Source: Candidatus Colwellbacteria bacterium (lineage in GTDB: Bacteria > Patescibacteriota > Minisyncoccia > UBA6257 > Colwellbacteraceae). Taken from it: a stretch of 64,000 nucleotides of DNA. Both the position numbers and the translations under genes were made by a program. Within the stretch, counting starts at the first letter, position 1; each line of letters opens with the position of its first letter. Location: the NCBI GenBank assembly GCA_016176525.1, contig JACOWZ010000003.1, positions 128,001 to 192,000 on the forward strand, in the 5' to 3' direction. Positions 1 through 64,000 of this stretch are shown piece after piece. The notes under the pieces were generated by a model. That model had not been told where the DNA came from. It did no database searches and worked only from the letters and a program-made list of their open reading frames with translations.

Positions 1-1
1 G

Positions 2-463
2 GTAACATTTTCTCCAAAAACAAAAGGCGGAACAACTGCTTTTGATAAAAGAATGATTGCTCGGGCTGCAAAAATAGCCGAATCCAGCTCCGACTGGTGG
101 AGGCAAGTCGGGGCACTTATCGTAAAAAATGGAAAGGTGATATTAGAATCTTTTAACAAACATGTGCCGTCTCAAGATATGCCGTATATAGACGGAGACC
201 CGCGGGATTTCATAGAAGCGGGCAAATCAACCGACATTACAACTGTACTGCACGCCGAGCAGGGCCTTGTTTCGGAGGCGGCAAACCGCGGAATAAGCCT
301 TAAAGGCGCGTCGCTCTATATAACAACATTCCCGTGCGCACTTTGCGCAAAAGCTATAGCTTACGCTGGCGTAAAAAAGTGCTACTTCCGCGAGGGCTGG
401 GCAAACCTAGACGGCGAGAGAATTTTAAAATTAAAGGGCGTAGAAATTATACAAGTAAAATAA
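2..463 (+). CDS. comEB: dCMP deaminase (cytidine/deoxycytidylate deaminase family); 5' end probably outside the window
   Basis: Zinc-binding motifs HAEQ and PCALCA. The frame is open back to position 2. M53 aligns with an internal Met of homologs. Confidence 0.7.
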   Translation, partial: VTFSPKTKGGTTAFDKRMIARAAKIAESSSDWWRQVGALIVKNGKVILESFNKHVPSQDMPYIDGDPRDFIEAGKSTDITTVLHAEQGLVSEAANRGISLKGASLYITTFPCALCAKAIAYAGVKKCYFREGWANLDGERILKLKGVEIIQVK

Positions 464-465
464 AA

Positions 466-494
466 GGCCTCTCGTTTGAGAGGCTTGCCATTTT
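466..494. terminator. Bidirectional intrinsic terminator between convergent genes
   Basis: A-run, 7-bp stem GGCCTCTC/GAGAGGC with GTTT loop, then TTTT. Confidence 0.5.
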
Positions 495-495
495 A

Positions 496-1002
496 CTACC
501 CAATCGGGAAGTAGACAGCAGCTGGGTAGAACTTTCGTCTGCTACCGTCTACATCAACAAGCAGTGTTGGCTTTTCGTCTTCCCCCGGAATGCGCGGCAC
601 GATTAAATGCACGTGAGGGTGCATAATTGTGGCGCCGGAGAGTCTTGGATCACCAAAGCGCATACACAAGCCCCCGCCGGTTATATTTAATTTCTCGCGT
701 AGCGCACCGGCAACGCCGAACATATCCAACACATCCCTTTCCTGTATGTCACCCGTCGCATGCCAACGCGGCATAATAAGGAAATGATACTGCGGCGAAT
801 TACCACTCCAGTCCTTTGTCGGGTACTGGTTTTGTACTGCGATCCAACCACCGTGTTCTGCAATAACACGTTCTGGAGCTTGAAACTCCGGCTTACAGAA
901 TGGGCACTCGCCTGTTTTTTGCGCTTCCTGAAGCTTCTCGGCGTACTCTCCGCCGTACTGAACGTTGGCAACTACTGGTTCGTCTCCCGTGTTTATTCCT
1001 CC
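496..1002 (-). CDS. HIT-family (histidine triad) protein, GalT-like with CPFC zinc motif; paralog 1 lacks a canonical start codon
   Basis: C-terminal 92 aa (MPRWH...HPHVHLIVP...VYFPIG) are in the ORF track. Hand translation of 775-1002 in the same frame continues the homology to the neighbouring paralog (CPFCKPEF...GGWIAVQNQYP...YHFLIM). There is no ATG/GTG/TTG in that stretch. A GGAGGA Shine-Dalgarno sits right after the upstream stop. Confidence 0.5.
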   Translation of the reverse strand, partial: GGINTGDEPVVANVQYGGEYAEKLQEAQKTGECPFCKPEFQAPERVIAEHGGWIAVQNQYPTKDWSGNSPQYHFLIMPRWHATGDIQERDVLDMFGVAGALREKLNITGGGLCMRFGDPRLSGATIMHPHVHLIVPRIPGEDEKPTLLVDVDGSRRKFYPAAVYFPIG

Positions 1003-1170
1003 TTATATAGAGCTGCTAACAAAATACTAATTATTATGTTAGAATTCAAGTAGATCTTGCATGCAGGTTGTACAACAAATAGCAATGGTGGAGTGCCCGA
1101 CCTGTAGAGACCTTGTCTGTAAGCCGCCGGAGGGGCAAACCGAATGCAATCGTTGTCTCTCACGGAACAA

Positions 1171-1207
1171 GGGGCGATGAATCGTAAGATTCCGCCCCAT
1201 TTTTTTA
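1171..1207. terminator. Hairpin GGGGCG..CGCCCC followed by ATTTTTTTATCC
   Basis: GC stem plus T-run seen in sequence. The same TTTTTTTATCC tail recurs at 16202 and 17149. Confidence 0.45.
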
Positions 1208-1642
1208 TCCTATCGGGAAATATACTGCTTTAGCTCTGCCGCGCGAAACTTTTGGCACAATTAAGTGAGCGTGGAGATGGCGAACGGTAGCGCCTGTGTG
1301 TGTTGAGTCCCCAAAGCGCATAATAAACCCCCCGCCTTTAATCGAAAATTCTTTTATAACCCACTTAACTAAATAAGAAATATACCGCCAATCATTCGCA
1401 GTCACCTCTTTAAATTGCTCCTTATGTTTCGGCGCAACCATAATAAAGTGATATTTGCTATTTTTATATGGTTGCATGCTCTCGGTAATAATCCAGCCGC
1501 CGCGCACGCGCAATATCGGCTTTTTATGCCACTTAAAATGTTTTGGACAAAAAGGGCAAACACGAGATTCATTAATCTCTGTTAGTACTTCTTTGTAATA
1601 TTCGCTTTTTGCGTAACGCTTGTCTATAAACTTGTTGGCCAT
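1205..1642 (-). CDS. HIT-family protein paralog 2 (CPFCP zinc motif, HLHAHLIVP triad)
   Basis: HxHxHxx motif; ends VYFPIG like paralog 1. Confidence 0.8.
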   Translation of the reverse strand: MANKFIDKRYAKSEYYKEVLTEINESRVCPFCPKHFKWHKKPILRVRGGWIITESMQPYKNSKYHFIMVAPKHKEQFKEVTANDWRYISYLVKWVIKEFSIKGGGFIMRFGDSTHTGATVRHLHAHLIVPKVSRGRAKAVYFPIG

Positions 1643-1653
1643 CAGCTATTAAA

Positions 1654-2481
1654 TTATAGCGCAACCGGAATTTTTATAGGCGGGTGCGGGTCGTAGTCTA
1701 AAAGCTCAAAGTCTTCAAATTTAAAGTCAAAAATATTTTTAACGTCGGGGTTAATCTTTACGCGCGGCAGTTTGCGGGGCTCGCGTGTAAGCAACTGCTT
1801 AACTGGTTCAATTTGGTCCAAATATATATGCGTATCGGACAATGTATGAATAAATTCTTTTGGTTTTAGACCCGTAGCCTGCGCTACCATCATCAAAAGA
1901 AGCGTATACTCTGCAATATTAAATGGCACGCCTATAGGCACATCTGCTGATCTCTGGAAAAGATGCAGGCTCAAATTGCCGTTTGAGTGGAAAAACTGGA
2001 AAAAGCAGTGGCATGGTGCGACAAAAACTTTCTCTACATCCACAGGGTTCCAAGAGCTTACAATCCATCTGCGAGAATCCGGATTTTTCTTGAGCCCATC
2101 TATAACCAAAGAGATTTGGTCAATAGGTTTATCTCCCCCGCCATCAAATGCCCTCCACTGTTTGCCGTAAATCGGCCCAAGTTCGCCGGGCGGTAGCCCC
2201 ATTTGTTTGCAAATCTCCGGGGTTGCCCATATGTCCCAAAGTTTTACACCGTGTTTGTTTAAATCTGCCACCTTAGTGGAACCGGATAAAAACCAAAGGA
2301 GCTCATAAACCATCGCTTTCCAAGAACCCTTCATAGAGCGCGTTGTAATTAATGGAAAACCATCATCTAAATTAAAGCGCATCTGGTAGCCACATACACC
2401 GATGTTACCCACACCCTGTGGGTCGGTTTTCTTAGTGCCGTTTTTTAGAACATGCTCAACTAAATCTAAGTATTGCCGCAT
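1654..2481 (-). CDS. thyA: Thymidylate synthase ThyA
   Basis: Full-length similarity including the PCHxxFQF active-site region and DxxxGxPFN. Confidence 0.9.
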
Positions 2482-2483
2482 AA

Positions 2484-2858
2484 TTAATTAATACCCAACA
2501 ACGTTTTAACTTTTGAGACAACCTCTTCAAGCTTCCAATTTGTTTTTACCAAAAAGGTAAATACACCATGCCTAATGCCTTCGTCCACACTTGTCGCAGA
2601 AGAAAGGTTAGTAAGAATCACCACTTTAGCGCTTTTACCCCATTCATCTTTTCTTAGTTCCCTTAGCATTGTTATGCCGTCCATTTTTGGCATTATAATA
2701 TCTAAAAGTATTAGATCTGGCTTATTTGACAGCGCATTTTTTAAACCCTCTTCGCCGTTTACGGCCTTTAGCACATTAAAGCCCTCTCGTCCAAACTTCT
2801 CGTATAAAACGTTTAAAAGAGGTAGCTCGTCTTCTACTATTAAAATAGTTTTGTTCAT
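2484..2858 (-). CDS. Single-domain response regulator (CheY-like receiver)
   Basis: IVEDE...[10 protein letters not shown]...K pattern. Confidence 0.8.
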
Positions 2859-2870
2859 AAGTTAATTATA

Positions 2871-4283
2871 TCAAACCCCCCCCTCCGGCGAAAGTTTTCT
2901 GGTGCCAGATTTTTTCTCCATCCAGTTGACCGGCGCAGATATATAAAATGTAGTGCCTTTGTTTTCGACAGACTCAAACCAAATTCTGCCGGTGGTTTGG
3001 TCAAGAACTGATTTTATTATATACAAACCCAAGCCAGTTCCGCCAGAGTCAATAACACGTGCATTGTCCGCTCTAAAAAGTTTTTGAAATATTTTATTTT
3101 TTTGAGCCTCTGGAATGCCTATGCCCGTGTCCGATACCTTTATTAAAAGTTCTTTTTTGCCGCTCAAAGAAATATCAATATTAACTTTACCGCCTTCTGG
3201 AGTGTATTTAACGGCGTTAGATAATAGGTTTTGTAAGATTATGAGCACTAAATCTTTGTCTGCGGTAATCTTAGGAATCTTTGCACCATAATTTTCTATA
3301 AGCTCAATATTTTTCTTCTTCGCATCTATTCTTATTCCACTGCAAACACCTTTTGCAAAATCTTTAATATCTAATTGTTCCGGCTCCACAGTAAAAGAAC
3401 CTACTTCCAACCGCGACACATTTAGAAGTGCGTTTACAAGCTCAATCATGCGCCTGTTGCCTTCATTTACTTCTTCTAGATATTTCTTCTGGCTGATTGT
3501 TATTTTGCCAACGTCGCCGGAGAGAAGCATTTCTGTATACCAGCTTATTGCCGTAAGCGGGGTCCTTAATTGATGCGATGCTATAGCTATAAAATCTGCC
3601 TTTACTTTCTCAAGCTGAAGTTCTTCTGTAATATCTCTAAATACCAAGACAGCTCCTATTATTTTGCCGCTTAGAAATATCGGCGATACGGCCATATATA
3701 CGGGAAACTTATCTCCATTTCTCTTTTTTAAATATAAAGTGGTTTTTACCGAAACTGGGCCAGAAGAAACCATTTTTTTTAAACTAAAGGCCTTGCTGAT
3801 TAGCCTCTCTTTTTTGGGTAATTCTTTACCGTCTGCATTATATATATTTGTTATAGATAGCCAATTTTTGCCAATCATCTCATTATGCATAAAACCCAAC
3901 AATGTTTCAGCTGTCTCATTTACTTCAATCACATTATTATTTTCATCTATTGCAACAACGCCTTCTCCTATACTCGCCAAGATTGATTTTATTCTGGTGT
4001 TAATTGTTTCCAGCTCAACTTTCGTGATGTCTAGATCTTCTAAAATATTTAAAGCTGCAACTTTCGTATCTTCTAAATCTTTGTTTGCGCTAATCAGAGC
4101 TTGATTTCTTTCGTAGACTGCCTGTCTCGCCTCTTTAATTTCTGCCATAGACTTTTCAAAAGTTCTTGCTTCAGCGCCCAACCTCTCTAGCTTTTCTTTT
4201 AGCTTATTTCTACTTCTCCAAAAAAAGGATAAAATCCCCGCAAAAGCGGCTAAATTAAGCAATACAAATAGCAAAATTTGCAT
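2871..4283 (-). CDS. Sensor histidine kinase: N-terminal TM helix, coiled coil, PAS, HisKA, HATPase_c
   Basis: H-box ASHQLRTPL; G1/G2 boxes DTGIGIP and GTGLGL. Confidence 0.85.
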   Translation of the reverse strand: MQILLFVLLNLAAFAGILSFFWRSRNKLKEKLERLGAEARTFEKSMAEIKEARQAVYERNQALISANKDLEDTKVAALNILEDLDITKVELETINTRIKSILASIGEGVVAIDENNNVIEVNETAETLLGFMHNEMIGKNWLSITNIYNADGKELPKKERLISKAFSLKKMVSSGPVSVKTTLYLKKRNGDKFPVYMAVSPIFLSGKIIGAVLVFRDITEELQLEKVKADFIAIASHQLRTPLTAISWYTEMLLSGDVGKITISQKKYLEEVNEGNRRMIELVNALLNVSRLEVGSFTVEPEQLDIKDFAKGVCSGIRIDAKKKNIELIENYGAKIPKITADKDLVLIILQNLLSNAVKYTPEGGKVNIDISLSGKKELLIKVSDTGIGIPEAQKNKIFQKLFRADNARVIDSGGTGLGLYIIKSVLDQTTGRIWFESVENKGTTFYISAPVNWMEKKSGTRKLSPEGGV

Positions 4284-4289
4284 ATTCCT

Positions 4290-4661
4290 CTATTTTGCTT
4301 TTAAAAGCTGTGTTTTTACCTTTTCTATAACTTCTTTCAGCGGGTGGTTAGACTTTACAAAATAGTCCGCTGCACCAAGAGCCATTGATTTTTTAATATC
4401 TTCGTCGGTATCTAAGTTTGAAAGTATTATAACCGGCACCGATTTTAACTCTTCATCGTCTTTTATTTCTTTTAACACTTCGTACCCTCCTTTTTTGGGG
4501 AGTAAAAGATCTAAGAGCACGATATCCGGCTTAAATTCTTTGGCAGCTTTAAACGCAGAGCCTCCTTCGTAGACAACTTTTGTCTGATAACCTTCGTGCT
4601 TAAACTTATCGTCTAAGGCATCGGCTAAAGCCGCCTCATCTTCAACTATAAATATCTTCAT
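4290..4661 (-). CDS. Single-domain response regulator
   Basis: Receiver-domain motifs. C-terminal DYFVKSNHPLKEV is shared with the receiver of 4683-6746. Confidence 0.8.
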   Translation of the reverse strand: MKIFIVEDEAALADALDDKFKHEGYQTKVVYEGGSAFKAAKEFKPDIVLLDLLLPKKGGYEVLKEIKDDEELKSVPVIILSNLDTDEDIKKSMALGAADYFVKSNHPLKEVIEKVKTQLLKAK

Positions 4662-4682
4662 GGGGTTTATTATAGCACGCGC

Positions 4683-6746
4683 CTAAACGTCTGTCTGCCG
4701 CCGTATTTTTTTGATAATATCTTTAGTAATTTGGTCTCTAGCTTTAGTTCGCTCTTCTGTGATTTTTTGCGCTGCCTTTTTACGCTCTGCTTTAAATATC
4801 TTTTCTTTCTCGGCTCTAAGTTTCGCTTGATCGCGCACTTCATCTTCAGCAAGTATTGCCCGCGTTTTTGTGCGTTCTACACGAAGAGCCGCAGACGCCT
4901 TTGCGCGTTCTTTTGCAACCGCAGATGCAACACGGATTTTCGCCGCATGCACTGCCTCATGCGCCCTCTCGCGTACACTCCTTAAAAGTTTTTCTGTTTT
5001 TCGTGCGCGTGCGAGTGCAGCCTTTGCTCTTTCTTTCTCTGCTTTAATTTCGCCTTCGGCCTTGCTCTTTACAGCTTTTAGGCGCGCTTCTTCTAACTTC
5101 TTGTGAGCAGCTATACGCTTTGCTTTTTGATTCTTTAGGCGGGTTAATTCCAGTTTAACTTTTGCGAGCTCTTTTAAGATATCTCTTTCTTTCTTTTTCT
5201 CTTCCATTAAAGCGAATTTGGTTGCTTTATTTACTCCGCTTAGTTTGATTTTTTTCTTTAGCGCAGCAATTTTTGTCTTGGCTCTCTCTTTTTGGCTTGC
5301 AATCAACTTTGACTCTTTCTCTAGCGTTTTAATCGCCTCCCTCGCGCGCTCGCGCGCATCTCTAATCGCGGCTTTTGCTTTATGCCTTGCCTCTGCAATA
5401 CTTTTTTGCTTTTCTTTGGTTTTTTCCGCGAGAAGTTTTTTAACCCTTTCATGCTCTTTTGCAAGCGCAAGTTCCGCCTCTTCTTTCTCTTTCTCTGCCT
5501 GCTCGGCAGCTTTTTTAGCTTCAATAAGCGAAGAGTCGCGCAGGTCGCGCTCAACATGCGTAGATTCGGCAAGTTTTTCTTCTGCAGAAAGCGCTGCCGC
5601 TTCCGCTTTTCTCTTCTCTTCAAATATTGCCTCTTCTGCATCTTTCTTTAGTTTTGCAAGCGTCTCTTCTGCGCGCCTTCTTTCGTCTGCGAGCGCGGTT
5701 TCTGCGCGTTCGCGTTCAATTGCAAGCTTTTCTTCAGCTACCTTTTTCTCAACAAGCGCCGCCTCTGCCATTTGCTTTGCACGCTCTGCCTCCTCTGCTT
5801 TCTTTTTAGCCTCCACTAGGGCCTTGCGAGCTTTTTCTATCTCTGCAGCCGCGGCTTTGGATTTTTTCTTCTCGCGTAAAAGCGCTTCTTGAAGTTTAAC
5901 CTTTTCCCCAAGCACTTCTTCGGTCGAAGTTGCCTTTACCGCTTTCTCCTCTGCGCGCTTTTTCTCAATGGCAATAGAAGCAGTAGTTCTTTTTCTCTCT
6001 TCAACAAGCGCCGCTTCAGCCCGTCTGCGCTCTTCTTTAAGGGCTTCTTCTGCGCGCTTATGCTCTTTTTCAAGCGCTTCTTCTTTGCGCTTAGCTTCTT
6101 CTTCTATTTTTTTGTGTTCTACTTCTCTCTCTGCTTCTGCTCTCTCGCGCTCTTTTGCTGAAGCCTCGGCCGCCCTTGCCCTCTCGGCTTCATGTGCTGC
6201 TTCTCTCTTTCTTCTCTCTTCTGCAAGCGCCTTTGCTGCATGCTTTCGCTCTGCATCAAGTGCTTCGCGAGCTTGGGCCTTTTCTTTTTCGTGCGCAGCT
6301 TCTTCCTCTTTATGGCGTTTTACCTCTAGCGCAGTTTTCGCATCTTCAATATCGGCAGTAGTTGGCAGCTGCACCCCGGCGCGCTCCATTATTTCACTAG
6401 CTTTCTCTACAACTTCTTTCAACGGATGGCTAGCTTTAACAAAATAATCCACAGCGCCCAACCGCAAGGCGCGTTTAATATCTTCATCGTTGCCGAGGTT
6501 TGAGAGCATTATTACATCGGCTTTCTTAAGCTCGTTGTCTCTTTTTAGTTCTTGTAAAACTTCAAAACCGTCTTTTATCGGCAACAGAATATCCAGCAAT
6601 ATAACATCTGGCAAAAAACGCCTTGCAATATCTACAGCCTCGCCGCCATTTTGCGCAATTTCAGCCTCAAAACCACTTGTTATAAATTTATCGCGTAAAG
6701 CTTCGGCGAGCGCAACCTCATCTTCTACAATAAGAACTTTCGCCAT
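4683..6746 (-). CDS. Response-regulator receiver domain fused to a ~550-aa highly charged E/K/R/A-rich helical (coiled-coil or single alpha-helix) region
   Basis: N-terminal 125 aa is a CheY-like receiver (VEDE...LLDILLP). The rest is low-complexity AEEKR repeats. Long + strand S/A/F-rich ORFs are mirror-image artifacts. Confidence 0.75.
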   Translation of the reverse strand: MAKVLIVEDEVALAEALRDKFITSGFEAEIAQNGGEAVDIARRFLPDVILLDILLPIKDGFEVLQELKRDNELKKADVIMLSNLGNDEDIKRALRLGAVDYFVKASHPLKEVVEKASEIMERAGVQLPTTADIEDAKTALEVKRHKEEEAAHEKEKAQAREALDAERKHAAKALAEERRKREAAHEAERARAAEASAKERERAEAEREVEHKKIEEEAKRKEEALEKEHKRAEEALKEERRRAEAALVEERKRTTASIAIEKKRAEEKAVKATSTEEVLGEKVKLQEALLREKKKSKAAAAEIEKARKALVEAKKKAEEAERAKQMAEAALVEKKVAEEKLAIERERAETALADERRRAEETLAKLKKDAEEAIFEEKRKAEAAALSAEEKLAESTHVERDLRDSSLIEAKKAAEQAEKEKEEAELALAKEHERVKKLLAEKTKEKQKSIAEARHKAKAAIRDARERAREAIKTLEKESKLIASQKERAKTKIAALKKKIKLSGVNKATKFALMEEKKKERDILKELAKVKLELTRLKNQKAKRIAAHKKLEEARLKAVKSKAEGEIKAEKERAKAALARARKTEKLLRSVRERAHEAVHAAKIRVASAVAKERAKASAALRVERTKTRAILAEDEVRDQAKLRAEKEKIFKAERKKAAQKITEERTKARDQITKDIIKKIRRQTDV

Positions 6747-6767
6747 ATTTAGATTTTAATTTTACTT

Positions 6768-8504
6768 TTACTTTTCAATTTCACCAATTTGTTCGCCTAT
6801 ATATTTGGCAGAATTTGCCGTGTTTTCTTTAAGGCGCAAAAGCATGGTTTTAATTTCGCGTGCTTCGCGCTCGTCAATCTTTTGGTCGGCATATTTTACC
6901 ATAATAGCGTCAATTTCTTTTTCAACATTCTTAAAGGCATTTACCACATCGCGGCGGGTAATAAACAAATCTCTTGATCTTTTTTCAGAGAGCTTTTTTT
7001 CAAACCAAAAGCCGCCTGCAAATGCCCCAGCAAGGAAAATTATAGCAAGAACAAAAAACCAAGTTTTTGAAATGTCTATGCCAAAGAGAGATAAGAGAGG
7101 CTTGTCTTTAACAGTTATCTTACTTGTTTCTGCAGGCAAGCTCTGCGCACCGCGGGAATCAACTGTGGTTGCAAGTATCACATAATTGCCGCGCCTAATT
7201 GAGGCCTCGCTAAATTCGCCGCTCCAATTTCCGAGCGGGTCAACAGCTACATCTTTTTGCGCCGCTACATCTCCGCGTTCCGAGCGCAGGACAAGGCGCA
7301 CTTTCTCTTCGGCAAGCGCAGTGCCAGCAATGCTAATATTCTGCTCATCTAAAATTACTCTCTCACTAAAAAACGTAATAACAGGAGACTCAATCGGCAA
7401 AATTTCTATATCCAAACTTGCTTCTGTTCTATTGCCTGCGTTATCAACCGCGGCAACAACTATCGTGTGCGCCCCGGGCGGAAGAGGTTTAATTTTATAA
7501 GTTGTTTCGTTGGTGTATTCCACTTCGCCGCCTATCGCACGGATTGCATAGTGTTCTAATCCCGACAAATCGTCGCCAGATTGATAAGTGAGTGTTGGCG
7601 ATGGGTTGTCTGTTACACCATCGACATCTGAACTAATATTGAATTCTACAGGTGGTGCCGTATCTATTGCTATTCTATAGTGTGTTGTGGGGCCCCAGCC
7701 AATATTATTGCGAAAGCGCACATGGAGATACCAAATGCCGTCATCAAGCGGCACAAATTCGCGCGCTTCAAAAAGGCCTTCGGAGGTTACAGGGCTTGAT
7801 GTAGGTATTTTGTTTATCAGCGTATCTACATTTGTTACATCATCTGGTAAGCTCCAAATTGCGGAAAACTTTGATTTTATATTAAACCAGCCCTCGGGGT
7901 CGGGATAAAGCGGCACCTGAACTTCCGGTTTAACAGGCAGATTGCCTGTTGGCACAGCGGGGCGCTCAATTTGCACAGGCGGAGCAACCGGAGAGGGTGT
8001 TACGCCCGGCACAACTTGTGAACCGGCTAAAATATTAACTGTTACACCCTGAAATTCGCGGAGCACATTGGTGCCACTGCCATCCGAGGCAGTTACGGCA
8101 CCATCTAGAAAGGTAATATTGCCTTCTCCGCCGCCCTTAACCCTAAATGTAATATTTAAAACCTGAAGTGACTGGCCGGATTTGCCAGAAGTTGCCCCGC
8201 CAACGAAAGTGACTCTGCCTTCAGTGTTATCAAATGCAGGCTCCTCTAACCAAAAATTAAAAATAGAATCGGTTTTACTCAGACTTGTTACCTCTAAAAT
8301 ACTCGTAGGAAAACTTATTGCAGCTTCGGCAGCGTTCACGCCAATCCCTTCTGAATTTATCTGGACATCAACTGTTATTGTATCCCCAATAGCTGCTGTT
8401 TCTTTGTCAGATGAAAGCTTTAAAATAGCCGCGCTTGCAGTATTTACTCCAAAAAACACTGTAAACGTTGCCGCTACCAAAACTAGTCTTAAAAATTTAT
8501 TCAT
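6768..8504 (-). CDS. Cell-surface protein: signal peptide, cohesin-like domain, Ig/FN-like beta domains, C-terminal TM anchor and charged cytoplasmic tail
   Basis: N-terminal MNKFLRLVLVAATFTVFFGVNTASA. Cohesin-like segment (ITVDVQIN...ISFPTSILEV...ITFRVKG). TM helix WFFVLAIIFLAGAFAGGFWF near the C-terminus. Confidence 0.6.
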   Translation of the reverse strand: MNKFLRLVLVAATFTVFFGVNTASAAILKLSSDKETAAIGDTITVDVQINSEGIGVNAAEAAISFPTSILEVTSLSKTDSIFNFWLEEPAFDNTEGRVTFVGGATSGKSGQSLQVLNITFRVKGGGEGNITFLDGAVTASDGSGTNVLREFQGVTVNILAGSQVVPGVTPSPVAPPVQIERPAVPTGNLPVKPEVQVPLYPDPEGWFNIKSKFSAIWSLPDDVTNVDTLINKIPTSSPVTSEGLFEAREFVPLDDGIWYLHVRFRNNIGWGPTTHYRIAIDTAPPVEFNISSDVDGVTDNPSPTLTYQSGDDLSGLEHYAIRAIGGEVEYTNETTYKIKPLPPGAHTIVVAAVDNAGNRTEASLDIEILPIESPVITFFSERVILDEQNISIAGTALAEEKVRLVLRSERGDVAAQKDVAVDPLGNWSGEFSEASIRRGNYVILATTVDSRGAQSLPAETSKITVKDKPLLSLFGIDISKTWFFVLAIIFLAGAFAGGFWFEKKLSEKRSRDLFITRRDVVNAFKNVEKEIDAIMVKYADQKIDEREAREIKTMLLRLKENTANSAKYIGEQIGEIEK

Positions 8505-8523
8505 AATTCTAATATTAAGTATA

Positions 8524-11370
8524 TCATCTTCTTAATCCTCGTATAAATATGGAAAAGTCCGAAATGTCGGTTTTGCCGTCTTGGTTGAGATCTAGCGTAC
8601 CGCGCAAAGAGGTGTCGGTTGATGCCCAACGGAACAAAAATATGCTCCAATCGCTGATATTGGCTTTGCCGTCGCCGTTTAAGTCGGTTGCCGGCACTAG
8701 TAAAGTGGAGATAATAAAACTCTTAACAATGGATTTAGGCGATCTGGGTCCGAGATTTCTGTCTTGTTGCCAAACGCTTATAGCGTGGGTGCCAACGCCC
8801 AGATCTGCAGTATTCACCAGCAGTTTATACGAGCCAGTATCCGGATATTCCGGATCTACACCACCCTCCACGCCGTCAATTTCGTATTTAATGCTTGAAG
8901 TTACAAATTTAGAGCCGCTAACCGCCAAGAAATCTCCCTTGCGCACAGTAGCCCGCGAGAGCAATATTGTTGGAGGTAAAAATATGTTTTCTACCGATGT
9001 TAAACCTCTTTGAATGTTTACTTCATAAAAAGTGGACTGTGCAGATGCCCCAAACTTGTCTGTGGCCCTAATTGCGTAATAAAAAACATCCGGCTGGGTG
9101 CTCGTAAATTCAATATAGAAAAAGCCCGAAGTTTGCACCGGAATATTGCTATCAACTTCGTAAGTCGGAGCAAAAGTACTTCCGCCGCGAGCAAGCAACG
9201 ATAGCGAGGCGTCTGGATATGCTTTGCCATGAAAATAAAGTCTGCCGATAGGAGTCGCCCCGCCTGGCGGAGGTGGTGGCGGAGGCGGAGGCGGTGGTGG
9301 CGGAGGTGGCGGTCCTGGAGGCGGAGGTGGAGGTGGCGGAGAGGTATTAGTAGTTCCGCTCGGCACATTTGAAATAGCGGAAACATTCGGCACTTCATCT
9401 GAAGTTTTAAGCGCAAAAAAGTATGTAGTGCTCTCGGAAAGCCCTGTAACAGTCATAGACTCGGAACTGCCAGCTACAGATGGCGTAGGCTCGCCGCTTA
9501 CAGCAGTTGCGGAAGAAAAATTGCCGTCAGTTATGGTAGAGGTTGAATACCTTATATCATAACTTGTGGCAGTCCCCGTACTTCCATCGTCCCCCGGCGC
9601 AGTCCAGTCGAGATCAAGTGTAGATGACGACGGGTTTGAAGCCGCTAGATCGCTTACTGCCGCAGGCGCGGTTGTGTCGGCAGATGCGGAAGTGGTGCCA
9701 CTTGGAATATTGGAAATAGCAGAAGTATTTGGCACTTCGTCAGATGTTTTGAGCGCAAAGAAGTATGTGGTACTCGCAGAGAGCCCCGTCACTGTTTTTG
9801 ATTCTGACGAACCAGCGACAGAAGGAGTAGGTTCTCCAGAAACTTGTGTAGCAGAAGAAAAATTGCCGTCGGTTATAGTTGAAGTAGAATAACGCAAATC
9901 ATAAGTAGTGGCAGTTCCCGTGTTTCCGTCGTCCCCTGGAGCCGTCCATGTAACTACAATAGACGAAGACGTAACCGAGCCGGTGGCTAAATCACTTACT
10001 GCTGCCGGCGCGGTAGTGTCCCCCGCTGCAGCAGGTGTAAATGGGCTTCCAGTCGGTACAACGCCGGTAGCGGAATAGTTCACATCATCGTCGCGGGTGT
10101 AGATGCGGTAATGGTACGCGGTGCCGTTTGTAAGGCCTGTATCCGTGCACGATGTAGACGATGTCACGCAGGCAACAGTTGAGGAACCGATGGTATTGCC
10201 GACTACATATGTTGTCCCCTCGGTTGGAGTATCGGAGGTGGCGGCGCCGGCTCTGCGCAAGATAATCGTGCTTGTATAGTCGGAATCGGCCGGGTTAGTC
10301 CAAGAAAGAGAAACCTGCGCGTCACCTGCCGTGCCAGTTGCGCCCGTGACATTTGCCGGCGACTCGTTGTCGATTGTGACTGTGGCGGAGTTGGTGTCGG
10401 TTCCTGCTTGTGTGTTGGTGCTTGTGAAAGCGGTAATTGTGCCGGTCACAGAATAAGTTGAGCCAGAAGGCGCGGGCATGTCGGCGTGTGATTTTGGAGT
10501 GATACGAATTTTGAATGAGGTGAGAGTTGTTGTGACAGGAATCCCGCAGCTTGTAAGCGAGACGGTGCTTGAGGCTGGGTCGACCTGCGAACAATACGTA
10601 GTAGAACCAGCGTTATTTGTTATCTCAACAAGCGAGAGACCGCCGGAAACGCCTGATGCTAAGGTTGCAGTCGCCGCTGTAACTGTGTCTGTGCCGGTTG
10701 AAGTTTGGAGAGTAAATGTATCAAGTTCGGTGGCAGAAGCGCCTGGGGCGATAGAGGAATTTGAGGGATTCGTGCCGTTGCCGATGGTCGTTGTCGCCGC
10801 GGGAGGAGTATATGTAACTGTTATCCATAAGTAATCAAAATGAATGGCGTCGGCTGCTCCGCCGTCGTTCGAGGTAAACTCAATATCAATATTTTGTATT
10901 TCGCTCAAGGTATCAACACCAGCCGAGAAAAGATTGTAGCTCTGCTCCGCGCTAAAACCAGTGATGTCGGTTGGAGTAATTGTTGTGTTTGTTAGCCCTC
11001 CGCCGTTGTCATAACGCACAGAATTTGTGCCGTTATACCCATCTTCAGCGCCGAACTGCAAACGGAGAGACACAGCAGTAATAGTAGAGCCAACTGGAAT
11101 CGACGAAACATCAAAAGTTATAAACTGCATAACAGCGCCTTTATCTACAGTGTAAACCCCATCGCTTGCAACAACCGCAGAAAGTGTGTCTGGGTCTACA
11201 GATGAATTATCGGTTGTAATTTCACTAAGCGCTTCGCCTGTGTTGTCGTTGGCATGCTTTGCATTAGGCACAGCGTTTAGCGTGTCTGCCAAAACCAGAG
11301 ATGTGCCATCAAAAAACCCAAACAAAACAACAATAGCAATAATAAATATAAAAAACTTAATTAACTTCAC
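8524..11370 (-). CDS. Large secreted protein: signal peptide, beta-rich domains, two tandem FN3-like repeats, poly-proline linker, C-terminal type-I dockerin
   Basis: Dockerin Ca-binding repeats DLNGDGKANISD and DLNQDGKTDISD. PPPPPPPPGPPPPP... tract. Two 114-aa near-identical repeats. Confidence 0.7.
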   Translation of the reverse strand: MKLIKFFIFIIAIVVLFGFFDGTSLVLADTLNAVPNAKHANDNTGEALSEITTDNSSVDPDTLSAVVASDGVYTVDKGAVMQFITFDVSSIPVGSTITAVSLRLQFGAEDGYNGTNSVRYDNGGGLTNTTITPTDITGFSAEQSYNLFSAGVDTLSEIQNIDIEFTSNDGGAADAIHFDYLWITVTYTPPAATTTIGNGTNPSNSSIAPGASATELDTFTLQTSTGTDTVTAATATLASGVSGGLSLVEITNNAGSTTYCSQVDPASSTVSLTSCGIPVTTTLTSFKIRITPKSHADMPAPSGSTYSVTGTITAFTSTNTQAGTDTNSATVTIDNESPANVTGATGTAGDAQVSLSWTNPADSDYTSTIILRRAGAATSDTPTEGTTYVVGNTIGSSTVACVTSSTSCTDTGLTNGTAYHYRIYTRDDDVNYSATGVVPTGSPFTPAAAGDTTAPAAVSDLATGSVTSSSIVVTWTAPGDDGNTGTATTYDLRYSTSTITDGNFSSATQVSGEPTPSVAGSSESKTVTGLSASTTYFFALKTSDEVPNTSAISNIPSGTTSASADTTAPAAVSDLAASNPSSSTLDLDWTAPGDDGSTGTATSYDIRYSTSTITDGNFSSATAVSGEPTPSVAGSSESMTVTGLSESTTYFFALKTSDEVPNVSAISNVPSGTTNTSPPPPPPPPGPPPPPPPPPPPPPPPPGGATPIGRLYFHGKAYPDASLSLLARGGSTFAPTYEVDSNIPVQTSGFFYIEFTSTQPDVFYYAIRATDKFGASAQSTFYEVNIQRGLTSVENIFLPPTILLSRATVRKGDFLAVSGSKFVTSSIKYEIDGVEGGVDPEYPDTGSYKLLVNTADLGVGTHAISVWQQDRNLGPRSPKSIVKSFIISTLLVPATDLNGDGKANISDWSIFLFRWASTDTSLRGTLDLNQDGKTDISDFSIFIRGLRR
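9266..9340. repeat. (GGN)n tract encoding the poly-Pro linker on the minus strand
   Basis: ggcggaggtggtggcggaggcggagg... seen in sequence. Confidence 0.8.
9345..10030. repeat. Tandem direct repeat, ~342 bp x 2 (FN3-like modules of the dockerin protein)
   Basis: cacttcatctgaagtttt at 9391 and cacttcgtcagatgtttt at 9733. Long near-identical blocks by eye. Confidence 0.7.
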
Positions 11371-11400
11371 GTTAGAGTAATTTTAGCACATCTAATACCC

Positions 11401-11922
11401 TTACTTTAAGCTCTTTATCTTTTTTTTCAGCTCAACCATCTTGAGCTCTCTGCCAACCATAAATTTATTCATTCTCTCAATCTCTTTTGTGTGACGCTCG
11501 GCTTCTTTCTGACTTTCCACCTCTTTTGTTATGTCTCTAAAAATCTCTATAGAGCCAATTGGCTTATTATCTAAAATAATCGGCGAGGCGGTTATAAAGA
11601 CCGGGAAAACACTGCCGTCTTTTCTAACATAGTTTGATGTGCCGCTTACAGACTCCCCCGTTTGCAAAGATTTAGTAACCAATCTATCTGTAGCCGGCAC
11701 CGGTCTGCCGTCATTATCTATATCTTTAACCACATCCGGAAACCACTTGCCTAAAAGGTCGCTTTCTTCGCATCCAAGGAAACTAAGGGCGGGTTTATTT
11801 ACTTTATTAATTTTCCCGCTCTCGTCTATTGCAATAAAGCCGTCGCCAATACTTTCTATTGTCGCCTCAAGACGCAAACGCTCTTCTGTAATTTTCGCGT
11901 TCTCATCTGTATTTTTAACCAT
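11401..11922 (-). CDS. PAS-domain sensor protein with C-terminal helix ending in MNKFMVGRELKMVELKKKI motif
   Basis: PAS signature (GDGFIAIDESGKI...N.A...LG). No output enzyme domain. Confidence 0.7.
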   Translation of the reverse strand: MVKNTDENAKITEERLRLEATIESIGDGFIAIDESGKINKVNKPALSFLGCEESDLLGKWFPDVVKDIDNDGRPVPATDRLVTKSLQTGESVSGTSNYVRKDGSVFPVFITASPIILDNKPIGSIEIFRDITKEVESQKEAERHTKEIERMNKFMVGRELKMVELKKKIKSLK

Positions 11923-11928
11923 TTTTTA

Positions 11929-12171
11929 TCAACGAGTAAGGCTTATAAGTCTGGAGGTGAATTTATTTACTACCTCTGGGTCATTAGTAAGCAAAGCAAC
12001 CGAAACTTTCATCCAATCTATAAGTTTTAATAAATCTTCTGTTGTCATCTCCGACGGAGCTTTATGCAAATGGGTTCTAATTTGCCTGTCTATAAACCTG
12101 CCAGAGGCAGGGCCCAAGAAGTCATCGGCAACTTTTACAACTTCATCATATAACATAACTGTTGAAACCAT
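11929..12171 (-). CDS. Hypothetical small protein (80 aa), probably co-transcribed with the PAS protein
   Basis: 6-nt spacing to the downstream gene. No recognizable motif. Confidence 0.4.
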   Translation of the reverse strand: MVSTVMLYDEVVKVADDFLGPASGRFIDRQIRTHLHKAPSEMTTEDLLKLIDWMKVSVALLTNDPEVVNKFTSRLISLTR

Positions 12172-12179
12172 GATTTGTA

Positions 12180-13133
12180 TTATACTGACTCAATTTTTGT
12201 TAGCTTTCTAACGCCAATTGCAAGTGATATGTATGCGACTGCAATAATAAATATTAAAATGTAAATAAGGGCCAGAATCTGCCATAAGCCAAGTTGCAAA
12301 ATAGCTGCTGAACCTATCGACCTTAATCCTTCCAAGAAAATCGACAAAAATACAAGAAAAACTATTCCTAAAGAGATCCAATTAAACATACTTTTGTAAA
12401 TTATTCCTGTAGCTTCTTTAACATACCTGGAGAAACCTTGAATTGAAGCAATACCCAAAAACCACGCAATAAAAGTTGGCACAATAAGAGTTAGTGTCGC
12501 CGCAGCTGGACCTATATAATATGTCGGCCTAATATCTCCAACTTGTTGAAAAGAAGCTTCGTGCGAGAAAATTAAAGTAAGAAAAATATAACCCAGAAGA
12601 CTAATGAATACTGATGCAGCAATGATAAATTTCTTGGTAAACTTCAACGTTTTACCATGCAGGTTAAAAAAACGCATCGATGAACGCAGAAAATAACTAA
12701 ACCCTATAAGATAAGGTATAACAAAGAAATATTGGCTTAAAGTTGAGGTAATTGGTCTCCAAGAAAAATCAGAAGCACCTTGGGCAAAATAAGAACTTGT
12801 TGTTGAAATAATAGAAGATAATATTCCCAACCAAACAATAAAACCAACACCTTTTAGCATATCGCGGAATGCTGGTTCTTCTTTGGTGTCACGTATTAAA
12901 TTTACATAACGCTTTAAAGCTGAAAAAGCGAAAACCCCAGCGAACCAGATAATAAACATTGGTATTGCGAGGGTAACTCTTATTATAAATAACCCTTGTT
13001 CGGAAATATTGTACAAAGCCGCGGATTGCGGGTTTACAGGTGTGTTAAGTATAAGTGTTGAATAGACCAGTATCCAGAGAACAAGTATCGTGTAATATAT
13101 ATTCCACCCCTTAGTTTTTGCGGGCATAGCCAT
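12180..13133 (-). CDS. Hypothetical polytopic membrane protein (~8 TM)
   Basis: Hydrophobic segments throughout. Confidence 0.5.
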   Translation of the reverse strand: MAMPAKTKGWNIYYTILVLWILVYSTLILNTPVNPQSAALYNISEQGLFIIRVTLAIPMFIIWFAGVFAFSALKRYVNLIRDTKEEPAFRDMLKGVGFIVWLGILSSIISTTSSYFAQGASDFSWRPITSTLSQYFFVIPYLIGFSYFLRSSMRFFNLHGKTLKFTKKFIIAASVFISLLGYIFLTLIFSHEASFQQVGDIRPTYYIGPAAATLTLIVPTFIAWFLGIASIQGFSRYVKEATGIIYKSMFNWISLGIVFLVFLSIFLEGLRSIGSAAILQLGLWQILALIYILIFIIAVAYISLAIGVRKLTKIESV

Positions 13134-13166
13134 ATTATTATAGATTATAGCACATCTATTTTAGTT

Positions 13167-13240
13167 TGGTCGGGCTGCTGGGAATTGAACCCAGTCTTTA
13201 CGCACCCGAAGCGCACGTACTACCGGTATACTACAGCCCG
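13167..13240 (-). tRNA. tRNA-Pro (anticodon CGG), CCA encoded
   Basis: Cloverleaf folded by hand. Anticodon loop UUCGGGU. T-loop TTCAATT. Confidence 0.65.
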
Positions 13241-13251
13241 TGGCTCAAATA

Positions 13252-13653
13252 TTATGCTCGATCCTTCTTTTTGTGAAGCTCTTTTGATTTTTGAGTAATC
13301 GCAAAAAGCGTCAGCACGCCTAAGTAGACACCGACAATTACATCGGATGGAATATGATAATCCTCGCCTAAGATAAAGGCAGCGGCAAGAATAGCAACCA
13401 TCACAACGGTCCAGAGTATCACGAATAACTCTCCCGGATGGCGCGATTCATGATGTTCATACCACCTTTCAAACTCTTTTGTCGTAACATACAAACCTAA
13501 TACGCCGGTATATAGCATACTAAGCGGCACAACTAAAAAGTTGTATGCGTTGTGGTTTATAAAATTCCACACGATAAAGCTGAGCATAACGAAAGTCCAA
13601 AAATTGGTAAGCCGCCTCCAGAATCTTCCTTGGTTAAGAATAATGTCTGCCAT
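13252..13653 (-). CDS. Hypothetical small membrane protein
   Basis: 3-4 hydrophobic helices. Confidence 0.45.
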   Translation of the reverse strand: MADIILNQGRFWRRLTNFWTFVMLSFIVWNFINHNAYNFLVVPLSMLYTGVLGLYVTTKEFERWYEHHESRHPGELFVILWTVVMVAILAAAFILGEDYHIPSDVIVGVYLGVLTLFAITQKSKELHKKKDRA

Positions 13654-15152
13654 TACTTAATAAAATATTTCGTTTTTATTTCCTCGTCAATTCTGTTTTG
13701 CGCCTCTTCGGCACTTTTCTTTGCGCCCGCTGAAAGTTTGTTTAATTCCTTATCGCTTAACTTGTTTAGTTCCGCAGCTTTTTCTAAAAGCTTTGTTTTA
13801 GTGTTTTCCTTGGGCTCTGCTAAAACTTCTTCTAAGAGAATAGTGATAATTTGGCCTAGCCGCGGTCCTGCCTCAATTTTAATTTCTTTTATTAAATCGT
13901 TGCCGTTAATTTTTAGCATCTTAGGGCTAATCGGGTCGGACTTAACTTTCTCTATCATTGCTTGGAGCGCACGCAATCTGTATGGCTGGGCTTTTGGAAC
14001 GCCGGAACCAATGCGGTCTGCCTCGCGCACTTTTATTAAATCGCCTACATTTTCTTCGCCAACACGCTTTATAAGTCTGCGCACTCCAGCCGGAGTTACA
14101 ACCTCTGGGTCGTAAACAAACATATGCTCGCGCACCAATAAAGACACTTTATCTACAATCTCGCGCGAAAATTTTAGGCGCTCCAAGATTTTCTTCGCCA
14201 TTCGCTCACCCACAACCTGGTGGCCGTAAAAAGTGCAGTCTGGCCCCTCGCCTCTTTTACTCTTGGGCTTGCCAACATCGTGTAACAGCGAAGCAATTCG
14301 GACTTCCAACGAATAGCCCTTTTTTGCAGAATACTCTAGCGACTTAACATTGTGCTCGAAAACCGTATAGATATGGTGTTTGTTCTGCCCAACGCCAATT
14401 CCATCTCGAAGTTCCGGAATAATGTGTTTCAAAAGTCCGGAGACCTCTAATAATTCAACTCCCGCACGAGCATTTTCTGCCATAATAAGTTTTGCAAACT
14501 CATCTCTAATACGCTCTTTGGCAATTTTCTCTAATAAATCAGAATTATTGTTTATAGCAAACTGTGTTTGGGACTCTATACTAAAACTAAATTGAGTAGC
14601 AAAACGTACCGCACGCATCAGCCGCAGTGCGTCTTCGCTAAACCGTTCTTCTGCATTGCCCACAGCACGGATTATTTTATCTTTGAGGTCTTTCAAGCCA
14701 TTATATGGATCAACCAAAATTAGCCCTTTAACGGTGTTATGATGTGTCATAACACCGTTTAACTCGTTAGATAAGTTAAAAGCTATGGCATTGATTGTAA
14801 AATCTCTGCGAGAAAGATCTTCTTCTATAGTCTTGGCAAACTCAACTTTGTCTGGATGGCGCGCATCAGAATAGCTGCTTTCTTTGCGAAAGGTTGTAAC
14901 TTCTACAACTTTAAGTATTTCGTCATCGGAGTCGGTTTTTATGCCAACTGTGCCGAACTTGTTTTCGTAAACGCTATCTGAAAAAACTTTTTGTATTTCT
15001 TCCGGCCTAGCATCCGTAGCTATGTCCCAATCACTGGGAGTGCGGTTAATTAGTAAGTCGCGCAAACAACCGCCTACTAAATATGCCGAAAAATTATTTT
15101 TCGCGAGCTTTTCTGCAATTACTGAAACTTCTTTTGGAATGTTGAATTTCAT
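13653..15152 (-). CDS. cca: CCA-adding tRNA nucleotidyltransferase with HD domain
   Basis: Polymerase-beta-type motif GGCLRDLL...DWDIAT, RRDFTINAIA, HD motif HDVGK. Confidence 0.8.
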   Translation of the reverse strand: MKFNIPKEVSVIAEKLAKNNFSAYLVGGCLRDLLINRTPSDWDIATDARPEEIQKVFSDSVYENKFGTVGIKTDSDDEILKVVEVTTFRKESSYSDARHPDKVEFAKTIEEDLSRRDFTINAIAFNLSNELNGVMTHHNTVKGLILVDPYNGLKDLKDKIIRAVGNAEERFSEDALRLMRAVRFATQFSFSIESQTQFAINNNSDLLEKIAKERIRDEFAKLIMAENARAGVELLEVSGLLKHIIPELRDGIGVGQNKHHIYTVFEHNVKSLEYSAKKGYSLEVRIASLLHDVGKPKSKRGEGPDCTFYGHQVVGERMAKKILERLKFSREIVDKVSLLVREHMFVYDPEVVTPAGVRRLIKRVGEENVGDLIKVREADRIGSGVPKAQPYRLRALQAMIEKVKSDPISPKMLKINGNDLIKEIKIEAGPRLGQIITILLEEVLAEPKENTKTKLLEKAAELNKLSDKELNKLSAGAKKSAEEAQNRIDEEIKTKYFIK

Positions 15153-15191
15153 GTGTTTTAATTATAACCTGTTCTTGAAAGTAAAAAACTT

Positions 15192-15263
15192 GCCCCTGTC
15201 GTTCAACGGATAGGATAACTGGCTTCGAACCAGTGGATGGGAGTTCGATTCTCTCCGGGGGCA
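15192..15263 (+). tRNA. tRNA-Arg (anticodon UCG), no encoded CCA
   Basis: Hand fold: acceptor GCCCCTG/CGGGGGC, anticodon loop CTTCGAA, T-loop TTCGATT. Sister tRNA at 54612 has near-identical arms with anticodon CCT. Confidence 0.7.
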
Positions 15264-15266
15264 CAC
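15246..15266 (+). repeat. Direct repeat copy 1 (3' end of tRNA-Arg): CGATTCTCTCCGGGGGCACAC
   Basis: Identical 21-mer recurs at 15413-15433. Confidence 0.85.
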
Positions 15267-15273
15267 AAACAAA

Positions 15274-15306
15274 AACAAACCCAATAAAAGTGGGTTTGTC
15301 TTTGTT
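15274..15306 (+). terminator. Intrinsic terminator after tRNA-Arg
   Basis: Perfect 9-bp stem ACAAACCCA/TGGGTTTGT with 7-nt loop, then CTTTGTTTG. Confidence 0.7.
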
Positions 15307-15412
15307 TGATATGTTTTAGCGAATCGAAGACCGCAGCCGATTTTTAAGCTTCAAAAATCGGCGAGGGGCGGCCTGCGAGCGCGACGAGCGACGGCGAGGA
15401 GCGACTTGTAGG

Positions 15413-15433
15413 CGATTCTCTCCGGGGGCACAC
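15413..15433 (+). repeat. Direct repeat copy 2 of the tRNA-Arg 3' end (att-like remnant)
   Basis: Exact 21/21 match to 15246-15266, immediately upstream of the GC-rich genes. Confidence 0.85.
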
Positions 15434-15463
15434 TTGACAATTTAGGTTAAATATGCCATACTA
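15434..15463 (+). promoter_or_regulatory. Candidate sigma70-type promoter (TTGACA, ~17-18 nt spacer ending tatgc, weak -10)
   Basis: Same TTGACA-N17(..ttatgc)-TAnnAT architecture recurs at 16225 and 17174. Confidence 0.4.
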
Positions 15464-15545
15464 GTGGCAGTCCCTTTAATTAAAGGAGGAATGTTGTACG
15501 AACCAAACAGTAGAGAAAACCAACCAGCTTGGTCCTGCAGTACGA

Positions 15546-16151
15546 ATGGCTCTCGTGCAGATGGATTTTACTAATGAGGAGCTTGTGCCTCTCATTATTA
15601 AAAAACTCCAGCGCGAGAAGAAGCAACAGTTCGCAACCCGTAAAAGCAGACGAAGCGGCGCGCAACTCGTAGACATCCGGGATATTCTGGTGTCGGCAGA
15701 AACTCTCGCCGAAGGCCTGAAAAACGCCGGCTACGAGCTAACAGACGCGCACTACGAACCCCGGCAAGACCAGCGCAACCAAAACCGAACCTACCACATG
15801 GTGCGGTTCTGGTTTACGAGGAGTGAGCATGCAAAACCCTCCACAGACTTTCTGTCTGTGCGAGAGGGTGTGCTCTCCGAACTTGAGCGAATGCTTACAA
15901 CCAACTTCTGGAAGCAGTTGCGGGTATACCGCAACCCCTTCTACAGTCCGGAAACGGGCGAAGAAGTTGAAGAAGCGCGCACAATGTCGGTGAACCTCGG
16001 CGTGCCGGAACGGATCTTCGATGAAAAGAACGTCCGCCGCGAAGTATGGGTTCGGGACCAAAACGGGCTAAAAACCCACAAAACCGCGATCTCCCACGAT
16101 CTTAGCATCTACGCGGACAAAACCGCGATACATGCTGTAGGTCCGAGCTAG
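15546..16151 (+). CDS. Hypothetical protein (201 aa), GC-rich foreign-looking codon usage
   Basis: Long ORF with own promoter and terminator. No recognizable motif. Confidence 0.5.
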   Translation: MALVQMDFTNEELVPLIIKKLQREKKQQFATRKSRRSGAQLVDIRDILVSAETLAEGLKNAGYELTDAHYEPRQDQRNQNRTYHMVRFWFTRSEHAKPSTDFLSVREGVLSELERMLTTNFWKQLRVYRNPFYSPETGEEVEEARTMSVNLGVPERIFDEKNVRREVWVRDQNGLKTHKTAISHDLSIYADKTAIHAVGPS

Positions 16152-16170
16152 CGGTATCTCTCCCCAACTA

Positions 16171-16208
16171 GGGGCACAAAGGCAATCGCCAATGTGCCCC
16201 ATTTTTTT
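16171..16208 (+). terminator. Intrinsic terminator GGGGCACA..TGTGCCCC then ATTTTTTTATCC
   Basis: 8-bp GC stem plus T7. Confidence 0.65.
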
Positions 16209-16224
16209 ATCCACATATGGTGAC

Positions 16225-16253
16225 TTGACATAGAACAAGCTTTATGCTAACAT
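16225..16253 (+). promoter_or_regulatory. Promoter: TTGACA, 17-nt spacer, TAACAT
   Basis: Seen in sequence; conserved module. Confidence 0.5.
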
Positions 16254-16348
16254 TAGAAGCAGAGTTGGAAGAGGGTCTTCCAACTAACAGTACCTAGACA
16301 AAAGAAAAAGAGACCGGTAAAGCCGGAAAAATGAAGGAGAGAAGGGAA

Positions 16349-17089
16349 ATGCAAAAACTGCAAAACGGAATAACCGTAAAGAACGACGACCAGCGAACGA
16401 AGGAAGCTCTGGAGCGGGCGGAAGCAAAGAAGGCGAGCGTGATGCCGTGCATCACGGTACGCCTTGCGAAGAGTTCCGCAAGGCTTCTCGATGAGCTCAA
16501 GGAGAAGGGCATCAAACTGATCCCCGACCTTGAAAGCGACGGGCATGTGCTCGCTGCGTTCAAGGATGGAGAGAAAGTTCCCCTCGTCCTGGAGAGCGCG
16601 GTTGCAACCGGAGGAGCTCGCCCCACGATCCTTGAGTTCATGGGGCCGAAAGAACTCCGAAGCACCTACACTCGCTTCGCCGTGTCGCAGAGGGACTTCA
16701 GGGAGAAGACCTTTGCTCCGACCAAGCGCACGCGCTACAACAACTCCGCTGGTGAAGACGAGGTGCGGTGCATGTCGGAAGGACATGGCAAGGTTCAGGC
16801 GCCAGCGAAAACCGAGCTTGTCGTGTCCGAGGTCAACACCGATGGAGGGTGTATCATCACGGAGTACACCTTCACCGTCTCCACGAAGGACGGCGCGGTC
16901 AGCATCACGGCTCGCAAACTCGCCCAGTTCCAGATGGTTCCCCGAGAACTTCTGGGTCTGAAGCCTGCCATGGACCACGCATACGACGAAGCAACGCGTG
17001 ACGTGGAATTCTGGCAAGAGCGAGACAGGCAGAACAGGATCGGCCGGAACGGGAGCAACCACTTCCGCAACGGCCACCAGCACCGCTAA
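16349..17089 (+). CDS. Hypothetical protein (~246 aa), strongly GC3-biased (foreign) codon usage; start moved to the Met preceded by AAGGAGA
   Basis: Third-codon positions mostly G/C in contrast to native genes such as recA. The antisense 302-aa ORF 16253-17161 is a GC artifact. Confidence 0.55.
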   Translation: MQKLQNGITVKNDDQRTKEALERAEAKKASVMPCITVRLAKSSARLLDELKEKGIKLIPDLESDGHVLAAFKDGEKVPLVLESAVATGGARPTILEFMGPKELRSTYTRFAVSQRDFREKTFAPTKRTRYNNSAGEDEVRCMSEGHGKVQAPAKTELVVSEVNTDGGCIITEYTFTVSTKDGAVSITARKLAQFQMVPRELLGLKPAMDHAYDEATRDVEFWQERDRQNRIGRNGSNHFRNGHQHR

Positions 17090-17120
17090 GACCTTCGAAC
17101 TCTCTACCCACTCTTTTCCC

Positions 17121-17155
17121 GCCCAAACAGATTCGTCTGTTTGGGCACTTTTTTT
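17121..17155 (+). terminator. Intrinsic terminator GCCCAAACAG..CTGTTTGGGC then ACTTTTTTTATCC
   Basis: 10-bp stem plus T7. Confidence 0.7.
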
Positions 17156-17173
17156 ATCCAAATATTATATATA

Positions 17174-17202
17174 TTGACAATATAATATATTTATGCTAAA
17201 AA
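17174..17202 (+). promoter_or_regulatory. Promoter: TTGACA, 17-nt spacer, TAAAAA
   Basis: Same architecture as 16225. Confidence 0.5.
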
Positions 17203-17239
17203 ATAAGCAGTACTCCAAAAGATAGGGAGTCTGTTGTAG

Positions 17240-17881
17240 ATGAATGGAATGGAACTCGTGAGAACACTGCCGGTTTTAAAGCCGGTTGGAGTGCAGTTCC
17301 AAAAAGACACACTTGGGCAAGAAGAACTGCACCAAAACCTAAGGCATCTAGAAGATGCCGGTGTACCAGATACCGCCGTTAAAGTTGCCGAAACCAAAAA
17401 AGGCAGAGCTATAAGAGTTACGCTCTTAAACGGCATAGATGCACATGGATTGCAGAAAGACAATTCGTGGAAGCTGGGCGTAATCTTAGAGCTAGTGAGA
17501 AGCAAAGACCCGGACGAAAATTACGGAATCGGCCTTGCAGCCGTATACAGGATTCCGTTTGAGTATATCCAGGCACTTTGTTTACACCACAACGGAACCC
17601 GCAAATGGATAGCGCAGCTTAAGCGCAGCAACGCTTATGTTGTGCGAGCAAAAAAAGACGGCACATTAAACTTCTTCCACATTGATGCAAACTTTCCAGA
17701 TGGAAAGGTAAACGCTTTTTTGGAAGAAGACGAAGAACGCAGCCGAACTGATTATGCAGAAAGGCCACAACTCTTTACTGCTTTCGGCTTCGCTTTTCAG
17801 AACATGCAAACGAGACTGCCGGAACAATGGCAGCAATTTAGCCGCAACGGGCAGGCAAAAAGCTCTAGTGAAATTCACTAG
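17240..17881 (+). CDS. Hypothetical protein (213 aa), native-like codon usage
   Basis: ORF with promoter. No motif recognized. Confidence 0.5.
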   Translation: MNGMELVRTLPVLKPVGVQFQKDTLGQEELHQNLRHLEDAGVPDTAVKVAETKKGRAIRVTLLNGIDAHGLQKDNSWKLGVILELVRSKDPDENYGIGLAAVYRIPFEYIQALCLHHNGTRKWIAQLKRSNAYVVRAKKDGTLNFFHIDANFPDGKVNAFLEEDEERSRTDYAERPQLFTAFGFAFQNMQTRLPEQWQQFSRNGQAKSSSEIH

Positions 17882-17927
17882 AGCAATTTTTGTTTTGTAT
17901 TTGATGAAATATTCTAAATAGATAACG

Positions 17928-18527
17928 TTATAGACTAGATTGTTTATCTGCGATTCTCTTTTTAAGATCCGCTATTCTCAACTCCCTGGTGATCATATTT
18001 TTATTGAACTCCTTCAACTTGCTATTTTTCATAGAAATTTCCTTATAAACAGTCTCTAAAGATAAGGTTTCTGTGACTAATTCTTTTTCTATTTTCTTAA
18101 CGCCATCAACTTGCCTAGAAAGCTCTTTGTTTATTTCTCTGAGTTTTGTAGGACTAATTAGTTTTAACATAGAAGGAACGGCAACCGCATATGCGACAAA
18201 TGATGCAAAAGATATAAGACCCGTGCCGAGATCAATCGTACCGGCGAGATAATACGCCGGATAAAAAAATACTAAGGCGTTAATAAAATGGCTGGTGCTG
18301 CACCAAACCCCAAAGACGGTAATAACCAAAAAGACCCATCTAAAAGAGAAATCCTTCCTTTTGATATAGATATAAAAAAGCTCGGCTGGAATAACAAGAT
18401 AAGTGATGCCGATTAAAATATTGGCAATTATAAGCGTCCACATCAGCCCGATATTATTTGGAATAAAATGCGCACTGTGAGGCTCGAACCCGCCGGAGTT
18501 TAATATTAGATTAATAAAATCAAGCAT
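17928..18527 (-). CDS. Ethylene-binding-domain (ETR1 N-terminal)-like membrane sensor with C-terminal coiled coil; no kinase domain
   Basis: IPAELFYIYIKRK...FRWVFLVITVFGVWCSTSHFINAL aligns with ETR1 IPLELIYFVKK...[23 protein letters not shown]. C-x3-H copper ligands conserved. Confidence 0.65.
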   Translation of the reverse strand: MLDFINLILNSGGFEPHSAHFIPNNIGLMWTLIIANILIGITYLVIPAELFYIYIKRKDFSFRWVFLVITVFGVWCSTSHFINALVFFYPAYYLAGTIDLGTGLISFASFVAYAVAVPSMLKLISPTKLREINKELSRQVDGVKKIEKELVTETLSLETVYKEISMKNSKLKEFNKNMITRELRIADLKKRIADKQSSL

Positions 18528-19116
18528 GTTTGTTGTCTATATCAACCAATTGGGCTTCTAATTCTTTGACGGCGCTATCGCGATTCGCCATGATTCTATT
18601 AAAATTTTCCAATTCCTCGTTTTTCAATATCAAATTCTCGCTGGCTTTTTTGAGCTCTTCTTTCTTTACCGCAAGTTCTCCTAATTTAGACTCTCGACTT
18701 TTAATTTCATCAGAGAGAGATTTGTTGGCTTGCTGCATTTGTTCCGGGCTTACCAAACTAACAATGATAGGCAAGAAGTAAAGCATAGCTACCGCGGTCG
18801 CGGCCGAAACCAAAAAAGTTACGACGCTGATTATCGCCTGCAGATAATATGCCGGATACCAGAAGATAAGAACATGCATTAAATGGGTAAGGCCGCATAA
18901 GAAGATAAAAGCCCCGAAAAGCAAAACCATCCAGTTCAGATACAAATCCCTTCTTTTTCTAACGAAATATATGATTACAACCGGGATTAAGAGATAAGCC
19001 AAGAAACTGAAGGCATTCCCATACACCGACAGATCCATTGCAATCGGAGTATCAAAAAAGTGTGCTCTATGAGGTTCAAAAACAGAACCATCAAAAATTA
19101 ATTTAAGAAAGTCCAT
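18520..19116 (-). CDS. Ethylene-binding-domain-like membrane sensor, paralog 2. Start moved to the Met matching the paralog's N-terminus; the track's start at 19173 is GTG.
   Basis: IPVVIIYFVRKRR...NWMVLLFGAFIFLCGLTHLMHVL; Cys/His spacing as in ETR1. Extended -10 TGgTATAAT upstream. Confidence 0.65.
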   Translation of the reverse strand: MDFLKLIFDGSVFEPHRAHFFDTPIAMDLSVYGNAFSFLAYLLIPVVIIYFVRKRRDLYLNWMVLLFGAFIFLCGLTHLMHVLIFWYPAYYLQAIISVVTFLVSAATAVAMLYFLPIIVSLVSPEQMQQANKSLSDEIKSRESKLGELAVKKEELKKASENLILKNEELENFNRIMANRDSAVKELEAQLVDIDNKHA

Positions 19117-19278
19117 AGTAGAATACACAAAAAAATTATACCACGCGCTATTTAATAACAATCTAAAAAACACAACAGAAATCCGGTTTTGAATAATTTC
19201 CTATTCACCCCGACGCTACGTCGGGGCAAGCGGGAAACTCCCGTTTCCCGATCCCTTCCCAGTTCGATTCCCTATAAA

Positions 19279-19312
19279 TATAGAAACTTCACAATTATGT
19301 GAAGTTTCTATA
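19279..19312. terminator. Strong palindromic hairpin (13-14-bp perfect stem) downstream of tRNA-Glu
   Basis: TAGAAACTTCACA att ATGTGAAGTTTCTA. Confidence 0.6.
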
Positions 19313-19318
19313 TTTCAG

Positions 19319-19390
19319 TAGTCCCAAGGGGAATCGAACCCCTATTTGCGCCGTGAAAGGGCGCTGTCCTAGCCGTTAGACGATGAGACC
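19319..19390 (-). tRNA. tRNA-Glu (anticodon UUC)
   Basis: Hand fold: anticodon stem GCGCC/GGCGC, loop CTTTCAC, T-loop TTCGATT. Confidence 0.65.
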
Positions 19391-19440
19391 TTACGCATTG
19401 AATCGTATATAAAAATATTTTGTTTGTCTATTATAAAAAT

Positions 19441-20094
19441 AATAGCCGGGTAGGATGCGCGCAAAGCTCTCCTCCCGGCTTTTGTGATAGGGATGCACTC
19501 ATCTTGCGGTTGCAAGACCCTCATAGTTCGCCCAAGATTCTATCGGAGCATGTACACGTTGCCGATTACTCTGTCATCTCCGAAGAGACGACGGTGGTAG
19601 CTCTTGGTTTTTATTTTTGAGGTGTCCAGCGTGTTGTGCTGGATTTAAGGCCCTGTGATTCCGGCTCGGATTAATCCTGTTGCTACTCCCTTCGGATTTA
19701 CAACAAGATTCACACCAAGCATTTGCCCTTGCTCCGCTGCTGACGGATGGGCCGCCTTTATCTTGATCTGCGATTGGGTAATTCTGCTAGCATGCTTCCT
19801 TTTACCCTATTTCGCACGTCGCTTCCAAAGCTGCTTCAAGGTTTAACCCGGAGGGTTGCTCCTTGGAGCCGCATAGCGTGGCGCTTTTAGCTTTAGCCTT
19901 TCGGCTTTGGCTTTTGGGCGTTGTTGCGCTATGGGTAGCGGCGCTTAATCAAGATTCAGCCAGGTTCGGACCTTAGACCTATCGGTCGGGTTCTTGCCTG
20001 GGTTCCCGTTCTTCTAAGTATTTTTTAGGTACTTAGGAAACGGGTTAGGCTACGGATGTCACTGTGATGTTAGGTGCTTTCGCTCTCTATCGGT
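19441..20094 (-). ncRNA. Putative large structured noncoding RNA (~650 nt), identity unknown
   Basis: No ORF >66 aa on either strand. Minus-strand promoter (TTGACA-16-TAATAT) at 20102-20121. Hairpin plus U-run terminator at 19454-19492 read on the minus strand. Several GNRA (GCGAAAGC, GCCGAAAGGC) and UUCG (UCUCUUCGGAGA) tetraloop hairpins. Confidence 0.3.
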
Positions 20095-20101
20095 ACTCAC
20101 T

Positions 20102-20121
20102 ATATTACTCTCGCTAAAAAA
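20102..20121 (-). promoter_or_regulatory. Near-consensus promoter on the minus strand driving the ORF-free region
   Basis: The reverse complement reads TTGACAgcttttttagcgagagTAATAT. Confidence 0.5.
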
Positions 20122-20267
20122 GCTGTCAATACCCCCAAAATCGCGAAAAATAGGGCTTTTTACCCTATAAAATGAATAACTTGTTTAGAACCCTGTGGAA
20201 AATTTGTGGAAAAATCGGCACTTTTTGGCTTTGCTTTCCATGAGAATCCAATTAACATATAGCTACT

Positions 20268-21296
20268 ATGCGGATTTTAGCAATAGAAACATCTTGCGAC
20301 GAGAGTGCAATAGCGTTGGTTGAGGCGACTGGAACTCTAATCAGGAATCCCCGCTTCAACGTGCTCGCTAACCTAATATCGTCTCAAGTAAAAGTACATC
20401 GCCCATTCGGCGGCGTAGTGCCAAACTTAGCAAAAAGAGAACATATTAAAAATTTGCCTCTGCTTCTACAGCAACTAGAAACTAAAAACTTAAAACTAGA
20501 AACCATTGACTTAATCGTAGTCACTGTAGGCCCTGGGCTTGAACCGGCGCTTTGGACAGGAATAAACTTTGCCGAAGATTTAGCTAAGAAACTAGAGAAA
20601 TCCATCTTGGGAGTAAATCACCTAGAAGGACACCTCTACAGCTTTTTATTGGAGCAAAAAGCTGGCTTACAGTTTCCGGCAATGGTGTTGTCTGTAAGTG
20701 GAGGACACACTATGTTAATTCATTTGGAAAAGCTCGGGCAAGCTAAAAAAATAGGCGAAACGCGCGACGACGCCGCAGGCGAGGCGTTTGATAAAGTTGC
20801 CCGCCTTCTTGGTTTGCCCTACCCCGGCGGGCCGGAGATTGAAAAATTAGCTAAAAAAGGCGACGAAAACGCAATAGATTTTCCGCGCCCGATGATACAC
20901 CAAAAGAACTTTGACTTTAGCTTCTCCGGCATAAAAACATCTGTTCTTTATTATATTAGAGACTTAAAACTGAAAACTTTAAACTTAAAACAAAAGGCGG
21001 ATATAGCCGCGAGCTTTCAGAAAGCGGTTTCAGAAACGCTTGTTGCAAAAACAATACGCGCTGCAGAAGAATTTGGAGTAAAATCAATTGCCCTTGTGGG
21101 AGGCGTTTCGGCAAATAAATATTTAACTAAAAAAATGGAAAAGGCAGCCAAGAATATTGGACTCGCATTTACCTCGCCACAGCTCCAATTCAATACCGAC
21201 AACGCCGCAATGATAGCCGCAGCGGCCTACATTAATACTTTAAAAAAGAAAAAAATAAAAAATAAAATTGAGGCAAATTCTAATTTAAATTTGTAA
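20268..21296 (+). CDS. tsaD: tRNA N6-adenosine threonylcarbamoyltransferase TsaD (Kae1/YgjD family)
   Basis: ETSCDE..., GVNHLEGH, VSGGHT motifs. Confidence 0.85.
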   Translation: MRILAIETSCDESAIALVEATGTLIRNPRFNVLANLISSQVKVHRPFGGVVPNLAKREHIKNLPLLLQQLETKNLKLETIDLIVVTVGPGLEPALWTGINFAEDLAKKLEKSILGVNHLEGHLYSFLLEQKAGLQFPAMVLSVSGGHTMLIHLEKLGQAKKIGETRDDAAGEAFDKVARLLGLPYPGGPEIEKLAKKGDENAIDFPRPMIHQKNFDFSFSGIKTSVLYYIRDLKLKTLNLKQKADIAASFQKAVSETLVAKTIRAAEEFGVKSIALVGGVSANKYLTKKMEKAAKNIGLAFTSPQLQFNTDNAAMIAAAAYINTLKKKKIKNKIEANSNLNL

Positions 21297-21313
21297 TAAA
21301 AAACCCAACTATT

Positions 21314-21952
21314 TTAGTTAGGTTTGGCGATTACTACAGTTCCCTCGACGCGAAGCTGCTGCTCCGGTATCACAAAGGCATTTATGTAGACTGGGCCTTG
21401 AATTACCTGAATCGTAGGAAGTGGTATCACCCAGAGCCACGAAGTCTCGTTTCTGCCTATCGGCTGCACTGGACCAATAAGCGCGAGAGGCGAACGACCC
21501 TTGGGCCAATCAGAGATCAATCTCCAGTCGGTCGAACCATCGGTCGCATTAATAGACTTGGCCCAAATACTTAGACCAAATCGTTCCGTGGTTGGAGAAA
21601 CCGCGCTCCATGTCATTGTAAAGTTCGCCTGGGTTATGTTCCCTAAAGGAAGCTCCAGTGACGGATTGGCGGTTTGCCCAAAAACGCTGCTGGTGCTAAA
21701 ACACTCGACCACCAAACAGCCAGCCACATAGGTCTGCATTTTTGCATCCCAGGGCCCAACCTCAATTGTTTTAGTCGAAGTTTCATTATCCTTGGTTGTT
21801 GAGTCTGCGTTAGCCGTGGCCGACACCGAAGTTACAGCCGCAACAACATTTTCCGAGCCGTTTTCTGAGCCGGAGAATTCATCATTGCCGCCTACGCACC
21901 CGGAAAGAGAAAGCGCAGCTGCGATAACTACGGTCACTGCTTGTTTTGTCAT
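21314..21952 (-). CDS. Hypothetical lipoprotein
   Basis: Signal peptide with lipobox LSLSGC. Confidence 0.55.
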   Translation of the reverse strand: MTKQAVTVVIAAALSLSGCVGGNDEFSGSENGSENVVAAVTSVSATANADSTTKDNETSTKTIEVGPWDAKMQTYVAGCLVVECFSTSSVFGQTANPSLELPLGNITQANFTMTWSAVSPTTERFGLSIWAKSINATDGSTDWRLISDWPKGRSPLALIGPVQPIGRNETSWLWVIPLPTIQVIQGPVYINAFVIPEQQLRVEGTVVIAKPN

Positions 21953-22057
21953 TTTTCATCGTATCCTTGTTCTAAAAGAGCTGAAATTAGGGTATTAAAC
22001 CGACTGGCGCGTGTCAACCCCTGAAGATTTTGATTTTTAATTTTTAAACCTTACACT

Positions 22058-24181
22058 TTGTATACAGATAAAGATATGGAATCCCGCTACGATTTTAAAG
22101 TAATAGAAGAGAAAAATTACAAACTTTGGGAAAAGTCGGGTTTTTTTAATCCGGATAAACTCCCCGCTTCGCACAAAAAACCCTTCACAATAATAATGCC
22201 TCCGCCAAATGCAAATGGGCGGCTCCATGCCGGGCACGCACTCTTTATTACGCTTCAAGACATTGTCACCCGCTATAAACGTATGCGCGGTTATAAAGCC
22301 CTATGGGCTCCGGGCGCAGACCATGCAGGCTTTGAAACGCAAATTGTTTATGAAAAGAAATTAGAAAAAGAGGGGCGCTCTCGTTTTAAAATGACTCCGG
22401 ACGAACTCTTTAAAGAAATTATGGCCTTTACGCTTGAAAACAAAAAATATATGGAGGAAGACGTCCGTAAGCTTGGAGCCTCCTGCGACTGGTCAAGAGA
22501 AAAATTCACTCTTGATAAAGATGTGATTAAAGAAACTCAAAATACATTTAAGAAGATGTATGACGACGGATTGGTCTACCGCGGCAACCGCATTGTTAAT
22601 TGGTGCCCAAAACACCAAACATCACTATCTGACGTAGAAACCGAAAGCGTTGAAGAAAAATCTAAGCTTTATTACCTAAAATACGGCCCATTTACAATAG
22701 CAACCGCAAGGCCAGAGACAAAATTTGCAGATAAATATGTAGTAATGCACCCTAGCGACGCGCGTTACAAAAAATGGAAAGACGGCGACAAAATTGAAGT
22801 TAACTGGTTGAACGGCAAGGTAACAGCAACTATTATCAAAGATCCGGTTATAGATATGGACTTCGGAACCGGGGTTATGACTATGACACCATGGCACTCG
22901 CAAGTTGACTTTGATATAGCAGAAAAACACAAACTTGATATAGAACAAATTATAGACTGGAGAGGTAAACTACTGCCTATAGCCCACGAATTTGAAGGAA
23001 TGAAAATCGGCGAGGCGCGAGAGAAAATTGTAGAAAAACTAGAAAAGATGGGGCTAGTAGAGAAGATAGATGAAAATTACAGCAACGTTCTAAAAAAATG
23101 CTACAAGTGCTTAAACCCAATAGAGCCGCAGGTTCGCCCGCAATGGTTTGTAAAAATGAAGCCGCTCGCAGAGCTTGCCATAAAGGCAGTGAAATCAGGA
23201 GAGGTTAAATTTATCCCAGAAAACTACGAGAAAATTTTCTTGTACTGGATGGAAAACACAATTGACTGGAATATATCTCGTCAAATTGTGTGGGGTATAA
23301 AAATTCCTGCGAAGATTTGCGACAAATGCGGCAACGGAATTCCTGATTTAGAAGATAAATTATCTCAATGTGAAAATTGCAGCGGTGAACTGCGCGAAGA
23401 CAGCGACACATTTGACACCTGGTTTTCGTCCGGGCAATGGCCACTACTCGTTTTAGGCTACCCGAATGGAAAAGACTTTAAAAAATATTATCCAACTGAT
23501 GTTATGGAAACCGGGCACGATTTGATATTTAAATGGGTTCCGCGAATGGTAATATTCGGGCTCTATCTTACAAAAAAAGTTCCATTCCACACAGTTTATC
23601 TGCATGGACTTGTAAATGACGCCCAGGGCAGAAAAATGAGCAAGAGTAAAGGGAATGTTATAAATCCAATTGAACTTACGGAAAAATATGGAGTAGACGC
23701 GCTGCGTATGGCGCTTATCGTTGGCAACACCCCGGGAACTGATTTAGCTCTTTCAGAAGATAAAATCCGCGGTTACAGAAACTTTGGTACAAAAATTTGG
23801 AATATAGCACGGTTTATAATATCAAACCTAAAAGATAGTGATATAAAACCGAAGCTTTCCCAAGAAGACAAAAAGAATTTAAAAGAGCTGGAAGATGTAA
23901 AAGCTAAAATAACAAAATTAATTGATAAATATGACTTTAATCAGTCTTCTTATGAGATTTACCACTATGTCTGGCACACTTTTGCGGACAAAATTATTGA
24001 AAGTTATAAGCCGAGGCTTGCCGCAGAAGAGAGTGCAGGCCGCGCAGCAGCCCAAGAAACACTGTTAAAAATACTGGAGGGCTCTTTAAAAATGCTCCAC
24101 CCGTTTGTGCCGTTTGTTACAGAAGAAATCTGGAGCAAGCTGCCTGATAGGAAAAACCCTATTATAATAGAAAGGTGGTAA
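22058..24181 (+). CDS. valS: Valyl-tRNA synthetase (short form, no C-terminal coiled coil)
   Basis: PPPNANGRLHAGHA (HIGH), KMSKS, DTWFSSGQWP motifs. Confidence 0.75.
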   Translation: MYTDKDMESRYDFKVIEEKNYKLWEKSGFFNPDKLPASHKKPFTIIMPPPNANGRLHAGHALFITLQDIVTRYKRMRGYKALWAPGADHAGFETQIVYEKKLEKEGRSRFKMTPDELFKEIMAFTLENKKYMEEDVRKLGASCDWSREKFTLDKDVIKETQNTFKKMYDDGLVYRGNRIVNWCPKHQTSLSDVETESVEEKSKLYYLKYGPFTIATARPETKFADKYVVMHPSDARYKKWKDGDKIEVNWLNGKVTATIIKDPVIDMDFGTGVMTMTPWHSQVDFDIAEKHKLDIEQIIDWRGKLLPIAHEFEGMKIGEAREKIVEKLEKMGLVEKIDENYSNVLKKCYKCLNPIEPQVRPQWFVKMKPLAELAIKAVKSGEVKFIPENYEKIFLYWMENTIDWNISRQIVWGIKIPAKICDKCGNGIPDLEDKLSQCENCSGELREDSDTFDTWFSSGQWPLLVLGYPNGKDFKKYYPTDVMETGHDLIFKWVPRMVIFGLYLTKKVPFHTVYLHGLVNDAQGRKMSKSKGNVINPIELTEKYGVDALRMALIVGNTPGTDLALSEDKIRGYRNFGTKIWNIARFIISNLKDSDIKPKLSQEDKKNLKELEDVKAKITKLIDKYDFNQSSYEIYHYVWHTFADKIIESYKPRLAAEESAGRAAAQETLLKILEGSLKMLHPFVPFVTEEIWSKLPDRKNPIIIERW

Positions 24182-24846
24182 ACGCTTATACAATTTGGGT
24201 TGCAATATTCGCGGTTATACCGCCTATACTTTGGCTCTTATTCTTTTTGCGGCAAGATAAGCTAAAACCCGAACCGCCGTGGGTACTCTCTAGAGTTTTT
24301 ATTGCAGGCGCAGTTTCCGCTTGGCTTGCCGGAATTCTGCAACTATATCTTATTGCCCGCTACCCGCAATTTAATGGGCTTCTCTCTGCAAGCTTATTCA
24401 CACTCCAACCTATAATTTTGGTTGGGCTTATAGGCCTTGCTTTTATTGAAGAGGTATTTAAATTCGTAGCAGTGTATATCACTGCCTCAAAAAGCAAATA
24501 CTTTGATGAATCAATAGACAGAATGATTTATATGATAACCGGCTCTTTGGGGTTTGCCGCGTTTGAGAATATTTTATATCTGCTCTCCGCAGGCGAGAGC
24601 TTTGTAAGCGTAAACATTTTTAGGGCAATCGGGGCAATACTCTTGCACGCCGTGGCCGGTGGATTTATCGGCTACTACTGGTCAAAAGGCAAAATAATTT
24701 TAGGCATAGTGCTTGCTGTTATAATCCATGCACTTTTCAATTATCTGCTGATTTATTCCGGCAACACGCTATATGCCGTAATGGCACTCACAATCTTTGC
24801 GCTTTTACTCTTTAAGGATTTTGCTATAATTAGAAGAAATGTATAA
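24175..24846 (+). CDS. PrsW/CPBP-like intramembrane metalloprotease
   Basis: EE..K, FEN..Y and H...N motifs in a polytopic membrane protein. Confidence 0.5.
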   Translation: MVNAYTIWVAIFAVIPPILWLLFFLRQDKLKPEPPWVLSRVFIAGAVSAWLAGILQLYLIARYPQFNGLLSASLFTLQPIILVGLIGLAFIEEVFKFVAVYITASKSKYFDESIDRMIYMITGSLGFAAFENILYLLSAGESFVSVNIFRAIGAILLHAVAGGFIGYYWSKGKIILGIVLAVIIHALFNYLLIYSGNTLYAVMALTIFALLLFKDFAIIRRNV

Positions 24847-25210
24847 CGAAGAGAGTTTAGAGAAAATAACTGATGAAGGCGAGGGCCAGTTGGCGGTTGA
24901 TGTCTACCAAACGCCAAATGAAATTATAATTGAGTCCACTATTGCAGGCGTAAAGCCGGACGACATAGAAGTTGATGTAACAGGAGAGTCTGTAACAATA
25001 CGCGGGGAGCGCCACCAAGAAGACACAATAGACGAGAGTGACTATTTCTACCGCGAGTGTTTTTGGGGCAGGTTTTCGCGCTCAATAATACTGCCGCAAG
25101 AGGTAGACCCAGAAAAAGCGCATTCAACTCTAAAAAATGGCGTGCTTACAATTAAGCTGCCAAAAATCTATAGGGGTTCTTCGCGCAAAATCAAAGTAAA
25201 AGCTGAATAA
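24839..25210 (+). CDS. Hsp20 / alpha-crystallin small heat-shock protein
   Basis: ACD core (...VTIRGER...GRFSRSIILP...GVLTIKLPK). Confidence 0.8.
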   Translation: MYNEESLEKITDEGEGQLAVDVYQTPNEIIIESTIAGVKPDDIEVDVTGESVTIRGERHQEDTIDESDYFYRECFWGRFSRSIILPQEVDPEKAHSTLKNGVLTIKLPKIYRGSSRKIKVKAE

Positions 25211-25218
25211 AAAACGAA

Positions 25219-25815
25219 TTAATCGGCAATACTAAACTCAATACTCGGATTGAGGGTTTTAATCTTTTCTACCGGAATTACATAAGCGGACTCAGGCTGG
25301 GTGATTAAAACAGACAATCCATCCATCTTTTCTCCCAGATTCATAAGCTTAGAAAGAAAATCAGTAATTCTTTTTTCTTCGTTATACAGCAAAAAAGCCA
25401 TTACAGAGTCAACAAACAAAAACTTTTTCTCGGATTTTATATTATTTATAGCTTCGGTGGCGCATTTATAGATATCATCCAGAGAAAACGGCCCTTCAAC
25501 AAAATCAACCCCATTTATATTGGTAACACCCTTTTCTGCAACTCCGTATGACACGGAAATTGCGTCAATTACCATAATATTGTCCGCCCAATGGATGCCG
25601 CGATCTTTTATCTGTTGCATAAACTCCGTGGCGCTTTTGAACGCGCTTAATAAAACACCTTTATAGCCCATAGAGATAAGTTCGGAGAGAACCCTGGAGG
25701 TTATTTCAAAATCGTCTCGGAGCGCGGCCTTTATAGTAATGATTCTTGGATTTTGAACCAAGGCTTTTTGAAGCTCAGACTCTATTTCCTTCTTTTTAAT
25801 TGCCTTCTGTAACAT
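25219..25815 (-). CDS. Hypothetical protein with degenerate RecA/KaiC-like fold lacking a P-loop; downstream partner of the KaiC-like ATPase
   Basis: hhhhDS segment (FLFVDSVMAFLL) and overall pattern resemble a KaiC domain. No GxxGxGKT. Confidence 0.4.
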   Translation of the reverse strand: MLQKAIKKKEIESELQKALVQNPRIITIKAALRDDFEITSRVLSELISMGYKGVLLSAFKSATEFMQQIKDRGIHWADNIMVIDAISVSYGVAEKGVTNINGVDFVEGPFSLDDIYKCATEAINNIKSEKKFLFVDSVMAFLLYNEEKRITDFLSKLMNLGEKMDGLSVLITQPESAYVIPVEKIKTLNPSIEFSIAD

Positions 25816-25834
25816 TAATACTCTTATTTGCCGC

Positions 25835-27310
25835 TTATTTATTTAACGGCCCTGTAATACTGATTCCTTTTTTATTGATTTCATATTCTATAATTTCTTT
25901 TTCATGCCATGAGCCGCGAAGTTTTAAAATATTAAGAACGTTTATAATCTTTTTTTCGCGCTCTATATAGCGGGCTAGAATTACGCCGTCAACGAGCGAG
26001 CTTAGGCGAAGCGCTGTTGCGGATGTGGGCCCGAAGGTCTGTGGCGGAACAGATACGAATAAACTTGGCTCTAAGTGATTCACATACGCCGTGATGCCCT
26101 CGCTCTTTAAAAAGAAGTTTAGCTGGACTAAAAATTCGCGAACAAGTTCAAGAGGAATTTTACGCGATTCAATTGAAGATATTGAGTCAATTAAAATCCG
26201 TTTTGTATCCGGCTTATTTTTGGCTGCATTCACTATTTTATAGAGCAGCTTATCAAGATTGGTGTCTAGAAGACTCTCGCTAACAAATGCAAGTTGGCCG
26301 GATTTCTTAAATTTCTCGAGATCAAAGCCATATTCAGCCGCTGTTTTAACAATCTGTTCTGGCGGCTCTTCCATCGTCAGATAAATAACATCTTCTCCTT
26401 TTAGCAAGCCGTCCATAAGAAAATGCAGGCCAAAGGTTGTCTTGCCGGTGCCGGTGTTTCCGCTTATTAGCATTAAGTGCCCATAAGGAACTCCGCCACC
26501 CAGCATCTTGTCTAAAGCGGGCAGGCCGCTTGAGAGCCTTTCTGTAATATCAGTTTTAAAAGTGGAGCTGTAAGATGGAATTTTGGGGTAAATAATAACT
26601 CCATCGCCTGTGATATCAAAAATAACCTGACCGCTTCTGTAAGATACGCCGCGCATCTTTTCTACGTTCAACCTGCGGATCATAGACTGTTCCCCAAGAG
26701 TGTAGTTCAGCACAATAATTCCATCCGCCACAGAGTCTTCTACTCCGAATACCGACAAGCCCTGGTTATTTCTTTCAGCTATTAATAAGAGAGTCGCATT
26801 TCTAATTGACATAGCCCTTATAAGCCTTGAGAGAAATACCCTTGCCGTGGCCACATCTGTAAGCCTATATAAAAATCCTGTAATGTTGTCAAAAACCACT
26901 CGTTTTGAGCCAAGTTTATCAACTAAATTGGTAATAGCTTGAACAACTGCATTTATATCTTTTGAATCCAACTTTTTTTCCTCAAGATTCCGGCCTTTTA
27001 CCAAAATTTCTAAGTCAGAAAAATAAACTCCTGCTTCATCCACCGCGCTCTGGCTATAAAACCCAAGGGTTCTAGTATTTTTTATAGCCGAAGCAATAGG
27101 CTCCGTTGTGCTTATGTATACTCCCGGCTCTTTAAACTTTGTATAACCGGTAAATAGCCACTGCAAGCCAATAACAGTTTTTCCCGTACCGGGCTGACCA
27201 GAAAGTATAACAGAAGAACCTTCCACCAACCCGCCATTTAAAACCGAATCCAGGCCGGGAATTCCCATGGGCTGAATTTGCAATTTTTCCTCTACAAGCG
27301 GTTTTTTCAT
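25835..27310 (-). CDS. KaiC-like double RecA-domain ATPase
   Basis: Two Walker A motifs (SGQPGTGKT, SGNTGTGKT), each preceded by G.P.LD..L.GG. Confidence 0.8.
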   Translation of the reverse strand: MKKPLVEEKLQIQPMGIPGLDSVLNGGLVEGSSVILSGQPGTGKTVIGLQWLFTGYTKFKEPGVYISTTEPIASAIKNTRTLGFYSQSAVDEAGVYFSDLEILVKGRNLEEKKLDSKDINAVVQAITNLVDKLGSKRVVFDNITGFLYRLTDVATARVFLSRLIRAMSIRNATLLLIAERNNQGLSVFGVEDSVADGIIVLNYTLGEQSMIRRLNVEKMRGVSYRSGQVIFDITGDGVIIYPKIPSYSSTFKTDITERLSSGLPALDKMLGGGVPYGHLMLISGNTGTGKTTFGLHFLMDGLLKGEDVIYLTMEEPPEQIVKTAAEYGFDLEKFKKSGQLAFVSESLLDTNLDKLLYKIVNAAKNKPDTKRILIDSISSIESRKIPLELVREFLVQLNFFLKSEGITAYVNHLEPSLFVSVPPQTFGPTSATALRLSSLVDGVILARYIEREKKIINVLNILKLRGSWHEKEIIEYEINKKGISITGPLNK

Positions 27311-27339
27311 TATTTGTCTTAGTCTTTTAGTTTATTATA

Positions 27340-27380
27340 CAAAATCCAATATGCCAACCAGCTGGCGTATTGGATTTTGT
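27340..27380. terminator. Perfect 12-bp inverted repeat CAAAATCCAATA..TATTGGATTTTG between tRNA-Leu and the KaiC-like gene
   Basis: Seen in sequence. Weak U-tract, so function uncertain. Confidence 0.35.
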
Positions 27381-27382
27381 TT

Positions 27383-27469
27383 TGGTGCCCGGGGTGGGAT
27401 TTGAACCCACAACCCAAAATTTGGGCAAGGATTTTAAGTCCTCTGCGTAAACCATTCCGCCACCCGGGC
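27383..27469 (-). tRNA. tRNA-Leu (anticodon UAA), long variable arm, CCA encoded
   Basis: Hand fold: loop CTTAAAA, variable arm, T-loop TTCAAAT. Confidence 0.65.
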
Positions 27470-27529
27470 GTATTCGCACTCAAAAGTCTAAATCAGACTA
27501 AAAAAAATTTCAACAAAAAAGCCGCGTGC

Positions 27530-28063
27530 CTAATTGGCAAGCGGTGATTCGGTTTCGATAATCTCCTTTTTGAGAGAAAGCTGCAGCTTAAACTTCCCAT
27601 TGGTCGGGAAATTCCTGCGGATGATCTTTTCTTCGTCGGGAGTGAGAGACCAGACGAAATTGGAAAGCCTGGTTTTTTGTCCCGCGAAGCGCAGACCCAT
27701 ATGATCATGGGATTGATCTGCACTCATCAGTAGAATAGGGTGTCGCTCATCATCAATCTCAAGCGCGATCAATGTTAGAACGACGTCTTCAGGATTTCGC
27801 GCCTCCTTCATCATCAAGACGCTGGAGTCCAGAGTGCAAACGAGCGTGTGGCGCTCCGGGAAAAATTCGGTCGGTATCTTGGCTCGCTGACTGAAAAAGT
27901 GTTGGCTGACCATGATAAACTCTTCGCTGAATTCAATCCCATTGGGAAGGTTCAGTTCGCCCGGAATGTCCTGAGATTGGAAAATTATTTTCCGAAGACC
28001 ATCTCCGGTCAAGACTACTTCTCTCACTTCAAGTTCCTTCGTAATTTTTACCACAAAAACCAT
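27530..28063 (-). CDS. Hypothetical protein (177 aa) between two tRNA genes; GC slightly above local background
   Basis: ORF only. No motif recognized. Confidence 0.45.
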   Translation of the reverse strand: MVFVVKITKELEVREVVLTGDGLRKIIFQSQDIPGELNLPNGIEFSEEFIMVSQHFFSQRAKIPTEFFPERHTLVCTLDSSVLMMKEARNPEDVVLTLIALEIDDERHPILLMSADQSHDHMGLRFAGQKTRLSNFVWSLTPDEEKIIRRNFPTNGKFKLQLSLKKEIIETESPLAN

Positions 28064-28128
28064 CTCCTTTGATGGTAAAGTGCTGAAATTAATATGCTGT
28101 TATTCGCGATAAATGTCAACTTTATTTG

Positions 28129-28200
28129 AGGCCGCAGTCGGAATTGAACCGACGCATAGGGGATTTGCAGTCCCCTGCCTTACCACTTGGCTATGCGGCC
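28129..28200 (-). tRNA. tRNA-Cys (anticodon GCA), U73 discriminator
   Basis: Hand fold: anticodon stem GGGGA/TCCCC, loop CTGCAAA. Confidence 0.7.
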
Positions 28201-28213
28201 AAACATATAGATA

Positions 28214-28546
28214 TTACTCATCCATTAGCTTTTTTTCAATCTTCGCCGCATGCTCCACACCCTCATCTATAACAAAATTCAGTTGGGGCACTGTGCGTAT
28301 ATTTAATATTCTAATAAGTTTGTAATGCAAGCCGCCTGAAGATTTTTTCAGCTGATCAACTATTTCTACAGCTTTTCCGTCTGGAAATACGCTTACGCCA
28401 ATTTTTGCAGAGTTTAAGTCACTGGAGAGCTCAACACTCGTTAAGCTAACCAAAACTCCAGAGGGAAGATCAAGTTCGCGCGCAATAAGCTTGCTAAGCT
28501 CTTGCTCAATCAGGCTCTCCAACTTAGGCTGGCGTTTAATGTCCAT
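28214..28546 (-). CDS. rbfA: Ribosome-binding factor A
   Basis: Size, position next to infB, and KH-like sequence pattern. Confidence 0.7.
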   Translation of the reverse strand: MDIKRQPKLESLIEQELSKLIARELDLPSGVLVSLTSVELSSDLNSAKIGVSVFPDGKAVEIVDQLKKSSGGLHYKLIRILNIRTVPQLNFVIDEGVEHAAKIEKKLMDE

Positions 28547-29964
28547 TAATAAACTTTAATTATATCTCCCGGCTGCACCATAAAAACCGAATCCAGCATT
28601 ATTCCACACTCACCCTCACTTACTTCTCGCCTATCCTCTTTACCTTGCTGAAGGTTAACAATTCTTCCTTCGCCTACTTTTTCGCTACCCCGATGAATAT
28701 CTGCATCCGAATTATTCTGCACAACACCAGAGGCAACCTTACACCCTACAACTTGCTTTTTGCCCTTAACGCTAAATACTTTTAGAACCTCCAATTGCCC
28801 CCTGGCTTGCGAGCCAGACTCGCCCTTTATATAACTCTCTAAATCTTCTAAAAGCTTGTATATAATATCGTGTTTAATTATCTGAATATTCTGGACTCTG
28901 GCCAAGCTTTCGGCGCCCTTATCGGGCTCTACACCAAACCCCAAAATAACACTGCCGGTGTTTTTAGCCATATTTACATCATTGGATGTAATCTCTCCAA
29001 CCGATGCGTCCAACACCTGCACTTTTGCCCCAACTAGTTCGCGCAAGGCTTCTAAAGATCCTGCAACATCGGCTTTAAGCACTGCCTTTATTCTTTCTTC
29101 ACCTTCGCCACTCGGAGCAACTGCCGATGCTTCTTTTTGCAAACCTGGTTCTTTGCCAACCCCCCAAATTTCGCCAACTTTAGGAATAGCCTCCCAGCCA
29201 AGAATTCTAATGGGCATTGATGGTATAGCGTATTTAATTCTCTTGCCGAGAAAGTCTTCCATAATTTTTACTTTGCATGCTGCAGAGTCCGTGCCAATTT
29301 CGTCTCCTATTTTTAGTTCGCCGTCTTTTATAATACAGCTCGCTACAATCCCTCTGCGGCTGTCTTTGTGCGCTTCAATAATAAAGCCTTTACCTTTTGC
29401 TGCAGTATCATATTTTAATTCTTCAAGCTCGCCTAAAAGAACAATTAAACTTAAAAGCTCTTCAATCCCCTCGCCGCTAACAGTTGATGTGCCATGCCAG
29501 CTAACATCGCCCCCATATTTTTCTAGCATAACACCCATATGCCCTAGCTCGCGCGCAGCGCGCTCAATATCCGCATTGTTTTTATCTATTTTAGTGAGTG
29601 CAACTATAAAAGGCGTTTCAGTTTTTTTTAGAATCTCTATCGCTTCTTTTGTCTGCGGCTTTACGCCATCATCTGCGGCAACAACAAGTATTGCAACATC
29701 TGCCACAGCCGCACCGCGCCTGCGCATTGCAGAGAATGCCTCGTGGCCCGGGGTGTCAATAAATGTAATTTTTTTGCCGTCTTTTTCTACCTCATATGCG
29801 CCTGTTGCCTGCGTTATGCCGCCGGCTTCACGCGCAGCAATGTTGGTCTTGCGAATATAGTCCAGCAAACTAGTCTTGCCATGGTCAACATGGCCGACAA
29901 CAACGACCACGGGGGGCCTTGTAAGTAATGTTTCTTTAGTTTTAGTAGCAGTTTTTGAGGCCAT
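28546..29964 (-). CDS. infB: Translation initiation factor IF-2 (short form: G domain to C-terminus)
   Basis: GHVDHGKT, DTPGH, NKID motifs. Confidence 0.85.
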   Translation of the reverse strand: MASKTATKTKETLLTRPPVVVVVGHVDHGKTSLLDYIRKTNIAAREAGGITQATGAYEVEKDGKKITFIDTPGHEAFSAMRRRGAAVADVAILVVAADDGVKPQTKEAIEILKKTETPFIVALTKIDKNNADIERAARELGHMGVMLEKYGGDVSWHGTSTVSGEGIEELLSLIVLLGELEELKYDTAAKGKGFIIEAHKDSRRGIVASCIIKDGELKIGDEIGTDSAACKVKIMEDFLGKRIKYAIPSMPIRILGWEAIPKVGEIWGVGKEPGLQKEASAVAPSGEGEERIKAVLKADVAGSLEALRELVGAKVQVLDASVGEITSNDVNMAKNTGSVILGFGVEPDKGAESLARVQNIQIIKHDIIYKLLEDLESYIKGESGSQARGQLEVLKVFSVKGKKQVVGCKVASGVVQNNSDADIHRGSEKVGEGRIVNLQQGKEDRREVSEGECGIMLDSVFMVQPGDIIKVY

Positions 29965-30033
29965 AAGTTTCTACAAGATAGCAGAATAAATTGATTATTA
30001 CAATCGTTTACGATATTCTGTAATAAGAAATTT

Positions 30034-30122
30034 GGAGGGGACGCATAGCGGCTAGTGCAAAAGTTTGCTAAACTTTGGCCCCGGAAGGGACCAGGTGGGT
30101 TCGACTCCCACTCCCTCCGCCA
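30034..30122 (+). tRNA. tRNA-Ser (anticodon GCU), long variable arm, CCA encoded
   Basis: Hand fold: loop TTGCTAA, T-loop TTCGACT. Confidence 0.65.
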
Positions 30123-30125
30123 GCA

Positions 30126-30419
30126 ATGTTTAAGCTAATTGTAACAATTATGGGAGCCTTAATGTCTATCGGATATCTCCCACAGGCATATAAGATTATA
30201 AAGACGAAATCAGCTGAAGATGTCTCTGTTATTACTTATCTAATTTTAAGCATAGGTACACTTGTTTGGACAATATATGGTATACAAATTAGAGACCTGC
30301 CAATTATAATAGGATTCTCTATAGGGGTTTTTGGTTCCTGGCTTGTGTTAGGCGCAACACTATATTACAACTATAAAAATGGCAAAAAAGGTATCATTCA
30401 AGAGAAACCAAAGCCTTAG
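30126..30419 (+). CDS. SemiSWEET / PQ-loop small sugar transporter
   Basis: Three TM helices with LPQ motif (IGYLPQAYKIIKTKS). Start taken at the Met after the tRNA. Confidence 0.55.
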   Translation: MFKLIVTIMGALMSIGYLPQAYKIIKTKSAEDVSVITYLILSIGTLVWTIYGIQIRDLPIIIGFSIGVFGSWLVLGATLYYNYKNGKKGIIQEKPKP

Positions 30420-31080
30420 GGAATTTCAGCGAATAAACGGAGAGATTTATAACGAGAACGACGATCGTCTGTATTCCCTGCCAGATATAATGGCTAACCA
30501 GCTGCGCTTTACAATGCGCGCCATAAAAGGCGTTCGCAAGAAAAATAAAAGCAGATTAGAAAATAATCTTCTTATTGCATTTTCATGGCTTATGACGCTT
30601 GCAAGTCGACTGCATATCGACGTTGAAGATTCTATTTGGAAAAGATTCCCGGGATATTGCCCATATTGCGGAGGATGCCCTTGCAAATGCCGCTTTAGAA
30701 AGGTTAAGCCGAAGAAAATGGTGCGCCTTGTGCGAAAAGATTCTAAGCGTCCAAAATCATTGGCCGAATTTCAAGAAATGGTTGAGTCAATATACCCACA
30801 AGGCGAAAAAACATTAATTGACTCTACAATTCACTTAGCGGAAGAAGCTGGAGAAGTGAGCGAGGCAATACAAATATATTACGGAGAGCATAAAGATAGC
30901 CAGTTTAAGGATGTAGCTAAAGAGATTGCCGATTTTGCCTGCCATTTTTTTAATGTTGCAAGCGCTGCAGGAATTGATATAGCAAGGGGGCTCGCAAAAC
31001 AATATAAAAATAATTGCCATGTTTGCCACAAGGCACCGTGTATATGCAAGTTTTCGTACGTAGCTAAATTTAAATCCTAA
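30379..31080 (+). CDS. MazG-like nucleotide pyrophosphohydrolase domain protein with two Cys clusters
   Basis: AEEAGEVSEA and EIADFACHFF helices (MazG-like). CPYCGGCPCKC and CHVCHKAPCIC. Confidence 0.45.
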   Translation: MAKKVSFKRNQSLREFQRINGEIYNENDDRLYSLPDIMANQLRFTMRAIKGVRKKNKSRLENNLLIAFSWLMTLASRLHIDVEDSIWKRFPGYCPYCGGCPCKCRFRKVKPKKMVRLVRKDSKRPKSLAEFQEMVESIYPQGEKTLIDSTIHLAEEAGEVSEAIQIYYGEHKDSQFKDVAKEIADFACHFFNVASAAGIDIARGLAKQYKNNCHVCHKAPCICKFSYVAKFKS

Positions 31081-31926
31081 ATGAAATTCTCTATCGGCCT
31101 ACTTGGGCTTTCACTCGCGATTATTGGGCTTTTTACACTTACAATTTTTACTCCGACAGAAAAAATAAACATTAAAACATCCGCCTCTGCAAACAAAACA
31201 GAACTGGCTATAAAATATGACCCACGCCTACTGCCGGACCTTATACCCTACCCGGCAAAAGATTTAGAGATTCAAGAAGAAGACGACAATATATATCTGC
31301 TCTTTACCACAATGTTTTATAACAATGGCCGCGGGCCATTGGAACTCATTGCAGACCCGGCGACAAAGGGAATAAGAGCCGACATTGAAAGAAATGTCTT
31401 ACAAAGAATATACAACGAAAATGGCACATATGAAGATAAAATAGCCGGCACATTTCTATGGCATCAAGAACATTTACACTACCACTACAAAGATTTTGTA
31501 ATTTATGATCTAGAGCCGATTAAGGCCCTCGGCGCAACTGACCTAGAAGGTAATCGCGTAAAATCTACTTTTTGTATAAGGGATGTAAGCAAAACTGATG
31601 CAATTCTAGAAAATACGCTGGAAAAGGCAAAATATCTAATCTGCGGCAAAGAACTGCAGGGAATATCAGTGGGCTGGGCAGATACATACTTTAACTATTA
31701 CCCCGACCAGCGACTGAACATCACCGATTTGCCAAGCGGCACATATCGCCTTAGTTTTATAGTAAACCCAGAAAGTATCTTAGAAGAGTCTGACAGTACA
31801 AATAACATAAGCAGTATAGAGTTTAGATATAATAAGAATTCAGGTGAAGTAAAAATATTAGATGAATCGCCTGCAGACTTGCCGAACTTTGAACACGTGC
31901 ATATTGACCAACAATTTGAGCAATGA
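31081..31926 (+). CDS. Lysyl-oxidase-like (LOX family copper amine oxidase) domain protein, secreted/anchored
   Basis: WHQEHLHYHYKDF copper site. GWADTYFNYYPDQRLNITDLPSGTYRLSFIVNP matches the LOX C-terminal signature (DTY...IDITD...G.Y.L.V.VNP). N-terminal signal/TM. Confidence 0.55.
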   Translation: MKFSIGLLGLSLAIIGLFTLTIFTPTEKINIKTSASANKTELAIKYDPRLLPDLIPYPAKDLEIQEEDDNIYLLFTTMFYNNGRGPLELIADPATKGIRADIERNVLQRIYNENGTYEDKIAGTFLWHQEHLHYHYKDFVIYDLEPIKALGATDLEGNRVKSTFCIRDVSKTDAILENTLEKAKYLICGKELQGISVGWADTYFNYYPDQRLNITDLPSGTYRLSFIVNPESILEESDSTNNISSIEFRYNKNSGEVKILDESPADLPNFEHVHIDQQFEQ

Positions 31927-33038
31927 GAATAAAAATAATAATTTTAATAATAATTGCAGCTGTAATAGGTGTGTTTCTAATAAACCGCGGTGGGGAGGAT
32001 GAAATAATTGTGGTAACAGGTGAGCCAGCAGAAACCGCAGCAGAATCGGTAAAAGTAATAGCCGAGGGCCTTGAAATACCATGGGATATAGCATTTTTGC
32101 CTTATGGTGATTTACTTGTAACAGAGCGGCCCGGGCGGCTTGTTAGGATCGACGTGGATGGCACACGCACGCAAATTCCTGTTGAATCGGTGCGCCACGC
32201 TGGCGAAGGAGGCCTTTTGGGTTTGGTTCTACATCCAAATTTTACCCAAAATAATTGGCTGTACATTTATCTTTCTTCTCCCGAAGCGGGAGGCGAGACA
32301 ATAAATCGTGTTGAGCAATATAAGCTTGTAAACAATATTTTAACGAAAAAGAAAATAATTATTGATAATATTCCGGGCGCTCCATACCACGACGGCGGGC
32401 GAATTGAGTTTGGCCCTGATGACAAGCTTTATATTTCAACAGGCGACGCAACCCGGCCAGAGATTGCGCAAGACTTAAACTCACTTGGCGGCAAAATACT
32501 GCGCCTAAACGAGAATGGTACAAGCGAAGTTTATTCATACGGCCATAGAAATCCGCAGGGCTTAGCGTGGGACAATAAGGGTAATTTATGGGAAACAGAG
32601 CACGGCCCATCCGCTGTGGTTTTCCCAAATTGCTGCCAAGACGAGCTTAATTTAATTAAGCCTGGCGCAAACTATGGCTGGCCTGATAGCGTTGGCGATA
32701 AAGTGCTTACAGAAACTATAGCTCCAGCGTTACACTCGGGCCGCGACACATGGGCGCCTGCAAGTTTGGTTTATTGGAAGAACCCCGACGCTTCGGTCGG
32801 GGCAGGTAGTTTATTCTTCGGCGGGCTAAAAGGCGAGGCGCTATACGAAGCGGTGTTAGATGGCGACAAAGTTAGAGAACTCAAAACCCATTTTAAGAAT
32901 GAATTCGGCCGCATACGCACTGTGCGCATAGGGCCGGATAATATGCTCTATATTACGACCTCCAACCGCGACGGCCGCGGCGCTGTGCGTACTGGAGACG
33001 ATAAGATAATCAGAATTAACCCTAGATTTCTAGATTAG
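31923..33038 (+). CDS. PQQ-dependent soluble sugar dehydrogenase (YliI-like beta-propeller)
   Basis: GLEIPWDIAFLPYGDLLVTERPGRL. N-terminal TM/signal. ATGA overlap with the upstream gene. Confidence 0.65.
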   Translation: MRIKIIILIIIAAVIGVFLINRGGEDEIIVVTGEPAETAAESVKVIAEGLEIPWDIAFLPYGDLLVTERPGRLVRIDVDGTRTQIPVESVRHAGEGGLLGLVLHPNFTQNNWLYIYLSSPEAGGETINRVEQYKLVNNILTKKKIIIDNIPGAPYHDGGRIEFGPDDKLYISTGDATRPEIAQDLNSLGGKILRLNENGTSEVYSYGHRNPQGLAWDNKGNLWETEHGPSAVVFPNCCQDELNLIKPGANYGWPDSVGDKVLTETIAPALHSGRDTWAPASLVYWKNPDASVGAGSLFFGGLKGEALYEAVLDGDKVRELKTHFKNEFGRIRTVRIGPDNMLYITTSNRDGRGAVRTGDDKIIRINPRFLD

Positions 33039-33055
33039 TGTGCTAGAATTATTCT

Positions 33056-33199
33056 ATGCATAAGTGCTTTCATTGCCATAGACCACTTGTTAAAGAAATA
33101 AAATCTGATAGACCCGTATTTGCAAAATTGTGTTATAACTGCGGCAGAGTGCAGGCTCCGCGCAGATCAGAAAAACCACAAAAACCACGCAGCAAATAG
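33056..33199 (+). CDS. Unannotated 47-aa C4 zinc-ribbon ORF (below the ORF-track size cutoff)
   Basis: Hand translation MHKCFHCHRP...CYNCGRVQAPRRSEKPQKPRSK. CxxC-N17-CxxC with basic tail. No Shine-Dalgarno. Confidence 0.3.
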   Translation: MHKCFHCHRPLVKEIKSDRPVFAKLCYNCGRVQAPRRSEKPQKPRSK

Positions 33200-33201
33200 A
33201 T

Positions 33202-33498
33202 ATGGAGTACTTTTCAGGTATAAATTGGTTTGCTGTTTTCGGAGTGGCCGCAATAGGGCTTGCGATAAGAATTATTTGGAAAAAAGATAATGGTTTAGCC
33301 GCAGCCGCGCTTGCCCTAATTAGCTCGTTTGTACTTGCTACTCTTATTGCAAACCTTGGGGTTGCAAATCCGCTAAAAGGCGCAGCTTTCGGTGCGCTTA
33401 TATGGCTCGGTTTTGTGGCACCAACACGTGCGCAAGACCTTGGGTTGCACCTTACAACGCTTGTGATAATGGGGCTTGCGCTAACTTGGTGGCAATAA
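33202..33498 (+). CDS. Hypothetical small membrane protein (3 TM)
   Basis: Hydrophobic helices. Confidence 0.45.
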   Translation: MEYFSGINWFAVFGVAAIGLAIRIIWKKDNGLAAAALALISSFVLATLIANLGVANPLKGAAFGALIWLGFVAPTRAQDLGLHLTTLVIMGLALTWWQ

Positions 33499-33510
33499 AT
33501 TTTTATAGCG

Positions 33511-34500
33511 TTACTTACGCTTTACAACACGCCTTACTGCAGAGACAATATCTTTTACACCCATACCGTATTTTTCTATAACCTCGTTTGGCGGGCCAGA
33601 TTCACCGAACACTCCCTGCATACCTATAAACTCTTGAGGAGTCGGATAATTCTTAGCTAACACCTCTGCGACTGCAGAACCCATGCCTCCCGCAACTTGG
33701 TGCTCTTCAACAGTTACAACCGCACCGCATTTTTTAGCAACTTCTATAATCTTTCTCTCGTCCATCGGCTTAACAGTATGGTTATTTAAAACGATTGTGC
33801 CTATTTTTATTTTCTCCAGCTCTTTAGCGGCTAAAAGCGCGTTGTACAAAAGCGGGCCGCAGCCAATAATCGCGCACTGCGGCTTTTTAGATTCCCAAAA
33901 AACTTCGGCTTTGCCCGGCGTATAAGGCGTAGATTCGGTTGTAAAAACCGGAGACTTTTCGCGGGCAAAACGTATGTAAATCGGGCCCCAGATTTTGGCT
34001 GCGGCGACGGTCGCCTTTTTGGCCTCAACTGCATCGCAAGGCACAAAAACTTTCATATTTGCCATAACACGCATTGTCGCGATGTCTTCCACTGCTTGGT
34101 GCGTTGCGCCGTCTGGGCCGACCGAGACTCCCGCGTGCGAACCGGCAATTTTAACATTAGAATCATTGTAAGAAATAGTGGTTCTAATTTGCTCCCAATT
34201 TCTGCCTGGAGAAAAAGTTGCATAAGAAGAAATAAATGGAACTTTGCCGGAAATTCCCAAACCAGCTGCAATAGTTGCCATATTTTGTTCGGCAACGCCC
34301 ATTTCTATAAATCTCTCCGGGTATTTTTTAGAAAAAGCTTCTGAACGCGTAGACTCTGTTAAATCTGCGCAGAGCACTACAACGTTTTTGTCTGCCTCGC
34401 CTGCGACAAGTAGGCCTTCACCATAACCATTGCGTGTAGGCGCTTGTTTTATATCATCCTTAAATACTTCCGGGCTCAATTTTGCTTCTTTGTTTATCAT
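33511..34500 (-). CDS. tktB: Transketolase C-terminal subunit (pyrimidine-binding and C-terminal domains)
   Basis: Split transketolase pattern (...GVAEQNM...GPDGATHQ...). Confidence 0.85.
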   Translation of the reverse strand: MINKEAKLSPEVFKDDIKQAPTRNGYGEGLLVAGEADKNVVVLCADLTESTRSEAFSKKYPERFIEMGVAEQNMATIAAGLGISGKVPFISSYATFSPGRNWEQIRTTISYNDSNVKIAGSHAGVSVGPDGATHQAVEDIATMRVMANMKVFVPCDAVEAKKATVAAAKIWGPIYIRFAREKSPVFTTESTPYTPGKAEVFWESKKPQCAIIGCGPLLYNALLAAKELEKIKIGTIVLNNHTVKPMDERKIIEVAKKCGAVVTVEEHQVAGGMGSAVAEVLAKNYPTPQEFIGMQGVFGESGPPNEVIEKYGMGVKDIVSAVRRVVKRK

Positions 34501-35384
34501 TCGTGTTCTGATTTAATTTTACCGCCTAATGTGCGCAGTTCTTTCAGCGCCAACTTTGCCTGCTCGGCTTTCGGCGGCTCGCCAGGCATATCACTTGCTC
34601 CTGGCGGCGTGCCATGCCATTTAAAATCATTTTCCATAAAGCTAACGCCTTTGCCCGGAATAGTATGCGCTATTATCACTGTAGGCTTTTCGTAAATTGC
34701 TTTAGCTTCGTTTACTGCATCAACAATTGCTTGCATGTTGTGGCCATCAATCTCTAGTACATGCCATCCGAAAGATTCATATTTATCGCGCAGAGACTCC
34801 AAAGGCATAACGTTTTCTGTAAAACCATCTATCTGAATATTATTGCGGTCTATTACCGCAGTAAGATTATTCAGTTTGTTGTTCGCTATAAACATTGCGG
34901 ATTCCCAAGTATTGCCGGCATCGTGTTCGCCATCCGACATAAAACAATAGGTTCTATACTTTTTCCCGTCCATCTTCGCAGCAAGGGCAACGCCGGCGGC
35001 TTGCCCTAATCCAGAACCCAAAGGGCCAGAAGTGGTTTCCACACCCGGCAAAGCTGTGCGGTGCGGATGCCCCTGTAGACGAGAGTTGATTTTGCGCAAA
35101 GTCATCAATTCTTTTTTCGGGAAATAGCCGGCCTCTGCCATTGTTACATAGCGCACGGGGCAAATATGGCCGTTGGAGAGAATTAACCTGTCTCTATCTT
35201 CCCAATTAGGGTTCTTAGGGTCATGGTTAAGTATATGGAAATAAAAAGCAGTAAAAATATCTGCCATGCCTAAAGGGCCGGCAGTATGGCCGCTTTTTGC
35301 CTCAACCAGCACCTCAATAATAGTTTTGCGAATCTTATTCGCCGTTTCTTCCAAAAACCTTATTTTAGATTCGTGTAAGTTCAT
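34497..35384 (-). CDS. tktA: Transketolase N-terminal (TPP-binding) subunit. Start moved to the internal Met at 35384; the track's ORF begins at 35471.
   Basis: GH(T/P)...GPLGSGL...SDGE..AG. ATGA overlap with the C-terminal subunit. Confidence 0.8.
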   Translation of the reverse strand: MNLHESKIRFLEETANKIRKTIIEVLVEAKSGHTAGPLGMADIFTAFYFHILNHDPKNPNWEDRDRLILSNGHICPVRYVTMAEAGYFPKKELMTLRKINSRLQGHPHRTALPGVETTSGPLGSGLGQAAGVALAAKMDGKKYRTYCFMSDGEHDAGNTWESAMFIANNKLNNLTAVIDRNNIQIDGFTENVMPLESLRDKYESFGWHVLEIDGHNMQAIVDAVNEAKAIYEKPTVIIAHTIPGKGVSFMENDFKWHGTPPGASDMPGEPPKAEQAKLALKELRTLGGKIKSEHE

Positions 35385-36009
35385 TATATGCTCTTTGTGG
35401 ACTCCTACTTTTAAATATGTAAGATGCCGAGACCGCGATATCTGCGCCGGCGTCTTTCGCGAGTTTTGCAACTTCCGGCTCTACACCACCATCAACTTCA
35501 ATTTTAACATGTCTTTGCTCCCCACGTAAGAATTTAATTTTTTTAAGTGCAGATACATCAAACTTTTGGCCCGCAAAACCGGGCTCAACCGCCAAAAACT
35601 GGAAAGAGTCAAAAATACCAAAATATTTCTTTAGCCACTCTGCCGGAGTACGCACGCCGCAAGCGAGCATTGCCTCAACCCCATGTTTTTTACAAAGCGC
35701 GGCCACACGGACAGGGTCGCGCAAAGATTCTATATGGAATATAAGCCTCTTCGCGCCAGATTTGAGCCAGCTTTTAAGCACGACTTCTGGGTGCGCGACC
35801 ATAAGATGAATTTCAAAATTGATATGGCTGTACTTGTGAGTGAGTTCTATAACTTCACCTGGGCTGCCCCAAGTCACAACATTTGCAAACTCACCATCTA
35901 CAACATCAATATGCACCCAGCCCGACGCGCTAAAAAAACTGTCTGCTTTTTTTATTTGCTTTAATGCAGAGTCTCTATCTTTGCAGTTTATTGCAGGTAT
36001 AACCAACAT
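35365..36009 (-). CDS. rpe: Ribulose-phosphate 3-epimerase
   Basis: HIDVVDG, HLMV, EPGFAGQ, VDGG motifs. Confidence 0.85.
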   Translation of the reverse strand: MLVIPAINCKDRDSALKQIKKADSFFSASGWVHIDVVDGEFANVVTWGSPGEVIELTHKYSHINFEIHLMVAHPEVVLKSWLKSGAKRLIFHIESLRDPVRVAALCKKHGVEAMLACGVRTPAEWLKKYFGIFDSFQFLAVEPGFAGQKFDVSALKKIKFLRGEQRHVKIEVDGGVEPEVAKLAKDAGADIAVSASYIFKSRSPQRAYNELTRI

Positions 36010-36017
36010 AAATCTGA

Positions 36018-36656
36018 TTATACCATTCGCAGAAGCCGATTTAACAGAAAATCACTAAACAAAAATATGCCCAAAATTCCGAAAATCACTTTGCTAAAAT
36101 GCCATATTGGCAAAATTGATACAACCCATAATAACTCTATAGAAATTAGAGCAGTTGCCGCAGGCAAGATCTTGTTTTTTTCATTGCCTAAAATCCAGAA
36201 AAATTCTTTTGATAAGAAAAACACAGCTATAAACAAACCTATTTGTGCAAATATGCTAGAACCTAAACGAATATAAAAATAAAGTGCGCTAAGCGAGCCA
36301 ATGCCGGCGGCATATACAATATAATACAAAACATCTCGCCTTAAAAAGACCAGGTTTTTTACTCCCACTAATAGAGAAAACGCTGCTGCATAAAATACGG
36401 CTATAAAGCCCGATACAAAGCCAGAAATAAACTTTGGGAATAGGATTAGTGAGATAGTAAGCACAAAAAAAGAAGTCAGAAATTTTTGCAAATCCATCGG
36501 GGGCCTAAAATAGAACCACAAAAGCGCACCGGCAAGGAATATCATCCAAAAACCTGATTCCAGACGAGTGTAATATATAATTAAGGCTAGTGTTAGCGCT
36601 TTAAGCGCCAACCTTAACTCCTGATTTTTCCAGACTAATTTTAACTTTTCCGCCAT
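36018..36656 (-). CDS. Hypothetical polytopic membrane protein (start may be the internal Met near 36545)
   Basis: Hydrophobic throughout. The track's start overlaps the clpB 3' end. Confidence 0.45.
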   Translation of the reverse strand: MAEKLKLVWKNQELRLALKALTLALIIYYTRLESGFWMIFLAGALLWFYFRPPMDLQKFLTSFFVLTISLILFPKFISGFVSGFIAVFYAAAFSLLVGVKNLVFLRRDVLYYIVYAAGIGSLSALYFYIRLGSSIFAQIGLFIAVFFLSKEFFWILGNEKNKILPAATALISIELLWVVSILPIWHFSKVIFGILGIFLFSDFLLNRLLRMV

Positions 36657-39237
36657 TCTTTATGTCGCCGCTTATTAGCTTGTCTGCTAATTTGTCCAAA
36701 ATAACTTTTTGTATAATGCGCTTAAGCGGCCTTGCGCCATACTCGGGGCTAAACCCATGTTCAATTATATGTTTGCGAACAGACGGGTCTATTTGAAGCT
36801 TTAGATTTTTATTTTTCAGCATTTCAAGGAGCTTCTCAAGCTGAATATCTACAATAGCTTCTATATTTTTGCGCGAGAGCGTGTTGAAAACAATAACATC
36901 ATCAATCCTGTTTAAAAACTCCGGACGGAAATGGTCTTTTAATTCGCTCATAACGCGGGATTTATAATCTTCTGACGTCGCTTCTGTAGATGTTTTATCC
37001 TCTCCGCTAAAACCGAGTTTAGACATTTCTCTTAAGTGTTCGCTGCCCACATTAGAAGTCATAACTATAATTGTATTTTTAAAGTTAACTACCCTGCCTT
37101 TGCCGTCTGTTAACCTGCCGTTGTCTAGCACCTGCAAAAGCACATTAAACACCTCTGGATGGGCTTTCTCAATTTCGTCAAAAAGGATAAGGCTATACGG
37201 CTTGTGGCGCACAATCTCTGTTAGCTGACCGCCTTCTTCGTGCCCAACATAGCCTGGGGGCGAGCCGATAAGCCTAGAAACTGCGTGCTTCTCCATATAC
37301 TCAGACATATCAATGCGGACTAAGAATTTTTCGTCGTTAAACATAAACTCCGCAAGCGCGCGCACAAGCTCCGTTTTGCCGACGCCGGTGGGGCCCAAGA
37401 ACATAAAAGATGCAATGGGCTTATCTTCTGGAGAAAGGCCGGTGCGCGCTCTGCGCAGTGCGCTTGATACCGTCGTTATCGCCTCCTCTTGGCCTACAAC
37501 GCGCCCGCCTAAAACTTTTTCAATTCTTTTTAGCTTGTCCGCTTCGGATTCTAAGATTCTCTGCACAGGAATGCCCGTCCAGCGCGCGATAACAGATGCG
37601 ATGTCTTCCACATCAACTTCTTCTTTTAGAAACTTCCCCTTAGACCCTTTTGGAGAAGTAAAGTATTTTTTCTCATAAGCGTCGTATTCCCTCTGGGCCT
37701 CCGGCAATTCGCCATAAATTATCTTGGCAACGCGCTCAAGCTGGCCTTCGCGCTCGGCAACTTCTTTCTCTCTTTTTAGAGATTCAAGGCGGCCGCGCAA
37801 TGCGTTTAATTTTTCAAAAACCATTTTTTCCGCTTTCCAATCGCCTGAAAGCTCGTCGTTCTTGTTTTTTAACATCTCAATGTTTTTCTCAAGCTCTTGC
37901 AAACGCTTAGTGTTGGACGCAGACTTTCTGGTTTTGCTCTCTAGCGCCGCGCGCTCAATCTCAAGGTTTGTAATTTCTCTGCGAGTTTTATCAATCTCTG
38001 CCGGCAAGCTTTCTGTATCAATTTTTCTGGCTGATGCCGCCTCGTCAACTACATCTACCGCCTTGTCGGGCAAAAATCTGTCTGTTATATAACGCGCAGA
38101 CAAATTAACCGCTGCAGTTAGCGCCTCGTCTGAAATACGCAAACCGTGATGAAGCTCATATTTTTCTTTTAAGCCGCGCAGAATTGTTACAGTGTCTCTT
38201 ATAGAAGGCTCTTCAACCATAACAGGTTGAAACCTGCGTTCCAAGGCCGCGTCACGTTCTATGTGGCGGTTGTACTCTTTTATTGTGGTTGCTCCAACAG
38301 CATGTAGTTCGCCGCGGGCAAGGGCTGGCTTTAAAAGATTAGAGGCATCCACCGCGCCTTCTGCGGCGCCAGCGCCCACAATCATGTGTATTTCGTCTAT
38401 AAACAATATTATCCGCCCCGAAGAATTCTGCACTTCTTTTATAAAAGCTTTAAGTCTGTCTTCAAACTCACCGCGGAATTTCGTGCCGGCTATAAGCGAA
38501 CCTAAATCTAGCGCAATAATTTCTTTGCCTTTTAATATCTCTGGAACATCATTGGATATAATCCTTTGCGCGAGCCCCTCAACAATCGCAGTTTTACCAA
38601 CTCCAGGTTCACCGATTAAAACCGGGTTGTTCTTGGTTCTCCGCGACAAAATCTGGATTACTCTTCTCAACTCTTCTTCACGGCCAACCAAAGGATCTAG
38701 CTTACCCTCTTTTGCACGAGTCGTTAGGTTTATGCCGTATTTCTCTAAAACCTGGAATTTGCTTTCAGGAGTCTCGTCTGTTACGCGCGCACCACCGCGC
38801 AGGCCAGAGAGCGTAGAAAAAGCTATATCTTTTTTAACTCCAAAACTTTCTAATATTTCTTTTGCGGAAGAATCCACTTCTAAAATTCCCAAAAGAAGGT
38901 GTTCGCATGATATAAACTCGTCTTTGTTGGCAAGCGCAGTTTTTGCAGCTCTGTCTAAAACGCGCAGCACTTCGTGCGACAAATAAAGCTGGCCGGTTGA
39001 AGAAGTTGAAAATACCTTTGGTAGTTTCTTTAAATGCAAGTTTATCTCTTTATCTAATTCTTCTAAATTAACTCCGAGTTTCACAATAACCGGCCGCACA
39101 AGCGAATCTGCATCTGCAATTAAGGCAGACAAAAGATGCAAGGTTTTAAACTCGCCATGACCCTGCGCACCGGCCAAATCTTGTGCGTTCTGGAGTGCCT
39201 CCTGCGCCTTTATTGTAAAACGATTAAAGTGGTTCAT
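36601..39237 (-). CDS. clpB: ClpB disaggregase (two AAA+ modules with M-domain coiled coil)
   Basis: Two Walker A motifs ([16 protein letters not shown]), Clp N-domain, coiled-coil insert. Confidence 0.9.
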
Positions 39238-39251
39238 CTTTCACTTATAGA

Positions 39252-40385
39252 CTACTCTGATTCCGGCCTTTCTTCAAGAGTTGCGCTTATAAACAAAACC
39301 TGTTCGTCTCTCTGTACTTTTAGAGAAACTCTGTCTCCAACGTTATATTTCTGTATAACAAACGCAAGGCTTCTATTCTCGCTAAGGCGCTCTCCACCCA
39401 TTTCTAATATTATGTCTCCGTCTTTAAGGCCCGCCCGCTCTGCCGGAGAATCCGGAACAATACCAGGGCTATCGCCGCTTACAATCTCTGCGCCGTCTTC
39501 TGTCATTTGATACCTAACCCCTAGGTAGGGCACAGAAATAGTGCCGGTTCGCCGGACAGACTCTATGGCGCGCTTTGCATGATTTATAGGTATTGCAAAG
39601 CCAACATTTTGTGCATCCAAAGCCACTGCGGTATTTATGCCTATTACTTCTCCTTTAAGGTTTAAAAGCGGCCCGCCGGAATTGCCCGGGTTAATTGCCG
39701 AATCTGTTTGTATTAAATCTTCAATAAATTCGCTACCGCCATTGCCGGAAGCCGTAATATTTCTTGAAAGACCCGAAACAACGCCAACAGAAACCGTATT
39801 TCTAAACTCACCTAAGGCATTGCCTATAGCAATAGAGGTTTGCCCTAAGCGGATAGTAGAGGAATCGCCTAATTTAGCTGGTTTTAAATCTTTAGGAGGC
39901 TCAATAAACTTTAAAACAGCTATATCTAAAACAGGATGCTTAGCAAGAACCTGCGCCTCGTATTTTTTACCATCGTTTGTAAGCACGGTGTACTCGGCTT
40001 TAACGTCGGCAACCACATGTTTATTTGTAACTACAAGCCCGTCGGGAGAAACCACGAATCCGCTCCCGCCTCCAACCTCGCGCTTTTCGGTGCCTTTCTC
40101 ACAAGGCACAAAGAAGTTAAAGCCTGGCGCCGGGCTATACGGGCATCGTTCGATAACCGGCAAATCTTTAGAAACTATAACAGAAACAACACTATTCTCC
40201 GCAGACTCAACTGCGCTGATTACAGTTTTTTCATAATCTTCTGTAGAGAGATATACAATCTCCTCACCAGACTCTTGCAGTTGGTTTTCTGGAACAATAC
40301 TTTTAAGCCCAACAACACCGACAAATGCAATAGAAAGCAAAAGTATTCCACCCAATAAAGTAAATACTGAAAGTTTAGCCCTCAT
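39252..40385 (-). CDS. htrA: HtrA/DegP-family serine protease with PDZ domain
   Basis: Catalytic motifs TNKHVV...D...GNSGGPL. PDZ-like C-terminus. Confidence 0.85.
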   Translation of the reverse strand: MRAKLSVFTLLGGILLLSIAFVGVVGLKSIVPENQLQESGEEIVYLSTEDYEKTVISAVESAENSVVSVIVSKDLPVIERCPYSPAPGFNFFVPCEKGTEKREVGGGSGFVVSPDGLVVTNKHVVADVKAEYTVLTNDGKKYEAQVLAKHPVLDIAVLKFIEPPKDLKPAKLGDSSTIRLGQTSIAIGNALGEFRNTVSVGVVSGLSRNITASGNGGSEFIEDLIQTDSAINPGNSGGPLLNLKGEVIGINTAVALDAQNVGFAIPINHAKRAIESVRRTGTISVPYLGVRYQMTEDGAEIVSGDSPGIVPDSPAERAGLKDGDIILEMGGERLSENRSLAFVIQKYNVGDRVSLKVQRDEQVLFISATLEERPESE

Positions 40386-40393
40386 CTTGATGA

Positions 40394-41653
40394 CTATTTT
40401 AAAACCTCGGTTAGAATAGTCAATACTTTATCTAACTCCTTTTTAGTAGTAAGCCTACCTAACGTTATACGCAAACTACTTTTTGCCCTTGCGTTTGGAT
40501 AACCCAATGCATTTAGAACATAAGAAGGCTCTAATGAGCGCGCTGTGCAAGCAGAACCAGCAGAAACTGCAACACCCGCAAGGTCTAGTTTTATAATCAA
40601 CTGCTCTGCGGCAAACCCATTAAAGTAGATGTTGAGATTATTAGGTAATCGATTTTTAGCATCTCCGTTTAGTTCAATTTTTGGATAAGTTTTTCTAAGG
40701 CGACCAAAAAAATAGTCGCGCAAGGCCTGCACTCTTTTAGCTTCCTTATTTCTATTTTGAGCCGCAATTTCTACAGCACTCGCAAACCCTACAATTGCCG
40801 GAACGTTTTCTGTGCCAGAACGCATGCCAAATTCTTGACCGCCACCAGTAAGAATAGTTTTAAGTTCTAAGTTTCTAGTATTTAGATCGCCTTGGCCGCG
40901 AATATATAATGCGCCGGCACCCTTGGGCCCATATATTTTGTGGGAAGATATAGTCATCAAATCCACACCGAGTTTATCTACATTGCAGTCTAAGTATTGA
41001 AAAGCCTGCGTCGCATCCGTGTGTAACAACGGATAGCTCGCGGTGTTATGATTAATCATAACACCGCTTAGCTTGTTAGTGTCTTTGGAATTTCTAATAA
41101 TTTTTGCGATCTTAGGGATATCTTGAATAACACCGATTTCGTTATTCGCATAGATTATAGAGACCAAAACTGTGTTTTTTGTTAAAGATTTCTCCAGTTT
41201 CTTTAAATCAATCAAGCCGTTTTTATCAACTGGAATATAGATTACTTCAACGCCTTGCTTCTCTAGATCTTTTGCAGTTTCTAAAATTGATTCGTGCTCA
41301 ATAGCAGAAACAACTATTCTAGGCACAAGTTTTAAGTTTTTAGTTTTCAGTTGAGATGCAACTCCTCTTAAAGCTAGATTGTTCGCTTCCGTTGCACTAC
41401 TCGTAAAAACTATCTCATCAAACTTTGCGCCGATTGCCTTTGCTATAGTTTCGCGGCTCTTATCAACCGCGGCAATTGCCTCCTGCCCAAAAGAGTGTAT
41501 TGAGCCCGGGTTACCGAATTTTTCCGCAAAATACGGCTGCATAGCCTTGAGAACTCGCGAGTCAACGGGAGTAGTGGAGGCGTAATCCAAATATATTCGC
41601 TTATCGCTCATAATTTTTAATTTAGAATTTTCAATTTTCAATAAATGTATCAA
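40394..41653 (-). CDS. Cysteine desulfurase (class V aminotransferase, NifS/IscS-like); start possibly the internal Met at 41611
   Basis: SSATEANN...SSHKIYGPKG... pattern. Confidence 0.8.
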   Translation of the reverse strand: MIHLLKIENSKLKIMSDKRIYLDYASTTPVDSRVLKAMQPYFAEKFGNPGSIHSFGQEAIAAVDKSRETIAKAIGAKFDEIVFTSSATEANNLALRGVASQLKTKNLKLVPRIVVSAIEHESILETAKDLEKQGVEVIYIPVDKNGLIDLKKLEKSLTKNTVLVSIIYANNEIGVIQDIPKIAKIIRNSKDTNKLSGVMINHNTASYPLLHTDATQAFQYLDCNVDKLGVDLMTISSHKIYGPKGAGALYIRGQGDLNTRNLELKTILTGGGQEFGMRSGTENVPAIVGFASAVEIAAQNRNKEAKRVQALRDYFFGRLRKTYPKIELNGDAKNRLPNNLNIYFNGFAAEQLIIKLDLAGVAVSAGSACTARSLEPSYVLNALGYPNARAKSSLRITLGRLTTKKELDKVLTILTEVLK

Positions 41654-41749
41654 TTTTTAATTACTAAAACAAATAGAATAAAAAAGACCCAGCAGAACGA
41701 ATCTTGCGGGGGGAGTAGTTTTTGAAGAACTGCTCAAATCAGGCTTGAA

Positions 41750-42337
41750 TTAGAATAACGTGCCGTTTTTTATTTCGGCTGGCGCTATAGCGCTTAAATC
41801 TGGAAATTCAAATTCTACTTTCTTTAAGTTGCCGCCCCAGCGCTCTGGCACTATTAAATAACCTTGGCGCTCGGCCAGGTCATACAAATCTTTTGTAACT
41901 TTTACGTCTTGCAAACAATATTTCTCTAGTGCTTCCCAGTCGCCCATCGCGTAATATTTGATGGCATCTAGGCCATGGCCGGTTTTGCCGAACCCTAGAT
42001 TCGTGCGCGCCAGAATATCTAAAGACACGCGCTTGCCTGTAGTCCGCTCTATTTCTTCTAAAATATCAAAACTAGGTAAACTCATTACATCAAAATTAAA
42101 ATGTTTTTTAAGCACCGGCAGGTCAAACCTGTTGCTTGAAAAGCCGATTATAAGCCCGGCGTTTTTGAATTGGTCTGCCAGAGACTCAATATTCCCCTCA
42201 CGTATGGCAAAAAATCTGTCGCTGTTGTAAGAATAAACACCGACTAAAGAAACAGAAAGTTTTTCTAAATTATGCTTGCCGCCAACATCATCAAAAGTGT
42301 TAGACGTTTCTATATCTATTACCAACTTATCTTTCAT
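41750..42337 (-). CDS. DEDD-type 3'-5' exonuclease (RNase H-like fold)
   Basis: VIDIETS Exo I motif, later FD and Y..D motifs. Confidence 0.5.
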   Translation of the reverse strand: MKDKLVIDIETSNTFDDVGGKHNLEKLSVSLVGVYSYNSDRFFAIREGNIESLADQFKNAGLIIGFSSNRFDLPVLKKHFNFDVMSLPSFDILEEIERTTGKRVSLDILARTNLGFGKTGHGLDAIKYYAMGDWEALEKYCLQDVKVTKDLYDLAERQGYLIVPERWGGNLKKVEFEFPDLSAIAPAEIKNGTLF

Positions 42338-42688
42338 AGTAATTATTTATAACAGATCAAAGTCGCTCGGGCAATATATCTTAAACTCACCAAACCCACA
42401 GTATCTCGCGGCACCGCGATAAATCTGCTCCAGCGGCAGATTTTCGCTTCTACTCGGCCAGTGGTCTCCGTAGGACCTTACGGCCTATATAACGGAGTAC
42501 CAAGCTCCACTGGCCTCCGTAAATGCCGCTCGACACAATGGGTTTGGTTCGTGGAAAGTTAATGAAGCCGCCCAGCTATGCTCGTAAAGTCATCTTCGGA
42601 GCGCGACGGCGCGAGAAAAAGGCGAAAATTCAGTAAGAATTTTATGCCGGTGACTTGTAGAGTATGGGTGGGTGGCGAATAAATATAT

Positions 42689-43165
42689 CTAGACGTGCCT
42701 GTCGGCAACTGAAGTTGCTGCGTAGCTTTCTGGTTTTGTGCGCACTTCGTAATTTAGCGAACGGATCATGCCGGTAAGCTCTTGAATCATAGCGCGAGTT
42801 TCACCGTGCTCGCCAATATCTACGTGTATCTCAAAGCTAAAATTAGGAGGGTCTAGTTCTTTTATCGCAGCTAAGGTTTCTTTTGCAACATCAAGCGACA
42901 TTATAACTTCTTTTATTATTCTGTCGCGCAAAGTATGAAAATTTTTTAACTCTGTTCTCCGCCAAAAATAACGCGCCCCGTTGCCAACGCGGTGCACAAC
43001 AATAGCGGTTATAAAATCCGCTTTGCTTTTTTCATATAAAGCGGAGTCTGTGCCGATGGTAACGCGGTACTCGCGGTTTTTGTCTTCGGACATAAAATCA
43101 ACTGTGGCTTTAGCCACGGCGCTTATATCAAACTTCATTCCATATGGGCCGTTAAAACTAGACAT
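42689..43165 (-). CDS. Hypothetical protein (158 aa), possible RNase H-like fold
   Basis: ORF. VTIGTDSA and HVDIGEHGE acidic motifs. Weak assignment. Confidence 0.35.
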   Translation of the reverse strand: MSSFNGPYGMKFDISAVAKATVDFMSEDKNREYRVTIGTDSALYEKSKADFITAIVVHRVGNGARYFWRRTELKNFHTLRDRIIKEVIMSLDVAKETLAAIKELDPPNFSFEIHVDIGEHGETRAMIQELTGMIRSLNYEVRTKPESYAATSVADRHV

Positions 43166-43179
43166 AACTTAAAATTACT

Positions 43180-44103
43180 CTATTTAAACCGCTTTATCAA
43201 GATAATTAGATTTTTCCTAAGTGCAGAGAGTGTTTTTTTGTCTTTAGCCTCGGCGGTAATCCTTATTACAGACTCGGTTTTAGACAAACGAACGTTAAAC
43301 CAATACCCCGGCTCACGTACAGTAATCCCATCCGCCGTTGAAACTTTTTTCCCGCTTCGGCGAAAGTGTTCTATAAGCTTTTTTACAACTACCCCCCTGT
43401 CTTTTGCATTAACTTCACCCCTAAACCTAAAATAGAGTGTTCTAAACTTATTAGCCCACTTTGCGGGCGTTAGACCCCTCTTTTTTATTTCAGAAAAAGC
43501 GTTAATTACAAAAACGGCGGAAAGTATTCCAGAATTTAGATAGATATATTTAGGCTTGCCGCGCAATCTAGGGCACTTTAAATGGAAGTAATAGTGGCCG
43601 GATCTCTCGGATCCATAGGAGGCCCCGCGGGCACGCATTACTCCCACAATATAATAAGGCCCTGGTTTGGAGGCGAATACTTTAATGTCTTTACTAAAAG
43701 CCTTACGCACAACATCGCTAGTGGAGGTGTCTATTACAACCTTTTTTGGTTTTAAATAATTTATAAGAAGGCGGCTTATTATGTCTTGGTCTATAAGCCT
43801 GCCTAAATTATCAACAAAAAGCGCCCTATCGCCATCTCCATCGAAGATGACGCCCAAATCAGCTTTTTGTTTTAAAACTGTTTTTTTAAGCTGTGTTGTA
43901 GAGCCATGGTCCAGAGGGTTGGGGCCGTGTGCCGGAAACCGCCCATCCGGCTTGTCATTTAAAAACTTTAATTCCAGCGCTCTGTGCTTAAAAGCGCCTT
44001 TTGCAAACTCCCCCGTGCTGCCGTTTGAATTGTCTACCACAACCTTAAGCGGTTCCGAAACATCCAAAAAACTGTTTAAAAATTCCGCGTAAACAGATTT
44101 CAT
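43180..44103 (-). CDS. Phosphomannomutase/phosphoglucomutase domains II-IV (second half of a split or frameshifted gene)
   Basis: FDGDGDR Mg loop, GSERSGH sugar-binding loop. Starts with an ATGA overlap on the upstream ORF. Confidence 0.7.
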   Translation of the reverse strand: MKSVYAEFLNSFLDVSEPLKVVVDNSNGSTGEFAKGAFKHRALELKFLNDKPDGRFPAHGPNPLDHGSTTQLKKTVLKQKADLGVIFDGDGDRALFVDNLGRLIDQDIISRLLINYLKPKKVVIDTSTSDVVRKAFSKDIKVFASKPGPYYIVGVMRARGASYGSERSGHYYFHLKCPRLRGKPKYIYLNSGILSAVFVINAFSEIKKRGLTPAKWANKFRTLYFRFRGEVNAKDRGVVVKKLIEHFRRSGKKVSTADGITVREPGYWFNVRLSKTESVIRITAEAKDKKTLSALRKNLIILIKRFK

Positions 44104-44519
44104 TTTAATTGATGCAATGCCTTCAATATTTGCTTGCCGCTTATTGGGTTATTGTCGGCACCCACTACTTTAATGCCGTTGTAATCTTTAGGGCTGTGTG
44201 ATGCAGTTATTGCAACACCTAAATCCGCTCCAAAATAATTGGCTAAGAAATACATCATAGGTGTGGTTATTAAACCTGCAGATATTATGCGTACACGCTT
44301 GCCAAGGGTATGCTCTAAACCCTTTATAAACGAGTGGTAAAGCGCAGGCGAGCTAACCCGAGCATCGTGCCCTACTAAAATAAACGGGCGCGCAGAACCA
44401 GCGATTTTTTTGGCTAAAACTTCTGCAACTAAATGAGCAGTTTTTACATTTAACTCATCTGGGTAGCGGCCGCGGATGTCATAAGCCCTAAATATTGACT
44501 CGTCTATTTGCAAATTCAT
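44100..44519 (-). CDS. Phosphomannomutase/phosphoglucomutase domain I (first half); start moved to internal Met MNLQIDE
   Basis: FRAYDIRG and the TASHSPKDYNGIK active-site serine loop. Confidence 0.7.
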   Translation of the reverse strand: MNLQIDESIFRAYDIRGRYPDELNVKTAHLVAEVLAKKIAGSARPFILVGHDARVSSPALYHSFIKGLEHTLGKRVRIISAGLITTPMMYFLANYFGADLGVAITASHSPKDYNGIKVVGADNNPISGKQILKALHQLK

Positions 44520-44540
44520 GTGATAAGATATTACAAGATA

Positions 44541-46616
44541 ATGACAAAAAAACGAAAATCTAAAAACTCGAATTCGGCGCTTCACCCCGAAACTAAGGCG
44601 AGTATCACCGCCCTTACGCTCACATCAACCGCCATAATACTAATGCTCTCGGCGCTTGGTTGGGCCGGGTCTGTGGGCAAAGTAATATTCGAGATACTTT
44701 ATAAATTTTTTGGTGTTGGATATTACCTACTGCCCTTGGTTTTGGCGGGCGTAAGTTTGGGCCTTGTTTCGGGCAGAAAACAAAAAAGAGTGGGTGTTGC
44801 CGCAATAGGAGGAGGAATATTTCTTATAGCAGCATTGGGAATAATCGAAGTAATAAACCCAGATGGCGGAGGCTTAATTGGAAAAATATTAGGAAGCCTA
44901 AAATTTGTGTTTGGCGCACCGGCAACTGTGGTCTTAGGCGTTACTACGCTAATAATTTCAATTTTAATTGGTTTAAACACATCTCTAAAAATACACCTTA
45001 CAAAAAAGAGGGGTGATTATGCCGAAGAAGAAAAACTAAAAATAACCGGTGCAACGGAAGAATCAGAAGAAGAACAAGAAGATGAGGATAAAAGAAAACC
45101 TGAAGAAGACGAAGAACCCGAGGAAGAAGATGAAAAAGATAAAGAAATAGAAATTAAGATTACCGAAGGACAAAAGAATATGCGCATGCAAGCCGTAGCG
45201 CCTGTAAATTGGGAAAACTATGTTCCCCCGCCGGCCAATCTTTTGCACTCTGCCGTAGAAAAACCAACTGTGGGCGACCTAAGAGCGAATGCAAATATAA
45301 TAAAACGCACACTAGAGGGCTTTGGTATACCGGTTGAAATGGGAGAAATAACAATCGGACCTAAAGTTACCCGCTACACTCTAAAACCGGCAGAGGGTGT
45401 AAAGCTCTCCAAAATAACGGCCTTGAACCAAGATTTGTCCTTAGCTGTAGCGGCCCACCCGATACGCATTGAGGCCCCAATACCCGGAAAGTCCTTGGTA
45501 GGCATTGAGATACCAAACAAAACCGCAAGCTTGGTAAGACTTGGCAGTCTTATAACATATGCAGATTTTGTAAAAGCCCCGAACCTTACATTTGCGCTTG
45601 GCAGGGATGTCGCCGGCGAAGCGGTGCTTGCGAACCTTGCTAAAATGCCGCACCTGCTTATCGCCGGCACAACCGGAAGCGGCAAATCAATAATGATTCA
45701 CAGCCTTTTGATATCTCTAATATACAAAAATTCTCCAGAGACTATGCGGATGTTATTAATTGACCCGAAGCGAGTTGAGCTTTCTATCTACGAAGGAATC
45801 CCGCACTTAATGACGCCTGTTATAACAGAGGGTAAAAAAGTTGTGTCAATCTTGCGGTTTGCAATAGAAGAAATGGAAAGAAGGTACAACACGTTGCTTG
45901 CCGCAGGCAAAAGAGATATAGCTTCTTACAACAGCGGGCGCAAAAACGACATAATGCCATATATTGTAATAGTGGTAGACGAACTTGCAGATTTGATGAT
46001 GTCTTACGGCCGCGAGATAGAAAACTCTATAATACGCCTTGCGCAGATGGCCCGCGCTACCGGCATTCACTTAGTGCTTTCTACCCAGCGGCCCTCGGTT
46101 GAAGTTATAACAGGGCTTATAAAAGCAAACATTACCTCGCGCATAGCCTTGCAAGTTGCCTCGCAAGTTGACTCGCGAACCATATTAGACATGGCCGGGG
46201 CCGAAAAACTTTTGGGCGGCGGAGATTTACTTTTTGTATCATCGGATCTTGGAAAACCTAAAAGGATACAGGGGGCCTATGTTTCTAACGAAGAACTTAA
46301 GAAAGTGGTAGATTTTATAAAAAACAAAAATACATTTGATTCTACCGGTGAACTAGAAACAAAAATACAAGAAAGCTTAGAAAATAAAAATATGAATCTA
46401 GGTGGGGTGGAAGGTGAAGATGAACTCTACGACGAGGCAGTGCAGGTTGTACGCGAATCTAAAAAAGCTTCTGCGTCGCTTCTGCAAAGGCGCTTAAAAG
46501 TAGGATATGCAAGAGCCGCCAGGCTTCTAGACCTTATGGAAGAAGCGGGTATAATAGGCCCGGGAGAGGGCGCAAAACCAAGAGAAGTTTTTCTAAGCGA
46601 AGAAAATGAATCCTAA
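44541..46616 (+). CDS. ftsK: DNA translocase FtsK/SpoIIIE (TM N-terminus, acidic linker, motor, gamma winged helix)
   Basis: LLIAGTTGSGKS Walker A. C-terminal gamma domain. Start moved to the second Met. Confidence 0.85.
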   Translation: MTKKRKSKNSNSALHPETKASITALTLTSTAIILMLSALGWAGSVGKVIFEILYKFFGVGYYLLPLVLAGVSLGLVSGRKQKRVGVAAIGGGIFLIAALGIIEVINPDGGGLIGKILGSLKFVFGAPATVVLGVTTLIISILIGLNTSLKIHLTKKRGDYAEEEKLKITGATEESEEEQEDEDKRKPEEDEEPEEEDEKDKEIEIKITEGQKNMRMQAVAPVNWENYVPPPANLLHSAVEKPTVGDLRANANIIKRTLEGFGIPVEMGEITIGPKVTRYTLKPAEGVKLSKITALNQDLSLAVAAHPIRIEAPIPGKSLVGIEIPNKTASLVRLGSLITYADFVKAPNLTFALGRDVAGEAVLANLAKMPHLLIAGTTGSGKSIMIHSLLISLIYKNSPETMRMLLIDPKRVELSIYEGIPHLMTPVITEGKKVVSILRFAIEEMERRYNTLLAAGKRDIASYNSGRKNDIMPYIVIVVDELADLMMSYGREIENSIIRLAQMARATGIHLVLSTQRPSVEVITGLIKANITSRIALQVASQVDSRTILDMAGAEKLLGGGDLLFVSSDLGKPKRIQGAYVSNEELKKVVDFIKNKNTFDSTGELETKIQESLENKNMNLGGVEGEDELYDEAVQVVRESKKASASLLQRRLKVGYARAARLLDLMEEAGIIGPGEGAKPREVFLSEENES

Positions 46617-47280
46617 TATAAATAAAAACGATTTGGGCGAAGTTTTAGAAGAATTAATGCAAGCCCACGGCACAGATGACGAAAAGCTTGCCCAAATTAC
46701 AGAAATACCCCTGCGCTTTATAAAAGCGCTAAAAACCGGAGATTATAAAATTCTTCCTGCGTCTCCATATGTGCGCGGGTATATTAAAAAAATCGCTATT
46801 GCACTAAAAACTGACCCTGCAGAACTTATCGCTATATATAAAAGCACGGCGCAAATGAAAAAATCCGGCAGTCAGGATTTGCTGCCCAGTAATAGATTCG
46901 CAAGTGTGCCTTTAAGAAGGGGTGTAATAATTTTTATTATCGTGGCATTAGCCGCCGCACTAATAATAGTATTACGGTTTAACCAAGTGTTCGGCCTGCC
47001 AACGCTAAATGTAGAAGTTCCGGGAACTACAGCTCTTAGCACACTAGAGATAAGTGGCAGTATTAACCCGAAAGACAAACTAACCATAAACGAAGAGGCA
47101 ATTTACACGGATGAAAACGGAGTTTTCAATAAACTTGTATTCTTGGAACCAGGCTTAAATATTCTTGAATTTAAAGTTAAAAGGTTTTTGGGTAAAGAAA
47201 AAACTGTTGTAAAACAGGTTTATTACGAACCCTCGGTGGAGAATACTACCATTCCACAATTAGACAACAGCTTATTTTAA
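46606..47280 (+). CDS. RodZ-like protein (N-terminal HTH, single TM, C-terminal domain)
   Basis: HTH_25-like N-terminus then TM IIFIIVALAAALIIV. Confidence 0.45.
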   Translation: MNPNINKNDLGEVLEELMQAHGTDDEKLAQITEIPLRFIKALKTGDYKILPASPYVRGYIKKIAIALKTDPAELIAIYKSTAQMKKSGSQDLLPSNRFASVPLRRGVIIFIIVALAAALIIVLRFNQVFGLPTLNVEVPGTTALSTLEISGSINPKDKLTINEEAIYTDENGVFNKLVFLEPGLNILEFKVKRFLGKEKTVVKQVYYEPSVENTTIPQLDNSLF

Positions 47281-47304
47281 GCTGCGTGGTATCATAACTA
47301 TCAC

Positions 47305-48306
47305 ATGGCTAAGAAAAAAGAACCTCAAAAGAATGGGCAGTTAGACACGCTACTCCAATCTCTTCGCGAGAAATATGGCGAAGAATCAATTATGAAGTTG
47401 GGCGAAGCCCGCAGGGTGGATGTAGATACTGTGCCTTCCGGCTCTTTTTCTCTTGATTTGGCTTTGGGAGTTGGCGGCTTGCCGCGCGGGAGAGTTATAG
47501 AAATATACGGCCCGGAATCCAGCGGCAAAACAACGCTAGCCTTGTCTGTTGTGGCACAAGTTCAAAAACGCGGAGGCAAGGCCGCTTTTATTGATGCAGA
47601 ACACGCTTTAGACCCGGAATATGCCGCAAAAATCGGAGTGCAAACCAAAGATTTGATAATTTCCCAGCCGGATTCCGGCGAAGATGCGCTAAATATACTA
47701 GAGAGCCTGGTACGCTCCGGAATAATAAGCGTTGTTGTAGTAGACTCTGTCGCCGCGCTTACGCCGAAAACAGAAATTGAGGGCGAAATGGGGGCGCAAT
47801 ACGTTGGGTTGCAAGCCCGTATGATGTCTCAAGCACTGCGTAAACTTACAGCAATTACTTCAAAATCAAACACAATGATAATTTTTATAAACCAACTGCG
47901 CGAGAAGGTTGGTATTATGTTCGGCAACCCAGAAACAACTCCGGGAGGCCGCGCCCTAAAATTCTACTCTTCGGTGCGGCTAGATGTGCGGCGAATCGCT
48001 CAAGTTAAGAAGGGAGAGGAAATAGTGGGCAACAGAGTTAAGGTAAAGGTTGTTAAAAATAAGGTTGCTCCGCCGTTCCAAGTTGCAGAATTTGACATAA
48101 TATACGGCGAAGGCATTTCTTACGAAGGCGATGTGCTAAATGCTGCACTCTCTCGCGGAGTTATAACAAAATCCGGCGCCAGCTACAGTTTTGAGAGCGA
48201 AAAATTGGGTGTAGGTTTTGAAAACGTGCGCGAAAAGCTTAAATCGGATTCAAAACTTTTAGATAGAATAAAAAATAAAATAACTGCGGAGGTAGAGTTA
48301 GAATAA
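47305..48306 (+). CDS. recA: Recombinase RecA
   Basis: [16 protein letters not shown] and overall conservation. Confidence 0.95.
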
Positions 48307-48642
48307 ATAAGGCCAGAAGATAATTACTCCGACTATTGCGGCACCAACACTCGCCAAAAGCACAATAAAGGCCATTATATCTTTTACTTCCTTGATAGTT
48401 TGATGGTGCTCCATTTGAATAAAATCCATAATACGCTCAATAACAGAATTAATAAGCTCTAAAGCCAAAAGCATAAAAATCGTAACTATTAAGATTAGTT
48501 TTTCTATTGTTGTAGTCGGAAAATAAACCATTGCCGCTATAACTAATCCGGCTACAACAACAAATATTCTGAAATTTTTCTCATACATGAGCGCATCCTT
48601 TAGGCCATCTAATGCATATTTAATACTTTTAAGAATTCTCAT
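48298..48642 (-). CDS. dgkA: Diacylglycerol/undecaprenol kinase (DgkA family)
   Basis: ELINSVIE motif, three TM helices. Confidence 0.75.
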
Positions 48643-49456
48643 TTAATTTGTAGAAATTTTCAAAGAGTTTTGACACAAGTATAGGGCCTGTTCCGCCGGG
48701 GGTTGGAGTGTAGAAATTAGTTTTAAGTTCTAAGTTCTTAGTTTTAAGTTTCGGCGGAGAAAAATCTCCGAGCATCTTACCATTATGGAAAGAATAGCCG
48801 AAGTCAATAACGCTTGCTCCAGGTTTTAGCATCTCCGGCATAATTATCCCCGCCTTGCCAACGCCGGAGATTACAACATCTGCATCTTTAATATCTTTAA
48901 TATCTCTTTTGGAATCTATAACAATTACCTCTTTTGCCACGCCTAGTAACCAAGTTGCCACTGGCCTGCCAATTAAAAAACCGAACCCAACAACAGCTAC
49001 GATTGAATGCTGCCAGTCAATTTTATAGAGCTTGGCTAGTTCTTCCACAACCCCAATAGCAGGCGGTAAAACTTTGCTTTTCCCAACATAAAACATACCA
49101 AGTGCGTCTCTGCCTAGAACATCAACGTCTTTCTCTTCCGGAACAGCGGTCAAAACCATATGCTTATTAATCTTCTCTGGCAGTGGAAGCTGAATTACTA
49201 TGCCGCCGACATCGTTACTTGCACCCAGACTTGAAACCTCGCTTATTAATTCGTCTTCTGGAATATCAGAGGCAAAATTCATCACCCGGAAAGAAAGGCC
49301 CAACGATTTGGCCACGTTTTCTTTTTCTTTAATAAAATTAAGTGAAATTGGGTAAGTTCCAACTTGGACCACCACAAGTTTTTTGTCTATCGGCACCCGC
49401 TTTTTAAGTTTTGATATTAGCTTTTTAGAAATCTCTTGGCCGGAAACTGCTTGCAT
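48629..49456 (-). CDS. folD: Methylenetetrahydrofolate dehydrogenase/cyclohydrolase FolD
   Basis: VIQLPLP and TPGGTGP motifs. Confidence 0.85.
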   Translation of the reverse strand: MQAVSGQEISKKLISKLKKRVPIDKKLVVVQVGTYPISLNFIKEKENVAKSLGLSFRVMNFASDIPEDELISEVSSLGASNDVGGIVIQLPLPEKINKHMVLTAVPEEKDVDVLGRDALGMFYVGKSKVLPPAIGVVEELAKLYKIDWQHSIVAVVGFGFLIGRPVATWLLGVAKEVIVIDSKRDIKDIKDADVVISGVGKAGIIMPEMLKPGASVIDFGYSFHNGKMLGDFSPPKLKTKNLELKTNFYTPTPGGTGPILVSKLFENFYKLNENS

Positions 49457-50634
49457 AATTTTACAACTCTCGCTTTTATATCTCGACCTAACAGAGCTTG
49501 GTAAATAAAGAATGCTAAAATTTTCATTTCACGTTCTTTCATGCCGCGCGATGTTATAGAAGGTGTGCCAAGCCTTACACCAGACGGCTTAAACGGTGAT
49601 GGATCACCCGGCACGGTGTTGCGGTTGGCAATAATGCCCGATTTTTCTAATCTATTTTGCGCCTCCATACCATCTATTCCTAAGTTTCTAACATCCAACA
49701 AAAGCAAGTGGCTGTCTGTGCCTCCGCTAACAAGCTGGATGCCAAATTGTTTTAACTCTTTTGCAAGCGCACGAGCATTTTTTATAATCTGCGCCGCATA
49801 TTTCTTAAACGGCCTCTGCATAGCCTCGTAGAGCGCAACCGCAATGCCTGCGGTCGTATTGTTGTGCGGCCCGCCCTGCAGACCCGGGAAAACCGCTTTA
49901 TCAATTTTTTCTGAAAGTTCTTTTTTGGAAAATATCATGGCGCCTCGCGGCCCGCGAAGAGTTTTGTGCGTGGTAGTTGTTACAACATCTGCGTATGGAA
50001 ATGGCGTTGGATACACTCCACCGGCAATCAAGCCCGCAATGTGGGCCATATCTACCATATGGTATGCGCCTACTTCGTCGGCAATAGCCTTAAATTTTTT
50101 AAAATCAATTTTGCGAGGGTATGCGCTAAAGCCCGAGATTATAATTTTAGGCTTGTGTTTGTGCGCTAAACGCTTAACTTCTTTGTAGTCAACAATGCCT
50201 TCGCCATCTACGCCATACTGCACCGCCTTCCAATGTTTGCCGGTTATAGAAACTTTGTGCCCGTGGGTTAAGTGCCCGCCAGAAGAGAGTTTTAGCCCCA
50301 TCAACGTATCACCGGGCTCTAAAAGCGCGAAATAAACCGCAAGGTTTGCAGGCGAACCAGAAAGCGGCTGAACATTAACGCTCCACTTTTTAGGATTAAG
50401 TTTAAAAAGCTTAAGTGCGCGCTTACGGGCGAGGTTCTCTACCATGTCGCAATAAACGTTCCCGGGGTAATAACGCTTGCCCGGGTAGCCTTCGGAATAT
50501 TTGTTTGTGAAGGGCGATCCCAGCGCTTCTAAAATATCGTGCGATGCAAAATTCTCGGAGGCTATAAGGTCTAAAGTCTCTGTCTGCCTTTTTGATTCTT
50601 TCTTTATTAAATTAGAAATAGCCTTATCTTTCAT
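49417..50634 (-). CDS. glyA: Serine hydroxymethyltransferase
   Basis: LIASENF, HLTHGH and the PLP lysine region TTTTHKTLRGPRG. Confidence 0.9.
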   Translation of the reverse strand: MKDKAISNLIKKESKRQTETLDLIASENFASHDILEALGSPFTNKYSEGYPGKRYYPGNVYCDMVENLARKRALKLFKLNPKKWSVNVQPLSGSPANLAVYFALLEPGDTLMGLKLSSGGHLTHGHKVSITGKHWKAVQYGVDGEGIVDYKEVKRLAHKHKPKIIISGFSAYPRKIDFKKFKAIADEVGAYHMVDMAHIAGLIAGGVYPTPFPYADVVTTTTHKTLRGPRGAMIFSKKELSEKIDKAVFPGLQGGPHNNTTAGIAVALYEAMQRPFKKYAAQIIKNARALAKELKQFGIQLVSGGTDSHLLLLDVRNLGIDGMEAQNRLEKSGIIANRNTVPGDPSPFKPSGVRLGTPSITSRGMKEREMKILAFFIYQALLGRDIKARVVKLCKQFPAKRFLKS

Positions 50635-50667
50635 AGGCTAGATTATAGCATAATTCACACCCTTGAC

Positions 50668-50696
50668 TTGACATAAAGTTTGTTGTGTGCTATACT
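50668..50696 (+). promoter_or_regulatory. Near-consensus sigma70 promoter (TTGACA, 17-nt spacer, TATACT)
   Basis: Seen in sequence. No annotated gene downstream except tiny ORFs. Confidence 0.55.
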
Positions 50697-50744
50697 TACC
50701 AAAGGACGATAAGGTATCGTCCATACAGTACCCCAAGGAGGGAT

Positions 50745-50780
50745 ATGAAGTGGAGAACAAGCAAGCACAACGTGGGATGA
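50745..50780 (+). CDS. Tiny ORF (11 aa, MKWRTSKHNVG) behind a strong Shine-Dalgarno AAGGAGG
   Basis: Hand translation. SD 3-4 nt upstream. Overlaps the next small ORF by ATGA. Confidence 0.25.
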   Translation: MKWRTSKHNVG

Positions 50781-50854
50781 CTATGGAGGAAACGAGACAG
50801 AGACTGAAAGATTTGGGCTTCCCATACTGGAAGAAGCCACAACCATCTGACTAA
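50777..50854 (+). CDS. Small ORF (25 aa, MTMEETRQRLKDLGFPYWKKPQPSD)
   Basis: Hand translation. Sits between the promoter and the terminator. Confidence 0.25.
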   Translation: MTMEETRQRLKDLGFPYWKKPQPSD

Positions 50855-50865
50855 CCTCTCTACCC

Positions 50866-50898
50866 AACCCTACCAGGCGAGCCGCAATTGCGACTCGC
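50866..50898 (+). terminator. Intrinsic terminator GGCGAG..CTCGCC then TCTTTTTTT
   Basis: Stem with palindromic loop plus T7. Confidence 0.65.
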
Positions 50899-50906
50899 CT
50901 CTTTTT

Positions 50907-51572
50907 TTACCACGGCATCCGTTCACTCTTAAACCAAAAACCGCCAGTTTCCGGGTTTGAAAACGCGAATTTATAAATATCGTCGGCGACCTCCTTGCAT
51001 GTATATGTCGCTTCCATTCCGCCAATGTCAGTTTGCACCCAACCCGGGTGCACAGAAGAAACAACAATACCTTTAAGTCTCTTAGAAAGAGTGGCCGTGT
51101 ACATATTAAGCGCGGCTTTAGACATTTTATAACTCGGGTAATACCCGGGGAAGTGGCTCTCGCCTTTTATTGTTTTATCCAACGAGCCTGCCCGCGAAGT
51201 TATATTTATTATGTGCCCGCCGCGCGCTATAAGCGGAATAAGCCGTTCGGTAAAATCAATGGTTCCGATAAGATTTACTTCCAATGTCGCTCTTAATTTT
51301 TCCACAATTACTGTAGCGTCATATTCGTCTAAAAGCACGCCGGCGTTGTTTATAAGAATATCTATTTTCTTACCTAGACTCTTAATTTTATCTACACAAT
51401 CGCTAATACTTTGCGGATTATTTAGATCTAACGACAGCGCAACCAAATTCTCGTCTTTAAAATCTATAGACTTATGGTATGTTCCGATTACAAAATCGCC
51501 TTCTTTCAAAAATTTTTCTGCAAGGGCTTTGCCAATACCTTTGTCTATGCCGGTTATTACAACAACGCGCAT
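50907..51572 (-). CDS. Short-chain dehydrogenase/reductase (SDR)
   Basis: TGIDKGIG cofactor motif, NAG, YxxxK (YPSYKMSK). Confidence 0.8.
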   Translation of the reverse strand: MRVVVITGIDKGIGKALAEKFLKEGDFVIGTYHKSIDFKDENLVALSLDLNNPQSISDCVDKIKSLGKKIDILINNAGVLLDEYDATVIVEKLRATLEVNLIGTIDFTERLIPLIARGGHIINITSRAGSLDKTIKGESHFPGYYPSYKMSKAALNMYTATLSKRLKGIVVSSVHPGWVQTDIGGMEATYTCKEVADDIYKFAFSNPETGGFWFKSERMPW

Positions 51573-51616
51573 AGAGAAAGTATATCAAATGGGTCGGATT
51601 GTGGAGAATATTAGAA

Positions 51617-52156
51617 CTATATTTGCTTCTCTTTCTTATCAGTCGTAACACGCCCTCCCTGCCATTGCCCCCGATACTTACTCCCACCGCCATCTACTCT
51701 ATAAAACTGCGCATGCACAATTCTAGCTCCTAATTCCAACGTCACAGGCACAGGACCTTCGTTCTTCAGTGCAAACGTAAAGTTACCTTTATATCCAGGC
51801 GCAGCATTCCCCATTCGTATATAGAGACCGCTTCTATATGTTGTTGAGCGCGGCTCAAGATTAACAGTGATGTCTTTCGGGAGATTCACTTCTTCTATGG
51901 TTGTAATTAAATAAAAATCACCTGGATTGATAGTAAATTTTTCACGAACCCCCTTTTTATATGAAGCAACTAACTTGGTTTTAGGAGTCTCCCGATAATC
52001 TATCCCTAAAAATGCTTCACCCTCAATGGAATAAATTTCTTTTAATCTCAAATCGAACCCCGCGCCCTCTGGGTTTGTCAACTCACGCTCACTCAAATTT
52101 TTAACAAGTCCCTTTTCCTTTACTAATCTTAATAACTCATCTGTGCCGATAATCAT
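51617..52156 (-). CDS. dcd: dCTP deaminase-like (dUTPase superfamily)
   Basis: AGFDLRL, PRSTTYRSGL, jelly-roll pattern. Confidence 0.6.
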   Translation of the reverse strand: MIIGTDELLRLVKEKGLVKNLSERELTNPEGAGFDLRLKEIYSIEGEAFLGIDYRETPKTKLVASYKKGVREKFTINPGDFYLITTIEEVNLPKDITVNLEPRSTTYRSGLYIRMGNAAPGYKGNFTFALKNEGPVPVTLELGARIVHAQFYRVDGGGSKYRGQWQGGRVTTDKKEKQI

Positions 52157-52185
52157 AAAAGAATTATATCAAACCCGACATTAGT

Positions 52186-52734
52186 TTAACTTATCAGTTT
52201 CCTTGCTCGCAGAGCAGAAAACAGTTTATTATATTCATCTTTATGTGGGACGAAAACAGATTTCTTATCGCAGTCCTTTAGTAACTCATCTAAACTAACG
52301 AACTTAACTTTCTGCACTTCTTCTTTTTGTAGTTTTAGTTTAGATAAGTCCAGGTCTTTTCTAACTAAGAAAATATCGTGAAACTCCCTTTCAATATATG
52401 TTCCGTTGTTTAATACTACATCGGTGGTAGTTACAAAAAGGTGTTCGAACTCATTCTTGCTTAACTTAATCCCAAGTTCTTCCTTGGCTTCCCTTATACC
52501 CCCTTCAATTGATGTCTCACCAGTAAATATATGCCCCGCAGCTGAGATATCCCATAGATCAGGGTAATTGACTTTTATTTTAGACCTTTTTTGGACAAGA
52601 ATCTTACCGTCAGAATTAATAATCCAAATATGCGTGCTTTTATGCCAGTCTCCATCCTTATGAACGTTGTCCCTTAGTTTACTTTCTCCAGTTGGATTGC
52701 CTAGTTCGTCCAATATATCTATGTATTCCATCAC
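52186..52734 (-). CDS. Nudix hydrolase
   Basis: Nudix box GETSIEGGIREAKEELGI. Confidence 0.8.
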   Translation of the reverse strand: MMEYIDILDELGNPTGESKLRDNVHKDGDWHKSTHIWIINSDGKILVQKRSKIKVNYPDLWDISAAGHIFTGETSIEGGIREAKEELGIKLSKNEFEHLFVTTTDVVLNNGTYIEREFHDIFLVRKDLDLSKLKLQKEEVQKVKFVSLDELLKDCDKKSVFVPHKDEYNKLFSALRARKLIS

Positions 52735-52860
52735 AAAATACTACCAAAGCTGGCATAAAAAATCACACGACCAAAAACTTTTCTAAAATCTTTAATAGTA
52801 GGTCGGAACCATTATAGCAAGGCAGGATGGGTATATTTATGTGCCTGACCTTGGAAATAT

Positions 52861-53403
52861 TTAGTCGGCGTTATTTGTTAAATCGTAAGTAAATAATTGT
52901 ACGGGTATCCCTTTCTGATGTGCCTTTTCAACGGTATCTTCTGTCCCTAAACTCTCACTCATTTCAGTTTTAACTCGGAACGCGACTAACTCATCTGAAG
53001 CATTTACCACCTTTGCGTTCCTTTCATAGTATCTTGCTTTTTTGTTTTCCTCATTAAAATCTGTATCTGGATTTTCCATAAGACTACTTGAATTTGTGTT
53101 CTTTAATTTATTGAGTTGGTTTATTAAGTTCTCTGCCTGTTCTTTTGTGATATTTCCTAAGCTAGCGTGCTTGCGATAATGTTCTGAATATTTCTCTAAT
53201 GTTGTAGGTAAAAAAATTCTAATTTGAGTTGCTTCTGGATTATGTTTAAGTGCTTCATCGGTTGCTATAAAGTCAACTCCCAATGCACCGCCAGAGACAA
53301 CACCATCTCCTCTTTGAATAATGTCCTTAACTATTCCTCTTAATTTCTCTTCAATTTCTTGGTTAATTTTTCTCCAACTGCCACTAATTCCAATCCATTT
53401 CAT
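52861..53403 (-). CDS. SLOG-superfamily DprA-like Rossmann domain protein (standalone)
   Basis: VVSGGALGVDFIATDEAL resembles DprA GxARGID..AH..AL. ...ERNAKVVNASDELVAF...GT.DTVEKAHQKGIPV resembles the DprA C-terminal strand/helix pattern. Confidence 0.5.
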   Translation of the reverse strand: MKWIGISGSWRKINQEIEEKLRGIVKDIIQRGDGVVSGGALGVDFIATDEALKHNPEATQIRIFLPTTLEKYSEHYRKHASLGNITKEQAENLINQLNKLKNTNSSSLMENPDTDFNEENKKARYYERNAKVVNASDELVAFRVKTEMSESLGTEDTVEKAHQKGIPVQLFTYDLTNNAD

Positions 53404-53448
53404 AGTTAAAATTATATCACCCCGCCCCGCTGCTCACTATTTCTGTAT

Positions 53449-53859
53449 CTACTTTTTTAGAAATGCTATCAACTCTTCTGGGTCTTCAAACACTTTGGTA
53501 TAAATTGACTCGATCCAATCTTGAACTTTCTGGCCAAAATCAAGCAATCTCGGAGTCCGAACTCCATAAAGCGGCTTGCCGATACCATTGGCGTAGCCAC
53601 TCTCTGCATATATTCCGGGAGTGTTGCCCATCAGCACAATAACACCCTTTGCATCTTTAATGAGTTGAAACTCCTTTTCTCTCAGCCAAGCTCCGCTTTT
53701 TTTCTGTGGCAAATCTCTAAAAGCAACCACTATTTTCAAACCAGAGCTCTCTAATTTCTTCACGACGCTCTCCCAACCTTTATGCATCTCCTCATCCCAA
53801 ACCAGTTTACTGCCATTCCAAGAATAAAGTGGAGTGCATAGAAAATAATAATCCTTCAT
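53449..53859 (-). CDS. Nucleoside 2-deoxyribosyltransferase-like protein (SLOG superfamily)
   Basis: YFLCTP...VIVLMGNTPGIYAESGYANGIGKPLYG matches the NDT family core. Confidence 0.6.
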   Translation of the reverse strand: MKDYYFLCTPLYSWNGSKLVWDEEMHKGWESVVKKLESSGLKIVVAFRDLPQKKSGAWLREKEFQLIKDAKGVIVLMGNTPGIYAESGYANGIGKPLYGVRTPRLLDFGQKVQDWIESIYTKVFEDPEELIAFLKK

Positions 53860-53896
53860 AAATTAAATTTTACTACAGTTCTAATGTCATCTACTT

Positions 53897-53970
53897 TGGG
53901 TGCCTAACGGGAGTCGAACCCGTATCAAAAGCTCCACAAGCTTCTGTGTTGCCGCTACACCATAGGCACC
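53897..53970 (-). tRNA. tRNA-His (anticodon GUG) with G-1
   Basis: Hand fold: loop TTGTGGA, extra 5' G pairing C73. Confidence 0.6.
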
Positions 53971-54042
53971 ATAAAAACCCTAAAAACTATACCTACCTTT
54001 CCGGATTTTGCCAAGTAAACAGGTTTATAGTAGGATGACTAT

Positions 54043-54423
54043 ATGAGAGAAAAAATTAAGTTCCCCACAGAGGGCGAAAACAAAAAAGAGGAAGAGATTA
54101 AGATAAATCCAAAAAATCCAGAAGACAAAAAGCTTATGGAAAACGCTGATAAGCTTATTAAGGAAGCTGAAGCCGAGCAAGAGGTTCTAAATGAAATATT
54201 AGAGTTAGATCCAAAAACACGAGTTGATGATGCCGAGAGCCTTGTTACAGAAAGGTGGGCTAAGGGTTTGTATAAACAACTAGGCGGTAATGTAAAAGAT
54301 TTTAGCTGGGAGAATTTTAAGAAGACTTGGAAAAAAGTTAAAAAAGAAGCTCCGGAAAGACGAAAAGTATTGGCAGATCTGCGAAAAAACGTAGACGAAA
54401 CCAGCTGGAAATCTTATACATAA
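54043..54423 (+). CDS. Hypothetical charged protein (126 aa)
   Basis: ORF followed by a strong terminator. Confidence 0.45.
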   Translation: MREKIKFPTEGENKKEEEIKINPKNPEDKKLMENADKLIKEAEAEQEVLNEILELDPKTRVDDAESLVTERWAKGLYKQLGGNVKDFSWENFKKTWKKVKKEAPERRKVLADLRKNVDETSWKSYT

Positions 54424-54430
54424 GCACAAT

Positions 54431-54460
54431 AAAAAAATCCCCGGAGGGGGATTTTTTTAT
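54431..54460. terminator. Bidirectional intrinsic terminator (AAAAAAATCCCC gga GGGGGATTTTTTT)
   Basis: Seen in sequence. Serves the + strand ORF and minus-strand tRNA-Phe. Confidence 0.7.
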
Positions 54461-54462
54461 TG

Positions 54463-54534
54463 TGCCGCGGGGGTGAATCGAACACCCGACGCCAGCCTCT
54501 TCAGGGCTGCGCTCTACCACTGAGCTACCACGGC
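54463..54534 (-). tRNA. tRNA-Phe (anticodon GAA)
   Basis: Hand fold: GCCGTGGTAGCTCAGTGGTAGAGC..., loop CTGAAGA. Confidence 0.7.
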
Positions 54535-54611
54535 ATTTAAAGAATATAAACATCTTAAACTTTAAGTTTTAAAATTGCAATTAGAAAAAACACAATGTAT
54601 TCTCTCTGTAA

Positions 54612-54686
54612 GCCCCTGTCGTTCAATGGATAGGACGGAGGTTTCCTAAACCTCAAATCCAAGTTCGATTCTTGGTGGGGGCACCA
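54612..54686 (+). tRNA. tRNA-Arg (anticodon CCU), CCA encoded
   Basis: Hand fold: loop TTCCTAA. Arms near-identical to tRNA-Arg at 15192. Confidence 0.7.
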
Positions 54687-54691
54687 GAATT

Positions 54692-55639
54692 TTACCTAAG
54701 CGCTCCTTCAATTTGAAGTTCCCGCTTTGATAGGTAGAAGAAAAGCCCCACAACCAGAAATGTTATTAGCGGCGCCGTTAAGGATGATATATGTATTCCC
54801 AAGCTTTCACCTGTCATTATAAGCCCCAGAAATCCCACAGAATACATCGCTCCATTCTTAAGATAACGGTATTTCTTCACGGTTTTAATGCCATGGATGG
54901 TGAACCACCTTACAACAAAAGCGCCTAGCCCGTTTCCGAGAAGTATTAGCGGCACCGATATAGTAAATGCGAAAGCGCCAAGCACACCGTCAATTGAAAA
55001 AGTTGTGTCAATAACTTCCAAATACATAATTTTGCTTACGTCAGAAAAGTGGGCGTGCTTAAGCTCTCTTTCTTTCTGCTCTGCATTCTCTTTAAAGCCA
55101 GTGGTTATGAAAAACGCGGTTGAGCCGATAACTGCACCTAGCGCGATGAGTGGATTTATATAAATTGTTGTCCACACAACTGTAAGAAGTATTATTGATG
55201 CAAGAGCATAGAACCAAAACGAGTAATTCTTGTGTATGTGTTTTTCTAAAAAAAATGCATACTCTTTTGTTTGTAAGAAAAGCCAGTGTAGAAACAAAAA
55301 TATAAGATATATTCCCCCTCCGGCCAAAAGTATGGGCTTAGACCGCTCGATACTCTCCATTACTGCCGGGTCGGAACTGAACATTGCGGTAAATGCGCCC
55401 CAAATCCCCAAAGATGGGTTCGCTGCATAAACTATGGCAAGAGGCAAAAGGCCGCGAACAACTACAACCGCTATTATTATTCCATATAAAAGAAACCAGC
55501 GCCTCGCACGCTCCGACATAGTGGACAGTACATCTGCGTTGATTACCGCGTTGTCAACGCTTGAAATTGTTTCAAAGAGAACAAGCCCGACAACAATCAA
55601 TATAATCTCTAAAATGTCCATTGTAGGAGTATTAAACAA
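54692..55639 (-). CDS. TerC/DUF475-like integral membrane protein (two internal repeats)
   Basis: Repeats ETISSVDNAVI and EVIDTTFSIDGVLGAFA. Many TM helices. Confidence 0.5.
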   Translation of the reverse strand: MFNTPTMDILEIILIVVGLVLFETISSVDNAVINADVLSTMSERARRWFLLYGIIIAVVVVRGLLPLAIVYAANPSLGIWGAFTAMFSSDPAVMESIERSKPILLAGGGIYLIFLFLHWLFLQTKEYAFFLEKHIHKNYSFWFYALASIILLTVVWTTIYINPLIALGAVIGSTAFFITTGFKENAEQKERELKHAHFSDVSKIMYLEVIDTTFSIDGVLGAFAFTISVPLILLGNGLGAFVVRWFTIHGIKTVKKYRYLKNGAMYSVGFLGLIMTGESLGIHISSLTAPLITFLVVGLFFYLSKRELQIEGALR

Positions 55640-55685
55640 TAATTATACAAAATAGAAAATTTGTTTTAAACTTCTAAAAGTTTAT

Positions 55686-55757
55686 GCTCCTGTAGTTCAA
55701 TGGACAGAACAGAAGGTTTCTAACCTTTTAATGGGGGTTCGATTCCCTCCGGGAGCA
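55686..55757 (+). tRNA. tRNA-Arg (anticodon UCU)
   Basis: Hand fold: D-stem GTTC/GAAC, loop TTTCTAA. Confidence 0.65.
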
Positions 55758-55764
55758 CAAGCTA

Positions 55765-55835
55765 CGGGCTGTCGTATAATGGCAGTATACGTGTTTTGGG
55801 AACACGCGGCCTGGGTTCGATTCCCAGCAGCCCGA
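55765..55835 (+). tRNA. tRNA-Pro (anticodon UGG)
   Basis: Hand fold: loop TTTGGGA. Arms near-identical to tRNA-Pro at 13167. Confidence 0.6.
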
Positions 55836-55888
55836 CAAAAATAAAATATCTCGAGCGAGCAGTGAGAAGCGCAGCGTCCCAGCAGACC

Positions 55889-55915
55889 GACCAAAAGCGA
55901 AACCCCCTATTCGGG
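55889..55915. terminator. Bidirectional terminator GCGAAACCCCC tatt CGGGGGTTTCGC
   Basis: 11-bp perfect stem followed by an A/T-rich run. Confidence 0.65.
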
Positions 55916-55933
55916 GGTTTCGCATATAAATTT

Positions 55934-56332
55934 TTACATCTGACCTCCTTGTCGCGAAGGTGGGGTCTGCATTGGCATAGCTCCACTTTTTCTGCCTGCA
56001 AAACCTGCCCACAAAAGGACAACTGCTACAACAAGCTGCAACCAACTTGAGGCCGCGTTTGTAGCGACTAGCCCCAAAATTTTACCGTCTTGCGCAAAGA
56101 ATCCTAAAACTGCCAAAATCACGTAAATTACGCCCAAGGCCTTAAGGTACATCGCACCGGACGCGCCGCCTTTAGCAGCCCACAAAACCACGATGCCTGT
56201 GGCAAGAAGCAGTATTCCATGTGTGGCGTCTGCCGCGAAAAATGCTCCTTCTCCAACTATCGGGTTGCCTATAAAACTAAGAAGCCCCAAAAGCGCAAGT
56301 ATAGCGCCTGTTGCCATTACTACATTCTTCAT
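55934..56332 (-). CDS. Hypothetical small membrane protein (4 TM)
   Basis: Hydrophobic helices. Confidence 0.45.
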   Translation of the reverse strand: MKNVVMATGAILALLGLLSFIGNPIVGEGAFFAADATHGILLLATGIVVLWAAKGGASGAMYLKALGVIYVILAVLGFFAQDGKILGLVATNAASSWLQLVVAVVLLWAGFAGRKSGAMPMQTPPSRQGGQM

Positions 56333-56416
56333 GATGATTGAATTGTTAAAAGAAGTAATAAATCGACCTTTACATTGTAAATTATAACAAATTAGGTAAA
56401 ATCAAAACTATTGCTA

Positions 56417-56487
56417 CCCCCCATAGCTTAGTGGTAAAGCTACGGACTCTTAATCCGCAGATCAAGGTTCGATTCCTTGTGGGGGGA
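56417..56487 (+). tRNA. tRNA-Lys (anticodon CUU) with unusual C1:G72 acceptor end
   Basis: Hand fold: GACTCTTAATC anticodon arm, T-loop TTCGATT, acceptor CCCCCCA/TGGGGGG. Confidence 0.55.
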
Positions 56488-56489
56488 CA

Positions 56490-56828
56490 ATGAATTTAGT
56501 AAATAAAAAATGTGTGCCGTGCAAGGGGGGAACACCTCCGATAGAATACGGTGAGGCAAAAAAACTGCACGAACAAATACCTTCTTGGCAATTAATAGAA
56601 GAATACAAAATTTGGCGGCTAAAGAAGACTTACAAATTCAAAGAATTTGCGCAAGCGATGCAATTTGTAAATAAAGTTGCCGATATCGCAGAGCGCGAGG
56701 GGCACCACCCAAACATCAATATACATGATTGGAATAGAGTGGATTTAGAAATCTATACACATAAAATAAAGGGCTTGCACGAAAACGACTTTATACTGGC
56801 GGCAAAAATTGAACAGCTGGCTCTATAA
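56490..56828 (+). CDS. Pterin-4a-carbinolamine dehydratase (PCD/DCoH)
   Basis: EREGHHPNI signature. Confidence 0.8.
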   Translation: MNLVNKKCVPCKGGTPPIEYGEAKKLHEQIPSWQLIEEYKIWRLKKTYKFKEFAQAMQFVNKVADIAEREGHHPNINIHDWNRVDLEIYTHKIKGLHENDFILAAKIEQLAL

Positions 56829-56835
56829 TTAAGAT

Positions 56836-58983
56836 ATGCTTGTAAAGCTGGAGACTCCATTAGGCGAAATTCGCGGTATTGGGCCACATTTTTTGCCTCG
56901 CCTGAAAAAGCTAGGGATTTTAACAGCGCGTGACCTTTTGTACCATTTTCCTTCCCGCTACGAAGACTGGAGTGAAATTGTTAATATTGCGGAATTAAAA
57001 TCAGAGACAGCCTCCTCCGCTAAAGCTACGGGCGGCCAAAGTAAAACAATACGCGCAAGGGTTATAAAAATTGAATCCCGCAGAGCTTGGACAAGGCGAA
57101 AAATGCTAATTATTGAAGGCCTTCTCGCAGACGACTCTGGCGAAATACAAGCAGTTTGGTTTAACCAGCCATATATAAAAAATATATTAAAACCCGGTAC
57201 ACTTGCGAACTTTGCGGGAAAAATCTCGGCGCGCAACAGCAAATTAATTCTCTCAAATCCGACTTATGAATTGGTTGGCAAAACAGAGGCAAAACACACC
57301 GGCCGGCTTGTGCCAATTTATCCAGAAACTAAAGGACTAACATCCAAAGGATTAAGATTTGTTATAAAAGGCGTGTTGGATCACCTAGAAGAAATAGGCG
57401 ACTTTATCCCACCAGAAATTCTTAAATCGGAGAAGATTCCAGAGATAAATAAAGCTCTGCAAAACATACATTTCCCAAAAACTTCTAAAAGCGCGGGAGA
57501 TGCAAAAAACAGGTTCGCATTTGAAGAGCTCTTTTTATTGCAGCTGCGCAACTTACGCGAAAAACTTGCTATTCGCCGCGAGCGCGCACATAAGATAGCA
57601 CACACAAACGATGAAATTAAAGATATATTAAAGGGACTGCCGTTTGAGCTTACAATATCGCAAAAGAAAGCTCTTGTAGAAATATTAAAAGATTTAGACC
57701 AAAACCACCCAATGAACCGCCTGCTCCAAGGCGACGTGGGTTCCGGCAAAACAGTTGTGGCGGGTATTGCTGCGCTTATTGCCGGCAAAGTTGGGCAGGT
57801 TGCAATTATGGCCCCAACCGAAATTTTAGCCCGCCAGCACTACAAAACACTTGTCAAACTCTTTGGTGACGCACACACAAATATCGCACTCTTAATTGGA
57901 AAAGAAGCACGCATACATTACGGCAAAGAACTAGAGACAGCATCAACAAAATCAGATTTAATAAAAAAAATTGCCTCCGGCGAGATAAAAATAGTCGTTG
58001 GCACGCATGCTTTAATACAAAAGAATGTAAAGTTCAAGAATCTCGGCTTAGTTGTTATTGACGAACAGCATAGATTTGGAGTTAGCCAAAGAGCACAGCT
58101 TACCCATTCGACAAGCTCAGGGCAAACTATGCCGCATTTTTTAAGTATGTCTGCAACACCAATACCTAGAACACTAATGCTCTCTATATTCGGCGATTTA
58201 GACTTATCAATAATAGATGAGCTCCCAAAAGGAAGAAAGACAATTTTAACTAAAGTCGTATCCCCTCATAACCGCGACAAAGCATACGCTTTTATACGCG
58301 GACAAGTGCGCCGCGGCAGGCAGGTATTTGTGGTATGCCCACGAATAACAATAAATAATCAAGAACAAGTAACCAAGAATAAATTAGAATTACAGGACAT
58401 AAAAAATGTTGAAGAAGAATATAAAAAGCTGTCTAAAAATGTATTCCCAGACCTAATGGTTCAAATGCTGCACGGTAAGTTAAAAAGTGAAGAAAAGAAA
58501 AAAGTAATGTCTGATTTTACAGATGGCAAAATTGACATACTTGTAACAACTTCTGTTATTGAAGTTGGCGTTGATGTGCCCAATGCCACAATTATGATGA
58601 TAGAAGGGGCAGAAAGGTTCGGACTCGCACAACTTTACCAATTTCGTGGGCGCGTTGGCCGAGGCGAGCACCAATCTTTTTGTTTTTTGTTTACAGAGGC
58701 GGAGTCTAAAACTGCAGAAAAACGCCTTGAGGCAATTGCAAAGGCGAAAAATGGATTTGAATTAGCAGAAGTTGACTTAAAAATACGCGGGCCGGGAGAA
58801 TTTTTGGGCCAATCTCAAACCGGAATACCGGATATCGCCATGGAATCCTTAAAAAATCCGGAGTTACTTGGGCGCGTCCGCACTACAGCGCTAGAAATAA
58901 TTGCGAAAGACCCAGACCTTAAAACACACACCGCCTTATTAGAAAAACTGCGAGAATTCAAACAAAGAGTGCACTTAGAATAA
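56836..58983 (+). CDS. recG: ATP-dependent DNA helicase RecG
   Basis: Wedge domain, GDVGSGKT, DEQH, QLRGRVGRG motifs. Confidence 0.9.
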   Translation: MLVKLETPLGEIRGIGPHFLPRLKKLGILTARDLLYHFPSRYEDWSEIVNIAELKSETASSAKATGGQSKTIRARVIKIESRRAWTRRKMLIIEGLLADDSGEIQAVWFNQPYIKNILKPGTLANFAGKISARNSKLILSNPTYELVGKTEAKHTGRLVPIYPETKGLTSKGLRFVIKGVLDHLEEIGDFIPPEILKSEKIPEINKALQNIHFPKTSKSAGDAKNRFAFEELFLLQLRNLREKLAIRRERAHKIAHTNDEIKDILKGLPFELTISQKKALVEILKDLDQNHPMNRLLQGDVGSGKTVVAGIAALIAGKVGQVAIMAPTEILARQHYKTLVKLFGDAHTNIALLIGKEARIHYGKELETASTKSDLIKKIASGEIKIVVGTHALIQKNVKFKNLGLVVIDEQHRFGVSQRAQLTHSTSSGQTMPHFLSMSATPIPRTLMLSIFGDLDLSIIDELPKGRKTILTKVVSPHNRDKAYAFIRGQVRRGRQVFVVCPRITINNQEQVTKNKLELQDIKNVEEEYKKLSKNVFPDLMVQMLHGKLKSEEKKKVMSDFTDGKIDILVTTSVIEVGVDVPNATIMMIEGAERFGLAQLYQFRGRVGRGEHQSFCFLFTEAESKTAEKRLEAIAKAKNGFELAEVDLKIRGPGEFLGQSQTGIPDIAMESLKNPELLGRVRTTALEIIAKDPDLKTHTALLEKLREFKQRVHLE

Positions 58984-58984
58984 G

Positions 58985-60532
58985 CTAACGTTCTTCACTC
59001 TGGTAATCTTGGTACTGTTGATCCTGGTATTGTTGGTCTTGATATTGCTGATCATATTCCTCTTGATGCTGTTCATCGTAATACTGCTGAGACTGCTCCT
59101 CGTATTGCCTTTGATATTCTTCGCGCTTCGGGAAAACACACTGGCCTTCCTGCCAATATCCCCCTTGTTCAGCGCAGACTCTGGCAGCTTCGTCCTCGCG
59201 CCCTCCGCGCTCTTCACTATTGCCATAACCTCCACAGTCTTGTGGGTTTGCCTCACAATAAGCACGACATTCTTCCTGAGTACTACACCCGCCAGGCCCA
59301 GAAGATTCAAAACCTCCACCCTCTCGCTGAGCTCCGCTTTCATTTGAGCCAGGGCCAAAACCACGGCATTCTTCTGGGTTTTCCTTACAATAAGCCATAC
59401 ATTCCTCTTCGGTTTGGCAACCTCCAGGTCCAGAAAAACCGCCCTCGTGATCTCCAAACCCCTCTGGACCGGGCTGGAAACTTTGGAAACACGCCTCCAT
59501 TTTTTCACCCAATTGCGGAGTTGGGAAACCCTCGCCATTCAACAGCCGGTTAAACTCCGCCTCACCTATACTTTGTTTCAAGCACTCTATAACTTCGGGC
59601 GGAGCTTGCTCCAAACCGCGAGAAAATTCTTGTAAGCCCTCTTTCATACGAGCCTTATCTTCGTCGGATATAAAGCCAGCTTCTTCTGCAAAACGGAAAC
59701 ACTCTTCTACATTATTCTCGTCGTTGCAATACGCCTCGCACTGCTCTTTAGTTCTACAGCCACCCGGCATCTTGCCTTCTTTCATAAAAGTAAGCATCTT
59801 GCGAGCTTGCGATGCCTCCTCCTCATTCATAAGTCCCATCTTTAAACCAAACTCCATACATTCCTCTATGTTTTCGCCCTCAAAACAATACGCTTCACAT
59901 TCTCTTTGCGTACGACATCCACCAGGGGTTTCGCCGTTTCTCATAAGCTCCATAGCGCGCTTTGCGGTTTCCAGTTCGCCCTTATCCATAAAGCCGGCTT
60001 CTTCGGCAAAGGCCAAACATTCTTCCATATTGTCCGGGTTCATGCAGTATTCTTCGCAAGCTTCTTTGTTTGTGCAGCCTGCTGGAATTTGCACACCGCG
60101 CTTGATAGCCGACCGGATTTTTTTAGCTTCGTCTAAATCTTCATTGTCAATAAACCCGTGACGTTCTGCAAACTCTATGCACTCATCTAAGTTTTGGACA
60201 TTATTGCAGTAAGCCTCACAAGAAACATGACTTGTGCAACCTCCAGGACCACCCTCTTTCATCGCACTAGCAAACTTATCTAGGTCTTCTTCTTTTTGCT
60301 CTGCAATAGGCCCTTCAACTAAATTGTGCTTTTTAGCAAAAGCAAAACATGCGCGGAAATTATCCGGATTGTCGCAATACGAGCGGCACTCCTCCTCGCT
60401 TGTGCAACCACCAAGTTCTTCAACTGGGAATACAATATCATCTTTGGAGGCGGCATCTGCAATAGACACGAGAGATGCAACAAAGAGCGGTAAAAAAGCT
60501 AGCGCTAAAACAAGTGTAATGCGTTTATTCAT
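58985..60532 (-). CDS. Secreted Cys-rich repeat protein: signal peptide, seven ~40-aa 4-Cys repeats (GGC.S.EEC.AYC..P.N.EEC..FA...GF), Q/Y-rich acidic tail
   Basis: Repeats read directly from the translation. Opposite-strand ORFs are artifacts of the repeats. Confidence 0.65.
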   Translation of the reverse strand: MNKRITLVLALAFLPLFVASLVSIADAASKDDIVFPVEELGGCTSEEECRSYCDNPDNFRACFAFAKKHNLVEGPIAEQKEEDLDKFASAMKEGGPGGCTSHVSCEAYCNNVQNLDECIEFAERHGFIDNEDLDEAKKIRSAIKRGVQIPAGCTNKEACEEYCMNPDNMEECLAFAEEAGFMDKGELETAKRAMELMRNGETPGGCRTQRECEAYCFEGENIEECMEFGLKMGLMNEEEASQARKMLTFMKEGKMPGGCRTKEQCEAYCNDENNVEECFRFAEEAGFISDEDKARMKEGLQEFSRGLEQAPPEVIECLKQSIGEAEFNRLLNGEGFPTPQLGEKMEACFQSFQPGPEGFGDHEGGFSGPGGCQTEEECMAYCKENPEECRGFGPGSNESGAQREGGGFESSGPGGCSTQEECRAYCEANPQDCGGYGNSEERGGREDEAARVCAEQGGYWQEGQCVFPKREEYQRQYEEQSQQYYDEQHQEEYDQQYQDQQYQDQQYQDYQSEER

Positions 60533-60755
60533 TAAAAGGATTTTGATATGTTTGGGTAAAGGGATTAGTTTCTCTAAGCGGGTTGGTATCTGGCAAATCG
60601 GAAGCTGGGTTTTGTTCTATAGGGGCAAGGATAGACGGGGTTGTTAAATCTTCCAGCGTTGCAGGCGCGCTTTGTTTTTTGAAGAAAAATAAATAATAAA
60701 TGGCCGCAGCTACAAGCACCAATATGGCAATTAGAACAATAGTGTTCTTCTGCAT
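60525..60755 (-). CDS. Small single-pass membrane protein (76 aa) overlapping the start of the Cys-rich protein gene
   Basis: TM IVLIAILVLVAAAIYYLFFF. 8-nt overlap suggests coupling. Confidence 0.4.
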   Translation of the reverse strand: MQKNTIVLIAILVLVAAAIYYLFFFKKQSAPATLEDLTTPSILAPIEQNPASDLPDTNPLRETNPFTQTYQNPFNE

Positions 60756-60813
60756 GTTATAGAAATTATATCATAATTGATTTTTATTACAGAGTGGATA
60801 TTATTATATGTAC

Positions 60814-60885
60814 GCGGGTATCGTATAGTGGCTATTATACCTCGTTGCCAACGAGGAGATGGCGGTTCGATTCCGCTTACCCGCT
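60814..60885 (+). tRNA. tRNA-Gly (anticodon GCC)
   Basis: Hand fold: anticodon stem CCTCG/CGAGG, loop TTGCCAA. Confidence 0.7.
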
Positions 60886-61971
60886 CTGTTTGTTTTTGAG
60901 TTTTTCTAACTCTTCTTTTAGCTTTATCATCTTTAGTTCTCTTCCTATCATTAGTTTGTTCATTGTTTCTAACTCATTGATTTTTTCTTGTAGTTCCTGT
61001 GTTCGCTCTTTTACTTGTTTTTCTAATTGTATTTTTAAAGAAGCCAATATCTCTTTTTTTTCTCTTTCAGTCTGCTCCGCTTCTTTTAAAACTGCTTTTT
61101 CTCTTTCGCGCCGTTTAACCTCTTCGGTGCGATCGTTTACAAAAAATGCAATTCCAATTTGCCTGTTATGGCCGTTTTGCACCGGCGAGAGTGCAGTAGA
61201 AATTATTAAATCTTCTCCTTTACGGTTTTTGGTTTTAACCTCCAAAGCGGTAGTTGATTTGTTTTTTATGGCTTCTTTAAAAAGACCGAGTAATTTATCT
61301 TTAAACTCGCCAACCGCTTTATCAAAAATTAATTTTCCAGAAACATCAACTTCGCTCAAGCCAAAAAGTTTTTGCGCACTCACGTTCCACTGAGTAATTC
61401 TTCCATCCAAATCTGTGATAAATATAGCCTCTCCGGCGTTGTCTAAAACATTTTTAAAATAACGCGATGAGAGCAAAAGACGGCGATATTCGGGTACGTC
61501 AAGCGGCGGGTCTGTACGTATTTGTTCGCGCACCGCGCCGATTGTAGTGCGCATTCTTCTTTTCTGTTTTATGCCTTGAATAAGCTCTAAAACTCGGTTT
61601 TTAAAATCGAAAATGGAATTTATATCTATAACAAGCCAAGAATCGCCTACTCGCGCGGCATATTTAAAATCTCGCTCCATATCTTCTTTTCTTTTTTTAT
61701 TTTCTGTTAAAAATATATAAACCATATCTGGTTCAAGCGAATAAAAATAACGTGCCAATTCAAGTGAAGCAGCCAAATCTTGCTCAAAAATAACTATGAG
61801 GGGGTGCCTCCGCTCATCAAAAAGTTGCTTAAATATTTCTTTAGCTTTATCCCTCTTTGCTATTACACAATCTAAGCTTTCTACAAATAAATCTTTAAAA
61901 AGAATGCGTTCTTTATCCGAAATTTTTCCGGATTCGTTTACATATAAATAACAATCACTTTTAGTCTGCAT
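60877..61971 (-). CDS. Signalling protein: degenerate receiver-like N-domain, PAS domain, ERT-containing coiled coil, C-terminal MNKLMIGRELKMIKLKEEL motif
   Basis: PAS core (AIFITDLDGRITQWN). S-helix-like KERTQEL. No enzymatic output. Confidence 0.6.
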   Translation of the reverse strand: MQTKSDCYLYVNESGKISDKERILFKDLFVESLDCVIAKRDKAKEIFKQLFDERRHPLIVIFEQDLAASLELARYFYSLEPDMVYIFLTENKKRKEDMERDFKYAARVGDSWLVIDINSIFDFKNRVLELIQGIKQKRRMRTTIGAVREQIRTDPPLDVPEYRRLLLSSRYFKNVLDNAGEAIFITDLDGRITQWNVSAQKLFGLSEVDVSGKLIFDKAVGEFKDKLLGLFKEAIKNKSTTALEVKTKNRKGEDLIISTALSPVQNGHNRQIGIAFFVNDRTEEVKRREREKAVLKEAEQTEREKKEILASLKIQLEKQVKERTQELQEKINELETMNKLMIGRELKMIKLKEELEKLKNKQSG

Positions 61972-61977
61972 AATTTA

Positions 61978-63150
61978 TTACAATAACGGTAAACCCAAAA
62001 GATATCTTCCAAGCCATTCTTTTAAAATCTGTGTTGTGGGGGCCATAACATGACTCGCACGCACGTCCCTTAATAATCGCGAGAGATATGAATTCTGGGC
62101 ATAAGCCCTGCCGCCGGCAAGCGACATTGCTTCGTTTACAACATACACTGCCATATCGGCAACATCTGCCTTACAGCCAAGGATAGAAGAAAGCGCGCCG
62201 GGGTCTGCGACATCTCCTCTTTGTCCTGCATCATAAATAAGGCCGCGAGTTTTCTCTACCTGAATCCAAAGATCTGCTAAAGAAATCTGGAGCGCCTGCA
62301 CATTTGAAAGCGAAGTGCCAGAGTGGCTATAGCGGCGAGCTTTAAGATGTTCTTTTACATAATCCAGCGCACCTTGAGCGGCGCCCAAATAACTGCCGGA
62401 CATAGAGAGTAAAAAATAAGGCGCGACTACTTCAAAGACATACCATGTTTGGTCACCTTCTTCGCCTAAAAGATTTTCAACAGGAATTTCTGTATTTTTT
62501 AGCATCATACCGCGCGATGAGTTGCCGCGCATACCAAAACCGTTCCATGCCGGCCCCCATTCAATACCACGCGCACGCTTATCTAAAATAAGCATATTGA
62601 ATTTGCCTTCTCCAGCTTCGCCCTGCAATTCTTCGCTAATATGTGTAGATACAACGTACGAATCGGCGTACCCGCCGTTGGTAATAAAATCTTTCTCCCC
62701 ATTCGCCAAAAATTTTTTGCCGGATTTTGTAAGTTTAGTTTCTGGAAAATAAAAGTGCGCTCCGGAACCGGACTCGGACAAAGCAAGCGTGGTAATATGC
62801 TTGCCTTCGGCTATTGGTTTTAAATAATTCTCCTCTTGGTACGGAGTTGCCTTTGCCGCGATAACTGCAGTACCTACGCAATGCATACCAAAGCAAAGCG
62901 CACAAGAAGGGTCAACCTTACCAATTTCTTCGGAAATTACAGCCAAGGCCTGCAAGCCTTGTTCGTGCCCGCCAAAACGTTTGGGCACATTTAAGCCTAA
63001 GAGGCCTGCATCGCCTAAAGCACGCATGCCCTCTTCGGGCCACCGCGCTTCGCGGTCGTTGCGCTCGGAGTGCGGCCGAATATATTTTTCGCTAACTTCT
63101 CGTGCAACGTCGCGCAAATCTAATATTGTTTTAGATAAAAAGCCCTCCAT
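61978..63150 (-). CDS. Acyl-CoA dehydrogenase family protein. Start moved to MEGFLS; the track's N-terminal extension to 63381 looks spurious.
   Basis: ACAD N-terminal, middle and C-terminal pattern. GC noticeably above window average. Confidence 0.65.
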   Translation of the reverse strand: MEGFLSKTILDLRDVAREVSEKYIRPHSERNDREARWPEEGMRALGDAGLLGLNVPKRFGGHEQGLQALAVISEEIGKVDPSCALCFGMHCVGTAVIAAKATPYQEENYLKPIAEGKHITTLALSESGSGAHFYFPETKLTKSGKKFLANGEKDFITNGGYADSYVVSTHISEELQGEAGEGKFNMLILDKRARGIEWGPAWNGFGMRGNSSRGMMLKNTEIPVENLLGEEGDQTWYVFEVVAPYFLLSMSGSYLGAAQGALDYVKEHLKARRYSHSGTSLSNVQALQISLADLWIQVEKTRGLIYDAGQRGDVADPGALSSILGCKADVADMAVYVVNEAMSLAGGRAYAQNSYLSRLLRDVRASHVMAPTTQILKEWLGRYLLGLPLL

Positions 63151-63220
63151 ATTACAACTATAAGTATACAATATCAGCACAAAAAGAAGCTCCGACCCAA
63201 ATCGGAGCTTATGCGCTTTA

Positions 63221-63685
63221 TTAGTGCCTGTGCGCAATGGGTAGAGGGGGGAGCGTTGCCGCAACGTCGGCATGGCGGTGCTCGAGTTGCGCAAAGCTCC
63301 TTTTGAGTTCTTCGCTCTGCGGATGTTCGCGGCGCGAAGCAGTGTTCTCCTGCATCGCGGCAGTGTAGAACGAGACTTCACGTTCTTTCGGCCCCATCAA
63401 CTCATCGGGGCCGTGGTGATGGTCTCGAACCTGCTCAACCAAGAGCTTTGCCAAGAGTTCGCCAGGATCAAGCTCCAAGCTCATCTCTCCGTACCGGAGT
63501 GCAGCGTGGTCTGTCTTCTCGCCACCGGTGACGTACACGTGCCAACCCTTAAGGGCGAAGAGCGTAGATCGGGTGCTAACGATGATATCTGGCGGCAACC
63601 CTAACGCTTCCTCCAGCTCTTCTCTGGCTTCGTGGAACCGGCCGTTTTCCATCAGCATACGTACCTTCTCTGCATACGTTGGCAT
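63221..63685 (-). CDS. Hypothetical protein (~155 aa), GC-rich; start taken at MPTYAEK behind a GAGGAGG Shine-Dalgarno
   Basis: ORF plus SD. No motif. Confidence 0.4.
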   Translation of the reverse strand: MPTYAEKVRMLMENGRFHEAREELEEALGLPPDIIVSTRSTLFALKGWHVYVTGGEKTDHAALRYGEMSLELDPGELLAKLLVEQVRDHHHGPDELMGPKEREVSFYTAAMQENTASRREHPQSEELKRSFAQLEHRHADVAATLPPLPIAHRH

Positions 63686-63826
63686 TTTTTCTTCCTCCTC
63701 TTCTTTTTTTAACCTAGCCAACCACCTTAGTTGGCCTGCTGCTTTGCAGCTTAGCAGATTTTTAACGCTTTGTCAAGATTGGCGTTTGATTTTATACAAA
63801 TTCCGTAGTAATTTTTCAGAGTACAA

Positions 63827-63897
63827 GGGCCCATAGTTCAATGGCAGAATGACGGTCTCCAAAACCGTTGATCTAGGTTCAAATCCTGGTGGGCCCG
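63827..63897 (+). tRNA. tRNA-Trp (anticodon CCA)
   Basis: Hand fold: acceptor GGGCCCA/TGGGCCC, loop CTCCAAA. Confidence 0.7.
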
Positions 63898-63926
63898 CCG
63901 ACTGCTGCACATTAAAAGGTGAATAC

Positions 63927-64000
63927 ATGGACAACAACAAAATCTTAGAAGTAATAGCTAAATACCGAGAAATGTTTGAGCGGAAAAATATCCCTAAAAA
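63927..64000 (+). CDS. 5' fragment of an unidentified gene (MDNNKILEVIAKYREMF...)
   Basis: ATG preceded by AAAGGTG. Runs off the window. Confidence 0.35.
   Translation, partial: MDNNKILEVIAKYREMFERKNIPK

Follow-up and report, generated by a model that had tools for sequence, protein, structure and literature searches.

The question raised by this locus is whether four adjacent genes for nucleotide-handling proteins form a dedicated multi-gene system, possibly one for conflict or signalling, or came to lie side by side independently. The window, that is, the whole 64-kb stretch of DNA analysed here, carries them on its minus strand in the order given by the earlier note. The open reading frames encode an NDT-like protein with the NDT/DNPH1 fold (53449-53859, 136 aa), a standalone DprA/YpsA-like SLOG protein (52861-53403, 180 aa), a Nudix hydrolase (52186-52734, 182 aa), and a DCD-like protein with the dCTP-deaminase/dUTPase fold (51617-52156, 179 aa), followed by a classical short-chain dehydrogenase/reductase (SDR; 50907-51572, minus strand, 221 aa; Pfam adh_short 5.2e-29). 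The presence in the window of folD (48629-49456) and glyA (49417-50634), both on the minus strand and both recognised by Pfam, and of thyA (1654-2481) was likewise confirmed, and an open reading frame at 53-463 was assigned at the family level to the cytidine/deoxycytidylate deaminases. The wider neighbours of the four-gene block are recA (about 5 kb from the SLOG gene), folD, glyA, tRNAs, TerC, and recG. Directly upstream of the NDT-like gene lies tRNA-His (53898-53969, minus strand), which is preceded by a sigma-70-like site (54014-53986).

By a rough estimate, four nucleotide-related genes side by side are mildly non-random, and in a compact genome whose genes run co-directionally over long stretches, adjacency by itself carries little weight. 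Such a row of four next to glyA and folD is somewhat above chance and speaks against mere juxtaposition, shared regulation or another functional reason for co-location being possible. A genomic island, suggested by the adjacent tRNA-His and low GC, was considered and rejected, as GC heterogeneity was not confined to the cluster: values of 0.35-0.36 in the SLOG and Nudix genes and of 0.41-0.42 in the NDT-like and DCD-like ones compare with 0.33 in the nearby DAGK gene. No integrase or repeats were found around the cluster in a non-exhaustive search.

Conservation of the neighbourhood was evaluated at 171 loci (81 SLOG-anchored, 83 DCD-anchored, and 7 NDT-anchored), with co-occurrence scored by family HMMs and with relatives at most 77% identical to any cluster protein. 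The SLOG, DCD-like, and NDT-like families never occurred together at these loci, no adjacency of the four-gene block was seen again at another locus covered, and the conserved neighbourhood that the earlier note had proposed to look for was absent in relatives. An NDT, DCD, or orthologous Nudix neighbour was found at none of the 77 species-representative SLOG loci, at which each neighbour family was present in at most eight loci. SDR matches were close to SLOG anchors at two of these 77 loci and near no DCD anchor. The closest SLOG relatives (77% and 71% identity) have neighbours unrelated to those in the window, and the nearest relatives (70-77% identity) also have different neighbours. Similarly, a Nudix match was found at 1/80 DCD-anchored loci, SLOG and NDT matches at 0/80 each, and the NDT-like relatives showed four differing gene contexts. 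The families themselves comprise 4333 (DCD-like), 370 (SLOG), and 14 (NDT-like) matches, and sizes that differ by orders of magnitude are hard to reconcile with a co-inherited module. Moreover, phyletic distribution and neighbours are distinct for each family. We consider it likely that these four genes of a Candidatus Colwellbacteria (Patescibacteria) genome serve nucleotide housekeeping, salvage, and sanitation, were inherited independently, and came to be juxtaposed in this lineage, rather than forming a dedicated multi-gene system.

The earlier note had called the SLOG protein the least explained component of the cluster. Pfam DNA_processg_A (PF02481) matched it with 2.4e-8 and 33.9 bits, above the gathering score of 29.6, within residues 4-59 only, and the match spans profile positions 47-101 of 212 (~55 residues). 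The AlphaFold2 model (pLDDT 92) is five-stranded, with a two-helix insert peculiar to the family (residues 69-103), and its best Foldseek matches were DprA (TM 0.62), YpsA, and ShosA (TM 0.55-0.62), with LOG lower. The claim that two SLOG proteins flank the Nudix gene held for this 180-aa protein, which belongs to the SMF/DprA/LOG type, but not for the NDT-like protein. A LOG identity was rejected: no Pfam LOG match (PF03641, Lysine_decarbox) was obtained at E<=0.1, the family carries 'GLGTxDT' and not the LOG motif PGGxGTxxE, and LOG structures ranked 25th or lower in Foldseek. The protein thus falls outside the housekeeping LOG group, a grouping that the earlier note had named as evidence against its own proposal. 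For the YpsA clades, the cpYpsA profile gave 19 bits against a cut-off of 26.2 and no Pfam YpsA match was seen; the GxD signature is present (G42-V-D44), and the structure 2nx2 matched with a TM of 0.55. The family is neither LOG nor full DprA. Its members share 45-77% identity across CPR lineages, and 473 representatives were counted among 1.84e9 proteins. The family is thus small; it is also sharply bounded and occurs patchily in CPR bacteria and DPANN archaea and in a few cyanobacteria.

A minimal DprA that loads RecA on incoming ssDNA during transformation, with its location among nucleotide genes being incidental, was also weighed for this protein. The NCBI record P0001, which is 100% identical to it, is already named 'DNA-processing protein DprA', the motif GGALGVD is common to it and H. 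pylori DprA, DprA Rossmann domains match it best in both sequence and fold, and recA is located 5 kb away. However, the DprA equivalog TIGR00732 gave 30.1 bits against a cut-off of 191, with only ~55 residues aligned to the Pfam profile, and the multi-domain architecture of DprA (SAM and/or C-terminal winged helix) is absent from this single-domain, five-stranded protein. ShosA, a DprA-like protein, instead combines a SAM domain with a nine-stranded Rossmann-fold domain (PMC11961720). In addition, net charge is not conserved, with pI values of family members between 5.2 and 9.6 and no conserved positive charge, and so small and patchy a family is unlike a core transformation gene. The domains fused to SLOG relatives are MazG-like, ASCH, and methyltransferase domains, none of them a DNA-repair domain. 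We consider a minimal DprA very unlikely. The SLOG protein is predicted to bind or process a nucleotide, and it would act on a small nucleotide ligand rather than as a DprA-like ssDNA/RecA loader.

Elsewhere, a Nudix gene lies within 2 kb of the SLOG gene at 9/75 loci (12%; near versus far flank, p=4e-4), and these Nudix proteins fall into five or more subfamilies, including an MTH1-like one, with none orthologous to the Nudix protein of the window. The proximity points to a shared nucleotide house-cleaning theme, not to a fixed system. A MazG-like gene as a general SLOG neighbour was rejected, being found at just 1/75 loci plus locus L078. The modestly recurring SLOG-Nudix proximity, together with the one MazG-like+SLOG fusion found, speaks against juxtaposition for this pair, and the SLOG-Nudix adjacency in the window may therefore be functionally meaningful. 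Because Nudix genes are nearby in 12% of loci and a MazG-like fusion exists, the SLOG family could be a nucleotide-processing enzyme or sensor downstream of NTP pyrophosphohydrolases, in which case the window's SLOG and Nudix proteins would make up a real module that handles modified or non-canonical nucleotides in two steps. A second proposal concerns the DCD-like clade, which might be a dUTPase that works by non-canonical catalysis, or else regulate the thymidylate operon by binding dNTPs without catalytic activity. We regard this pair of proposals as rather unlikely.

The NDT-like protein scored 27.3 bits with Pfam Nuc_deoxyrib_tr (PF05014), marginally under the gathering score of 28.8. Its AF2 model (pLDDT 83) had top Foldseek matches to the NDT structures 7o62 (TM 0.70) and 6evs (TM 0.66), MilB (TM 0.63), BcmB, and DNPH1 (TM 0.63). 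The next matches were TIR domains and not SLOG, and the proposal that this protein is a second SLOG-superfamily member, judged by the published SLOG definition (PMC6459960), was not borne out. The NDT fold and the nucleophile were confirmed: in the alignment with 7o62, Glu86 takes the position of the Glu in 'DDGVAFELGYA', and it is present in 13/14 members. In transferases such as L. leichmannii NDT, the Asp six residues before the nucleophile contacts a sugar hydroxyl. At this position the NDT-like family has an invariant Thr80 ('NTPGIYAE') and MilB has Ser, the segments 'TPGIYAE' and 'SPGTHVE' being aligned; a Ser or Thr here contacts the phosphate in (d)NMP N-glycosidases of the DNPH1/MilB type. 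Its relatives number only 13 and differ from one another in gene context, which marks a rare accessory gene. The protein is predicted to be a 2'-deoxynucleoside 5'-monophosphate (or nucleoside) N-glycosidase-like enzyme, and as a DNPH1/MilB-type accessory N-glycosidase it may free bases from deoxynucleoside monophosphates for salvage or clean-up.

The Nudix protein matched Pfam NUDIX (PF00293) with 4.2e-15 (56.4 bits against 21.1). Its Nudix box GX5EX7REUXEEXGU is intact, as GHIFTGETSIEGGIREAKEELGI fits the strict regular expression and no other open reading frame of the window does. The nearest subgroup by sequence is IDI/YfcD-like, with scores below the NCBIfam cut-offs for YfcD (62.7 bits versus 152) and for IPP isomerase (NF002995, 78.6 versus 127; TIGR02150, 47.6 versus 105.8). 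A type 1 IPP isomerase was rejected on the absence of the catalytic Cys (E. coli Cys67), the window's protein having 'SAAGH' in place of the 'SVCGH' of 3hyq. Replacement of this Cys with retention of the Nudix box indicates a hydrolase and not an isomerase. The protein would act as a nucleoside di- or triphosphate pyrophosphatase, located in the variable slot upstream of the DCD-like gene.

The DCD-like protein matched Pfam DCD (2.2e-23) and scored below both equivalogs, with 83.9 bits against 92.8 for dCTP deaminase (TIGR02274) and 63.9 against 130 for DCD-type dUTPase (NF002598). It belongs to a distinct clade common to CPR bacteria and DPANN archaea, which databases mislabel as 'dCTP deaminase' or 'hypothetical'. 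The motif GN(V/A)APGYxGxLTFALKNEG is invariant in the family, whereas solved enzymes have VDPGF..ITLEL or VDPGW..LTLML. Thus, the deaminase catalytic Glu ('TLE') is absent, with invariant 'TFALKN' in place of the 'TLELFN' of 4xjc, and the motif III acidic residue ('DPGW', 'IDxDY') is also absent, with Ala ('VAPGY') where 9ln0, 8y1w, and 9w59 have Asp and 3km3 has Glu. The neighbours of this gene at 80 loci were thyA (60), folA (43), tmk (28), canonical dcd (~25), and glyA (13, located 3-5 kb downstream), and elsewhere the gene stands in a conserved dcd-tmk-X-thyA-folA thymidylate neighbourhood, of which the glyA linkage is the sole part retained in this genome. The slot immediately upstream is elsewhere occupied by Tmk, an unknown 260-aa protein, a MazG-like protein, or a YfbR-like HD nucleotidase. 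Since the deaminase Glu is absent, the protein is predicted from its sequence and context to be a dUTPase-like supplier of dUMP for thymidylate synthesis; this assignment is weakened by the Ala that stands in place of the acidic residue (Asp/Glu) equivalent to that of motif III. Within the CPR/DPANN thymidylate pathway, the protein would be the dUTPase-type member and turn dUTP, from canonical Dcd or another origin, into dUMP for ThyA. The thymidylate operon would then have been broken up here, leaving the DCD-like gene near glyA and folD and thyA 50 kb away. The fallback reading of the earlier note, deoxynucleotide salvage in an auxotrophic organism, is supported, most clearly for this gene by its thyA-folA-tmk-dcd context elsewhere.

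The upstream regions were consistent with individual expression of the genes. An extended -10 promoter-like element (TGNTATAAT) is individually present for the DCD-like, SLOG, and Nudix genes: TGATATAAT at 53411-53419 (minus strand), 7 nt upstream of the SLOG start codon; TGCTATAAT at 52811-52819 (minus strand), within the 126-bp SLOG-Nudix spacer; and TGATATAAT at 52163-52171 (minus strand), 6 nt upstream of the DCD-like start codon. glyA has a further such element, TGCTATAAT, at 50642-50650. The window contains 14 copies of the motif where 2.9 are expected (0/100 shuffles reached 14), and these elements are placed 6-10 nt ahead of start codons. The 126-bp spacer showed a folding z of -2.1, with a hairpin right behind the SLOG stop codon and a U-run, and an Rfam search of 50500-54700 found tRNAs only and no riboswitch in this spacer. 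Judged by these elements, the four genes are apparently transcribed separately. Intergenic gaps within the block range from 29 to 126 bp; the Nudix-DCD gap of just 29 bp is an observation against juxtaposition. A simple scan of the sequence found no minus-strand terminator, so read-through co-transcription is possible.

A real, co-regulated salvage or sanitation operon specific to this lineage would explain the same features, with the Nudix protein producing (d)NMP from surplus or non-canonical (d)NTP or (d)NDP, cleavage of the glycosidic bond by the NDT-like protein, the SLOG protein, or both then recycling base and sugar phosphate, and the DCD-like protein feeding dUMP into thymidylate synthesis. 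Nucleotide substrates are plausible for all four proteins, the gaps are short, and no strong terminator was found. In addition, other nucleotide phosphohydrolases or kinases elsewhere fill the slot upstream of the DCD-like gene, one SLOG relative is fused to a MazG-like domain, and Nudix genes of several subfamilies are located near SLOG genes. Such an operon is nevertheless unlikely, given that the arrangement occurs in no second genome among the 171 loci and that the genes have individual promoter-like elements and a structured SLOG-Nudix spacer with a U-run.

The proposal of a SLOG+Nudix conflict or signalling module found no support, with the neighbourhood unconserved and the defining partners absent. 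In its full form, the SLOG protein would sense or process a nucleotide signal, the Nudix and NDT-like proteins would make or degrade it or, as effectors, deplete nucleotides, and the DCD-like protein would deplete dCTP/dUTP. In Thoeris and related systems, SLOG domains do have a sensing role (PMC6459960, PMC11204291), SLOG-Nudix proximity is enriched, and PADLOC gave weak domain-level matches: the SLOG protein matched ShosA (4.5e-7) and PsyrA (1.1e-6), and the Nudix protein PDC-S07 (4.2e-7). However, neither Pfam nor PADLOC detected a PRTase, TIR, SIR2, macro, or other effector in the cluster. Shosta (ShosTA) was rejected with a ShosA match of merely 27.4 bits and no neighbour matching ShosT or any PRTase; PsyrTA with a weak PsyrA match and no PsyrT helicase; and Thoeris with a SLOG domain that is standalone, not fused to SIR2 or TM-macro, and no TIR gene in the cluster. 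Furthermore, recA, folD, glyA, tRNAs, TerC, and recG do not make a defence island, the genes have their own promoter-like elements, and the DCD-like protein lacks a kinase fusion and the deaminase Glu and belongs to a thymidylate operon. PHROGs gave generic matches only, and viral contigs held two distant SLOG relatives and zero NDT-like relatives; a phage origin was rejected on this near absence, which also counts against a conflict role. The lack of conserved adjacency largely refutes the conflict/signalling reading, which we judge extremely improbable, and nucleotide salvage in an auxotroph explains the cluster better.

The four-gene block should consequently not be carried forward as a candidate conflict or signalling system. 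The remaining interest is moderate and specialist, and lies in two families that bear on dNTP-pool management in ultra-small, nucleotide-auxotrophic cells. A CPR/DPANN-wide clade of the DCD/dUTPase superfamily fills the dUTPase position of the thymidylate operon without both canonical acidic catalytic residues, and a SLOG family that is automatically annotated as 'DprA' fails DprA tests, a mislabel that could inflate inferences of natural competence in Patescibacteria. No publication on these CPR families came up in literature searches.

Compared with known systems, the DCD-like protein shares the fold of Dcd, bifunctional Dcd:Dut, and DCD-type archaeal dUTPases, keeps GxDLRLG, PRS/TT..R.GL, RIxxxQF, and a C-terminal YRGxxQG, and follows the same dcd-dut-thyA-folA-tmk genomic logic; it differs in that Ala stands at two acidic positions, that of the deaminase Glu (TLE) and that of the 'DPGF/W' motif. 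The NDT-like protein shares the fold (TM 0.63-0.70) and the aligned nucleophile Glu in 'xPGxxxExGYA' with NDT, DNPH1 (Rcl), MilB, and BcmB; its Thr, in place of the Asp of NDT transferases, is nearer to the Ser of MilB, and its family, unlike these, is tiny, Patescibacteria-specific, and below the Pfam gathering score. Type 1 IPP isomerase and E. coli YfcD are the best-matching subgroup for the Nudix protein, which differs from the isomerase by Ala for the catalytic Cys and keeps a full Nudix box (REAKEELG).

The SLOG protein shares the Rossmannoid SLOG core and the GGAxGxD loop with DprA/Smf and ShosA, its best sequence and Foldseek matches (4ljr, TM 0.62; 8zva, TM 0.57), and ShosA is also its best PADLOC match. 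In contrast to these, it has no SAM domain, C-terminal winged helix, or PRTase partner, and its surface charge is not conserved. DprA and ShosA bind ssDNA and RecA (PMC11961720, PMC12961424), whereas nothing in the SLOG protein indicates likewise. YpsA of B. subtilis likewise consists of a lone SLOG domain of ~180 aa and bears a GxD/E signature in its predicted nucleotide-binding loop (PMC6459960); it is found in Firmicutes, whereas the SLOG family has a CPR/DPANN range and does not show the conserved gpsB neighbourhood that ypsA is reported to have. LOG is a member of this superfamily as well, and its NMP N-glycosidase activity offers a plausible analogous chemistry if the SLOG protein is enzymatic.

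Four consecutive minus-strand ORFs were found in the ORF listing of the window exactly where the earlier note had placed them. They encode a protein of the dCTP-deaminase/dUTPase fold (DCD-like; 51617-52156, 179 aa; Pfam DCD, 2.2e-23), a Nudix protein (52186-52734, 182 aa; Pfam NUDIX, 4.2e-15), a DprA-like SLOG protein (52861-53403, 180 aa; Pfam DNA_processg_A, 2.4e-8, a partial match to residues 4-59 only) and a nucleoside deoxyribosyltransferase-like (NDT-like) protein (53449-53859, 136 aa; Nuc_deoxyrib_tr below threshold, 27.3 vs. 28.8 bits). An SDR gene (50907-51572; Pfam adh_short) lies downstream of the four genes and tRNA-His (53898-53969) upstream, and Pfam also detected folD, glyA, DAGK and TerC nearby. 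Six tRNA genes (His, Phe, Arg-CCT, Arg-TCT, Pro-TGG and Lys-CTT) are spread over both strands of the 2.6-kb region that immediately precedes the cluster (53898-56488). A divergent Lys/Glu-rich ORF (54043-54423, plus strand, 126 aa) had no match in Pfam or PHROG and no meaningful match in PADLOC.

The conservation of the cluster was evaluated using neighbourhood surveys around relatives of individual proteins. For the SLOG protein, 77 species-representative genome loci across Patescibacteria and some Pacearchaeota, Pseudanabaena and others were surveyed, and in none of them did phmmer detect an NDT-like or DCD-like neighbour. When all ORFs neighbouring SLOG were clustered, the largest family occurred in at most 8 of 75 loci, with antisense artefacts or generic genes making up the leading clusters; even the two closest SLOG relatives (77% and 71% identity) had entirely different neighbours. 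Around the DCD-like protein, 80 metagenome loci yielded one Nudix match and no SLOG or NDT-like gene. The NDT-like protein has only 13 relatives in an index of 5.8 billion proteins, and the four examined lay in four different contexts with no partner adjacent. Moreover, family HMMs (E ≤ 0.01) never placed SLOG, DCD-like and NDT-like genes together in any of the 171 loci. The neighbourhood is thus not conserved in relatives, one of two outcomes that the earlier note had named as speaking against the SLOG–Nudix conflict/signalling system it favoured. Its alternative, deoxynucleoside salvage in an auxotroph, is the supported explanation, and the cluster probably consists of genes for nucleotide salvage, sanitation and the thymidylate pathway whose evolutionary histories are independent and which came to lie side by side in this lineage.

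A looser association between SLOG and Nudix genes was nevertheless detected. Nudix-box ORFs occurred within 2 kb of SLOG in 9 of 75 loci, always on the same strand and in three cases as the immediate neighbour, vs. a single Nudix-box ORF in the 528 kb of far flank (binomial p = 4e-4). At least five subfamilies are represented among the nearby ORFs, MTH1-like ones included, and the Nudix gene of the window has no orthologue among them. We therefore read the proximity as a loose theme of nucleotide house-cleaning, with no fixed two-gene system; it weakly suggests a nucleotide-handling role for the SLOG protein.

AlphaFold2 confidently modelled the SLOG protein (pLDDT 92) as a five-stranded Rossmannoid domain into which two helices are inserted at residues 69-103. 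A Foldseek search of the PDB ranked Helicobacter pylori DprA first (TM 0.62), followed by YpsA, ShosA, TM1055, the ThsA SLOG domain and Moco carrier proteins, with LOG enzymes appearing only from rank 25. On this ranking, the predicted structure identifies the protein as a SLOG-superfamily domain nearest DprA/YpsA rather than LOG, and the grouping with LOG enzymes that the earlier note had entertained was not observed. Assignment as DprA itself is also unlikely, as the protein scored 30 bits vs. the equivalog cut-off of 191 and the DprA domain architecture is absent. The identical public protein, from a Candidatus Colwellbacteria MAG (P0001, 100% identity to 52861-53403), is recorded as 'DNA-processing protein DprA'; given the failed equivalog score and the missing architecture, this name is probably a misannotation, and one that could spread. 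A positively charged surface for ssDNA binding is required by DprA and ShosA (PMC11961720, PMC12961424), and the pI of the SLOG family ranges from 5.2 to 9.6. The family is small and sharply bounded, with 473 representatives at E ≤ 1e-3 and 81 at ≤ 1e-30 among 1.84 billion, and its mislabelling as DprA in public records is one point of residual interest. Most members are standalone proteins of ~170 aa. Rare fusions (P0262, P0266, P0282, P0307 and P0257) join SLOG to a MazG-like NTP pyrophosphohydrolase, an ASCH domain, a methyltransferase (two cases) or a Mur ligase, the last of which may be a gene-call artefact. Members were also seen in Pacearchaeota (loci L032 and L062) and Pseudanabaena (L067-L072) at 42-55% identity.

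The NDT-like protein was modelled with a pLDDT of 83, and its Foldseek matches in the PDB were nucleoside 2'-deoxyribosyltransferases (7o62, TM 0.70), the CMP N-glycosidases MilB and BcmB, and DNPH1, followed by TIR domains; no SLOG protein was among them. The SLOG superfamily is defined as SMF/DprA/LOG (PMC6459960). The four genes are real and had been correctly typed, except that the NDT-like protein had been called SLOG; the description of a Nudix hydrolase flanked by two SLOG proteins thus holds for the 180-aa protein, with its DprA/YpsA-like fold, and fails for the NDT-like one. The nucleophile Glu (E86) is kept in 13 of 14 NDT-like members, and six residues before it stands an invariant Thr, in contrast to Asp in the transferase 7o62 and Ser in MilB. 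This combination would favour a nucleotide N-glycosidase of the DNPH1/MilB type over a transferase.

The DCD-like family is large (4333 hits), with 65-72% identity across Patescibacteria and Aenigmarchaeota. Two Aenigmarchaeota proteins (P0173 and P0205) share ~66% identity with the Colwellbacteria protein across the bacterial–DPANN divide. Together, the DCD-like and SLOG families point to cross-domain sharing. The motif GN(V/A)APGYxGxLTFALKNEG is invariant in the DCD-like family, whereas solved dCTP deaminases carry VDPGF..ITLEL and short '~155-aa dCTP deaminase' entries VDPGW..LTLML at this position, indicating that neither the deaminase Glu nor the acidic DPG-motif residue is present in the clade. 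Furthermore, the protein scored below both NCBIfam equivalog cut-offs. Its context is strongly conserved: ThyA lies immediately downstream in 60 of 80 loci and DHFR occurs in 43, and a canonical Dcd with the Glu intact (ITLELANMG) is found further upstream in ~25. FolC and GlyA likewise recur, neighbour identities were confirmed by Pfam, and the closest relatives share the same thymidylate context. Canonical Dcd produces dUTP and ThyA needs dUMP; therefore, the DCD-like protein would fill the dUTPase role, with the missing acidic residue as a real caveat. In the window, thyA (1654-2481, minus strand) lies 50 kb from the DCD-like gene, with only glyA and folD still close, and the thymidylate operon is dispersed. 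This thyA adjoins a weak HIT/DcpS-like ORF (1205-1642, minus strand), and a cytidine/deoxycytidylate-deaminase-family ORF (53-463, plus strand, 136 aa) lies ~1.2 kb past the far end of the latter and may encode a dCMP deaminase or a tRNA/nucleoside deaminase. The second point of residual interest is the occurrence of a non-canonical DCD-like clade within the thymidylate operon of CPR/DPANN.

The position immediately 5' of the DCD-like gene, occupied by Nudix in the window, is filled in other genomes by Tmk (28/80 loci), a ~260-aa protein (25/80), a MazG-like protein (L097 and L120) or a YfbR-like HD nucleotidase (L171). The ~260-aa protein is conserved on the same strand directly 5' of DCD-like (L082-L161); examples at L093 (3701-4483) and L172 (4086-4871) have no Pfam match, and the protein forms an as yet unexplained part of the CPR thymidylate neighbourhood. 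The YfbR-like HD 5'-deoxynucleotidase gene of L171 (4414-5004/5001-5543) and the MazG-like gene of L097 (1065-1418/1415-1954) each overlap the DCD-like start by 4 bp. The window Nudix is nearest the IDI/YfcD subgroup and misses both cut-offs. Ala replaces the catalytic Cys of IDI and the full Nudix box is kept; the protein is therefore predicted from its sequence to be a hydrolase, not an isomerase.

Each of the spacers that precede the DCD-like, Nudix and SLOG genes carries an extended -10 element (TGATATAAT or TGCTATAAT). Across the window, 14 copies of the motif TGNTATAAT were counted vs. 2.9 expected (~five-fold), a number reached in 0 of 100 shuffles; minus-strand examples are at 2865-2873, 4669-4677, 13144-13152, 36017-36025, 50642-50650, 52163-52171 and 53411-53419. 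In most cases a copy precedes a start codon by 6-10 nt, as at glyA, DCD-like and SLOG, a spacing suggestive of gene-by-gene promoters and widespread leaderless transcription in this genome. The 126-bp SLOG–Nudix spacer has a modestly stronger predicted fold than its shuffled versions (z = -2.1); it includes a hairpin past the SLOG stop and a U-run, and contains no Rfam element. A simple scan found no minus-strand terminator, so read-through transcription may occur across the cluster.

Among viral contigs, no NDT-like relative and only two distant SLOG relatives were found. Shosta requires the ShosT PRTase, PsyrTA a RecQ-like toxin, and Thoeris SIR2 or macro effectors together with a TIR protein; Pfam and PADLOC detected none of these among the cluster genes. 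A defence island was likewise rejected, as the cluster is surrounded by tRNAs and the housekeeping genes recA, folD, glyA, TerC and recG.

What the first reader, a model, noticed from the sequence alone, without database searches (positions are those of the whole stretch)
58985..60755. Secreted protein made of seven 4-cysteine repeats with a Q/Y-rich tail, co-transcribed with a tiny membrane protein
After a signal peptide the protein repeats a ~40-aa unit seven times: (P)GGC(T/R)(S/T).EEC.AYC.(N/D)P(D/E)N.EEC..FA...GF.D. The Cys spacing is C-x5-C-x3-C-x8-C. It ends in QQYYDEQHQEEYDQQYQDQQYQDQQYQDYQ. I do not recognise this repeat as a known domain. It could be a disulfide-knotted or metal-binding extracellular module. 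A 76-aa single-TM protein overlaps its start by 8 nt.
Basis: seen in the sequence. Interest (0 to 1): 0.6.

Follow-up and report, generated by a model that had tools for sequence, protein, structure and literature searches.

The report
Membrane-anchored cysteine-stapled helical repeat protein pair
The window holds a two-gene unit found throughout Parcubacteria (tiny, uncultured bacteria): a small membrane anchor ending in repeated Asn-Pro-Phe motifs, followed by an exported protein built from a previously undescribed four-cysteine, three-helix repeat, most likely a cell-surface scaffold whose function nobody has tested.

Summary
ORF 58985-60532 (-) encodes a 515-aa acidic protein with a signal peptide and seven 4-Cys units. 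Five are long (C-x5-C-x3-C-x8-C, period about 53-56 aa, not 40). Two are short half-units (C-x5-C-x3-C-x6-C). A Q/Y-rich helix ends the protein. A 76-aa single-TM ORF (60525-60755) overlaps its start by 8 nt.

The repeat matches nothing in Pfam, NCBIfam, PHROGs, PADLOC, PDB sequences or PDB/BFVD folds. It still defines a compact family: 1,899 clusters at 50% identity, nearly all from Patescibacteria/Parcubacteria. All four Cys are present in 1951 of 1953 units. AlphaFold and covariation both give a three-helix bundle per unit.

The small ORF is a conserved partner. It has an N-in/C-out anchor and a tail of 3-5 NPx motifs ending in NPF at the C-terminus. It sits directly upstream in 105 of 105 evaluable loci, and no other neighbour recurs. 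One clade of at least 7 diverged proteins fuses anchor, NPF tail and repeat array into one chain with no signal peptide between them.

Best reading: a membrane-tethered, disulfide-stapled extracellular scaffold that carries variable C-terminal modules (LamG, Kazal, low-complexity tails). The function is inferred, not shown. This is a new family of a familiar kind.

The parts
60525..60755 (-). Gene 1: 76-aa single-pass membrane protein (NCBI HYS87_01135), a member of a conserved small-protein family
   Evidence: ORF. Family alignments A4 and A5. 288 database relatives, all 77-122 aa, all without Pfam and 'hypothetical' or carrying incidental automatic names. Found directly upstream of the repeat gene in 105/105 evaluable loci.
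60681..60743 (-). Transmembrane anchor of gene 1 (aa 5-25, TIVLIAILVLVAAAIYYLFFF)
   Evidence: Hydrophobic segment read from the sequence. Across the family the net charge is +2.5 on the N-flank and +0.67 on the C-flank, and N exceeds C in 154/198 members. This implies N-in/C-out.
60534..60611 (-). NPx motif array of gene 1 (aa 49-74: NPAS..P.TNPLR.TNPFT..YQNPF), two residues from the C-terminus
   Evidence: Invariant N49 P50 P55 N58 P59 N64 P65 F66 Y70 N72 P73 in alignment A4. 119/120 database relatives end in NPF plus 0-3 residues. The motif regex has only 100 hits in 0.99 Mb over six frames, about 90 of them at this position.
60525..60532 (-). 8-nt overlap ATGAATAA: the stop of gene 1 lies inside the start of gene 2 (translational coupling inferred)
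   Evidence: In 79 of 86 distinct pairs the two ORFs overlap or lie no more than 30 nt apart.
58985..60532 (-). Gene 2: 515-aa secreted acidic (pI about 4.3) Cys-repeat protein (NCBI HYS87_01130)
   Evidence: AlphaFold2 model with mean pLDDT 83, above 90 in the repeats.
60452..60532 (-). Signal peptide, aa 1-27, with predicted cleavage ADA|AS
   Evidence: Read from the sequence. Low pLDDT over residues 1-27. 181/259 homologs have an N-terminal hydrophobic segment. In the fused clade this segment is absent and the gene-1 anchor takes its place.
60281..60421 (-). Unit 1 (aa 38-84), the N-terminal cap variant with signature (V/I)xELGxC in place of GPGGC
   Evidence: i-E 2.3e-18. P36, E39, L40 and G41 are nearly invariant in A1.
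60104..60253 (-). Unit 2 (aa 94-143), long three-helix 4-Cys unit
   Evidence: i-E 1.1e-21. Helices 102-109, 112-125 and 130-144.
59942..60091 (-). Unit 3 (aa 148-197)
   Evidence: i-E 1.1e-21. Single-unit AlphaFold2 model with pLDDT 88 and three helices.
59780..59932 (-). Unit 4 (aa 201-251)
   Evidence: i-E 5.5e-20.
59627..59773 (-). Unit 5 (aa 254-302)
   Evidence: i-E 1.2e-20.
59459..59626 (-). Non-repeat helical middle domain (aa 303-358) with the conserved APPEV..C motif and the Cys pair 317/348
   Evidence: P311 and C317 are nearly invariant in A1. Helices 312-322, 324-331 and 339-352 at pLDDT 90-97.
59354..59434 (-). Unit 6 (aa 367-393), short half-unit with C-x5-C-x3-C-x6-C
   Evidence: i-E 1.4e-6, matching profile positions 2-30 only. 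Short units occur in many homologs.
59234..59302 (-). Unit 7 (aa 411-433), short half-unit
   Evidence: i-E 4.7e-6.
59138..59176 (-). Cys-closed beta hairpin (C453-x11-C465, CAEQGGYWQEGQC)
   Evidence: Strands 459-461 and 464-466 in the model.
58988..59131 (-). Q/Y-rich acidic tail (aa 468-515), modelled as one long helix with Tyr spaced 4-5 residues apart
   Evidence: Helix 468-514. DNA tandem repeat 59006-59053 with period 15. 29/259 homologs have similar [FY]QQQ periodic stretches.
60765..60773 (-). Possible extended -10 element (TGaTATAAT) 9 nt upstream of the gene-1 ATG. It would give a near-leaderless transcript. Inferred only.
   Evidence: Read from the sequence. The consensus scan found no full -35/-10 pair on the minus strand.

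Best explanation
This is a self-contained two-gene cell-envelope module of Parcubacteria.

Gene 1 encodes a type-II (N-in/C-out) single-pass membrane anchor. Its short extracellular tail ends in 3-5 NPx/NPF motifs.

Gene 2 is translationally coupled to gene 1. It encodes a Sec-exported, very acidic array of three-helix-bundle units. Each unit is locked by four invariant cysteines, most likely as two nearest-neighbour disulfides: C1-C2 at the start of helix A, and C3-C4 stapling the helix A/B hairpin. After the array come a 2-Cys helical domain, two half-units, a Cys-closed hairpin and a Q/Y-rich helix.

The array is held at the outer face of the membrane by the gene-1 protein. In most lineages the link is non-covalent, presumably through the NPF tail. 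In one clade it is covalent, because the two genes are fused.

The array works as a rigid, oxidation-stabilised stalk or scaffold. It presents lineage-specific C-terminal modules to the cell wall zone or to a partner cell. These modules are LamG lectin-like domains, Kazal domains, Pro/Gln-rich tails and, here, a Q/Y helix.

Shown here: the anatomy, the conservation, the synteny, the fusion, and the absence of any known-family match.

Inferred: export, the disulfides, binding between the NPF tail and the array, and the scaffold/adhesion role.
For: Family and fold:
- At least 1433 homologs were found.
- A single-unit profile finds 1,899 of 1.84 billion cluster representatives, most with 6-13 units.
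- All four Cys are present in 1951/1953 units.
- AlphaFold2 gives pLDDT above 90 over the repeats, all-alpha, three helices per unit.
- Independent mean-field covariation on 863 units gives helix B-C and loop-helix C contacts that fit an up-down-up bundle.

Extracellular and oxidised:
- A signal peptide is present.
- The Cys count is even in 249/257 mature homologs, and the extra Cys come in pairs.
- Homologs carry fusions to Kazal and LamG domains.
- CPR bacteria carry a conserved MdbA/DsbA-like oxidoreductase next to VKOR (bioRxiv 10.1101/335083).

Partnership with gene 1:
- The small TM + NPF ORF lies directly upstream on the same strand in 89/105 loci by a strict regex. The other 16 were found on inspection.
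- 79/86 pairs overlap or lie within 30 nt.
- No other neighbour recurs in more than 8 of 123 loci.
- Small-protein subtypes co-vary with large-protein subtypes, 8/8 for the NPLDRANPFKYxNPLR type.
- The charge bias gives N-in/C-out.
- Rosetta stone: P0380 was seen on 7 contigs from independent sources. Six further proteins of 347-366 aa at 50-54% identity also join TM anchor, NPF motifs and a 5-unit array with no signal peptide between them.
Against: - No experiment or co-folding supports direct binding between the NPF tail and the array.
- The NPF motifs stay conserved in the fused clade, where a tether by binding would be redundant. They may therefore do something else, such as binding a third party or capping unit 1.
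- Both the tail and the array are acidic.
- Most homologs end in a hydrophobic or amphipathic C-terminal segment, which could be their own anchor. The window protein lacks it.
- No disulfide oxidoreductase is visible in this 64-kb window.
- Whether the module is a core gene or patchy in Parcubacteria could not be determined.
Confidence: 0.5

Rival explanations
1. Each 4-Cys unit is a metal site (Zn, Fe or an Fe-S cluster). The protein would then be an extracellular metal store, metal buffer or redox/electron-relay wire, with the small protein docking it at the membrane.
For: The four Cys are almost perfectly invariant, 1951/1953 units. A conserved N/H sits at position +15. The hosts are anaerobes, where thiols could remain reduced. 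Four ligands per 50-aa helical unit recalls Cys4 sites in helical proteins such as WhiB-like proteins (my own knowledge).
Against: The signal is of the Sec type, not Tat (no twin arginine), so a cofactor would have to be loaded outside the cell. C1/C2 and C3/C4 lie at opposite ends of helix A, which is poor geometry for one tetrahedral site. The N/H position is the N-cap of helix B. The extra Cys occur as isolated pairs, which can only be disulfides, and the Cys count is even in 249/257 homologs. Disulfide-dependent Kazal domains are fused to the same chains. There are no CxxC knuckles.
Confidence: 0.12
2. The Cys-repeat protein is a released or wall-bound adhesin or effector that acts on a host or partner cell. 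The small NPF protein is not its anchor. It would instead be a dedicated export, folding or maturation helper, or a separate surface ligand that merely shares the operon.
For: The C-terminal modules vary and are typical of adhesion or inhibition: LamG, Kazal and low-complexity tails. The NPF motifs are retained in the fused clade, which suggests a role other than tethering. Parcubacteria are presumed symbionts (my own knowledge). Large Cys-rich extracellular proteins of CPR have been proposed to act in attachment (PMC4736985).
Against: The repeat array itself is highly conserved and appears to be single-copy, unlike fast-evolving adhesins. Its neighbours are housekeeping genes. The natural fusion leaves the array permanently attached to the TM anchor, which argues that tethering is tolerated and probably native.
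Confidence: 0.22
3. The module is a structural spacer or ruler of the wall zone, acting as a periplasm-like scaffold that organises peptidoglycan or the S-layer. The NPF tail and the Q/Y or Pro-rich tails would bind wall polymers rather than each other.
For: The module is found across Parcubacteria and sits next to housekeeping genes. The array is rigid and disulfide-stapled. Aromatic- and Gln-rich tails and the Tyr-stripe helix suit carbohydrate contacts. The Pro-rich segments resemble the wall-spanning regions of Gram-positive surface proteins (my own knowledge).
Against: No known wall-binding domain (LysM, SLH, SPOR, SH3b, CWB) was detected. There is no LPXTG motif and no sortase signal. 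There is no direct evidence for polymer binding.
Confidence: 0.14
4. The repeat pattern is a chance or low-complexity artefact, or the small ORF is a spurious call.
For: None beyond the small size of the 76-aa ORF and the absence of annotation.
Against: The seven units score i-E 1e-21 to 5e-6. There are thousands of homologs. The small ORF family is conserved at the amino-acid level in 105/105 loci and is fused in frame in one clade.
Confidence: 0.01

Closest known systems
Helicobacter cysteine-rich proteins (HcpA-E), disulfide-bridged Sel1-like alpha/alpha repeats (my own knowledge; HcpB/HcpC crystal structures)
   Same: Secreted bacterial proteins made of tandem helical repeats, each repeat cross-linked by disulfide. 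They act as a protein-interaction scaffold rather than an enzyme.
   Different: Hcp units have two helices, about 36 aa and one disulfide. The units here have three helices, about 50 aa and four Cys in the pattern C-x5-C-x3-C-x8-C. No Sel1/TPR Pfam hit appears even at E<=10. The best Sel1 fold match is E=4 (6ok3). The lineage and the obligatory small TM partner also differ.
Peptide-binding alpha-solenoids (TPR with EEVD C-termini, ARM/importin-alpha with NLS) and the eukaryotic EH-domain/NPF-motif system
   Same: A helical repeat array is paired with a partner that carries short, repeated linear motifs at or near its C-terminus. The motif here is literally NPF.
   Different: No EH/EF-hand, TPR or ARM signature was found. 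Binding is not shown. The setting is extracellular and disulfide-stabilised. The resemblance is a lead, not a test.
Cys-stabilised helical hairpins (plant alpha-hairpinins, kappa-hefutoxin CS-alpha/alpha, twin CX3C small Tims, twin CX9C CHCH proteins)
   Same: A CX3C motif on one helix is stapled to a neighbouring element, giving two disulfides per small helical module.
   Different: Those modules carry two symmetric CX3C or CX9C motifs on antiparallel helices and occur as single domains. Here there is one CX3C per unit, with one Cys in the preceding loop and one on helix B, plus a third helix, repeated 5-13 times.
Gram-positive surface proteins with a repeat stalk and variable head domains
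   Same: A signal peptide, a repetitive stalk, Pro-rich segments and variable adhesive modules (LamG and others).
   Different: There is no LPXTG/sortase signal and no C-terminal TM. Anchoring is apparently delegated to a separate, or fused, N-terminal type-II anchor protein.

Membership tests
Sel1-like repeat / Hcp family | Match to the Sel1 (or TPR-clan) profile | tested here: not met
   hmmscan against Pfam at E<=10 lists no Sel1 or TPR family.
Sel1-like repeat / Hcp family | Two-helix repeat of 36-44 aa with one inter-helix disulfide, forming a solenoid similar to solved SLR proteins | tested here: not met
   The units are three helices of about 50 aa with four Cys. The Foldseek best SLR hit, 6ok3, has E=4.0 and TM 0.13.
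CS-alpha/beta defensin-like (Pfam PF25052 AtDEF-like, flagged on some homologs) | Profile score above the gathering threshold, and a helix packed on a beta-sheet | tested here: not met
   12.6 bits against a cut-off of 25. The model is all-alpha in the units. The scorpion toxin BmKK4 aligns only at E=4.6.
Nif11 domain (PF07862) | Profile score above the gathering threshold | tested here: not met
   15.3 bits against 23.8, covering only 14 residues (FAEEAGF-type helix-turn).
Twin CX3C / CX9C helical hairpins and alpha-hairpinins | Two CX3C (or CX9C) motifs on antiparallel helices | tested here: not met
   There is a single CX3C per unit. The pattern C-x5-C-x3-C-x8-C is invariant in 1951/1953 units.
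Cys4 metal-binding modules (zinc ribbons/knuckles, Fe-S) | CxxC knuckles or another known ligand spacing, and a bound metal | not testable with these tools
   The units contain no CxxC. Geometry and Cys parity argue against a metal site.
EH-domain / NPF recognition system | NPF motifs on the ligand and an EH (EF-hand pair) domain on the receptor | tested here: not met
   NPF motifs are present. No EH or EF-hand profile hits the large protein.
Sortase B-type sorting signal (NPxTx) | NP(Q/K)(T/S)(N/G) followed by a C-terminal hydrophobic segment and a basic tail | tested here: not met
   The NPF motifs lie 0-3 residues from the C-terminus with no TM downstream. The TM is N-terminal.
Anti-phage defence or phage protein families | Match to PADLOC or PHROGs models | tested here: not met
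   No family at E<=0.01 for either protein.
Parcubacterial 4-Cys three-helix repeat + NPF-anchor module (family defined here) | At least 4 tandem units matching GPGGC-x5-C-x2-[YF]C-x8-C-x2-FA, a signal peptide, and an upstream TM + NPF-terminated small ORF | tested here: met
   The window protein has 5 long and 2 short units. The partner ORF overlaps by 8 nt. The same arrangement holds in 105/105 evaluable loci.

The most novel reading that the evidence does not exclude
The pair is a previously unrecognised, lineage-defining surface recognition system of Parcubacteria. In this reading the disulfide-stapled array is a new class of extracellular receptor for short linear motifs, reading the NPF peptides of its anchor (a bacterial, oxidised counterpart of solenoid or EH-domain motif recognition). 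The assembled complex would form the attachment or stalk structure these ultra-small cells use to contact hosts. Alternatively, the 20-50 invariant cysteines per chain could form a redox-active thiol/disulfide or metal relay outside the cell.
Probability: 0.12. Interest if true: 0.8.

Novelty: new variant of a known kind. Interest (0 to 1): 0.55.

Why it matters
Parcubacteria are among the most abundant uncultured bacteria. Their cell surfaces, which must mediate their presumed dependence on other cells, are almost unknown at the molecular level. This finding gives three things:
- a new, confidently modelled repeat domain that deserves a family entry;
- an obligatory small partner with an unusual C-terminal NPF array;
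- natural fusions that fix the topology and link the two proteins functionally.

It is a concrete two-protein target that can be expressed for structural and binding studies. It could also serve as a marker for surface architecture in cryo-ET and metaproteomics of CPR bacteria. If the function proves to be only structural, the result is still a tidy annotation for about 2,000 'hypothetical protein' clusters.

Tried and rejected
- Pfam, NCBIfam, PHROGs and PADLOC on both proteins gave nothing significant. The sub-threshold hits (Nif11, AtDEF-like, SpoIIIAH and others) reflect composition or Cys pattern only.
- PDB sequence searches with the protein and with the unit profile returned only designed helical repeats (dTor, E about 1e-3 summed from insignificant pieces) and noise.
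- Foldseek of the whole model and of one unit against PDB, and of the whole model against BFVD, gave best E values of 0.66, 3.3 and 0.42.
- I tried to infer disulfide pairing from correlated Cys loss. It is impossible because the Cys are invariant.
- In the covariation analysis the Cys-Cys scores are artefacts of invariant columns, and I ignored them.
I replaced it with a back-translated DNA pattern scan.
- I looked for a third conserved gene and found none.
- I looked for a thiol oxidoreductase (CPHC/CGPC) in the window and found none.
- Literature searches for a prior description found nothing specific.
- I considered a sortase signal, a pilin, an S-layer protein and a RiPP precursor. I rejected all four on anatomy.
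Full report
**1. What is in the sequence**

On the minus strand, ORF 58985..60532 encodes 515 aa. It is identical to the NCBI entry 'hypothetical protein HYS87_01130' from a Candidatus Colwellbacteria MAG with a 645-kb contig.

The N-terminus is MNKRITLVLALAFLPLFVASLVSIADA|AS. It has the basic, hydrophobic and AxA layout of a Sec signal peptide. I judged this by eye. AlphaFold gives low confidence for residues 1-27.

The pattern C-x5-C-x3-C-x(4-10)-C occurs seven times in this ORF and only once elsewhere in all six frames of the 64-kb window.
- Five units start at Cys 43, 99, 153, 206 and 259. They have x8 as the last spacing and recur every 53-56 aa.
- Two units start at Cys 372 and 416. They are truncated and have x6.
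- Four further cysteines form two isolated pairs, 317/348 and 453/465.

A profile built from homologous units scores the seven copies at i-E 1e-21 to 5e-6.

The mature protein is very acidic, with pI about 4.3 and 17% Glu. Only that tail is repetitive at the DNA level (59006-59053, period 15), so the protein repeats are ancient.

The 76-aa ORF 60525..60755 overlaps the start of the large ORF by ATGAATAA. NCBI annotates it as HYS87_01135.

The corrections are the unit length (about 50-55 aa, not 40) and the x6 spacing of the last two units.

**2. The repeat is not a described domain, yet it defines a tight family**

Searches of known libraries found nothing significant:
- Pfam, NCBIfam, PHROGs and PADLOC. 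The best Pfam scores, Nif11 at 15 bits and AtDEF-like at 13 bits, are well below their cut-offs.
- PDB sequences, with the whole protein and with a 112-unit profile.
- Foldseek of the whole model and of one unit against PDB, and of the whole model against BFVD. Best E values were 0.66, 3.3 and 0.42, all generic helical repeats or bundles.

In contrast, the large sequence collections are full of relatives:
- At least 1433 proteins at E<=1e-3 in the word-indexed search, nearly all 'hypothetical' and without Pfam.
- With the single-unit profile, 1,899 of 1.84 billion 50%-identity cluster representatives. Of these, 1,655 are below 1e-10. Typical members carry 6-13 units.

So the family is compact, with little halo of distant relatives.

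Almost all come from Patescibacteria/Parcubacteria lineages: Harrison-, Lloyd-, Nealson-, Jorgensen-, Sung-, Azam-, Yanofsky-, Nomura-, Uhr-, Terry-, Wolfe-, Wildermuth-, Ryan-, Kaiser- and Niyogibacteria, and Paceibacterota. Some TPA bins carry the label 'Saccharibacteria' and a few carry archaeal or gammaproteobacterial labels. I did not verify those labels.

**3. Anatomy of a unit**

The consensus from 729 units is GPGGC-[RK][GS]KEE-C-[ED]A[YF]-C-xDPx[NH]xEE-C-xxFAEExG[LF][MI]xxEExxxA[KR]K.

All four Cys are present in 1951 of 1953 units detected by the profile.

AlphaFold2 models are confident and all-alpha:
- The whole protein, with an 80-sequence alignment, has mean pLDDT 83, above 90 across the repeats.
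- A single unit, with 112 units as the alignment, has pLDDT 88.

Each long unit has three helices. Helix A carries C2 and C3 one turn apart. Helix B carries C4 in its first turn. Helix C is a longer helix that leads to the next unit. C1 sits in the GPGG loop just before helix A.

I checked this independently with a mean-field covariation analysis on 863 distinct units (Meff 731). The top real pairs are:
- 31-45, 31-41 and 35-45, which are helix B-C contacts;
- 3-33, linking the N-terminal segment to the end of helix B;
- 19-47 and 23-48/50, linking the A-B loop to the end of helix C.

Together these describe an up-down-up three-helix bundle.

In that geometry C1 lies next to C2 and C3 faces C4, while the two pairs sit at opposite ends of helix A. 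This favours two nearest-neighbour disulfides and argues against a single Cys4 metal site. The conserved N/H at +15 is the N-cap of helix B.

**4. Disulfide or metal?**

Evidence for disulfides:
- The signal is of the Sec type, not Tat.
- The number of Cys in the mature part is even in 249 of 257 homologs.
- The Cys outside the units come in isolated pairs, which can only be disulfides.
- Several homologs carry Kazal domains, which need disulfides, or LamG domains on the same chain.
- CPR bacteria have a conserved extracytoplasmic MdbA/DsbA-like oxidoreductase, often next to VKOR (bioRxiv 10.1101/335083).

Limits: I found no such gene in this 64-kb window, and the rest of the genome was not available. 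Metal binding remains a minority rival.

**5. The small ORF is an obligatory partner**

In six unrelated genomes fetched through their proteins, a 77-94-aa ORF sits immediately upstream, while the wider neighbourhoods all differ. Those neighbourhoods include DnaK/DnaJ, PolA, YidC, PGI, MerR and others.

The small proteins align. They share:
- a short basic N-terminus;
- one TM helix with an aromatic belt;
- a variable linker;
- a C-terminal array, NPxx..P(E/D)xNP[FL]..xNPF..Y(K/Q)NPF, that stops 0-3 residues after the last NPF.

Across all fetched loci:
- A strict three-motif regex finds such an ORF just upstream on the same strand in 89 of 105 evaluable loci.
- That regex has only 100 hits in 0.99 Mb over six frames, about 90 of them at this position.
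- On inspection, the other 16 loci all have a divergent version. The total is therefore 105 of 105.
- In 79 of 86 distinct pairs the ORFs overlap or lie within 30 nt.
- Clustering all neighbouring ORFs of 123 loci shows no third recurrent gene. The next best clusters are a P-type ATPase and RecG in 8 loci each.
- Small-protein subtypes track large-protein subtypes. All eight tails ending NPLDRANP[FY]KYxNPLR accompany arrays with an extra N-terminal region of about 130 aa.

The family profile finds 288 database relatives, all 77-122 aa. All lack Pfam and are either 'hypothetical' or carry incidental automatic names. 119 of 120 end in NPF plus 0-3 residues.

The charge bias is +2.5 on the N-flank and +0.67 on the C-flank, with N greater than C in 154 of 198 members. 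This predicts N-in/C-out, which places the NPF tail outside the cell with the secreted array.

**6. Natural fusions**

In L100 (UBA2135) a single 348-aa ORF joins a TM anchor, ETNPFEFYKNPF, a linker of about 25 aa and five Cys units. There is no signal peptide between them and there are no Ns.

The identical protein (P0380) is on seven contigs from independent sources. Six more proteins of 347-366 aa, only 50-54% identical to it, have the same architecture. One of them comes from a Sungiibacteriota MAG with a 923-kb contig.

This is a stable fused clade, not an assembly error. It shows three things:
- The two gene products act together.
- The tail and the array are on the same side of the membrane.
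- A membrane-tethered array is a native state.

It also carries a warning. The NPF motifs remain conserved even when tethering is covalent. They must therefore do more than tether, for example dock on the array as part of its structure or bind a third component.

**7. The rest of the large protein, and how the window copy differs**

After unit 5 comes a conserved non-repeat helical domain (APPEV..C...; pLDDT 90-97). Then follow two half-units separated by Gly-rich linkers, a Cys-closed hairpin and the Q/Y helix.

In homologs the region after the last unit has a median length of 163 aa and is rich in Pro, Gly, Glu and Gln. 29 of 259 homologs have [FY]QQQ-type periodic stretches like the window tail. 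Some homologs carry LamG or Kazal domains, and LamG can also sit N-terminal to the array (L086 and L106).

About half of the homologs end in a hydrophobic or amphipathic stretch of about 15 residues after a Pro cluster. 141 of 259 have at least 10 hydrophobic residues in the last 20, against 3.7% of background windows. The window protein lacks this and stops at the Q/Y helix, directly abutting the convergent recG gene. There is no LPXTG and no C-terminal TM in the family.

**8. Operon setting in the window**

The pair is bounded upstream by tRNA-Gly (60814-60886, plus strand) and downstream by the end of recG (56836-58983, plus strand). It therefore stands as its own transcription unit.

A TGnTATAAT-like element lies 9 nt before the gene-1 ATG, which would give a near-leaderless mRNA. 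The consensus scan does not support a canonical promoter on that strand, so this is only a suggestion.

**9. Interpretation**

The best-supported model is a two-component extracellular scaffold, fused into one chain in one clade. It consists of a type-II membrane anchor with an NPF tail, plus a rigid, disulfide-stapled array of three-helix bundles that carries variable distal modules.

I put about 0.5 on this overall:
- High confidence for the anatomy, the partnership and the extracellular, membrane-proximal location.
- Low confidence for direct NPF-array binding and for the ultimate role (adhesion, wall organisation or something else).

The rivals are metal or redox modules (0.12), a released adhesin or effector with the small protein as helper (0.22), and a wall-polymer-binding spacer (0.14).

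**10. Comparison with known systems**

In working principle the closest known system is the Helicobacter cysteine-rich Sel1-like repeat proteins. Peptide-binding solenoids with their short linear motifs come next. Membership in these or any other tested family fails on the defining features (see the membership table).

The repeat and its NPF partner are, as far as the libraries and the literature searches show, undescribed. They form a new family of a familiar kind rather than a new kind of system.

Noticed in passing
Homologs P0002-P0259 (C-termini); window 58988-59131 for contrast: About half of the family ends in a hydrophobic or amphipathic stretch of about 15 residues after a Pro cluster (for example ...PPPTSSALDTILAPFVNFLR). 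It could be a second membrane or partner contact. The window protein lacks it and ends in the Q/Y helix.
   Followed up: partly
L100:1549-2598; proteins P0380, P0383, P0388, P0390, P0396, P0398, P0399: A clade of 347-366-aa proteins is a natural fusion of the TM anchor, the NPF motifs and a 5-unit array. It has no signal peptide and no C-terminal tail region. The NPF motifs stay conserved despite the covalent link.
   Followed up: yes
L114 (CP066684.1, 875-kb 'Candidatus Aenigmatarchaeota' chromosome), also L032, L063, L089, L090: Records labelled as DPANN or other archaea match the repeat pattern. L114, L032 and L063 encode a multi-unit array; L090 does too, but it lies too close to the locus edge to check for the small ORF, and no array was found in L089. 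L114 also has the NPF small ORF, C-x4-C unit variants and a GYQSPE-repeat tail. These are either mislabelled bins or transfer between CPR and DPANN.
   Followed up: no
window 60814-60886 (+) and 60877-61971 (-): tRNA-Gly(GCC) overlaps the 3' end of the PAS-domain gene by 10 nt on the opposite strand. A plus-strand promoter-like site (60777-60804) lies just upstream of the tRNA, back to back with the start of the small ORF.
   Followed up: partly
window, whole 64 kb: There are 14 tRNA genes in 64 kb, including a cluster at 53898-56488 (His, Phe, Arg, Arg, Pro, Lys). This is dense for a small genome.
   Followed up: no
window 61978-63381 (-): An acyl-CoA dehydrogenase with all three domains sits in a Colwellbacteria genome. 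The stop-to-stop ORF has about 75 extra N-terminal residues, so the true start is probably further downstream. It is an unusual enzyme for a CPR organism with minimal metabolism.
   Followed up: no
window 4891-4947 (-): This is the only other hit to the Cys pattern: CGENPCCICGCKRTRKGVC. It is a short Cys-rich stretch unrelated to the repeat family.
   Followed up: no
Homolog P0395: NCBI names one homolog 'YppG family protein', presumably because of its Q/aromatic-rich tail. The window protein gives no YppG hit in Pfam.
   Followed up: no
window 60281-60421 (unit 1) and homologs: The first unit of nearly every family member has its own signature, DIxYPVxELG(N/G)C...FAEKHNL, in place of GPGGC...FAEEAGF. 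It may be a specialised N-terminal cap, possibly the site that meets the NPF tail.
   Followed up: partly
L001, L003, L007 downstream genes: Genes downstream of the module in other genomes often encode further extracellular proteins typical of Parcubacteria (Gmad2+Kazal, DUF5671, DUF5667+Kazal, and a 1130-aa fn3/LamG protein). None recurs often enough to count as part of the module.
   Followed up: yes
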